This document shows positions 1-20,000 of a DNA stretch of 20,000 nt, piece by piece. The DNA comes from Bilabrum cf. latius. Lineage: Eukaryota. A program made the position numbers and the translations under genes. The number at the start of each line of letters is the position of its first letter. Within the stretch, counting starts at the first letter, position 1. The notes below the pieces were generated by a model, which was given only the letters and a program-made list of their open reading frames with translations, did no database searches and was not told the DNA's origin. The stretch covers positions 917,085 to 937,084 of the forward strand of contig OZ237759.1 in NCBI GenBank assembly GCA_965178125.1. Direction: 5' to 3'.

Positions 1-1797
1 GCCCACTCGCATCGTGCCGCCGTACTGGCAAACCCTTTCCCGAGTCGGTTTGCGGCTGTATCTGCTGCTGGTGGTGGTTCTGCTGCCGCAGCAGGCCCTA
101 GCCCGTCTTCACGCGGAATGTCGTCGTCTCTGCTGTCGAGCTATGAGCGGCTGTCCCAAGCCGTGTCAGTCGACCCAATTCTTGGCCCCATTGACATTGC
201 CCGGGCTCGCCGCGCAACGATGGCAAGCCTTTCATGCTTGCAGTCCTCGGATAACCAGGCCGTCAGCCCGGCAAAAGTGCCAACGGACGCCCAGATCCTG
301 CTTGAGTTTTTAGCCATGGACGTGCCAACTGCATGCGGGTGGACCTGGTGCGAGAGCAGTGACGCTTCTAGTGGATTGGCGCGCCCAACCATACCCTTGG
401 CGAGATGCCCGAAGAGCATTGGCATTTGCCAGCCCACCCGCTTGTCGGACAAACCCATGCTCGATGACTCCTACCACGAGCAAGAGCTGCTCGGGTCAGT
501 GGCAGGTGCACGGCTCTTGGAGATAGAGGGTCGGCTTCGGCGGGTGTCGCTGGCACGCTGCTTGCAGACGAATGCACTGATCAACGGAGCGCCTCTTGCT
601 CCGTCGTTGGCCGCCACAGGGCTGTTGTCCGACTAGGCTGCTGCCGACGTGTTCGGGGGAACTGCCTCTCGTCCAAGCGGGGGTGCATCATGCACGGGGC
701 TGCCACTTGCATCTAAATTTCGAGACCCTGGCTGGCAGTCCATCGTGCAGGTGACTTGGCCCGTCCTCGAGGTGCGAGTACACCAGCACAACGAGTGGGC
801 TGCGGCCCACGAGGCACTGGCAGCCCGCCAGGGCAGCCTGCTCTTGTTTCACGGCACCTCACTGGAGGCCGCCCACTCTGTTATGCAGAATGGGCTGCGG
901 AGCATGAGCGGGACAGCGCACGAGAAAACCGGGGCCGTGCACGGGGACGGCATATACCTGGCTGCACGCCCCCTCATTGCGCTACAGTATGCGAGAGGGC
1001 CGGGCATAGATACAATGGCAAGCATAGAATCAGCATCGACAAGCGATGGCTTGCCTGCGAGGGATTCTACCCGGAAGCGCTGCACTACCTGGGGTCCCCA
1101 TGCATACAGCAGCACAGCTGTTGGTGCTGCACTGGGCGGGGCACCACAAGCAGCAAGTGCACCAAGGGAAGGCTCGTCCCATGGGCCGGCCTCTGGGCGT
1201 GATTCGCTACTACAGAGCCGATGGATGCGCTGCGTATTCGCAGTAGAGGTCGTGCCGGGCACCACGTTGGGATCGGGCGCGCCGCTACACCAAGTGGCCG
1301 GGGAGTCCTCCGCACAGACACAGCTGCCAGGCCTCAAGGCGCCAGACAGGTGTGTACTCGGGACATCAGGTGGTGTGTACGTTCTCAAGGAGCCCCGCCG
1401 TGCGAGAGTCACGCATCTGCTGGTGTTCCACGGCGGCGAGGCGGATGGACCACGGGCCATGACGCACACACAGGTGCGGCAGGTACCGGTAAAATTGCAA
1501 TTTTACCGGTTCGCGGCGACTTAGATAGCAAGCCATGCTGAGCACAAGGATTGTAATGTCGCCACAACCACAGTGGACGTGGTTCAACGCACTAGGGTGC
1601 CAAGAAAGCAGGGCAAGCGGGAGCAAAATGGAGCTCGAAGTGGCAAGCCATCAATGGGTGTTGCAGCCTCAAGCAGACAATACACTGTGGGCCAAGGCAT
1701 AAGTGCCGCTGTGTAGGATCTCGGTATGGACCCTATCAGTGCTGTGGCTATCACAATTGCTATCCTCGCCCTGGCGTTGGTATGGCTTGGTATTTGA
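1..1797 (+). CDS. PARP16-like (PARP6/8/16 clade) mono-ADP-ribosyltransferase with C-terminal tail anchor; 5'-partial; reads through TAG at 634, 1522 and 1714
   Basis: Frame 1 is open from base 1 to TGA 1795-1797 except for three TAGs. Catalytic motifs LFHGTSLEAAHSVMQNGL and HGDGIYLA...ALQYA are present. N-terminal AHSHRAAVLANPFPSRF resembles the PARP16 SYKRDSVLRPFP segment as I recall it. Read-through yields a C-terminal hydrophobic helix (PISAVAITIAILALALVWLGI*), like tail-anchored PARP16. Confidence 0.8.
1485..1510. repeat. Perfect 26-bp palindrome ACCGGTAAAATTGCAATTTTACCGGT
   Basis: The sequence equals its own reverse complement. It lies within a possible 42-nt GT..AG segment (1483-1524). 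Confidence 0.95.
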
Positions 1798-2349
1798 TAC
1801 CAAATTAAATGCATTTCCGCCCACCTGCCACGGCCATAAACTTGCTTATATTGCTATAAGTGTGATTCCTGTGTTTGGTCGTGAAGCACGGCGGGTGAAC
1901 CTAGAGTGCTACCAAAGCCAGATCGGTTGGTTCAACGCCGAACTTATTAAAGTCATGATTCAGATTAAGCGGACATCCAGCATGGCCATGCAAACCGCAT
2001 CCTCGTACGAGTGATCGCCACCTTTGTGACGGGCATTTGCAATATGATATTTTTAGTAAACAATCAGCACGTCACAATGCTATGCACGGTCGATCAGCAC
2101 ATACGGGCATACACACCCCATAGACCAACCGGGGGTTATATACAGTGTGAGATACGGTATCATGACAGAGTTTGGCTTATTGGTTCAGCCGTTTGTGTCG
2201 CGGAATCGCTACGCTGTCCTGATATTGCGTTTGAGATGACCCCGACGTGCTCGTTCAATTTGCTTGCCATCCGTACCGTTGTGCGTAGACAAGCGCTCGT
2301 ACTGCCGATATATTTCATAATGTCTATTGTTTTCCGCAGAGCAAGCACA

Positions 2350-5300
2350 ATGGCTGATCCCTCGAACTAGTTGCGAAAGCAGCGACAAATGGCTGCCATC
2401 GCTGTTGAATCCAAGGATGCCGAAGAACGCAAAGAAGACGCAATGCTCCCTAGCGAACGGCCAGATGATTGGAAAGAAGATGAAAACATGGTGAGATCCT
2501 CAGGCGACTCCCGTAGTTATGTTTGTTTTCTATTTTGTTGCGTGACGGCCACGTTCGTGTTCTTGTGGCCACGTCGAAATCGCAGGCAGAGGAAGACCGG
2601 CTGCTGAAAGAGCGGCTTGAGACTGCGCTTGATGTGCTTCTGGATGCGGGCGCATCTATTCCCCTGCGGACTGCTGCGCTTCGCATACTCAGATCGGAGG
2701 TCAGGTCCTCCACCTCAAGCATGACGGCAGTGCCGAAGCCTTTGAAGTACTTGGCCCCATTTTACGAGCGAATTAAGTCCAGCTTCCTATCAATCGATGG
2801 CCCTCGACTTGGTGAGCACAGCTTCGCGCTAGGCAGCGACGAGGACCCCGTAGCGGCAGCAAAGCAGGCAGCTCTGGTCGTTGATGGCGAGGCTTGGGAG
2901 CCCGGGTCCTCCAAGGCCGAATCGGGGGGTCAGGCTGCATCGGGGACAGGTGCCGATGCCTCTAGTGATGAAAAGAAGGGGTCATCCAAGTCTGGCCCCG
3001 GCAAGAAGGCGCCCAAGGGGGCAGCCTCGGTGCAGGAGGCCCTCAAGGAGCCCATTGAGGGCGTCACCGAGACGCAGTTCCGTAGGTCCTTCGCTGACCT
3101 GCTGTCCGTCCTGGCCATGGTGGGTGGGCGGGAAAACAGAGAGTGTCTGCGGTTCAAGATGCTCGGTCACCCCGCGGACGTGGGTCACTGGGGCCACGAG
3201 CACACCCGTGCGCTGGCCGGGGAGATCGCGCATGAGTACCAGGACAGGCTGCAGAAAGCCGAGCAGCAGATGGAGGACGGGGGGGGTGAAGTACCCTCGG
3301 ACATCGATGTGTCCAGCCTGGTGGACGCCAGCGACCTGCTGTCCCTCGCAGCCCGCATCGTGCCGTACAACATGGCGCACAATGCCGAGGCTGAGGCTGT
3401 GGACCTGCTCCTCGAGACGGGGCGGCTCAAGACCCTGCCCTCTTCCGGTTTCATCGACAAGCGGAACGTTGCTAGGGTGTGTTTGTACCTAGTGCGGTGC
3501 GCTGACTATACCGGTGACGAGGAGGAGCGCATCGAGATCCTCTCGGTGGCATATGCCCTTTACCTGCAGTAGGCCAGGCACGCAGATGCCATGCGAGTCG
3601 CCCTGCGCATGGCCGACAAGGGCCGGGTGCTGCGCGCATTCCGGGCGTGCCGGGACAAGGGCGTTCGTCTTCAACTCGGCTTTCTGCTCGGCCAGCACGG
3701 CTTCCGTGCCGTCGGCCACGGCGCGGACGAGGACGAGGACGACGTGGAGGAGCCGGACATCGGTGTCATCGGCGAGGGCGACGATGAGCTGGGCGGCAAG
3801 GGCTCTGCGCAAGCCAGGATGTCTGACCAAGGAGAACCCCCGGCAGCGGTGCCGCTGACCATCTCGCTGAGCAAGACGGAGAGCCTGACCTTCGGTGCAG
3901 GCGTGCTGGACGACGAGCAGGCAGGCGAGCTGGAGGACGACGTGAAGGACGCTATCGGGAACTGCATGCGGCACAAGCACTACCGGGCGCTGGCACAAGA
4001 GATGGGCGTCGACGAGCCAAAGAGCTCGGAGCAGGTGTACAAGACAAAACTTACGGATGAGTCGCGCCTTGCCACCCGAGGCAGGGAGGAACAGGTGCGC
4101 CTGGACAGCGCCCGCGGCAATCTGGCTGCTTCCTACGTGAGCGGGTTCGTGAATCTTTCTCTGGGTAAGGACAAGGTCATCACGCAGAAGGACGAGCACG
4201 GGCGCGAGTGGTGGCAGAGACAGAAGGGCAACGGCATGTCTGCAGCTGCCGCTGGGCACGCGCTGCTGCACCTGTGGGACTACGAGGCCTTGAACGAGGC
4301 CGAGCGGTTCACCAATGCCACCGATGCAGAGGTGCGAGCTGGAGGCGTGCTGGGCTACGGCATCATCCCTTGCTCCATCGCGAGCGAGGATGACGCCAGC
4401 ATCGGGATGCTCGATGAGTACATCGCTGGCGAAGCAGCGGCTGGGAAGAGCCACGCCGAACGATGCGCTGCCCTGCAAGCTCTCGGTCTCGCGTATGCTG
4501 GCACCGGCAGGATGGATGTCGCAGAGATGCTTATCCCATACGTAGAAGACCTTGGCCCCGACATGAAGAACAAGCTAGATTGCGATCTGGTCTGCAACGC
4601 GGCCTTCTCCCTGGGCATGGTGATGGCAGGCACCGCTGACGAGGACGCCACCATTGCACTGCAATCCATCCTGGTAGAGCCCCCGGAGCCGCTGCTGGAG
4701 CACCCTCTCCGGAGGCACCTGGCTGTTGCGCTCGGGTTGGTGTACATGCAGCGAGGAGTAGCGGCCGAGGACGCGCTGGAGATCATGGCTGCCGCTGGAG
4801 AGGAGTCCCCGCTCGGACGCGAGGCTGCACTGCTTCTCCGAGCCTGTGCATTTGCGGGCACCGGCGATGTCCTCCAGGTGCAGCGCATGCTGCATGCTTG
4901 CGCCGAGCACCCCATGAAGGATCGGCTTGCAGCCGTGGCGAAGATGAAGAAGGAGCGCAAGGAGAACCAGGCCGAGCAACAGGCTAGGCAAGCGCAGCGG
5001 GGCGCAAGTTCAGGGGCTGGTGCCGCTGCAGGGGGTGCCGCCGGTGGCGGGCAGGATGACGACGATGAGGAGATGCAGCGTGAGGAGGAGAAGGCTGCAG
5101 ACCCAGCGAAGTATGCATTCTAGACGGTGGCTGCCCTTTGCCTGGGTGTCATTACGATGGGGGAGGGGCTCGGCACTCAGATGCTTGGACGGGTGGTGGA
5201 TCACCTGCTTCAGTACGGCGATCCTGCGGTCAGGAGGGGCGTCCCTCTTGCTCTCGCCATGGCGTATGCTTCCAATGCGGACTACGGCGTGATCGACACG

Positions 5301-6035
5301 CTCTCCAAGCTGTCCCATGACGGCGATGCAGGCACGGCACGGAATGCAGTCCTCGCCATGGGCATCATTGGAGCAGGCACCAACAACAGCAGGCTGGCCG
5401 GCATGCTGCGGCAATTGTCTGTCTTCAACAAGCAAGATGGAGAGTCGCTTTTCATCGTCCGGCTGGCGCAGGGGCTGCTGGCCATGGGACAGGGCCTCGT
5501 CACCGTGAACCCATTCCACAGCGACGGCATGCTGCTCAAGACGCCGGCAGCTGGTGCGCTGCTAGCTGTGGCCCTTTGCGGGCTGGATCTGGACCGTACC
5601 GTGTTGGCGCAGCACCACCTGCAGCTGTTCAACATTGTCCCGGCCATCTCTCCCAGGATGGTGGTGACCCTGGACGCCAGAGATGCCGACGAGATGGTGC
5701 GCGTGGATGTGCGTGTTGGTACTGCGGTGGAGACTGTGGGGCAGGCGGGCCGCCCCAAGACAATCACTGGGTTCCAGACCCACCAGACCCCAGTGCTCCT
5801 GGCTGCCAAGGACCGCGCCGAGATCGCCCCCACAGACCAGTGGGTGCCCCTCACCTCAACGCTGGAAGGTGTGGTGCTGCTGAGGCGGGTAGAGGACGCG
5901 TCCATGGATGACGCGGTGAGGGCAGCTGGCGTGGGTGAAGTGGATGAGGACCAGCGGAAGGCGGTGGAGAACAAGGGTAGCCCCAAGCCGAAGCGGAAGG
6001 CTAGTGTGGCTACTGGTACCGATCCGTACGACTGA
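2350..6035 (+). CDS. RPN1: 26S proteasome regulatory subunit RPN1/PSMD2, join(2350..2490,2586..6035), about 1196 aa; TAG read as sense at 3570 and 5121 (and 2368 if the first ATG is used; alternative start 2389)
   Basis: ORFs 2523-3572, 3591-5123 and 5127-6035 share one frame and are separated only by TAG. RPN1 motifs occur throughout: SMTAVPKPLKYL, WGHEHTRALAGEIA, PYNMAHNAEAEAVDLLLE, GAGTNNSRLAGMLRQL, VRVGTAVETVGQAGRPKTITGFQTHQTPVLL. Ends TGA 6033-6035. Confidence 0.95.
2491..2585 (+). other. Spliceosomal intron (95 nt, phase 0) in RPN1
   Basis: ATG|GTGAGA donor, T-rich interior and CGCAG| acceptor. Splicing joins ...EDENM to AEEDRLLKERLE, matching the ELSEEDKQL-type N-terminal motif of RPN1. 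Confidence 0.85.
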
Positions 6036-6430
6036 GTCTATGTGATGACTTGCTGCTATGCCACATAGATCTAGCCCTACATCCAAATATTATTTTTTTT
6101 TATCGCGGGTATCGGTTGTTAATGGATCAATGCAGCGTTTCACGTGGAACTTACGTAGATGGAGAGAGGGTAGGCCGAGGCCGAAAAAGAATCCGGATCT
6201 ACGAAGATCTTAAAGTTAAATAGCCTGAGGCCCGAGAACAGCCCGCGTTTTGCATGCCACTAGGTCCAGAATATCTGGTTAAGGTCATATGCATGGAGAG
6301 CTAAGAACAGCAGTATGACAAAAGTACAAACATCCACATCAGGATTATGGGCGGCTGCTGCAGACTAAAATCCTTATGTCGACTTGGACAATCAGATTAT
6401 ATCGCATTTCAGATTTGAATCTCCATTCAT

Positions 6431-6640
6431 GTCCCTATCCATGGCCCTCTCGTCCGATCCACCAAACACCACACTGGCTGGCCCCATCCATAGCCTCTTC
6501 CACGTCCCAATCCATGGCCCTCTCGTCCGATCCACCAAACACCACACTGGCTGGCCCCATCCATAGCCTCTTCCACGTCCCCATCCATGCCCCTCTCGTC
6601 CGATCCACCAAACACCACACTGGCTGGCCCCATCCATAGC
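6431..6640. repeat. 73-bp telomere-adjacent tandem repeat, about 2.9 copies
   Basis: TCCATG(G/C)CCCTCTCGTCCGATCCACCAAACACCACACTGGCTGGCCCCATCCATAGC recurs at 6438, 6511 and 6584 (period 73). The third copy is truncated just before the telomeric tract. Confidence 0.95.
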
Positions 6641-6643
6641 TAC

Positions 6644-7186
6644 GGGTTAGGGTTAGGGTTAGGGTTAGGGTTAGGGTTAGGGTTAGGGTTAGGGTTAGGG
6701 TTAGGGTTAGGGTTAGGGTTAGGGTTAGGGTTAGGGTTAGGGTTAGGGTTAGGGTTAGGGTTAGGGTTAGGGTTAGGGTTAGGGTTAGGGTTAGGGTTAG
6801 GGTTAGGGTTAGGGTTAGGGTTAGGGTTAGGGTTAGGGTTAGGGTTAGGGTTAGGGTTAGGGTTAGGGTTAGGGTTAGGGTTAGGGTTAGGGTTAGGGTT
6901 AGGGTTAGGGTTAGGGTTAGGGTTAGGGTTAGGGTTAGGGTTAGGGTTAGGGTTAGGGTTAGGGTTAGGGTTAGGGTTAGGGTTAGGGTTAGGGTTAGGG
7001 TTAGGGTTAGGGTTAGGGTTAGGGTTAGGGTTAGGGTTAGGGTTAGGGTTAGGGTTAGGGTTAGGGTTAGGGTTAGGGTTAGGGTTAGGGTTAGGGTTAG
7101 GGTTAGGGTTAGGGTTAGGGTTAGGGTTAGGGTTAGGGTTAGGGTTAGGGTTAGGGTTAGGGTTAGGGTTAGGGTTAGGGTTAGGG
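6644..7186 (+). repeat. Telomeric repeat tract (TTAGGG)90, internal in this window
   Basis: Uninterrupted TTAGGG from 6647 to 7186 (540 bp). The G-rich strand is +, the orientation of a right-hand chromosome end. Confidence 0.99.
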
Positions 7187-7246
7187 TATCTAATATAAAG
7201 TCAGGGACAGGGTCGGGGAAAAAATATTTTCATCTTCAATATTTGT

Positions 7247-8477
7247 CGAAAAACGACGTGCTACGATCTCGGTAACTACAGGTGATATGAAGACCGTTCA
7301 AACTGCATCGGGACGGCCTGGGGGCACAACATGGGCCAAATGTTCCCCAGGTTCCGTTCTGGCCGCGCGGCGCCGATATGGGTGTATGAAGAATTTCACA
7401 CCGAAAAACGACGTGCTACGATCTCGGCAACTACAGGTGATATGAAGACCGTTCAAACTGCATCGGGACGGCCTGGGGGCACAACATGGGCCAAATGTTC
7501 CCCAGGTTCCGTTCTGGCCGCGCGGCGCCGATATGGGTGTATGAAGAATTTCACACCGAAAAACGACGTGCTACGATCTCGGCAACTACAGGTGATATGA
7601 AGACCGTTCAAACTGCATCGGGACGGCCTGGGGGCACAACATGGGCCAAATGTTCCCCAGGTTCCGTTCTGGCCGCGCGGCGCCGATATGGGTGTATGAA
7701 GAATTTCACACCGAAAAACGACGTGCTACGATCTCGGCAACTACAGGTGATATGAAGACCGTTCAAACTGCATCGGGACGGCCTGGGGGCACAACATGGG
7801 CCAAATGTTCCCCAGGTTCCGTTCTGGCCGCGCGGCGCCGATATGGGTGTATGAAGAATTTCACACCGAAAAACGACGTGCTACGATCTCGGCAACTACA
7901 GGTGATATGAAGACCGTTCAAACTGCATCGGGACGGCCTGGGGGCACAACATGGGCCAAATGTTCCCCAGGTTCCGTTCTGGCCGCGCGGCGCCGATATG
8001 GGTGTATGAAGAATTTCACACCGAAAAACGACGTGCTACGATCTCGGCAACTACAGGTGATATGAAGACCGTTCAAACTGCATCGGGACGGCCTGGGGGC
8101 ACAACATGGGCCAAATGTTCCCCAGGTTCCGTTCTGGCCGCGCGGCGCCGATATGGGTGTATGAAGAATTTCACACCGAAAAACGACGTGCTACGATCTC
8201 GGCAACTACAGGTGATATGAAGACCGTTCAAACTGCATCGGGACGGCCTGGGGGCACAACATGGGCCAAATGTTCCCCAGGTTCCGTTCTGGCCGCGCGG
8301 CGCCGATATGGGTGTATGAAGAATTTCACACCGAAAAACGACGTGCTACGATCTCGGCAACTACAGGTGATATGAAGACCGTTCAAACTGCATCGGGACG
8401 GCCTGGGAGCACAACATGGGCCAAATGTTCCCCAGGTTCCGTTCTGGCCGCGCGGCGCCGATATGGGTGTATGAAGA
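7247..8477. repeat. 155-bp tandem satellite, about 7.9 near-identical copies
   Basis: The unit starts CGAAAAACGACGTGCTACGATCTCGG at 7247, 7402, ... 8332. Identical 89-aa ORFs recur every 155 bp. I noticed single substitutions only in the first copy (GGTAACT) and the last (CCTGGGAGC). Confidence 0.98.
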
Positions 8478-8729
8478 TTTGCATGTTTATTCAATATGCA
8501 TGGTTTATCTGTCAATTGTAGAATGGGTATGGTGTACATGACAGTTGTATTTGCTGTGTGGATTGCTTTGATCTAAGGTATTAACTGGTTGACACGTCAA
8601 GACTCAACAGAATGCCTCCCGGCTCCTAATGCTGCGTCCGAATGGGTCAATGGCAGACACTTTGGCAAACTCCTCTCACAAGCTGGCCCAGCTGCCACTG
8701 ACCTCAATTGCCGTCCCCCTGCCTGCCTC

Positions 8730-10268
8730 TCACTCGTCACCGAAAGCTGCTAGGAGCGCTTCCACAGCGTCGACGTCTGCCGCATTGAGATCTCCTTTCG
8801 CCGTCTTCTCGAGGGCCGTCATCAGGTTTGCGAACATTTCCAACTCGCGGTCCCTCTCTTCAATTGTTGCCTCCACGTCCTCGCGCATGTCTTTGAGAGT
8901 CCGGCTGACGCCCATCGCGCTGTCATCGCAGGCAGCAAGGATGCGGTCCACCAGGTGCCGCTGCTAGTCGGTGAAGGCGGTGTCCTCCATTCCACTGTTG
9001 TTGTCAGAGTCGTCTTGCTGGTTCTGGCCGTCGTTTTCTTCTTCCTCAACCAGCTGCTCCTCATCCTCCTCGTCCTGCTGCTCAAACCCCATTGGAGCGT
9101 CGTCCTCGTCCTGCTCTCCAGCTGCGTCTGCGCGGTACCGACCACCGATGTCCTCTTCATCTTCGTCAGAGTCCTGACGAGGCAGTGATGCTGCTGCTCC
9201 ACTCCTTGCGCCACTTGCTCCCCTTTTCTCCTGTTCAACGGCGCGGCGTGCTCCTCTGCCATTGCCTGGTTGGACGACTGCCGGTCGCTCGGGCTGCCTC
9301 TATGCCCGCGGCTCAGCCTCAGCCGCCTTCTTGCCCTTTGACTCTGCCGGTTGTGCACCCTTGCCCTTCGCCTTGCCCTTCGACTTGCCCTTCGACTTGC
9401 CCTTCGACTTGCCCGCGGCCTTGGTCCTGGCCTTTGCCTTGGCCTTTGCCTTGGCCTTTCTCTCGGCCTCCGCCTCTCGCTTGGCTCTGAGAAGATCGTT
9501 GTTCAGTCGCTCGGTCGATGAGTCGCTGGACTCTGAGCCGTCTGTATCCGGCTCACCCCGTGCTTTCCGGGCCGTGTAGGCCCTCTGGCCCTTCACATTG
9601 TTGTCGGGGTTGTCCTCGTCCTCATCGTCGTCGTCGTCCATGGCACTCCGTTTGCCCTTCCGAGCACGGGATGCCCCACTCGGCGAGGTAGCAGCGGCTC
9701 CCGAAGAGCCACCTTGATCTCCTGCTGCAGCCCCGGCAGAGTCCTTGACTGCCATGTCGAACACCTCTATGAATACAGCCTCCATGCCTCCGCGTGCACG
9801 TACAGAGGCCGTCCCAGCTCCATTATCGCAGATGAACTTGAGCACGTTCTTGAAGCGCCTGCGCAAGCCGTCTAAGCCTGCCTTGAAGAATGGGTTTGTG
9901 GTGGTGGAGTAGCCACACTCGCGCAGAGCCGTGAGAAGCTGCTTCATCTTCCGAAAGCCTGGCCAGTCGGAGCTGCTGGCTGACGCGTCTGGGCACAGGC
10001 GGCTGTTCAGCGCTGTGAGCACGCCAAATGGCACCTCAAACTCATCCAGCGCCAGCATGGCATCCACGCAGGCCCTGATGCCCTCCCTCTTGGTCCCTTC
10101 GTAGTGCTCCGAAGATCCGCAGAGCAGCCCGCAATCCTGGTGGAGGCCCACGAGGGAGATAAGCAGGATCTGCTTGGCCGCGGAAGTGTCGACGCCTGAA
10201 GCCAGGGAGGCCACGACAGGGCGAGATGCCTTGGTGTGCTTGGCGCTGTAGCTCTTTGCGGCGGCCAT
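8730..10268 (-). CDS. Hypothetical protein, about 512 aa (TAG read as sense at 9300-9302 and 8964-8966): N-terminal globular region, Lys/Ala/Gly-rich basic repeats, acidic tracts, C-terminal helical segment
   Basis: ORFs 9300-10415 and 8730-8951 share a frame. The sequence between them is open apart from the two TAGs and encodes a D/E/Q-rich segment. The likely start is ATG 10268 (MAAAKSYSAK) and the end is TGA 8732-8730. Confidence 0.75.
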
Positions 10269-10506
10269 AGTACTCTGCGGTGCCAGGGGAACACGGGTGA
10301 GGTCACGAACAGGTGCTTGGATGCGACAGGGAACACGGGCACGAGACCCAGGGTTACTCCTGGACAAGCTCGAGGGCAAAAAAAAAAAAAAAGGCACCCA
10401 CATAACCCCGCGCACTCGGTCTCAGACCTGGGACCCATGATGTTGGGTCGATCCCCCAGTCGTGGGGGGAACGGACCCCAGCCCAGAAAAAAAATTAAAA
10501 AAAGAT

Positions 10507-10586
10507 CGCCCCAACGGGAATCGAACCTCGGGGGTAGGCCGGGGTGCGATTACCAACCGTACGCAATACCACTACACCACCACAGC
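10507..10586 (-). ncRNA. tRNA-like / Pol III type-2 element (degenerate tRNA, possible GGT anticodon loop) followed by oligo-T
   Basis: The minus strand reads GCTGTGG-TGGTGTAGTGGTA...TTGGTAA...GAGGTTCGATTCCCG-TTGGGGCG. A box TGGTGTAGTGG (10579-10569), B box GGTTCGATTCC (10527-10517), T7 run just downstream. The stems pair poorly, so it is probably not a canonical tRNA. Confidence 0.55.
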
Positions 10587-11160
10587 AACCCACGCGAAAC
10601 CGAAAAAAAATTACAGATTCGCATCAAAAGTGCACGCAACTTGCACTTGTCACGCCGAAACCTACCCGTTCACCCAACGAGCAGCGCGAAATCAGAAACA
10701 CTCATATTGCGCTCCTTGTATTCAATTGCAGAGGCGCATACTTGGCATATAGCTACTATAGCATATTGTGCATACAACCCTAAAGCAAACGTGAGTCAAA
10801 TCGATGGGGTATGCGTGGGGATTGCCTTGCGCAATGCGCTTGCTGCAACGTGGTTCAGACGTTTGCCTCAATTGCGCGACGGCAAGCACTCGTTGGAACT
10901 AATCTCGCGCATATTATCAAATAATATAACATACTGCAAACAATTGCGCGGCGATATATAGGCTGCGCGCCCAATGCTCACTTTGCTTGCGGTAGGTGTG
11001 CTGCGACAACATTTGTGGTGGCCCGGATCAGGTTGCGGAACCTGATGCGCGGCACCGCCGTGACGAGTGCGCCACCAGGGAACAACGCATCGTACCATCA
11101 TACTAATCACATCCCAAGTATATTATATATCCTTGTGGCATCTCTGTCCGCAGTCTGGTC

Positions 11161-14100
11161 ATGGCGCAGTCCACGTACGACGCCACCAAGCATGTGAAGG
11201 CTCTCGATTACCTCCGGGCCTTCCTGGACCGCCGCGCGAAGGGCTACGCCCAGAACCCGCATCGCGTGCGCATCGGAGTCCCAGGGCCACTTCAACCAGG
11301 AGGTGCCGCCCTGCCTGGCCCGCCGGCCGGCGAGGCGCAGGCCCAGATCCCGGCCCAGGTGGGGCCAGCGCCAGGCGGTCATGCCGCCGGGGGGGGCGAT
11401 GCGGCAGGCCTGCCGGCCCCCGTCCCAGCCATCGGCGAGCATGCTCCGGAGCCCCAGCACCAGCAGCAAGAGGGCGCCCAACAACCACCACCGGGTGCAG
11501 CTCTTGCTGCTGGCCAGCAGGCGATGCCCGCCGCCCCGCCCCAGCACCCCGCTGGTCCGGGTGCCAACCTGCCGGTCCCAGGAGGCCTGCAGCCCGAGCC
11601 GCCAGCTGGCGATGCCGACGCCTTCCTCCCGATCCCGGAGCCCCAGCAGGAGCCTGCAGGTGGGCCAGCCGGCGTCGGTCCGGCCCCTCCAGCAGCCGAG
11701 CAGCAGCCAGCTGCCCAGGCTGCCCAGCACCAACTCGTCCCTGGGCCCGTGCCTCTCGCCGAGGTGCCCGTCCTGGCCGGGGTCGGCGCAGGGGAGGACG
11801 CGATGGAGGACGACGAGCCCCCAGAAGCGGTCCAGGCCATCTTCCTCGGGCGCCAAGCCGCCCACGCGGCCACCCAGGCAGCTCGGCAGGCCATGGTCTG
11901 GGATGCTCAGGGCCAGCAACCGCTCTTCGGGGCAGAGGGAGGAGCGCCCGAGCTGCCCATCCCCGGAGTCGTGTTCGCTGCCGGTGCAGAGGCAGCCGGC
12001 GCCCAAGGCGGTGGCGCAGGCCCAGACGCCGGAGGGGAGGTCGGTGCGCCACCCGTGCAGGCGTGGAACCTGGTCGTCGGCGACCCTGGGGGAGCGCATG
12101 GAGAGGAGGCCCTGGCCGTCAACCTCCCGCCCGAGTACCGGTTCGGCATGCACGAGGCGACAGACGACCTCGCGCAGCACCCCATGCTGGCCTACCACAT
12201 ATGGGAGGTGGACGACGAGGCGGTGCAGGCCCTGCAGGGCCTGCTGACCTGCGTTGGCAGGCAGGAGCTGCCTCCCGAGGTGTGGAGGGCGCTCGCACCT
12301 CCAGTGATGGAGACGGTGACCATGCAAGGCATGCGGCGCTGGTGGGCGTACCAGAGGCGCGCCGTTGTCGTCGTGGACAGCCTCCTGCATGCCGAGACTG
12401 ATGCTGCCGGCGTGGAGCAGCGCGCGCAGAGGCGCGGCCGCTTTCTCGTGCAGCTCGTTGGCTGGACTGACATCACCAAGATGCTGGAGAGCGAAGACCT
12501 GAACGAGGAAGGGGCTGCCTTCATTCGGAGCAAGCTGGCTTCGGTGGCGGTCAGCTTCTGGCCGTCTCCGATGCTGGCGGAGCCCGGGCTGCACAGCCAC
12601 AAGCTCTCTCCGCTCCGCACGGAGTGGGATCACTACATCGAGTACAACCGCGTGGACGAGACGGTCTTTGACGCGGTCGGGCTCTCCGAGCAGCCTCCAG
12701 CGTTCATGTACGAGGACGAGGACGAGGACGAGATGGAGGAGGGGCCGGCGGCGCAGCCGGCTGGGGCGGAGGAGCATGCAGAGGGCGACGAAGATGCCGG
12801 GTATGAGGCTGGGGAAGGCGAGTGGGGTAGGGAAGGCCAGTGGGACTCGGACGGAGACCAAGGTGGCGACGAGGAAGCGGATGGTGGAGATCCTGCCGCG
12901 GAGGCTTTCGGAGCTGCGGATGCCGAGCTGGAAGGCGAGCCTGAAGAGGAGCAGGAGGCCGCCCCGGATGTGCTGCGGAACCCACCAGACGGCATGGCGG
13001 CCCCCGTGGCGGTCCGCTCTGAGCTCTCCGATGTCGACGCCATGGAGGTGGTCGGGATCCTATCCGGCGCCGGAGCCTCCCAGGAGGTGCAGACCAGCCC
13101 GTTCATGCTGGCGCTTGGGGGGCCGGTGTCACGGCTCCTGCTGGACGAGCCGCTGGACCAAGCCTACGGCCTCATCGACGTGCTGATTGGAGCCGACTCG
13201 GCGACGCAGGATGGGGTCCTCTGCGGGCGCAGGGGTCTGCAGAGGGACGGGGGGCAGATCAGGGTGCAGTCGGCCACGCAGCAGCACCAGCGCACCGAGG
13301 TGGACACGAGCGGCTCATCCAGGCCCCGGCTCGGCTACAGCATCGTCTTCAACCGGCACATCCCCACGTAGGAGCGGGACAATCCCGGCACGCCGAGGAG
13401 TCACGGCGCGTACTACTCACCCCGCATCGACGTCGCGTACCTTGGACCGATGGGGATCCAGAACATGGGCGTGGATTCGGAGCCGCTGCGGCTGCACCGC
13501 ATCCATCACGCTCTCCCTGCACCAGCAGGGGACCACGTGACCGTCCAATCCCTGACATCGGACGTTCGAAGTGCAGCTCGTCGCTTCCACCAGAGCAGCG
13601 AGGAGGTTGGGGTGCTAGAGGAAGCTGAAGCGATCCTGGAGGGAAGCACCGGCACAGTGCGAGGCAATGCCAGGGCCGTGAAATCCGCACGTGCCACGCT
13701 CCGCAAGTACCTCACGATGATGCCCAAACAGCGCGGGGTCGGATCTGGCGACGTCTCGGTCTCTGTCCTCCTGGCGGGGGCGGCTGAGGTGCGAGTCGTG
13801 CTACCGGAGGGCGGTGTGGCTCGGGTGTTTGGCGTTGCTCACGCAGGGTCTGAGGAAGAGCAGGCCTCCTTGCGCACACTCGCGAGGCGCTGGAACATCC
13901 GGCGACTGGAGGGAATGCGCCTCGTTGGAACGCCGTTCGACCAGGCCGTGCAGTCGCTCCTGATTGGCATCGCAGGTGCCATCAACTACGTGAGAGAGAA
14001 GGAGGGGTACCGCGGGCCCGAGTTCATGGTGCAGTCGACCCCGAGGACTGCCACGACGGCGCAGGGACTCTCCGCATCGTACGCGATTGTAGCAACCGAC

Positions 14101-17100
14101 TCGCCCGTCGGTGTCTCTCGCGGAAGCACCCACACCGAGACTTTGAGTCCTGGAGACCGTCACATGGGCGTGCGTGGGACTGCTGAGCCTGATGGCGGGC
14201 ATCGCATCAGGCCCGGGTACTTCCTGTGCGAAGTGCTCCGGGTTCTGAGCGAGGACGCGGCCCTGCATCCCACCCAGGTCAGCCATCTGCCCCACAGGCT
14301 GAGATATCCTGACGGACTGAAGATCCAAGGGGTCCTGGCGTGCTCGATCTACCGAATCCTGGTCGTCGGGGGCCAGAACCAGGCGGCGGTTGCTGTGATG
14401 CGATCCCTGATGCTGCGACAGGCTCCGGCCGCTGGTGAGCCTGAGGAGGACCCTCCGGACCACGGCGGGCACCCTGTAGTGTTCGTCGACCCTCTTGCCG
14501 CCGGGAGGGACGCCATCCGCATGGCGACGGAGCTCGGGCAACATCGACCAGAGATCCAGTGCCAGGACCCCGTGTTGCTCTCCATGGACCTGGGCTTCAT
14601 GGCAGGTGGCGGCGACATGCACGCTGCGTTTCCGAGCGTGCTGGGCCTGCGTCATGCCATGGCACTTGCGGGTGATGCCGTGGCCGACATCTCCTCCGTA
14701 CCGGGCTTCGGACAGGTGGGGAGCTAGTTCGTCTTCCCAATGCAAGTGGATGAAGAGAACGTGAACTGCCTGCTCATGAGCCCATCTCTGGGCAGTGTGC
14801 AGTTCAGGGCTCGTGCCAGAGGCGATACGCAAGCTGCCATGACTAAGCATGACTTTCAGCACGTGGCTGAGCTGGTATCGCAGGCCACCCGCGAGCGGGA
14901 CGACGAGTTTGTTCGTAAGCTCTTGCCCGCGATGCTGAGCGTATCTCACGGGGTGCAGATGTACGTCGAGCAGGCGTTCCGCTCCACGAGGCTCAGCGGC
15001 GACAGTCACCAACGGCTTGGGTCTCGGCTGTATGGTGAGCTGGAGCGATGCAGGCAGCAGGTTCCAAAGGTGGGGCGGGCTGCTGCGGCCACCATGGCAA
15101 GGGTTGCGCACGACGAGGCCACCGAGATCGCGTGTCGCAGGTTGCAGGCTATAGGTGACGCTCGAGCATCGCTTCGCGTCGAATTCAGCATGGCAGGGCC
15201 CGGTCTTCTGATGGGACTAGCAATGGCGCTGGGACTTGAGGACGGACACGCCAGTCTCGTGGATGCCCTGGCGGAAGGAACGTCGACAGTTCGAGCGCCC
15301 TTCTTTGACACAGTTGCTGCCATGGTGCAGCGGGAGGTGGCGCATGCCGTCACGCGGGACTTGGAGGAGGCGGTCCGAGGGGCCATGGCTACGGCGGCCA
15401 GTATCGAGATAAAGGCTATGGCGGCTGAGCAGGTGTCGGACGGTTTAGCTGTTCAGCAGGCAGTCGCAGGGGAGCTGCGCATGCTTGCGCTGGATGTGTC
15501 GCAGATGGTGGCCCCCACCCAGACTGGGCAAGCCATGACCCGGTCCATCATGGAGTCCGTCCTTCCGCGTCCCGAGGCCAGACTGCGGCAGGCCATCTGG
15601 CATGTGGCGGATGGCACCATTGCGGACCGACGGCGAACGGTGGAGAAGGATCCACGCAACTGGAACGGCCAGTGCCGCGTAGCCCAGGCAACTCTGGCTA
15701 TGGTGCTTCAGGTTGTGACCAGGGGCGGGGTGAGGGAGATCACGGATCCGGAGGCCCGCTCTCCAGAGGTGCTTCCGAAGCTGCTGCACGGCGTAGCGTC
15801 ACTCATCGTGGTGGGTGTGCAGTCGGCCTCGCTCATTGCCTGCACGGGGTAGCGACCACTCGCGGTAACACGGGCTGACAGCCGGCGCCACGTTGTCGGA
15901 TTCGCCGCTGGGACTGAGTCTCCCAAGGACTGCGCCTTGCTGGATCTGAGGTCGTTCCTGCAGAGCGGCAGTGACGATCCCTGCGTGGAGCTCGGCCGGG
16001 TCATTGGTCGAATGCTGCACCCGGCCTTGGTGTCTGCCGTGCTGATCAACGCACCAGGCCCTCTACTGACTGCTGTAGTGCGAATCAGCCCAGGGAGGCT
16101 TGCGTCCGAGGTGGTCATGCAGCTCGAGAATACCGTGGCTCTGACGCAGAGCATTGAGCAGCAGGCCAAAGCGGCCACCTTACTGGGAGCTCCAGCCTCG
16201 CTGATGCACGAGACCATGAGAAACCTGGGAGTAACGCTCGAGGACATGGTCTCCGCGCTCCAGAAGGCGTACGAGGACGTTCCCTTGGCGGCAATTGGTG
16301 CATTTGCGGCCATGGTGAGAGGAGGCAAGAACGAGAAGTTTCCGCATGGGACGGCGATTCCGGTGAACACCCCTGGTGTGCCATTTCCGCTAGCGCTGTG
16401 TCTTACCGGCTAGGATGACGACGGACGGTTCAGGCTAGGGTCGCTCCCGCTGGGCGGAGTGCCGGATACCATAAGGGTGGATGGGACCCAGTCTGCCTCC
16501 CCACTGCAGCTGATGCTTGCTGGCAGGGCGGCCACCGTGCTACACGACAACCTGCTCCAGATTGCTATCGGCACGGTCCGTCGGCAGGGCCGTTTGGTCA
16601 AGGAAGAGGAACTCGACTTGGTTCGCAGGGGCACGCACGCAGGGGAGCGCTTGACGCTGGCGCTGCCGGGTTCGACGCAAGAGGCTGCCCGTGTCGACAG
16701 CCTCACCCGAGCTGCAGTCTTGGCAGCCATGCGGCGGATCTAGAAGTTCAGATATATGAGCACTTCCGTCTACGACAGGACCAGGCGACTGCTTCGTGCA
16801 CGGTAGGTGGAGCCTTGGGATGCGCTTGACGTGGAGGATATGCGGAGGCCCTGGCGGGACTAGTTCCGCTTGCCATTGGAGGAAGGTACCATCGGTGAGA
16901 GTACTGCAGCGGTACTTAGGCGTGGAAGCTTCGAGACCAGACGGGCTAGCCTTGCGCTGATGGGCATCGCCACGGTGGCGGGTCGGGCTTGCCAGGAGGA
17001 GGCATAGCAGCCCGTAGTGCGAGCAACACGTTTGGTAGTAGGGTGGTTGAGGTCCGATGTCTCTGACGCAATGGTCCTGGACGATGGAAGCGAACAGCGT

Positions 17101-18147
17101 CAAGCTGCCGTCAACGCTGCTGCAGGGGCCGAGATGCTCCTCACGGAACTGTGTGGTGTCGAGACCGTGAAGCTCTTGGCCAAGGTGCAAGCGCTCATGG
17201 ACCGATCCGAGGCTGCACATCTGCGCCACAGAGACGAAATTATGCATGGAGATCTGCCGGAGACGAACAGCCGGCAAGAGCGCGTAGGTTTTCGTATCGG
17301 CTGTGCAATCGCGGCAAGTAGAGGGCAAGAGGCTTTGGAGAAGCTGAGGAGACTCTCATCGCTGGTCCGGATGGCTCGACGGGTGGTGAAGACAGCTCGC
17401 AATGCTTTGCACGGCGGTGCAAGTTGTCACGCAGTGCTTGCCATGGTTCGTGCGTCCATTGGACGGGTCCGAGGCCTACGAAATGCCGTGGAGCGAGCGC
17501 GTGAGTTGGCTGGAGCTGCCGAGGTCGAAGGGGAAGGAGCAGCGGAGCGGCTGGGGAGACTGGGTGCTCTCGGATGGCAGGCCATCCAAGCGGAGCGAGT
17601 TCGTCTGGTGGTGCAAGCAGCTAGAGGAGCCGCTCGCTTGTACAGGCGTAGTCGGACATATCCAGTTGGATCCGCCAGATAGAAGGTCTGCCTGCGAGGT
17701 ACGCTGCTTCTGACGGGGTTTGTCAGATCCTAGCGACATCCCTTTGCAGTAGAGCCCAGTCCTTTGGCACGGACGCTTGCTGGGTGGAGCGTGGTGCAGG
17801 AGTGGAAGCATGTGTTGCGCCAGCACTCTTTGTTGATGGGCCTGGGTGTGGGACTTGGCGATGAAGACGAGCGGGTGCAGTAGGTGTGCCAGACGGTGTT
17901 TCGTGCCAACGACGATCCTATGGAGGTAGAATTGGCCGAGGGGCCCGGCAACTGGAGTCCTGCCGAGATCAGTGCATTTAAAGCAGCGGATGTCTGGGGA
18001 GAGGACCAAGGGAAGATGGCCCTGTCCATTGGAAAGGTCTAGGGCTTGCTCGCATCATGGCGGAGAACAGCGAAGCATCTTCAAGAGACCGCTCAAGCTG
18101 ATGGCCGCGGAAAGGGCAGGATGCAGCTCTAGCACATGTTCGGTTGA
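11161..18147 (+). CDS. Giant hypothetical protein, 2328 aa, with 13 in-frame TAG codons; Pro/Gln/Ala/Gly-rich N-terminus, acidic linker, long C-terminal body of unrecognised family
   Basis: ORFs starting 11161, 13450, 14740, 15937, 16459 and 17017 are all in frame 1. Manual translation of the gaps and the 3' extension shows only TAG (13369, 14725, 15850, 16411, 16741, 16804, 16861, 17005, 17680, 17731, 17881, 18040, 18130) until TGA 18145-18147. Confidence 0.85.
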
Positions 18148-18264
18148 TCCTGTCAGGTGTCTAGACGTGTTGAAGTAGATACTGTTCTTGTAGATCCAAA
18201 TCTATACAACGAGAAAAAAAAATCATATCAATAAGCATGCTCGAAATGTCAAGAAATCCAGAAG

Positions 18265-20000
18265 GACCCACACCACGCCCATCCTACAACCGCGATGAGA
18301 CATCCACACACCGGAATGAGACCTGCCACATTGAGGTCACATCTGGTGGATTAGAATGGTCCGTGTCGGGCATCCTTAGCTCGCAGATGCGCCATTGCTG
18401 CCGCAGGATAGGAATGAAGGAGCTTGGCCCCGAAAACGTGGTGGATTTTTTTCTCCCATTTCAGTAAACCAAGTACGCTAAATGATTAAATACAATAATA
18501 CAAGCTCACGAATTAGCTAATCGGATTTGAAATTCCCCCACAAAGGGGAAAGGTTAGGAATAGGGTTTATGTCATAGACCGGTGAGATTGAGACTTGGTT
18601 GAAAGATTTGAAACTCCGAGTTATTCCAGGGAACATCGTACATAGGTGCATAGACATCATGTGGAAAGTGTAAGGCATTGGAAATGTTTCCCGGCTGAGA
18701 AAACATGGATCAAAGATTCGGGTTAGGGCTCGTATTTGTGTGGCGTTACACTTGGTAGGGAACAAGCAATGTTGTGTCGTCATGATACACTTGGGACAAT
18801 GTCAAGTACCATCAAGCACAAGTGTATGCGATTTGAAGACATTGCATCCATAAGTTGCCGCGATATTGAAGATCAAAGTTCTGAAGGTTAGGGTTAGGGT
18901 TAGGGTTTTCCCTGAGGGGCGTGCATTAGCTGTGAATGAGATTTTTTTGATTTCTAGGGTTCATTTGCACTTTGAATCATCATGTATTATGTGTGTGAAG
19001 TTTGGAGATTGGCTGACATACAGTTATTGAGCACTTGAGCAATACAAGTAGTTGCCTTTGCTCATCTGGTCGGCGCCACGCCCACAGTGACTGGGCGACT
19101 GGCGACCCACACCACGCCCATCCTACAACCGCGATGAGACATCCACACACCGGAATGAGACCTGCCACATTGAGGTCACATCTGGTGGATTAGAATGGTC
19201 CGTGTCGGGCATCCTTAGCTCGCAGATGCGCCATTGCTGCCGCAGGATAGGAATGAAGGAGCTTGGCCCCGAAAACGTGGTGGATTTTTTTCTCCCATTT
19301 CAGTAAACCAAGTACGCTAAATGATTAAATACAATAATACAAGCTCACGAATTAGCTAATCGGATTTGAAATTCCCCCACAAAGGGGAAAGGTTAGGAAT
19401 AGGGTTTATGTCATAGACCGGTGAGATTGAGACTTGGTTGAAAGATTTGAAACTCCGAGTTATTCCAGGGAACATCGTACATAGGTGCATAGACATCATG
19501 TGGAAAGTGTAAGGCATTGGAAATGTTTCCCGGCTGAGAAAACATGGATCAAAGATTCGGGTTAGGGCTCGTATTTGTGTGGCGTTACACTTGGTAGGGA
19601 ACAAGCAATGTTGTGTCGTCATGATACACTTGGGACAATGTCAAGTACCATCAAGCACAAGTGTATGCGATTTGAAGACATTGCATCCATAAGTTGCCGC
19701 GATATTGAAGATCAAAGTTCTGAAGGTTAGGGTTAGGGTTAGGGTTTTCCCTGAGGGGCGTGCATTAGCTGTGAATGAGATTTTTTTGATTTCTAGGGTT
19801 CATTTGCACTTTGAATCATCATGTATTATGTGTGTGAAGTTTGGAGATTGGCTGACATACAGTTATTGAGCACTTGAGCAATACAAGTAGTTGCCTTTGC
19901 TCATCTGGTCGGCGCCACGCCCACAGTGACTGGGCGACTGGCGACCCACACCACGCCCATCCTACAACCGCGATGAGACATCCACACACCGGAATGAGAC
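18265..20000. repeat. 839-bp tandem repeat (2 full copies plus the start of a third, running off the window) containing short telomere-like motifs
   Basis: GACCCACACCACGCCCATCC starts at 18265, 19104 and 19943. Identical ORFs occur at 18517 and 19356. Each unit has (TTAGGG)3 (18888-18905 and 19727-19744). Confidence 0.97.

Follow-up and report, generated by a model that had tools for sequence, protein, structure and literature searches.

UAG probably read as glutamine without UAA in nuclear DNA of a stramenopile-related eukaryote

Reassignment of UAA almost always goes hand in hand with that of UAG; it is the rare exceptions that show the two codons to be mechanistically separable. NCBI table 15 assigns TAG to glutamine. 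A nuclear code in which UAG is glutamine while UAA and UGA are stops has been described for Iotanema spirale (Panek et al. 2017, PMC5304391); in the sections of that paper drawn on here, UAG makes up about 8% of glutamine codons and UAA is the primary terminator. The sections of PMC11687900 drawn on here name Hartmannula sinica, Trochilia petrani and Protocruzia tuzeti as ciliates with UAG-only glutamine, for which the proposed logic is that a CUA anticodon does not read UAA, and report that phyllopharyngeans, including Hartmannula and Trochilia, prefer UAA as a stop and use UGA least. On these partial accounts, both Iotanema and the phyllopharyngean ciliates with UAG-only glutamine retain UAA as the preferred stop (PMC5304391, PMC11687900). 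Lineages listed there with table 6, in which UAA and UAG are both glutamine and UGA is the only stop, comprise many ciliates, Ulvophyceae, hexamitin diplomonads, Streblomastix and Amoeboaphelidium (PMC11687900).

Here we consider a window of 20,000 nucleotides (the whole stretch of DNA that was analysed), which is probably, at a rough 0.65, nuclear DNA of a GC-rich, stramenopile-related eukaryote that reads UAG as glutamine without UAA. With TAG read as Q, the raw open reading frames (ORFs; 1–1797, 2523–6035, 8730–10415 on the minus strand and 11161–18147) combine to 4,661 codons that include 0 TAA, 20 TAG, 4 TGA (all terminal), 52 CAA and 166 CAG. Refined models of the four genes (Table 1) contain 4,595 sense codons, with 21 TAG, 0 TAA and 0 internal TGA; the 21st TAG, codon 7 in exon 1 of RPN1, lies outside the raw ORFs and inside the refined models. 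CAA and CAG encode glutamine 52 and 165 times in these models, and UAG represents 21 of the 238 glutamine codons (8.8%). All four genes terminate in TGA. An earlier note on this DNA had given about 4,600 codons with 20–21 TAG and no TAA, had described CAA as in regular use beside CAG and had recorded as a limit that no gene of the window ends in TAA; the refined models agree with it on each count (CAA:CAG 52:165; 0/4 ending in TAA).

Read in their five non-coding frames, the genes contain 4–10 TAA, 15–35 TAG and 26–87 TGA per frame, TGA being the most frequent stop triplet in these frames. Because 26–87 TGA per other frame compare with none internally in the genes, the reading frames are real. 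GC3 of the genes is 0.62–0.75, and their codon-position composition (G1 0.38–0.57, GC1 > GC2) persists across every TAG; past each TGA, G1 falls to 0.25–0.26 and the periodicity is lost. The ORFs had been bounded with TAA as a stop, and any ascertainment bias from this was tested by re-reading under table 6, which lengthens only the largest ORF, by 119 codons (10804–11160). We rejected this stretch as a coding extension: it is intergenic between divergent genes, contains three TAA and one TAG, and has a random-looking rather than protein-like translation.

Table 1. Gene models and in-frame TAG codons in the window
Feature	Position	Strand	Details
PARP-like gene	118..1797	+	559 codons + TGA; frame open from base 1
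PARP-like gene, in-frame TAG	634-636, 1522-1524, 1714-1716	+	ORF with TAG=Q
RPN1 exon 1	2350..2490	+	47 codons; ATG at 2350; TAG as codon 7 at 2368-2370
RPN1 intron	2491..2585	+	95 nt, GT..AG; donor GTGAGA at 2491
RPN1 (26S proteasome subunit PSMD2) exon 2	2586..6035	+	ends in TGA
RPN1 exon 2, TAG	3570-3572 (Q350 of P0002), 5121-5123 (Q867)	+	
Gene for acidic, lysine-rich protein	8730..10268	-	512 codons + TGA; ORF with TAG=Q
Acidic, lysine-rich gene, TAG	9300-9302, 8964-8966	-	periodicity supports frame
Orphan gene	11161..18147	+	2,328 codons + TGA; 13 in-frame TAG
Orphan gene, TAG first bases (part 1)	13369, 14725, 15850, 16411, 16741, 16804, 16861	+	
Orphan gene, TAG first bases (part 2)	17005, 17680, 17731, 17881, 18040, 18130	+	

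RPN1 is identified by Pfam matches to RPN1_RPN2_N (4.7e-80) and RPN1_C (1e-23) and by a PDB match to PSMD2 (2e-167). Its splice junction (...DENM/AEEDRLLKERLE) agrees with the homolog consensus SEEDxxLKExLE, and the joined coding sequence opens with ATG, is a multiple of three and reaches its terminal TGA uninterrupted by another TGA or a TAA. The PARP-like gene contains a Pfam PARP catalytic domain (E 5e-8), and its periodicity continues over the TAGs and declines after the TGA. For the acidic, lysine-rich gene on the minus strand, the start ATG at 10268 was chosen within the ORF 8730–10415; Pfam searches matched no family with its product and returned no match for the orphan protein. The window yielded 0 tRNA genes in a tRNA scan and encodes no eRF1 gene. 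An Rfam scan at E ≤0.1 gave one match, to CRISPR-DR8, which scored 25.8 bits where the gathering score is 39; being sub-threshold, it was taken as chance. In the 839-bp repeat (18148–20000), ORFs read under table 6 are not coding-like.

Two of the genes are without homologs outside the species, and therefore only 2 of the 21 TAG codons can be placed in a deep alignment, both of them in RPN1 exon 2. The TAG at Q867 sits in a conserved helical-repeat block of the protein, and its column has Gln in 45/45 distant homologs and in human PSMD2. At Q350 the column is Gln in 32/45 distant homologs, with other residues in the remaining 13. Two closer relatives of RPN1 (99% and 85% identity) carry Gln at both sites, and each of their proteins ends just ahead of a position that is CAG in the window.

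The 2,328-amino-acid orphan protein has no homolog among proteins of similar length. A profile-free HMMER search of 1.84 billion representatives with its final 1,200 residues as query recovered six fragments only, from the same or a near-identical organism, and thus 13 of the 21 TAG sites lack a deep alignment. A single 12,766-nt contig of a 99%-identical relative encodes all six, which had been predicted with TAG taken as a stop. Of these fragments, five end directly before TAGs of the window (14725, 16411, 16741, 17680 and 18040; codons 1189, 1751, 1861, 2174 and 2294 of the orphan protein, P0001), and one of these five reads Gln at a sixth TAG site, 15850 (codon 1564); the fragments thereby cover 6 of the 13 TAG sites of the gene and leave the other seven uncovered. 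Across the window, relatives have Gln at 3/3 TAG sites that their proteins span, and 3/8 of the sites spanned or abutted by such proteins read Gln in the 99%-identical relative. Fragment starts were also considered as signs of hidden stops in relatives; this was dropped because the caller does not use the first start codon after a stop. The relative's contig shows frameshift differences in one stretch of about 100 nt of the orphan gene. Comparison of the orphan and RPN1 proteins (P0001 and P0002) with bacterial and archaeal genome contigs found no relative.

From the alignments and the coding periodicity, UAG is a sense codon for glutamine, as the earlier note had proposed; the invariant Gln column of RPN1 and the UAG/Gln polymorphism with the near-identical relative both bear this out. 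In practical terms, standard-code gene callers fragment the proteins of this organism, as the public fragments recovered here show.

The source lineage appears stramenopile-like. Among the best 120 RPN1 matches listed, all those named by organism are stramenopiles. A quick maximum-likelihood tree of RPN1 (a single gene, with a long branch, shared composition bias and no non-stramenopile outgroup) places the window as sister to Cafeteria plus one other sequence, with an SH-aLRT of 100. Cafeteria roenbergensis, a bicosoecid, is the closest named relative by RPN1, at 43–45% identity and with a long branch, which suggests a distant relationship. It resembles the window in its GC-rich genes and in Ala-rich insertions in RPN1. 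Cafeteria presumably uses the standard code. Its RPN1 records are full-length (1,133 and 1,223 amino acids in ncbi, uniref and nr; the 1,133-amino-acid record also in eukprot). If the lineage is stramenopile-like, the code change would therefore be independent of those in Iotanema, the rhizarian cited in the earlier note and the ciliates; the RPN1 placement supports the independent origin which that note had raised as a possibility.

We propose that a tRNA-Gln anticodon changed from CUG to CUA, which would pair with UAG and not with UAA, and that eRF1 is no longer efficient on UAG and would still recognize UGA and probably UAA. UGA would be the working terminator. UAA would not be a sense codon; it is most likely a rarely used stop, or effectively unassigned. 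Once UAG is readable, C-to-T changes at CAG would become synonymous, which would account for the UAG share of glutamine codons (21/238) and for the UAG/Gln sites at which relatives differ.

A code in which UAG alone has changed is, at the same odds of roughly two in three, the best reading of the data, and its main rival is table 6 with rare TAA. Under that rival, which we judge to have perhaps a one-in-five chance, UAA and UAG both encode glutamine, UGA is the only stop, and UAA is rare because codon use favours GC or because its cognate tRNA is scarce. Coordinated changes of both UAR codons greatly outnumber uncoupled ones, with 13 or more independent cases in the sections of PMC5304391 drawn on here. 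The genes are rich in GC3, and the TGA ends of all four fit a UGA-only table 6 and a UAG-only code in a GC-rich genome alike. Whether composition suffices turns on the choice of null: about 5–6.6 TAA are expected against 0 observed. The ratio of CAA to CAG predicts 21/165 × 52 = 6.6 TAA (Poisson P about 0.001). Given 21 TAG, the probability of 0 TAA comes to 0.0032 if the CAA/CAG ratio applies, to 0.013 over all NAA/NAG pairs and to 0.047 with AAA/AAG; it rises to 0.14 with CTA/CTG and 0.20 with TTA/TTG, the most A-poor pairs, so that table 6 fits if TAA behaves like CTA or TTA. Local nulls, drawn from within 150 codons of each TAG, give P values of 0.0034 (NAA fraction) and 0.0001 (CAA fraction); CAA is 24% of CAA + CAG overall and often 30–50% near TAG sites. 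Because the other frames hold TAA and TAG at 34:127, composition does not exclude the trinucleotide. The absence of TAA therefore exceeds plain GC bias under most nulls and not under the most extreme, in a sample of 21 codons from four genes.

Further points weigh against table 6. In-frame UAA at glutamine positions is absent from all 4,595 codons, the sole TAA-bearing extension being the intergenic one, and of the seven sites where relatives' proteins break off C-terminally, none is a CAA in the window, in what is a low-power test. An argument in the opposite direction would have the two RPN1 relatives, which come from the 'lgn' source, called with TAG as Gln, such that their ends are TAA and UAA encodes Gln in the relatives. 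This is unlikely: a gene of 99% identity would have had to undergo a double substitution twice, and TAA would occur about twice per 640 codons, compared with none in the 4,595 codons here. The earlier note had proposed that UAA is a stop or is avoided: avoidance is upheld, with in-frame UAA missing beyond compositional expectation, and its use as a terminator is seen in 0/4 genes, a sample of four from a GC-rich genome.

Stop codons can be context-dependent, as in Condylostoma and Blastocrithidia, and UAG might by analogy encode Gln internally and terminate at some gene ends. With a sample of four genes, and with an orphan gene whose C terminus has no homologs for comparison, such ambiguity keeps a small place, but we think it improbable. 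No gene of the window ends in TAG. The orphan gene has five TAGs in its last 155 codons, including one just five codons short of the TGA; its periodicity crosses them all and drops only after the TGA; the TGA of RPN1 lies about 45 codons beyond the conserved C-terminal domain.

It is more improbable still that UAG is a sense codon for another amino acid (Leu, Ser, Glu or Tyr, as in other reassigned lineages). Such a reading could appeal to the small number of deeply aligned TAGs, 2 of 21, and to the 13/45 homologs with other residues at one of them, but the predominance of Gln at both columns (45/45 at TAG867, 32/45 at TAG350) and in relatives at every TAG site that their proteins span (3/3) points to glutamine. 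That the TAGs are untranslated, whether as errors of sequencing or assembly, as lesions of a pseudogene or as parts of unrecognized introns, is the least credible alternative: RPN1 has one genuine intron and the relative's contig its short frameshifted stretch, but random lesions or introns would not yield 21 TAG with 0 TGA and 0 TAA when TGA is the most frequent stop triplet of the remaining frames, five TAG sites are kept in an independent assembly, and one TAG sits on the invariant Gln of the RPN1 helical-repeat block.

Taken as a whole, the fuller account has about an even chance: that UAG-only glutamine arose independently in a GC-rich relative of the bicosoecids, with UGA as working stop in place of the UAA of every described UAG-only lineage and with fast interchange of CAG and UAG among near-identical strains, and that this is the first nuclear code change in a stramenopile. 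The literature covered, which leaves most subscription journals outside, reports no nuclear code change for a stramenopile or bicosoecid. If correct, a new major eukaryotic group would be added to the list of code changes, and GC pressure, under which UAA is rare and tRNA-Gln with a CUG anticodon is one mutation from CUA, could be tested as a separate route to decoupling.

Compared with table 6 lineages, the window shares UAG as glutamine and UGA as terminator in every gene seen, and differs in that UAA is also glutamine there, whereas here it is absent in frame against the 5–6.6 expected. As far as the excerpted accounts go, Iotanema is closer: UAG alone is glutamine, at a similar share (about 8% there, 8.8% here), and neither has in-frame UAA. 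UAA is the primary terminator in Iotanema, whereas here 0/4 genes end in UAA and 4/4 in UGA; the evidence for Iotanema, a fornicate (Metamonada), spans hundreds of transcripts, whereas the present GC-rich, apparently stramenopile-like lineage is represented by four genes. The UAG-only ciliates, within the same excerpts, likewise have UAG as glutamine without UAA, and the same CUA-anticodon logic may apply; the window differs from them in having UGA as the only stop seen, in its GC-rich genes and in its probable position on another supergroup branch.

Under the standard code the window, at 59% G+C overall and 60–70% in its genes, yields many medium-sized ORFs; when TAG is treated as a sense codon, the ORF listing shows these merging into four long frames. 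Splicing the proteasome gene RPN1 gives a start, ...DENM/AEEDRLLKERLE, that agrees with the homolog consensus, and its intron implies that the source is a eukaryote whose genes have at least some spliceosomal introns. The match of the PARP-like protein (P0003) to the catalytic domain is short (residues 259–332 only), its C terminus is hydrophobic and resembles a membrane anchor, and the start of its gene may lie further upstream, outside the window. The product of the large frame (P0001) has no Pfam family and, among 1.84 billion representatives, no homolog except fragments from this organism or one nearly identical to it. Its start is rich in Pro, Ala and Gly, with GC1 reaching 0.90; the first 736 codons contain no TAG and the last ~155 contain five.

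Genes, reading frames and repeats in the window
Feature	Position	Strand	Evidence or setting
PARP-like frame	1-1797	+	Pfam PARP catalytic domain match, E 5e-8
RPN1 upstream exon	2350-2490	+	Read from sequence
RPN1 intron, 95 nt, GT..AG	2491-2585	+	Read from sequence
RPN1/PSMD2, 26S proteasome subunit	2523-6035	+	Pfam 4.7e-80; PDB PSMD2 2e-167
73-bp repeat, x2.9	6431-6640		Before telomere-type array
Perfect (GGGTTA)x90.7 telomere-type array	6644-7187		Repeat listing; G-rich strand 5' to 3' on +
155-bp satellite, x7.9, 99% identity	7247-8477		After telomere-type array
Minus-strand frame	8730-10415	-	Without family match
Large frame, 2,328 codons	11161-18147	+	Without family match
839-bp tandem repeat	18265-20000		Downstream of large gene

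The amino acid inserted at TAG can be read from RPN1 (P0002), which we aligned with 45 distant homologs (37–46% identity) and two close relatives; this deep alignment covers Q350 and Q867, and the exon-1 TAG lies outside the alignable region. At Q867 (TAG at 5121-5123), one of only 35 invariant columns, all 45 distant homologs have Gln, as does human PSMD2. At Q350 (3570-3572), Gln occurs in 32 of the 45 (others: H3, V3, N2, R2, S1, A1, F1). We consider the assignment of UAG to Gln secure.

Both ways of counting codons bear out the earlier note, which had reported 20–21 TAG and no in-frame TAA in about 4,600 codons and no TAA-ended gene. The raw ORFs (4,661 codons) contain 20 TAG, no TAA and four TGA, each terminal; the gene models (4,595 sense codons) contain 21 TAG, no TAA and no internal TGA, together with 52 CAA and 165 CAG, and all four end in TGA. 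Because TAA had counted as a stop when the ORFs were first bounded, they were relisted under table 6, in which UAA and UAG both encode Gln and UGA is the sole stop. Only the large ORF lengthened; its extra 119 codons lie in intergenic sequence between two divergent genes and include three TAA and one TAG, and their translation is random-looking rather than protein-like. The ORF-finding procedure concealed no coding TAA.

If TAA:TAG followed CAA:CAG, 6.6 TAA would be expected (Poisson P ~0.001 for the observed zero). On a binomial model, zero TAA among 21 has a probability of 0.0032 if CAA/CAG sets the ratio and 0.013 if all NAA/NAG do, rising to 0.047 with AAA/AAG, 0.14 with CTA/CTG and 0.20 with TTA/TTG. 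A-ending codons are comparatively common in the stretches around TAG sites, and a local null (up to 150 codons from each TAG) gives P = 0.0034 (NAA) and 0.0001 (CAA). Non-coding frames have TAA:TAG of 34:127, so composition leaves room for the triplet TAA. By most measures the deficit, over 21 events in four genes, is real.

The best-supported reading is that UAG alone was reassigned and that UAA is not a sense codon; we put its probability at roughly 65%. As TAA is found at none of the four gene ends, UAA would be only a putative stop. The main rival of this reading, table 6 with UAA merely rare, predicts the same four TGA ends, and we judge it less likely. The proposal that UAG is uncoupled from UAA is upheld in part: sense UAG and the TAA deficit favour it, and the gene ends fit table 6 equally. 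The window contains no tRNA gene by tRNA scan, no Rfam family above threshold and no eRF1 gene, and scanning bacterial and archaeal genome contigs twice revealed no DNA of this organism.

Protein collections hold six fragments (P0125–P0130) that are 97–99% identical to P0001, five of them from a contig with a listed length of 12,766 nt (no contig is listed for P0130), from a gene caller that took TAG as stop. Five fragments stop directly before window TAG codons 1189, 1751, 1861, 2174 and 2294, and one of these, P0126, has Gln at TAG codon 1564. Six of the P0001 TAG sites are thereby tested (the remaining seven lie outside the fragments): a standard caller meets a stop at five of them, and the sixth has a Gln codon in that strain, a pattern that looks like synonymous CAG/UAG variation. 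The RPN1 relatives P0005 (99% identical) and P0006 (85%, tblastn), from a different source, have Gln at both RPN1 TAG sites. They end directly before Q1034 and Q886, and P0006 starts directly after Q249; all three codons are CAG in the window. The simplest reading of these protein sequences would be a standard caller meeting UAG at Gln sites that differ between strains. That the caller instead read TAG as Gln, so that the ends mark TAA, is unlikely, as it would place double substitutions in a gene of 99% identity and imply a TAA density incompatible with zero in 4,595 codons. Standard-code callers mis-annotate this lineage.

In public protein collections, genes of this organism or of close relatives appear only in pieces, broken at in-frame TAG and with GTG taken as start. 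P0128 and P0126 also depart from and rejoin the window frame near codons 1418–1451 (15411-15511), where several substitutions keep the alternative frame open for ~25 codons; local hypervariability, indel errors in one of the assemblies or some other cause could account for this.

Termination at UAG near gene ends is argued against by base composition. Codon-position composition (G1 0.38–0.57; GC1 > GC2) is maintained in every segment between TAGs, including the last ~155 codons of the large gene, where one TAG lies five codons before the TGA, and G1 drops to 0.25–0.26 only past each TGA. Introns, pseudogene decay and random errors are ruled out as the source of 21 TAG against no TGA or TAA in 4,595 codons, because the five other frames of these genes contain more TGA than any other stop triplet (26–87 per frame, versus 15–35 TAG and 4–10 TAA).

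The telomere-type array lies mid-window in the orientation of a right-hand chromosome end; it represents either an interstitial telomeric tract or a chromosome end that the assembly has joined to other sequence. The 839-bp repeat is lower in G+C (~46%), its reference copy is 100% identical (300 nt compared), and its ORFs under table 6 are not coding-like.

Among the best 120 RPN1 matches listed, every organism-named one is a stramenopile, with Cafeteria roenbergensis at the top (43%). A quick maximum-likelihood tree places the window RPN1 and two close relatives as sister to Cafeteria and one other sequence (SH-aLRT 100), on a long branch, with shared amino-acid composition bias flagged and no non-stramenopile outgroup. 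We regard the source as stramenopile-like and possibly related to bicosoecids. The available passages of PMC5304391 and PMC11687900 do not mention stramenopiles, and a full-text literature search, whose coverage excludes most subscription journals, turned up no nuclear code change for either stramenopiles or bicosoecids.

The code type is already known; the lineage appears to be new. In the passages available, Panek et al. 2017 (PMC5304391) describe the first nuclear codes decoupling UAG from UAA, in a rhizarian (Leu) and in Iotanema (Gln), and PMC11687900 lists Scotinosphaera (Ser), Protocruzia tuzeti, Hartmannula sinica and Trochilia petrani (Gln), and phyllopharyngeans with Leu. The latter argues that a CUA anticodon allows UAG to change alone and that those phyllopharyngean taxa have UAA fixed as their preferred stop. 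UAG makes up 8.8% of Gln codons in the window, compared with ~8% in Iotanema, whose primary stop is UAA (PMC5304391). Unlike the described cases, the window is GC-rich and its working stop is UGA instead of UAA.

Follow-up and report, generated by a model that had tools for sequence, protein, structure and literature searches.

Gene content of the window

The stretch of DNA analysed here (20,000 nucleotides, hereafter the window) has a G+C content of 59% by base counts, with about 0.60-0.71 in the coding parts (1-kb bins) and 0.62-0.75 at the third positions of the genes. A perfect (TTAGGG)n array of 90.7 units lies internally at 6644-7187; the initial annotation had spoken of a GC-rich eukaryote with TTAGGG telomeres. 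The region is also repeat-rich and subtelomeric-looking. Stop-to-stop ORF lists were drawn up for the standard code and again with TAG taken as a sense codon, and the frames were translated. Four long frames stay open only if TAG is not counted as a stop, and they belong to a PARP-like gene, to RPN1, to a gene on the minus strand and to a giant orphan gene (Table 1).

Table 1. Genes, open frames, introns and TAG codons of the window, numbered from its first nucleotide
Feature	Position	Strand	Details
PARP-like gene	1..1797	+	5' end beyond the window; TGA 1795-1797
PARP-like frame	1..1797	+	TAG n = 3
PARP-like in-frame TAGs	634-636, 1522-1524, 1714-1716	+	From translation
RPN1 exon 1	2350..2490	+	Three-frame translation; candidate ATGs 2350 and 2389
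RPN1 open frame, TAG as sense	2484..6035	+	TAG at 2514, 3570, 5121
Putative RPN1 intron	2491..2585	+	95 nt, GTGAG..CGCAG, phase 0; holds TAG 2514-2516
RPN1 (26S proteasome regulatory subunit N1 / PSMD2) exon 2	2586..6035	+	TGA 6033-6035
RPN1 in-frame TAGs	3570-3572, 5121-5123	+	Residues 363 (of P0002) and 880; from translation
Minus-strand open frame, TAG as sense	8730..10421	-	TAG n = 2
Minus-strand gene	8730..10268	-	512 codons; ATG 10268-10266; TGA (TCA on the + strand, 8730-8732)
Minus-strand gene TAGs	9302-9300, 8966-8964	-	From translation
Putative giant-gene 5'-UTR intron	10791..11153	+	363 nt, GTGAGT..CCGCAG
Giant-gene open frame, TAG as sense	11107..18147	+	TAG n = 13
Giant orphan gene	11161..18147	+	2,328 codons and TGA 18145-18147
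Giant-gene TAGs	13369, 14725, 15850, 16411, 16741, 16804, 16861, 17005, 17680, 17731, 17881, 18040, 18130	+	From translation

The RPN1 product matches the Pfam families RPN1_RPN2_N (PF17781, 6e-80), PC_rep (PF01851, 1.6e-12) and RPN1_C (PF18051, 1e-23), all above cutoffs, and the RPN1_C domain (residues 1085-1135) lies downstream of both of the TAGs in exon 2. A total of 516 homologues were found at E <= 0.001, and there were no relatives in JGI metagenome contigs and GTDB genome contigs. Exon 2 opens with a conserved N-terminal motif, which no ATG precedes in its frame, and the alignment of the homologues begins at this motif. An acidic stretch at the end of exon 1 runs into the same motif and, from frame and homology, we infer that 2490 is spliced to 2586. 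Between the two candidate ATGs of exon 1 lies a further in-frame TAG (2368-2370), which is coding only if RPN1 starts at the first ATG, 2350. The initial annotation had counted 20-21 in-frame TAGs in the four genes, two to three of them in RPN1. We retain 20 as coding, including two in RPN1; the remaining one, at 2514, falls inside the putative GT..AG intron. We also considered that the TAGs at 3570 and 5121 might be hidden in introns, which was ruled out because the homologue alignment runs 1:1 across both.

The frame of the PARP-like gene matches the PARP catalytic domain (PF00644) over residues 259-332 with an E-value of 5.4e-8 and 33 bits for a cutoff of 26.7, as a partial match covering profile positions 30-101 of 199. 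A PDB sequence search with this frame returned 0 matches at E <= 0.01. The catalytic domain follows the TAG at 634 without a change of frame, and no methionine is found between the two.

No Pfam family was found for the minus-strand gene, the middle of which is acidic, rich in Lys and Ala and of low complexity. Its protein gave no homologue in one search, in which low-complexity words filled the candidate list. The existence of many related contigs that are 85-95% identical, together with a telomere-capped copy, suggests that this gene belongs to a multi-copy, subtelomeric family.

The giant orphan gene has no Pfam family either. Compared with 1.84 billion representatives, it retrieved only 5 fragments, 97-100% identical, which give no clue to its function and provide no deep column for judging its TAGs, and a word-based protein search retrieved only 4 fragments with the same range of identity. 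One contig of the X6 set described below joins 10790 to 11154, skipping 363 nt with GT..AG ends, and the ATG at 11161 is located 7 nt past the acceptor of this putative 5'-UTR intron. TGA occurs 44 and 34 times in the other two sense frames of the gene and 0 times internally in its own. In a sister-strain contig, the frame is broken over about 15410-15530, which could reflect either weak constraint on the gene or assembly errors.

TAG interrupts the four genes and TGA ends them

Over the 4,664 codons counted in the four genes, TAG is found 20 times, TAA 0 times and TGA 4 times, always as the terminal codon, meaning that TGA closes 4/4 genes in a sample of four genes only. The earlier statement that the frames show no frameshift and no internal TAA or TGA, and that every gene ends in TGA, is confirmed by this count. 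TAG represents about 8% of the Gln codons of the four genes (20/238), and CAA accounts for 52/218 of the CAA and CAG codons (24%). When the stop rate is taken, for each gene, from its other five frames, the probability of a frame without TGA or TAA is 3e-4 for the PARP-like gene, 2e-8 for RPN1, 7.5e-5 for the minus-strand gene and 4e-14 for the giant gene.

The codons following the 20 in-frame TAGs are varied, as had been pointed out before, and the flanks show no motif in common. A methylation-type or readthrough motif common to the TAGs was ruled out, their flanks being different.

UAG is most likely decoded as glutamine

The identity of the amino acid can be judged from the positions at which the TAGs fall in related proteins. 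At RPN1 column 880, glutamine is found in 119/120 homologues. Column 363 is variable (Q in 47, H in 42 and F in 12 of 120), glutamine being the plurality. P0005 (99% identical) and P0006 (85-89%) carry glutamine at both RPN1 sites, and P0125, a protein of 306 aa that is 99% identical and comes from an ENA contig, carries it at the giant-gene TAG 15850-15852 and ends just before TAG 16411. Glutamine is thus present at 3/3 of the TAG sites of the window that are covered by a relative's protein. Since TAGs stand at the glutamine positions of relatives, UAG most likely means glutamine and not stop.

The ends of the relatives' proteins also fall at particular codons. Six sister-strain fragments from one ENA contig end right before TAGs 13369, 14725, 16411, 16741, 17680 and 18040. 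P0005 ends directly before the window CAG 5622 and P0006 directly before the window CAG 5178; the chance that both ends precede a glutamine is about 0.0015, this residue making up 3.9% of the total. Such ends suggest that the gene calls of the relatives take TAG as a stop, and that the relatives carry TAG where the window has CAG 5622 and CAG 5178. The codons of the relatives, CAG or TAG, are deduced here from their protein calls, and on this basis close relatives would appear to swap TAG with Gln codons.

Taken together, these results make it likely that UAG is no longer a stop in this DNA and is decoded as glutamine, UGA terminating all four genes. UAA has probably not been reassigned, and either goes on serving as a stop or is not used. 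A genome-wide reassignment is an extrapolation from four genes. The proposal of the initial annotation that UAG is a sense codon is supported by in-frame TAGs that lie at glutamine positions, recur in contigs and, judging from the protein calls, are swapped with Gln in relatives.

TAG-bearing DNA in contigs of two studies

Logan contigs of X1, X5, X6 and X8 were compared with the window over 8700-18200 only, an interval chosen to stay clear of the long telomere and tandem repeats, with the TAGs of the PARP-like gene and RPN1 and the RPN1 intron lying outside it. Within it, the TAG-bearing DNA is reproduced in contigs from two studies. In the X1 contigs, 1 difference is found over 15487-18125 and 5 over 11965-15409; in those of X5, there is 1 over 15487-18200 and there are 22 over 11494-15409, in all cases without gaps. 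The TAGs are real DNA, being reproduced in these short-read contigs, and the sister-strain gene calls end at six of the giant-gene TAG positions. X6 is RNA-like, judged by both one GT..AG-spliced contig and a patchy, gene-wise depth, yet it is classed as "probably DNA", and none of the listed runs, X6 included, has an RNA record. Contigs of X6 extend across TAGs 15850, 17680 and 17731, each differing from the window at 2 places, the positions of which are not among the rows listed (40 of 249).

Other readings of UAG

We consider it unlikely that UAA and UAG both encode glutamine (UAR-to-Gln, NCBI table 6 type) and that UAA is just rare in a GC-rich genome. TAA indeed ends none of the four genes while TGA ends all of them and, in the accessible part of a survey of nuclear codes, UAA and UAG nearly always share one meaning and UAR-to-Gln arose many times (PMC11687900). 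However, a preference of TGA over TAA as a stop is unsurprising at third-position G+C values of 0.62-0.75, and about 6 TAA would be expected if TAA tracked the share of CAA, against the 0 TAA that accompany 20 TAG (P = 0.004).

Glutamine for UAG alone thus being kept as the preferred reading, another possibility, which we regard as quite improbable, is that UAG is ambiguous and means glutamine within genes and stop in some contexts, for example near the 3' end. The TAGs of the window do crowd the 3' ends, with 10 of the 13 giant-gene TAGs in the last 580 codons, the last one 5 codons before TGA, and 2 of the 3 in the PARP-like gene in the last 91, which leaves some scope for termination that depends on context. 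In the better-known ambiguous codes, however, the use of stop codons as sense is depleted near the true stop and not enriched. These last 91 codons of the PARP-like frame, past TAG 1522, are too short to prove coding, and they are not significantly stop-free alone, as estimated from the stop rate in the other frames; a hydrophobic tail nevertheless closes this frame directly before TGA. The frame of the giant gene also stays free of TGA and TAA through all ten 3' TAGs, and no gene in the window ends at a TAG followed by clearly non-coding sequence. For such a dual stop/sense use, the comparison cases, according to sources available in part, would be Condylostoma, the karyorelicts and, for UAA, Blastocrithidia.

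Finally, it is scarcely credible that the TAGs are not translated and represent pseudogene lesions, errors of sequencing or assembly, sites of U-to-C RNA editing or leaky stops passed by programmed readthrough under the standard code. In favour of this reading, the repeat-rich, subtelomeric-looking region includes two genes that are lineage-specific orphans, the giant-gene frame is disrupted in the sister-strain contig and the RNA evidence is incomplete. Yet the TAGs recur in contigs of two studies and in the gene calls of a third assembly, which argues against errors, and pseudogenes, already held implausible in the initial annotation, are opposed by 4,664 codons without frameshift or TAA/TGA, by the probability of about 5e-5 that 20/20 nonsense hits would be TAG if they arose by random single-base changes, and by the fact that RPN1 is a conserved core subunit of the proteasome. 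Programmed readthrough relies on a single leaky stop per gene with a conserved downstream context or structure, while here up to 13 TAGs occur in one ORF, TAGs lie inside conserved domains and their contexts are varied. As for editing, the sister-strain assembly, whose contig may be DNA or RNA, keeps most of the TAGs and has one glutamine, which resembles polymorphism more than systematic editing and makes editing less probable.

A possible route to the reassignment

If UAG alone is read as glutamine, as we favour, three steps could account for it. A tRNA-Gln with a CUA anticodon, one anticodon change away from tRNA-Gln(CUG), would read UAG only. Recognition of UAG by eRF1 would have been lost or weakened, while that of UGA (and UAA) would have been kept. 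C-to-T transitions at CAG would then have spread TAG through coding sequence. These are the steps through which other UAG-to-Gln lineages are understood. A spread by C-to-T changes at CAG would fit the density of TAG, which is higher in the 3' third of the giant gene, the less GC-rich part.

A tRNA scan of the window with default settings found none, Rfam gave 0 matches at gathering thresholds, and the eRF1 gene lies outside the window. Relaxed ARAGORN made 4 low-score calls in the window, none with a CUA anticodon. Three of these calls were ruled out because of a position within coding sequence or an implausible intron, and the one located between genes corresponds to a tRNA-Thr(GGT)-like element.

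Lineage and relation to known codes

In an RPN1 tree, the window groups as sister to Cafeteria roenbergensis (SH-aLRT 99), a stramenopile and the nearest named relative. The path length between the two is 1.84 changes per site, and the organism is thus not a close Cafeteria relative. The RPN1 of C. roenbergensis resembles that of the window in its identity (43-46%), in lineage-specific insertions common to both and in a GC-rich protein composition. It differs in being complete with ordinary residues, N at 363 and Q at 880. We take the window to be nuclear DNA, most likely from a heterotrophic stramenopile that is GC-rich and poor in introns.

A code with UAG as glutamine and UAA and UGA as stops is one that we take to be of the NCBI table 15 type. 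As far as the accessible part of the survey goes, a change of UAG only to glutamine is described for the fornicate Iotanema spirale, the ciliate Protocruzia tuzeti and two phyllopharyngean ciliate lineages (PMC11687900). These codes are like that of the window in that UAG is glutamine and UAA is not, UGA terminates, and UAG and UAA are uncoupled. The window differs from them by its host, a Cafeteria-related stramenopile and not a metamonad or a ciliate, by being GC-rich, and by being known here from genes alone. The same part of the survey gives UAR-to-Gln for many ciliates, Ulvophyceae, Hexamita, Streblomastix strix and Amoeboaphelidium protococcarum (PMC11687900); the amino acid is the same as in the window and CAG and TAG are likewise one step apart, whereas TAA is glutamine too in those lineages. 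UAG-only changes to other amino acids are listed there for an uncultured rhizarian (Leu) and Scotinosphaera (Ser) (PMC11687900), and in Oligohymenophorea sp. PL0344, in the accessible part of its description, UAG is Glu and UAA is Lys (PMC10553269). Nuclear UAG was reassigned independently of UAA in these three cases, as it would be in the window, which differs from them in that the amino acid is Gln. Blastocrithidia nonstop, Condylostoma and the karyorelicts, from what is available of their sources, share with the window stop codons in frame within ordinary genes; their codes involve all three stops or a dual-use codon, whereas in the window it is TAG only and the genes end with TGA.

The main texts of the open literature that were searched contain no report of a nuclear code change in stramenopiles or of a nuclear UAG reassignment in bicosoecids; the Cafileria paper concerns the mitochondrial code only (PMC6723347). 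In its accessible part, the 2024 survey lists only a handful of UAG-only lineages, among them no stramenopile (PMC11687900). We would give an even chance that the window reveals the first nuclear code change in a stramenopile, in a GC-rich, Cafeteria-related clade with at least three RPN1 types (85-99%), in which UAG alone means glutamine and the exchange of TAG and CAG is ongoing.

Nuclear code changes are rare, and those of UAG only, in which UAG and UAA differ, are rarer still. If the reading proposed here is true, UAG has changed its meaning in a GC-rich genome, in which TAG is expected as a common stop, and this would be hard to reconcile with stop-codon capture after AT pressure has made stops rare. 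It would represent an independent origin of UAG as glutamine, in the GC-rich genome of a bacterivorous flagellate that is culturable or metagenomically abundant. The close strains would allow the turnover of TAG and CAG to be followed, and the co-evolution of tRNA-Gln(CUA) and eRF1 would become testable. Standard-code gene callers fragment such proteins in public protein sets, and the genes are therefore currently mis-annotated and may pass for pseudogenes or bacterial ORFs.

Reading UAG as a sense codon opens four long frames

Under the standard code, the ORF listing breaks the window into many medium-sized ORFs, and four long frames emerge when TAG is taken as sense. The initial annotation had proposed that UAG is a sense codon in all four genes, with no internal TAA or TGA and a TGA at the end of each. 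The observed codon pattern is confirmed by the translations and the codon count, as the 4,664 codons of the four frames together contain no in-frame TAA, and TGA occurs in them only as the four terminal codons; in the giant ORF, the two remaining frames on the sense strand hold 44 and 34 TGAs. With the TGA+TAA rate taken from each gene's other five frames, the probability of a stop-free frame by chance is 3e-4 for the PARP-like gene, 2e-8 for RPN1, 7.5e-5 for the minus-strand gene and 4e-14 for the giant gene. Random single-base nonsense changes from the codons present would be expected to yield TAG in ~61% of cases, giving P ~5e-5 for 20 TAG out of 20. A comparison of the TAG flanks in the four frames revealed no common motif, in agreement with the earlier argument against a programmed readthrough motif.

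Frames, RPN1 gene structure, and window TAGs immediately before which relatives' fragments of the giant gene stop (RPN1 exons and intron from sequence and three-frame translation)
Feature	Position	Strand	Remarks
PARP-like frame	1..1797	+	3 in-frame TAG
RPN1 frame	2484..6035	+	2 in-frame TAG, 1 more in intron
RPN1 upstream exon	ends 2490	+	ATGs at 2350, 2389
RPN1 intron	2491-2585	+	95 nt, GTGAG..CGCAG, phase 0
RPN1 exon 2	begins 2586	+	
Minus-strand frame	8730..10421	-	2 in-frame TAG
Giant-gene frame	11107..18147	+	13 in-frame TAG
End of P0131	13369		
End of P0129	14725		
End of P0125	16411		
End of P0127	16741		
End of P0126	17680		
End of P0128	18040		

TAG density in the giant gene climbs toward the 3' end, with 3 TAGs in the first ~1,580 codons versus 10 in the last ~580, and G+C drops from 0.71 to 0.60 over the denser stretch (15850-18130). 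This gradient would fit C-to-T drift at CAG under weaker GC pressure. Crowding of TAGs toward gene 3' ends would also be compatible with an ambiguous code in which the meaning of UAG depends on context, to which we assign a low probability.

RPN1, a PARP-like gene and two orphans

The first frame contains a match to the PARP catalytic domain (PF00644, E 5.4e-8), which is partial but exceeds the Pfam cutoff. It lies downstream of TAG 634, and no Met separates the two in the translation. Read through its two late TAGs, this frame has a hydrophobic stretch of ~20 residues directly before its TGA (within 1717-1797), which resembles a tail anchor; human PARP16 is a tail-anchored ER protein. The second frame encodes RPN1/PSMD2, with the N-terminal domain (6e-80), PC repeats and the C-terminal domain (1e-23) all identified by Pfam, the last of these downstream of both coding TAGs. 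As translated, this frame has no ATG 5' of the conserved N-terminal motif. The initial annotation counted two or three TAGs in RPN1: two are indeed coding, and the third, at 2514, is intronic because it falls inside the 95-nt intron. TAG 2368, in the upstream exon, would be coding only if translation starts at the first ATG.

Neither the minus-strand gene nor the giant gene matches a Pfam family. Searching with the giant gene gave four matches among 5.8 billion proteins (word-based) and five among 1.84 billion representatives (HMMER, exhaustive); all are 97-100% identical fragments, and neither search found a relative beyond them. Many contigs match 8700-10284 at 85-95% identity, and in one contig of sequencing run X1 the minus-strand gene is matched up to 9659 and followed by TTAGGG repeats. 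The gene looks like one member of a multi-copy subtelomeric family in which at least one copy has been truncated and capped by a telomere.

The organism is related to Cafeteria

The best named RPN1 matches are from Cafeteria roenbergensis (43-46% identity, with insertions in common). Placement by RPN1 phylogeny had been recommended; in a quick IQ-TREE analysis of 31 of 121 sequences (the named matches and the closest others), the window and two relatives' proteins, P0005 and P0006, are sister to the Cafeteria clade (SH-aLRT 99). Because branches are long (path 1.84), composition is flagged as deviant for these rows, and other Bigyra are absent from the tree, the organism can be placed as related to Cafeteria and no more finely.

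UAG most likely encodes glutamine

In the alignment of the window RPN1 with 120 homologues, residue 880 (TAG 5121) is Q in 119, and the variable column at residue 363 (TAG 3570) has Q 47, H 42, F 12 and other residues 19. Glutamine occupies both positions in P0005 (99% identical) and P0006 (85-89%), which come from assemblies of public runs, and P0125, a 306-residue fragment from a sister-strain ENA contig (99%), has Q at TAG 15850, so that glutamine is found at 3/3 window TAG sites covered by a relative's protein. P0005 and P0006 terminate directly before glutamines for which the window has CAG codons (5622 and 5178, respectively); the chance of both ending before Gln is ~0.0015 (Q = 3.9% of residues). 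Judged from these protein ends, the relatives most simply bear TAG at the two sites. In that case close strains would be trading TAG for CAG and CAG for TAG, the behaviour expected of synonymous codons.

Six fragments of the giant gene stop exactly ahead of window TAGs. Public gene calls for this organism and its relatives (P0005, P0006, P0125-P0131) are fragments running from GTG or ATG to TAG; evidently the callers were of prokaryotic type, applied the standard stop set with TAG as a terminator and allowed GTG starts, so the proteome of the lineage is fragmented in current databases. With a sample of four genes, two of them orphans in a repeat-rich, subtelomeric-looking region, we consider it quite probable that this Cafeteria-related stramenopile reads UAG as sense, with Gln the likeliest amino acid.

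CAA accounts for 52 of the 218 CAA+CAG codons in the four frames. At this share, ~6 TAA would be expected beside 20 TAG if TAA also encoded Gln, and 0 were observed (P = 0.004). With TGA terminating 4/4 genes, TAA may be either a terminator or unused.

Variants in PMC11687900 include UAG-only to Gln (Iotanema spirale, Protocruzia tuzeti and two phyllopharyngean lineages), UAG to Leu in a rhizarian, UAG to Ser in Scotinosphaera and UAR to Gln in several groups; stramenopiles are absent from the reassignment list in its Discussion. Searches of the openly accessible literature turned up no altered nuclear code in stramenopiles or bicosoecids, and PMC6723347 concerns the mitochondrial code only. 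The code variant is already known; the lineage and the GC-rich setting appear new.

TAG codons recur in contigs from two studies

The region 8700-18200 is partly present in eleven public runs from six studies, 0/11 of them recorded as RNA, and contigs of four runs were aligned over it. X1 contigs match 15487-18125 with 1 difference and 11965-15409 with 5, and those of X5, from another study and under another organism label, match 15487-18200 with 1 difference and 11494-15409 with 22, all with 0 gaps. Given so few differences, at least 10 of the 11 TAGs of 15850-18130 are reproduced per run (10 in X1's shorter span). X6 contigs cross TAGs 15850, 17680 and 17731 with 2 differences each; these counts equal the amino-acid differences of the ENA-contig fragments over the same spans, which include the TAG-to-Q change at 15850 but leave 17680 and 17731 untouched. 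X6 is classed 'probably DNA'. Its depth is zero or nearly zero across the intergenic and intron parts (10285-11235), and one of its contigs is spliced ahead of the giant gene, connecting 10790 to 11154 and leaving out 363 nt with GT..AG ends (donor GTGAGT; acceptor CCGCAG, 7 nt before ATG 11161).

At ~15410-15530 of the giant gene, the sister-strain contig exits and re-enters the window's frame within ~40 codons, and the P0130 tail and P0125 head match the window's other frames. X1 and X5 contigs both break at the same place (15410-15486). Allelic or polymorphic indels, an assembly error or error hotspot, or weak constraint could account for the disruption.

Repeats and other elements between the genes

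A perfect internal telomere array, (TTAGGG) x 90.7, lies between genes at 6644-7187, preceded by a 73-bp x 2.9 repeat (6431-6640) and followed by a 155-bp x 7.9 tandem array (7247-8477, 99% matches). Its G-rich strand points to the right (5' to 3'), the orientation of a telomere at the right end of a chromosome. The array may be a true interstitial telomere, left where an end was healed or fused, or the assembly may have joined a chromosome end to some other piece.

A tRNA-like element (10504-10588, minus strand) with the T-arm motif GGTTCGATTCC and a seven-T run immediately past its 3' end lies between two divergently transcribed genes. ARAGORN called it as an 85-nt tRNA-Thr(GGT), hence with an anticodon other than CUA, at relaxed thresholds only; neither default ARAGORN nor Rfam called it. 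Candidate identities are a degenerate tRNA gene and a Pol III element of tRNA origin. Finally, 18265-20000 is occupied by a low-GC (45-47%) repeat with 839-bp spacing and at least two copies, each unit containing short TTAGGG-like runs; a third copy starts at ~19943 and extends past the window end.

Follow-up and report, generated by a model that had tools for sequence, protein, structure and literature searches.

We analysed a 20,000-nucleotide stretch of genomic DNA (the window), whose genes are GC-rich (~0.6). Translation with the standard code breaks the long frames of the window into pieces, and reading TAG as a sense codon restores three long ORFs on the plus strand, at 1-1797, 2484-6035, and 11107-18147; a minus-strand frame of 563 codons (8730-10421) opens as well under the same reading. 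Four gene models were placed on these frames, as follows.

1 to 1797, plus strand: 3' part of a PARP-like gene (ADP-ribosyltransferase domain; PF00644, 33 bits against a cutoff of 26.7)
2350 to 6035, plus strand: RPN1/PSMD2 gene, recognised by its Pfam and PDB matches
8730 to 10268, minus strand: gene whose product is acidic, rich in lysine, and of low complexity, with TAG codons at 9302-9300 and 8966-8964 and a TGA end
11161 to 18147, plus strand: gene of 2328 codons belonging to no known family, with 13 in-frame TAG codons and a TGA end

The PARP-like gene runs off the start of the window, carries in-frame TAG codons at 634, 1522, and 1714, and ends in TGA; its protein has a hydrophobic C-terminal tail. 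For the acidic protein of the minus strand, a Pfam search returned no family. The TAG codons of the 2328-codon gene are spread over its length, the first seven being at 13369, 14725, 15850, 16411, 16741, 16804, and 16861, and the other six at 17005, 17680, 17731, 17881, 18040, and 18130, the last of which is located five codons ahead of the terminal TGA.

RPN1 is a non-ATPase subunit of the regulatory particle of the 26S proteasome, and it is essential and normally encoded by a single-copy gene. In the window, its frame is a 1183-codon ORF (2484-6035) that ends in TGA and includes the TAG at 5121-5123, where the peptide KYAF* that had been quoted in the preliminary description of this DNA is indeed found, as well as the TAG at 3570-3572. 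The Pfam domains of the family are all present in the expected order, namely (i) RPN1_RPN2_N (PF17781, E 4.9e-80), (ii) the PC repeats (PF01851, 1.6e-12), and (iii) RPN1_C (PF18051, 1e-23). Further, HMMER matched the window protein to the PDB chains of human PSMD2 (E 2.2e-167) and yeast RPN1 (E 5.6e-141), and it shares the full domain set of the human, plant, and yeast chains in a collinear alignment. It differs from the human protein by three extra low-complexity insertions, which lie between the HMMER blocks (at approximately residues 101-187, 419-483, and 828-858 of P0001), and from known RPN1 proteins by the presence of two UAG codons in its gene. Homology is present on either side of both of these codons, and apart from them the gene has no defect.

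The 5' end of the RPN1 gene probably comprises a short first exon: exon 1 would extend from ATG 2350 or ATG 2383 to 2490, and exon 2 from 2586 to 6035, with a putative phase 0 intron of 95 nt (2491-2585, GTGAG...CAG) in between. In the exon 2 frame, no ATG precedes the region of homology. With this predicted intron, TAG 2514, the third one in the raw ORF, becomes intronic. One more TAG, at 2368, falls between the two candidate starts, and whether it has a role as a sense codon depends on which of them is used.

Over the four gene models, which together amount to 4594 codons, we counted 20 in-frame TAG codons, no TAA, and no internal TGA, and TGA is the terminal codon in all four. Four such ends are too few to exclude occasional termination at UAG. 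When the three plus-strand ORFs are read in their two off-frames, TGA is by far the most frequent of the three triplets (136 occurrences), followed by TAG (47) and TAA (14). The density of TAG is therefore similar in frame (20 in 4594 codons) and off frame (47 in ~8260 codons), suggesting that selection against internal TAG is weak. UAG accounts for ~8% of the glutamine codons of the window when it is counted among them. We also considered short in-frame introns in which the coding TAGs might be hidden, and rejected them on the basis of the positions of GTGAG and of the local GC content (±30 nt), which is 0.52-0.68, the normal range for exons, at 19 of the 20 coding TAGs.

Taking these counts together with the orthologue alignments and strain comparisons described below, we propose that this is the nuclear DNA of a GC-rich protist grouping with Cafeteria, in which UAG routinely serves as a glutamine codon, UGA terminates translation, and UAA is probably unchanged; we assign this reading a probability of about 0.85. 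Sequence comparison shows that, in each of four genes, the frame remains open and conserved past the TAG codons, and that the residue at TAG is glutamine wherever it can be read.

The codon counts bear directly on the status of UAA. Codes of the NCBI table 6 type, in which both UAA and UAG specify glutamine, are widespread, being found in many ciliates, ulvophycean green algae, hexamitin diplomonads, Streblomastix, and Amoeboaphelidium. The window resembles them in having UAG as glutamine and UGA as a stop, and differs from them in the lack of in-frame TAA. If TAA also encoded glutamine, and if TAA stood to CAA as TAG stands to CAG (20:165, with 51 CAA codons present), 6.2 in-frame TAA codons would be expected, whereas none was seen in the 4594 codons (Poisson P = 0.002); this proportional model is crude, and GC bias weakens it further. 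We therefore lean toward a change confined to UAG, and consider that UAA is probably not reassigned, with the reservation that this view is based on four genes, none of which ends in TAA (0/4), so that a stop role for TAA is likewise without an example in the window. A code in which UAA and UAG both mean glutamine, with TAA missing solely because of GC-richness, is accordingly unlikely but deserves to be taken seriously, given that it represents the commonest stop-to-glutamine reassignment (PMC5304391; PMC11687900).

The gene ends, in turn, bear on whether UAG has a single meaning. UAG might be context dependent, with a suppressor or near-cognate tRNA reading it as glutamine within genes and some genes still terminating at it, and codes with such dual meanings are described for Condylostoma, Parduczia, and Blastocrithidia (PMC5304391). 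The window shows no more than four gene ends, and TAG 18130 of the 2328-codon gene, being so near to the TGA, could itself be a stop. Against this, all four genes end in TGA, and TAG is about as dense in frame as off frame, which makes a dual role for UAG decidedly improbable. Moreover, the window is unlike the codes in which all three stops serve as sense codons (Condylostoma, Blastocrithidia, and Amoebophrya), as it contains neither an internal TGA nor a TAA.

The glutamine assignment of UAG was examined in the RPN1 gene, which holds the only two TAG codons (3570 and 5121) with alignable orthologues. P0004, the RPN1 protein with each TAG entered as a neutral X, was aligned by MAFFT with 119 of its 120 best relatives; the remaining one, P0005, was excluded because it nearly duplicates the window protein. 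Almost every orthologue has Q in the column at TAG 5121 (116 of the 119), with H in two and a gap in one. Consistent with this, HMMER pairs the codon, still coded X, with the glutamine of the human PSMD2 string ...HQGVAVLG..., so that the pairing proposed in the preliminary description holds without any residue having been presupposed; the human string given there is, moreover, the one that HMMER prints. The column at TAG 3570 is mixed, as had been anticipated for a variable position, and Q is its commonest residue (38 of 119), followed by V (26), F (14), L (12), H (7), M (7), R (5), E (4), N (3), and S (1), with two gaps. The human residue at this site is Phe, Cafeteria, the closest named relative, has N, and another related sequence has S.

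Several comparisons indicate how far these two columns can be trusted. Multiplying the column frequencies over the 20 amino acids gives 0.987 for Gln, 0.004 for His, and 0.003 for Val, values that serve as a guide only, as the orthologues are not independent of one another. Among the 817 residue-dominated columns of the alignment, Q is the commonest residue in 22, and the chance of both TAGs falling in such columns is ~0.0007. The glutamines that the window RPN1 encodes by CAG or CAA occupy Q-commonest columns in only 7 of 46 cases, so that most glutamine codons are uninformative in this respect, and a set of two sites is small. In 99 other columns at least 95% of the residues are identical, and the window protein bears that residue in 90 of them, which indicates that it obeys strongly conserved columns about nine times in ten; TAG 5121 is the only one of the two codons that lies in a strongly conserved column. 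Both columns, together with the glutamine that a near-identical strain has at TAG 15850 (see below), thus support the earlier reading of UAG as glutamine, for which a column count of RPN1 orthologues had been put forward as the check.

We next consider assignments of UAG to another amino acid, such as Leu (as in rhizarian exLh), Glu, Lys, Tyr, Trp, or Ser. Codes in which UAG specifies a residue other than glutamine do exist (PMC5304391; PMC11687900), and the variable site 3570 admits V, F, and L. The conserved site argues strongly to the contrary, as L, E, K, Y, W, and S are all absent from the column at 5121 in a protein that agrees with its orthologues at nine-tenths of comparably conserved columns, and the strain glutamine at 15850 points the same way. 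We therefore regard a non-glutamine meaning as very improbable. The rhizarian exLh code resembles that of the window in that UAG is the only codon reassigned (PMC5304391), and columns of the leucine type that it would lead one to expect are absent here (L in 0/119 at 5121 and in 12/119 at 3570).

The preliminary description had further noted that four TAGs, at 3570, 8964, 17005, and 17881, directly adjoin a CAG codon, as would be expected of Gln-Gln pairs. All four adjacencies are confirmed in the sequence, the CAG preceding the TAG at 3570 and 17881 and following it at 17005 and at 8964-8966 (a minus-strand TAG). As evidence for glutamine, however, 4 of 20 is weak and non-significant: 3000 within-gene codon shuffles gave an expectation of 1.46, with P(≥4) = 0.056.

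Public sequences from near-identical organisms provided a comparison that does not depend on distant orthologues. For the 2328-residue protein, a search for homologues of near its own length found none, and a search at shorter lengths found near-identical fragments only; without distant orthologues, its 13 TAG columns are unreadable by alignment. When its last 1200 residues (TAG as X) were searched with HMMER against all libraries, the only matches were six proteins, each of them a fragment at 97-99% identity. Five of these are encoded on one 12766-base contig, and the sixth (P0133) is encoded on a contig of 12766 bases. Five of the six stop exactly before the window TAGs at 14725, 16411, 16741, 17680, and 18040, and the remaining one ends following a divergence of the frame. 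The public gene caller thus took TAG as a stop, and the occurrence of these five TAG sites in an independent assembly rules out sequencing errors specific to the window. In addition, since the protein continues beyond the shared stops, it is very unlikely that the TAG-bearing genes are pseudogenes. Cluster look-ups for five of the fragments gave single-member clusters, with no further strain variants.

One of the fragments, P0128, reads across window TAG 15850 with a Q, and over its length 296 of 300 residues are identical. P0128 itself ends at a shared TAG and was therefore called with TAG as a stop, from which it follows that the sister strain has CAA or CAG at this site, a single C/T difference from the window. 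This points to an exchange of TAG and CAR between strains at site 15850.

The copy of RPN1 that had been left out of the alignment, P0005, comes from another source and is identical to the window protein in 854 of 863 aligned residues (99%), with Q at both TAG 3570 and TAG 5121; it ends just ahead of the CAG at window position 5622. This protein is ambiguous, as two readings of it fit equally well. It may be (i) a standard-code call from a strain having CAR at the equivalents of 3570 and 5121 and TAG at that of 5622, or (ii) a call made with a table in which TAG is glutamine, the contig itself coming to an end at the equivalent of 5622. In the latter case, its Q residues would be uninformative about the codon.

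P0005 is also relevant to the possibility that the code is standard and that U-to-C editing of the mRNA turns genomic TAG into CAG, as its glutamines at both RPN1 sites would fit if it represented a transcript of the same organism. However, P0005 differs from the window protein at 9 of 863 residues, by mixed changes (E/K, G/D, A/G, K/R, and D/E) that look like strain divergence rather than editing. We know of no established mechanism by which systematic U-to-C editing would recode nuclear mRNAs in this way, and we find such an explanation hardly credible. Finally, that TAG is only a stop, with the interrupted genes being pseudogenes or the result of strain-specific nonsense mutations or sequencing errors, would agree with the splitting of the 2328-codon gene into six fragments in public gene calls, and is nevertheless almost inconceivable, as (i) the interruptions are all TAG, with no TGA or TAA, and decay or errors would not give TAG alone, (ii) five TAG positions recur in the independent contig, where the protein is 97-99% identical both before and after them, and (iii) the conservation of RPN1 extends past both of its TAGs.

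With regard to the host, the best named matches to the window RPN1 are from Cafeteria roenbergensis, with 60% of the residues identical in the C-terminal region of the query. In a maximum-likelihood tree of 33 RPN1 sequences, the window sequence groups with Cafeteria and one further sequence (SH-aLRT 99); its branch there is long (0.96), and the Cafeteria rows were flagged for compositional bias. Our best guess from this one gene is that the host may be a distant, Cafeteria-like stramenopile.

The reading of UAG alone as glutamine has clear precedents. The nuclear code of Iotanema spirale has UAG as glutamine and both UAA and UGA as stops, as reported by Panek et al. 2017 (PMC5304391). Iotanema and the window have in common (i) UAG at conserved glutamine positions, without in-frame UAA or UGA, and (ii) the lack of UAG as an observed terminator, within the transcripts that PMC5304391 describes for the former and within four genes, a small number, all ending in TGA, for the latter. 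They differ in composition and in stop usage. Iotanema, a metamonad with an AT-leaning composition, terminates mainly on UAA (104 of 119 complete transcripts; PMC5304391), whereas the window is GC-rich, groups with Cafeteria, and shows UGA at all four visible stops and no gene ending in UAA. They differ as well in the evidence behind them, which comprises 126-730 genes for Iotanema (PMC5304391) as against four in the window. Among ciliates, the reassignment of UAG alone to glutamine is reported for Protocruzia tuzeti and two phyllopharyngean lineages (PMC11687900); these represent the same reassignment, decoupled from that of UAA, in an unrelated lineage (Alveolata, Ciliophora).

By analogy with such organisms, UAG in the window would be decoded by a tRNA-Gln with the anticodon CUA, which is one base from tRNA-Gln(CUG), and its recognition by eRF1 would be lost or weakened. 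Single C-to-T changes could then create new TAG codons from CAG, and TAG codons could drift back too. Elsewhere, a tRNA-Gln(CUA) that is one mutation away from tRNA-Gln(CUG) decodes UAG, and the stop-recognition motifs of eRF1 (GTS, NIKS, and YxCxxxF) are altered, according to the cases treated in PMC5304391. Within the 20 kb window, ARAGORN found no tRNA genes, an Rfam scan gave no match, and there is no eRF1 gene; the mechanism is one that we infer from the precedents.

UAG-only reassignment to glutamine is already documented, and the organism of the window would add another case. In the main text of the freely readable papers that were searched, no nuclear code change was found for stramenopiles or bicosoecids. 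The matches on stramenopile codes in that literature are organellar or unrelated, and the single match in a review is a reference entry for a mitochondrial code. It is conceivable, although we would put it at somewhat below even odds, that the window represents the first nuclear code change in a stramenopile, namely a GC-rich, Cafeteria-related flagellate in which UAG alone means glutamine, decoupled from UAA, UGA is the stop, and the change has gone far enough for TAG and CAG to interchange freely between closely related strains.

If so, this would be another independent origin of a rare variant, and in a GC-rich genome. Most known cases are AT-rich. Reassignments of UAG alone have long been considered constrained and are known from few lineages, as presented in PMC5304391 and PMC11687900. 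If another supergroup had acquired the change independently, in a GC-rich genome with UGA as the stop, the case would be valuable as a natural experiment on how eRF1 and tRNA-Gln change, and on whether GC pressure on the choice of stop codons makes it easier for UAG to lose its role as a stop. At a practical level, annotation, orthology assignment, and phylogenomics of this lineage go wrong unless TAG is translated as glutamine. Gene callers that use the standard code shred the genes here, and the 2328-residue protein is, indeed, held publicly as six pieces, five of which are cut at a TAG.

Six public protein fragments from a related contig (P0128-P0133), which are 97-99% identical to the product of the 2328-codon gene at 11161..18147, are relatives of window positions 13600-18040, and through them the genes of this organism stand in public collections as pieces cut at TAG, the proposed glutamine codon. 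The gene calls behind these fragments used a standard or bacterial stop set, and in some of them GTG starts are given as methionine. In such collections, "protein" counts for this lineage are both inflated and truncated.

A Pfam scan of the 2328-residue protein returned no family, and in the two protein collections searched, the near-identical fragments were its only relatives. Its N-terminal third is rich in proline, alanine, and glutamine, and the protein is a lineage-specific orphan. Across residues 1418-1450 (window ~15412-15511), the reading frame of the related contig diverges for ~33 codons; here, P0130 ends in 25 C-terminal residues that are unrelated to the window protein, while P0128 starts with six unrelated residues before returning to register. 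Two indels that compensate for each other between the strains, or else a misassembly of one of the two sequences, account for this divergence.

At the 5' end of the RPN1/PSMD2 gene, there are two possible start codons, at 2350 and 2383, with a TAG between them at 2368; initiation at 2350 would place a TAG-encoded glutamine at the seventh codon. The same region holds one predicted intron:

Within 2350-2585: RPN1 intron of 95 nt, GTGAG...CAG

The PARP-like protein encoded at 1..1797 has only a partial match to the catalytic domain (PF00644, residues 259-332, 33 bits). Directly ahead of the TGA, its C terminus carries a hydrophobic tail, which resembles that of a tail-anchored protein; in the last 300 nt of the gene, the GC content drops, and two of its three TAGs are found there.

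The window also contains repeat tracts:

6431-6640: 73-bp repeat, 2.9 copies, 97% matches, flanking the GGGTTA array
6644-7187: GGGTTA array (telomere unit TTAGGG), G-rich strand on plus, 90.7 copies, 100% matches
7247-8477: 155-bp satellite, 7.9 copies, 99% matches, flanking the GGGTTA array
18265-20000: 839-nt-spaced repeat, two or more copies that are 100% identical across 300 nt

The GGGTTA array is perfect and internal to the window, beginning ~600 nt downstream of the RPN1 stop codon and followed by 12.8 kb more sequence; either the telomeric array is truly interstitial, or the assembler created a join here. Together with it, the 73-bp repeat and the 155-bp satellite look like subtelomeric architecture. 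Six-frame ORFs within these two flanking tracts are simply repeat sequence read in frame. At the window end, the 839-nt-spaced repeat contains 21-bp sub-repeats at 18280, 19119, and 19958, positions that suggest a third copy cut by the window end.

Follow-up and report, generated by a model that had tools for sequence, protein, structure and literature searches.

The window, by which we mean the whole 20,000-nucleotide stretch of DNA analysed here, contains a host side (a PARP-like gene, RPN1 and a minisatellite) followed by a telomeric tract and, beyond it, a cassette of ~13 kb (Table 1). The cassette consists of a linker, a 155-bp array, ORF A, a tRNA-like unit, ORF B and an 839-bp array. 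The preliminary description had given the order RPN1, 73-bp repeat, (TTAGGG)90, 155-bp array, two divergent ORFs and 839-bp array with TTAGGG seeds, and TRF, ORF calling and Pfam searches confirmed this layout. It had also argued against a head-to-head telomere fusion, which we likewise rule out, since there is no CCCTAA tract in the window; outside the telomeric tract, one copy of CCCTAA occurs, at 10778. The octamer AACCCTAA near 10776 was considered as a telomerase-RNA template and dropped, as it is one short match within the 5' region of ORF B. Three further features had escaped the preliminary description: the 59-bp linker with its telomere-like hexamers, the intron in the 5'-UTR of ORF B, and the tRNA-like unit with A and B boxes.

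Table 1. Features of the window (positions counted from its first nucleotide).
Feature	Position	Strand	Evidence and remarks
PARP-like gene	118..1797	+	PF00644, E 4.7e-08; 3 TAG, TGA stop; frame open to the window's left edge; host context
RPN1, 26S proteasome subunit	2350..6035	+	Pfam PF17781, E 7.7e-72; host gene
RPN1 intron (inferred)	2491-2585	+	GT-AG; ends read from sequence; exon 2 in frame
73-bp minisatellite, x2.9	6431..6640		TRF; adjoins telomeric tract
Telomeric tract, (TTAGGG)90.7	6644..7187	+	TRF, 100% matches; G-rich strand on +, right-hand chromosome-end orientation
Linker, 59 bp	7188..7246	+	degenerate telomere-like run 7196-7213, same strand, 13/18 matches
155-bp array, x7.9	7247..8477		TRF, 99%; six inner units identical
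ORF A, 512-aa orphan	8730..10268	-	ORF call; 2 TAG under TAG=Q; several diverged alleles
tRNA-like unit	10497..10590	-	A box 10579-10569, B box 10527-10517, then T7 and T8 runs
ORF B 5'-UTR intron, 363 nt	10791..11153	+	GT-AG; GTGAGT donor, CAG acceptor
ORF B, 2,328-aa orphan	11161..18147	+	13 TAG; no internal TAA/TGA under TAG=Q
839-bp array, at least 2.07 identical units	18265..20000	+	(GGTTAG)3 plus one further TTAGGG per unit

Telomeric tract, linker and arrays

The telomeric tract measures 544 bp and contains no variant repeat. In the linker, the score of the telomere-like run was matched or beaten in 18/3000 shuffles and in 0/35 non-coding control windows, the reverse strand reaching at best 7. 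The cassette was compared with short-read contigs from four public runs of three studies (X1, X3, X5 and X6, of which X1 and X3 belong to one study that may be the window's own source, in which case two independent studies remain; runs X8-X10, with small shares, were left out). The 155-bp unit contains no TTAGGG and had 0 matches in GTDB and IMG/VR; contigs of X3 and X5 carry its loop joint (8464->8310). In a single contig of X3, an error-rich run, the sequence leaves this array at 8406 into (TTAGGG)n on the same strand, as a telomere-addition end. The 839-bp array comprises two complete, identical units and a third interrupted by the end of the window, and its loop joint (19103->18265) was found in X1, X3 and X5. 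Each unit carries 4 TTAGGG and 0 CCCTAA; base shuffles gave 0.30 on average, and 0/5000 of them reached 4. A search for a terminal inverted repeat of the cassette gave nothing beyond a 15-nt match (E 0.056).

The junction of RPN1 and cassette is that of the assembly as given. In a misjoin, the tract would be the true chromosome end of RPN1, and the assembler would have run through TTAGGG into a real, repeated cassette from elsewhere. The tract is indeed perfect and telomere-sized, repeated blocks generally draw misjoins, and relatives of RPN1 were found on short contigs only. However, there is no N gap at the join, and the linker starts with same-strand hexamers resembling telomere repeats, which would be expected after a long stay next to a tract. 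An overlap join would itself presuppose reads that pass from TTAGGG into the linker, and with them an internal tract before some copy of the cassette. The identical tandem units of both arrays point to a long-read assembly, in which a tract of 544 bp would be short. We consider a misjoin unlikely. Searches with RPN1 returned 15 loci in JGI metagenomes, with a best-segment identity of <=49%, so no synteny can be drawn from them, and one locus in GTDB, which was spurious.

Genetic code and coding content

TAG encodes Gln on both sides of the telomeric tract, and the stop codon of all four genes is TGA. TAG codon 801 of RPN1 aligns with Q in 46/56 homologue residues (25 more alignments are gapped there); codon 284, with R as its one aligned residue, is uninformative. 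TAG accounts for 15/159 Gln codons in ORFs A and B vs 5/76 in RPN1 and the PARP-like gene (Fisher p=0.62), and the codon use of ORF B correlates with that of RPN1 at 0.93. These figures uphold the earlier claim that the cassette uses the host's UAG code. Long residence, which had been read from that code, accounts for the host code, the host-like codon use and the spliceosomal intron no better than an origin of the genes within the host would. The UAG-only code of the host is a separate point of interest; no description of a UAG=Gln nuclear code in a stramenopile was found in a literature search covering listings and the openings of abstracts, with few subscription papers within its reach.

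Purifying selection acts on ORF B: synonymous changes make up 16/23 of the variants shown vs 26% expected (p=1.5e-5). Its 5'-UTR intron is spliced, as the joint 10790->11154 is present in one contig of X6 (depth 4.93, short side 69 nt), a run that is RNA by our guess, is labelled 'probably DNA' and has zero depth on both arrays, to which we give no weight; X1 and X5 contigs run through the intron region continuously, with no gap. Antisense ORFs within ORF B (556, 642 and 355 aa) were rejected as shadow frames, since RPN1 has one too (637 aa) and the variants are synonymous in the + frame. The only relatives of ORF B found were near-identical copies. Residues 621-1800 had no relative among 1.84 billion protein representatives, and none of the pattern matches in JGI metagenomes (177) or IMG/VR (8) was confirmed. 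ORF B contains no intact Walker A, DExD/H, YxDD or CCHC motif. By eye, the region ~930-1215 resembles decayed SF1 helicase motifs, as in a putative Upf1/Aquarius-like pseudo-helicase with a RecA-like fold and motifs I-III decayed; tools gave this no backing, and phmmer with residues 911-1250 against PDB returned 0 matches at E<=10. Two single-sequence AlphaFold models of ORF B were poor (mean pLDDT 38-39); with these, Foldseek found nothing in PDB at E<=0.001, VIA gave a best Z of 5.3, and the 7 rows from BFVD at E<=0.001 all had a TM-score of 0.08 or less. These helicase searches and models weigh neither for nor against such a fold.

ORF A is composed of an N-terminal domain of ~175 aa, a K/R-rich tract (259-365), an acidic tract (366-430) and a C-terminus that is probably helical. 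All of its variants shown (8/8) are non-synonymous, and it would be a fast-changing, possibly nucleic-acid-binding protein. It had no family match in the collections searched (Pfam, whole and in pieces, and PHROGs among them) and no homologue among proteins of 281-896 aa, and 0 of 595 pattern matches in IMG/VR were confirmed. Walker-A-like and DExD-like regex matches in ORF A were discounted, being located in low-complexity tracts. The tRNA-like pattern, composed after the site was seen, has 1 match in the window and 0 in 200 shuffles. At this site ARAGORN reported 0 tRNAs and Rfam had no match, and folding was no better than that of shuffles (z +1.0 to +1.3).

In the window, which ends at 20000, no reverse transcriptase, endonuclease, integrase, capsid or intact helicase was detected. 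Specifically, ORFs A and B contain no Pfam reverse transcriptase or endonuclease, no Penelope-type reverse transcriptase and no [YF]xDD motif, and whole or in pieces they match no Pfam family, RecQ helicase included. No capsid, packaging or polymerase gene was found in the 12.8 kb in view with Pfam, PHROGs, protein representatives or IMG/VR. Rfam identified no hammerhead ribozyme; there is one core-motif match (8825, within ORF A), lacking stem II.

An assembly contig of 12,766 bp contains pieces of ORF B with 98.7% identity at the protein level (1869/1894 aa); the span from the linker to the second 839-bp unit of the window is 12,755 bp, which is no more than a coincidence of length, the comparison with this contig being of protein and not of DNA. 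The contig counts towards the subtelomeric reading set out below. Such a stand-alone contig close to cassette size would also suit an autonomous selfish element, episome-forming or virus-derived, in which ORF B would serve replication or strand invasion and ORF A nucleic-acid binding or packaging, and which would target itself to telomeres. The two orphans, the lack of any relative of ORF B residues 621-1800, the compact divergent layout with its tRNA-like unit and the SF1-like motifs seen by eye point the same way. Against this stand the missing intact motifs of ORF B, the low-complexity setting of the ORF A regex matches, the lack of any match for the cassette ORFs in Pfam, PHROGs, NCBIfam, PDB sequences and IMG/VR, and the lack of a terminal inverted repeat above the 15-nt match. 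We regard such an element as very doubtful. Its boldest form is no less doubtful. Here the cassette would represent a new kind of autonomous element resident at telomeres, lacking reverse transcriptase, transposase and capsid. The 2,328-aa protein would bring about the copying of the element from one chromosome end to another or by way of an episome, together with a fast-evolving partner protein of basic/acidic type and a Pol III RNA resembling tRNA; the host would be a probable stramenopile whose UAG=Gln nuclear code is so far unreported.

Contig depth and sequence variants

The cassette was found in runs of three studies, and contig depth along it shows 3-10-fold differences, on a scale that is not set against a single-copy gene and does not equate to copy number. 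In X1, ORF B contigs have depths of 352.5 and 257.8 vs 95.2 for the contig with the window's ORF A allele; the corresponding values are 823-2326 vs 228 in X3, and 11.6 vs 2.0-2.4 for a close relative of that allele in X5. The window's ORF A allele makes up ~22-23% of depth in two different studies (139/642 in X1, 26/113 in X6). A six-change variant of ORF A (8977-9003) is dominant in X1, X5 and X6, and three of its sites also occur in X3. Further mixed sites in X1 lie at 10445 (166/375) and 10541 (165/413). Diverged ORF A paralogues are suggested by loose contig ends at 8837, where 23/30 positions match the window. Joints that leave 8353 in X3, with a side of 22 nt, and low-complexity loose ends in X5 and X6 are likely spurious and were disregarded. 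Over the compared stretch, which did not reach the ends of the cassette, no contig joined its end to its start. Strain mixture or polyploidy could produce the ~1:3 allele ratio, but would less easily produce totals that are unequal along the block (in X1, ~640 at 8990, ~400 at 10611 and ~260 at 16000). Thus, on uncalibrated depth, the cassette looks multi-copy, with near-identical variant copies, and the unequal depths and co-existing variants bear out the expectation of a repeated rather than single-copy block.

Arrays and genes scale together like a single block: the 839-bp unit has 1.9-3.4x the depth of ORF B in 3/3 DNA-like runs, and the 155-bp loop has a depth of 9.5x in X5, near the 7.9 units in the window. 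This argues against ORFs A and B being a lineage-specific host gene family in segmental duplicates or a tandem array, with the tract as a fixed relic of an earlier lengthening of the chromosome end and movement over, as do the identical array units and the 544-bp tract free of variant repeats, which look recent. The host code and codon use, the spliceosomal intron, the purifying selection, the presence of the block in runs of three studies and the absence of any detected mobility enzyme are consistent with such a family, which we nevertheless consider quite improbable.

Origin of the cassette and known systems

The best explanation, to which we assign a probability of roughly 55%, is that the cassette is a subtelomeric block similar to Y' and TLH, passively spread between chromosome ends via recombination at telomeric tracts; we infer this mobility. 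As part of the same reading, ORFs A and B would be expressed passenger genes, B conserved and A fast-changing. The RPN1 end would formerly have terminated at the 73-bp repeat and (TTAGGG)90, and its terminal tract would have paired with the internal tract ahead of another cassette copy; break-induced replication would then have copied the cassette onto the RPN1 end, as in Y' capture in yeast. Recombination of terminal and internal tracts in this style would yield exactly the layout observed. Telomerase could heal the TTAGGG seeds of the 839-bp units and breaks in the 155-bp array, giving copies cut at varied points, and spread would be passive, by host recombination.

Y' elements of Saccharomyces carry a helicase ORF and form extrachromosomal circles. 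Y' is captured when a terminal tract recombines with an internal one (PMC4222662, available part). The cassette resembles Y' as a repeated, gene-bearing block placed, in the assembly, on the distal side of an internal telomeric tract of the same strand, with a linker that is also telomere-like. Unlike Y', the cassette contains no intact helicase, no sequence similarity was found between them, and copies of ORF B itself were the only homologues. It is also distinguished by its size (~13 kb), its two divergent orphans and tRNA-like unit, and an internal tract of 544 bp, whereas X-Y' internal tracts are described as short in the same part of that source (PMC4222662). As in TLH of Magnaporthe, a near-identical gene cassette lies between blocks of tandem repeats, some with TTAGGG (here the 839-bp unit, with 4 copies, but not the 155-bp unit), and copies are differently truncated; however, TLH is a RecQ helicase gene, which was not detected here, and the accessible text does not describe TLH beyond a full-length internal tract, where the present cassette lies as assembled (PMC1635262). 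The 839-bp units resemble the Sultan element of Chlamydomonas (~850-bp unit) in being head-to-tail and near-identical with a telomere-like seed, which in Sultan is the proposed primer of telomere healing (PMC8287924, in the portion available). The median copy number of Sultan arrays is 14, however, against the 2-3 units per cassette that depth suggests here. This likeness is one of design, not of compared sequence.

HHV-6 and Marek's disease virus carry telomeric repeats in their terminal repeats. As with these integrated viruses, the cassette genes lie beyond a host telomeric tract; unlike them, the cassette has no detected viral gene, uses the host code, contains a spliceosomal intron and has just two ORFs before the closing array. 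The retroelements MoTeR and TRAS/SART (PMC7367193) and the endonuclease-less, Penelope-like Terminons (PMC6431247) sit inside telomeric repeats or beyond them, with interstitial tracts left behind. On the parts of these sources available, they depend on reverse transcriptase, and Terminons in addition on a hammerhead ribozyme at the 3' end, next to reverse-complement telomeric repeats; the window yielded neither the enzyme nor the ribozyme. The cassette might be a non-autonomous form, like MoTeR2. The preliminary description had proposed an element that inserts or recombines into telomeres, which is partly supported: recombination in the manner of Y' fits best, and the retroelement and herpesvirus analogies are not supported, as no reverse transcriptase, endonuclease or viral gene was detected in the window.

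On the Y'/TLH-like reading, the cassette belongs to no named family, and no description of such telomeric cassettes in protists was found in the literature search (of the coverage given above). Cassettes beyond internal telomeric tracts are well studied as yeast Y', and retroelements or helicase blocks of this kind are known from a few fungi and animals; what Y'-type genes do for host or element is not known to be settled. If the Y'/TLH-like reading is true, the locus holds two unrelated, expressed orphans with opposite patterns of change, and would offer a second system for asking whether such blocks are selfish cassettes or a backup for telomere maintenance. As a case from a distant protist, independent of yeast Y', it would suggest that hitch-hiking on telomeres is a general niche, requiring neither reverse transcriptase nor helicase.

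Telomeric tract and repeat arrays

Outward from the host gene RPN1, the parts of the window follow the order that the preliminary description had set out, and its statement that an inverted CCCTAA tract is absent also agrees with the window sequence, in which no inverted telomeric tract was found.

Features of the window and of the cassette, in order of position
Feature	Position	Strand	Remarks
PARP-like host gene	118-1797		PF00644; 5' end open in the window
RPN1	2350-6035		host gene; Pfam E 7.7e-72
73-bp repeat			between RPN1 and the telomeric tract
Telomeric tract	6644-7187		perfect (GGGTTA)90.7
Linker	7188-7246		59 bp
155-bp array			7.9 units, directly after the linker, distal to the tract
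ORF A	8730-10268	-	orphan
A-box/B-box unit	10590-10378	-	between the ORFs
Candidate intron	10791-11153		donor GTGAGT; acceptor 7 nt upstream of ATG
ORF B	11161-18147	+	orphan
839-bp array			after the two divergent ORFs; at least 2 identical units

Each 839-bp unit carries four TTAGGG motifs, all on the + strand (a number reached in 0 of 5000 shuffles), and no CCCTAA. The linker contains a same-strand degenerate run in which 13 of 18 positions match (TTAGGG)3, equalled in 18 of 3000 shuffles and in none of 35 control windows. A 15-nt inverted match (14/15, E 0.056) between the linker (7228-7242) and the 839-bp unit (18863-18877), shortly before a TTAGGG seed, may be due to chance. One contig of the public sequencing run X3 passes at 8406 from the 155-bp unit into same-strand TTAGGG repeats, as telomere healing would produce. 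The join of RPN1 to the cassette, as assembled, is putative; a local misjoin, by which a cassette from elsewhere was attached to the RPN1 end, is an unlikely explanation, although it would leave the cassette itself standing and would probably still require an internal tract ahead of some copy.

Copies and variants

Part of the block 8500-18260 is present in 10 of the 11 listed runs (5 studies), and at least half of it in five of them. Depth was compared in four runs from three studies (X1 and X3 from one study, X5 and X6) against 8310-19110, which contains a single unit of either array; all data are short-read contigs with one depth figure per contig, and X1 and X3 may be the window's own source. 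Relative to the contig that carries the ORF A allele of the window or a close one, the depth of ORF B contigs is higher by 2.7-3.7x in X1, 4.8-5.8x in X5 and 3.6-10x in X3; these are ratios between parts of the cassette. At position 8990, the window's allele accounts for 22% of the X1 depth and for 23% of that in X6; because the split is alike in different studies, paralogues in one genome fit better than a strain mixture. Summed depth in X1 drops along the block (about 640, 400, 260), which would not be expected from one polyploid locus, and within ORF B of X5 there is no drop. A fixed duplication in the host, as another account of the cassette, appears improbable.

The 839-bp unit reaches 1.9-3.4x the depth of ORF B, and in X5 the 155-bp loop reaches 9.5x, which suggests that arrays and genes travel together. 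Diverged relatives of the 155-bp unit (8310-8480), with several loose ends and very high summed depth, occur in X1 and X3, and the unit may therefore form a more widespread satellite family as well. At 18726 and 19105, contigs of X1 pass from the 839-bp unit into other sequence, one directly after a TTAGGG-like seed; these represent variant units or array exits.

Genetic code, host and coding capacity

Read with TAG as glutamine, ORF B comprises 2,328 codons with 13 TAG and no TAA or TGA, and ORF A 512 codons with 2 TAG; TGA is the stop codon of all four window genes (118-18147). The earlier claim that the cassette uses the host's UAG code holds; TAG makes up a similar share of Gln codons in the cassette (15/159) and in the host genes (5/76; p=0.62). 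TAG codon 801 of RPN1 corresponds to Q in 46 of 56 aligned residues, whereas TAG codon 284 had a single aligned residue (R) and so carries no information on the code. A relative with 89% RPN1 identity (P0072) terminates at the position matching TAG codon 284, so it probably has the same TAG. TAG is unevenly distributed within ORF B: among Gln codons it numbers 1 of 74 in the 5' half vs 12 of 65 in the 3' half (p=0.0006), where GC3 drops to about 0.6 as well; the 3' portion may be younger or under less constraint.

A midpoint-rooted FastTree phylogeny was built from 111 RPN1 C-terminal sequences, namely that of the window and those of the 110 of 120 listed hits aligned over >200 residues. The window falls inside a clade (support 0.925) that includes Paraphysomonas vestita, which tentatively suggests that the host is probably a stramenopile. 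Passages of PMC11687900 name Iotanema, Protocruzia, Hartmannula and Trochilia as UAG-only glutamine cases; the present nuclear code, which reads UAG as Gln and stops at TGA in what is probably a stramenopile, is not among the cases named there. The PARP-like gene product has a predicted hydrophobic tail at its C-terminus.

No family was found for ORF A or ORF B in Pfam, PHROGs or NCBIfam, nor any match in PDB sequences. Residues 621-1800 of ORF B retrieved 5 proteins from 1.84 billion representatives, all fragments of one near-identical copy; a word-index search yielded 7 such pieces (1869/1894 residues identical), each on a 12,766-bp contig, presumably one common contig. A screen of 7,998 candidates with lengths of 281-896 aa yielded no homologue of ORF A. 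The variants examined were 40, from a set with 68 further ones, in which within-run and between-run differences are mixed. Among the 23 in ORF B, 16 are synonymous vs 26% expected (p=1.5e-5, transition bias uncorrected); all 8 in ORF A are non-synonymous, which by itself falls short of significance (about 0.1 for neutral change). A single contig of X6, a run classed as 'probably DNA' by the tool, skips the candidate intron with GT..AG ends, and contigs of X1 and X5 are continuous there. Given the synonymous excess and this skip, ORF B is a real gene. Its residues ~930-1215 resemble decayed SF1 helicase motifs by eye; sequence and fold searches lent this likeness no support, and the structure models were of too low quality to speak for or against it.

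The A-box/B-box unit lies on the strand of ORF A, and behind it come the runs T7 and T8 and, about 100 nt further, T15. It was not called by ARAGORN or Rfam; we interpret it as a Pol III unit that probably derives from a tRNA. The copies differ here by a cluster of indels and substitutions. The unit may encode a Pol III RNA, or it may represent the relic of a SINE or act as a chromatin barrier.

Spread between chromosome ends and known systems

In yeast, a Y'-less telomere acquires Y' through recombination of its terminal repeats with the internal tract before another Y', followed by break-induced replication (PMC4222662). Such a gain would produce the layout of the window: old end, full tract, cassette and seeded array. 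By this analogy, the RPN1 end would once have been terminal, its repeats would have recombined with an internal tract ahead of a cassette copy elsewhere, and break-induced replication would have added the cassette with its seeded array. We favour this passive spread of a Y'-like cassette between ends by recombination, at a probability of roughly 0.55. Of the initial proposal of an element that inserts or recombines into telomeres, recombination is retained, together with the Y' analogy, and the retroelement and viral analogies are not; the proposal is thereby supported in part.

Certain herpesviruses integrate into telomeres; this suggested analogue found no support, as no viral gene was found in the cassette. 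The TRAS/SART analogy likewise fails, since the RT expected of MoTeR and TRAS/SART elements (PMC7367193) was not found in the cassette, and neither RT nor hammerhead, as in Terminons (PMC6431247), was found there. That the cassette is an autonomous element is likewise improbable. At Magnaporthe TLH ends a gene block likewise lies between repeat arrays, TTAGGG motifs occur in the repeats and truncation is variable (PMC1635262), a design that the cassette shares; the Sultan units of Chlamydomonas, repeats of ~850 bp that also carry a seed (PMC8287924), resemble the 839-bp unit in design. The cassette differs from Y' and TLH in having no homology to them and no demonstrable helicase; it is real and unusual, a member of neither group, and works as they do.
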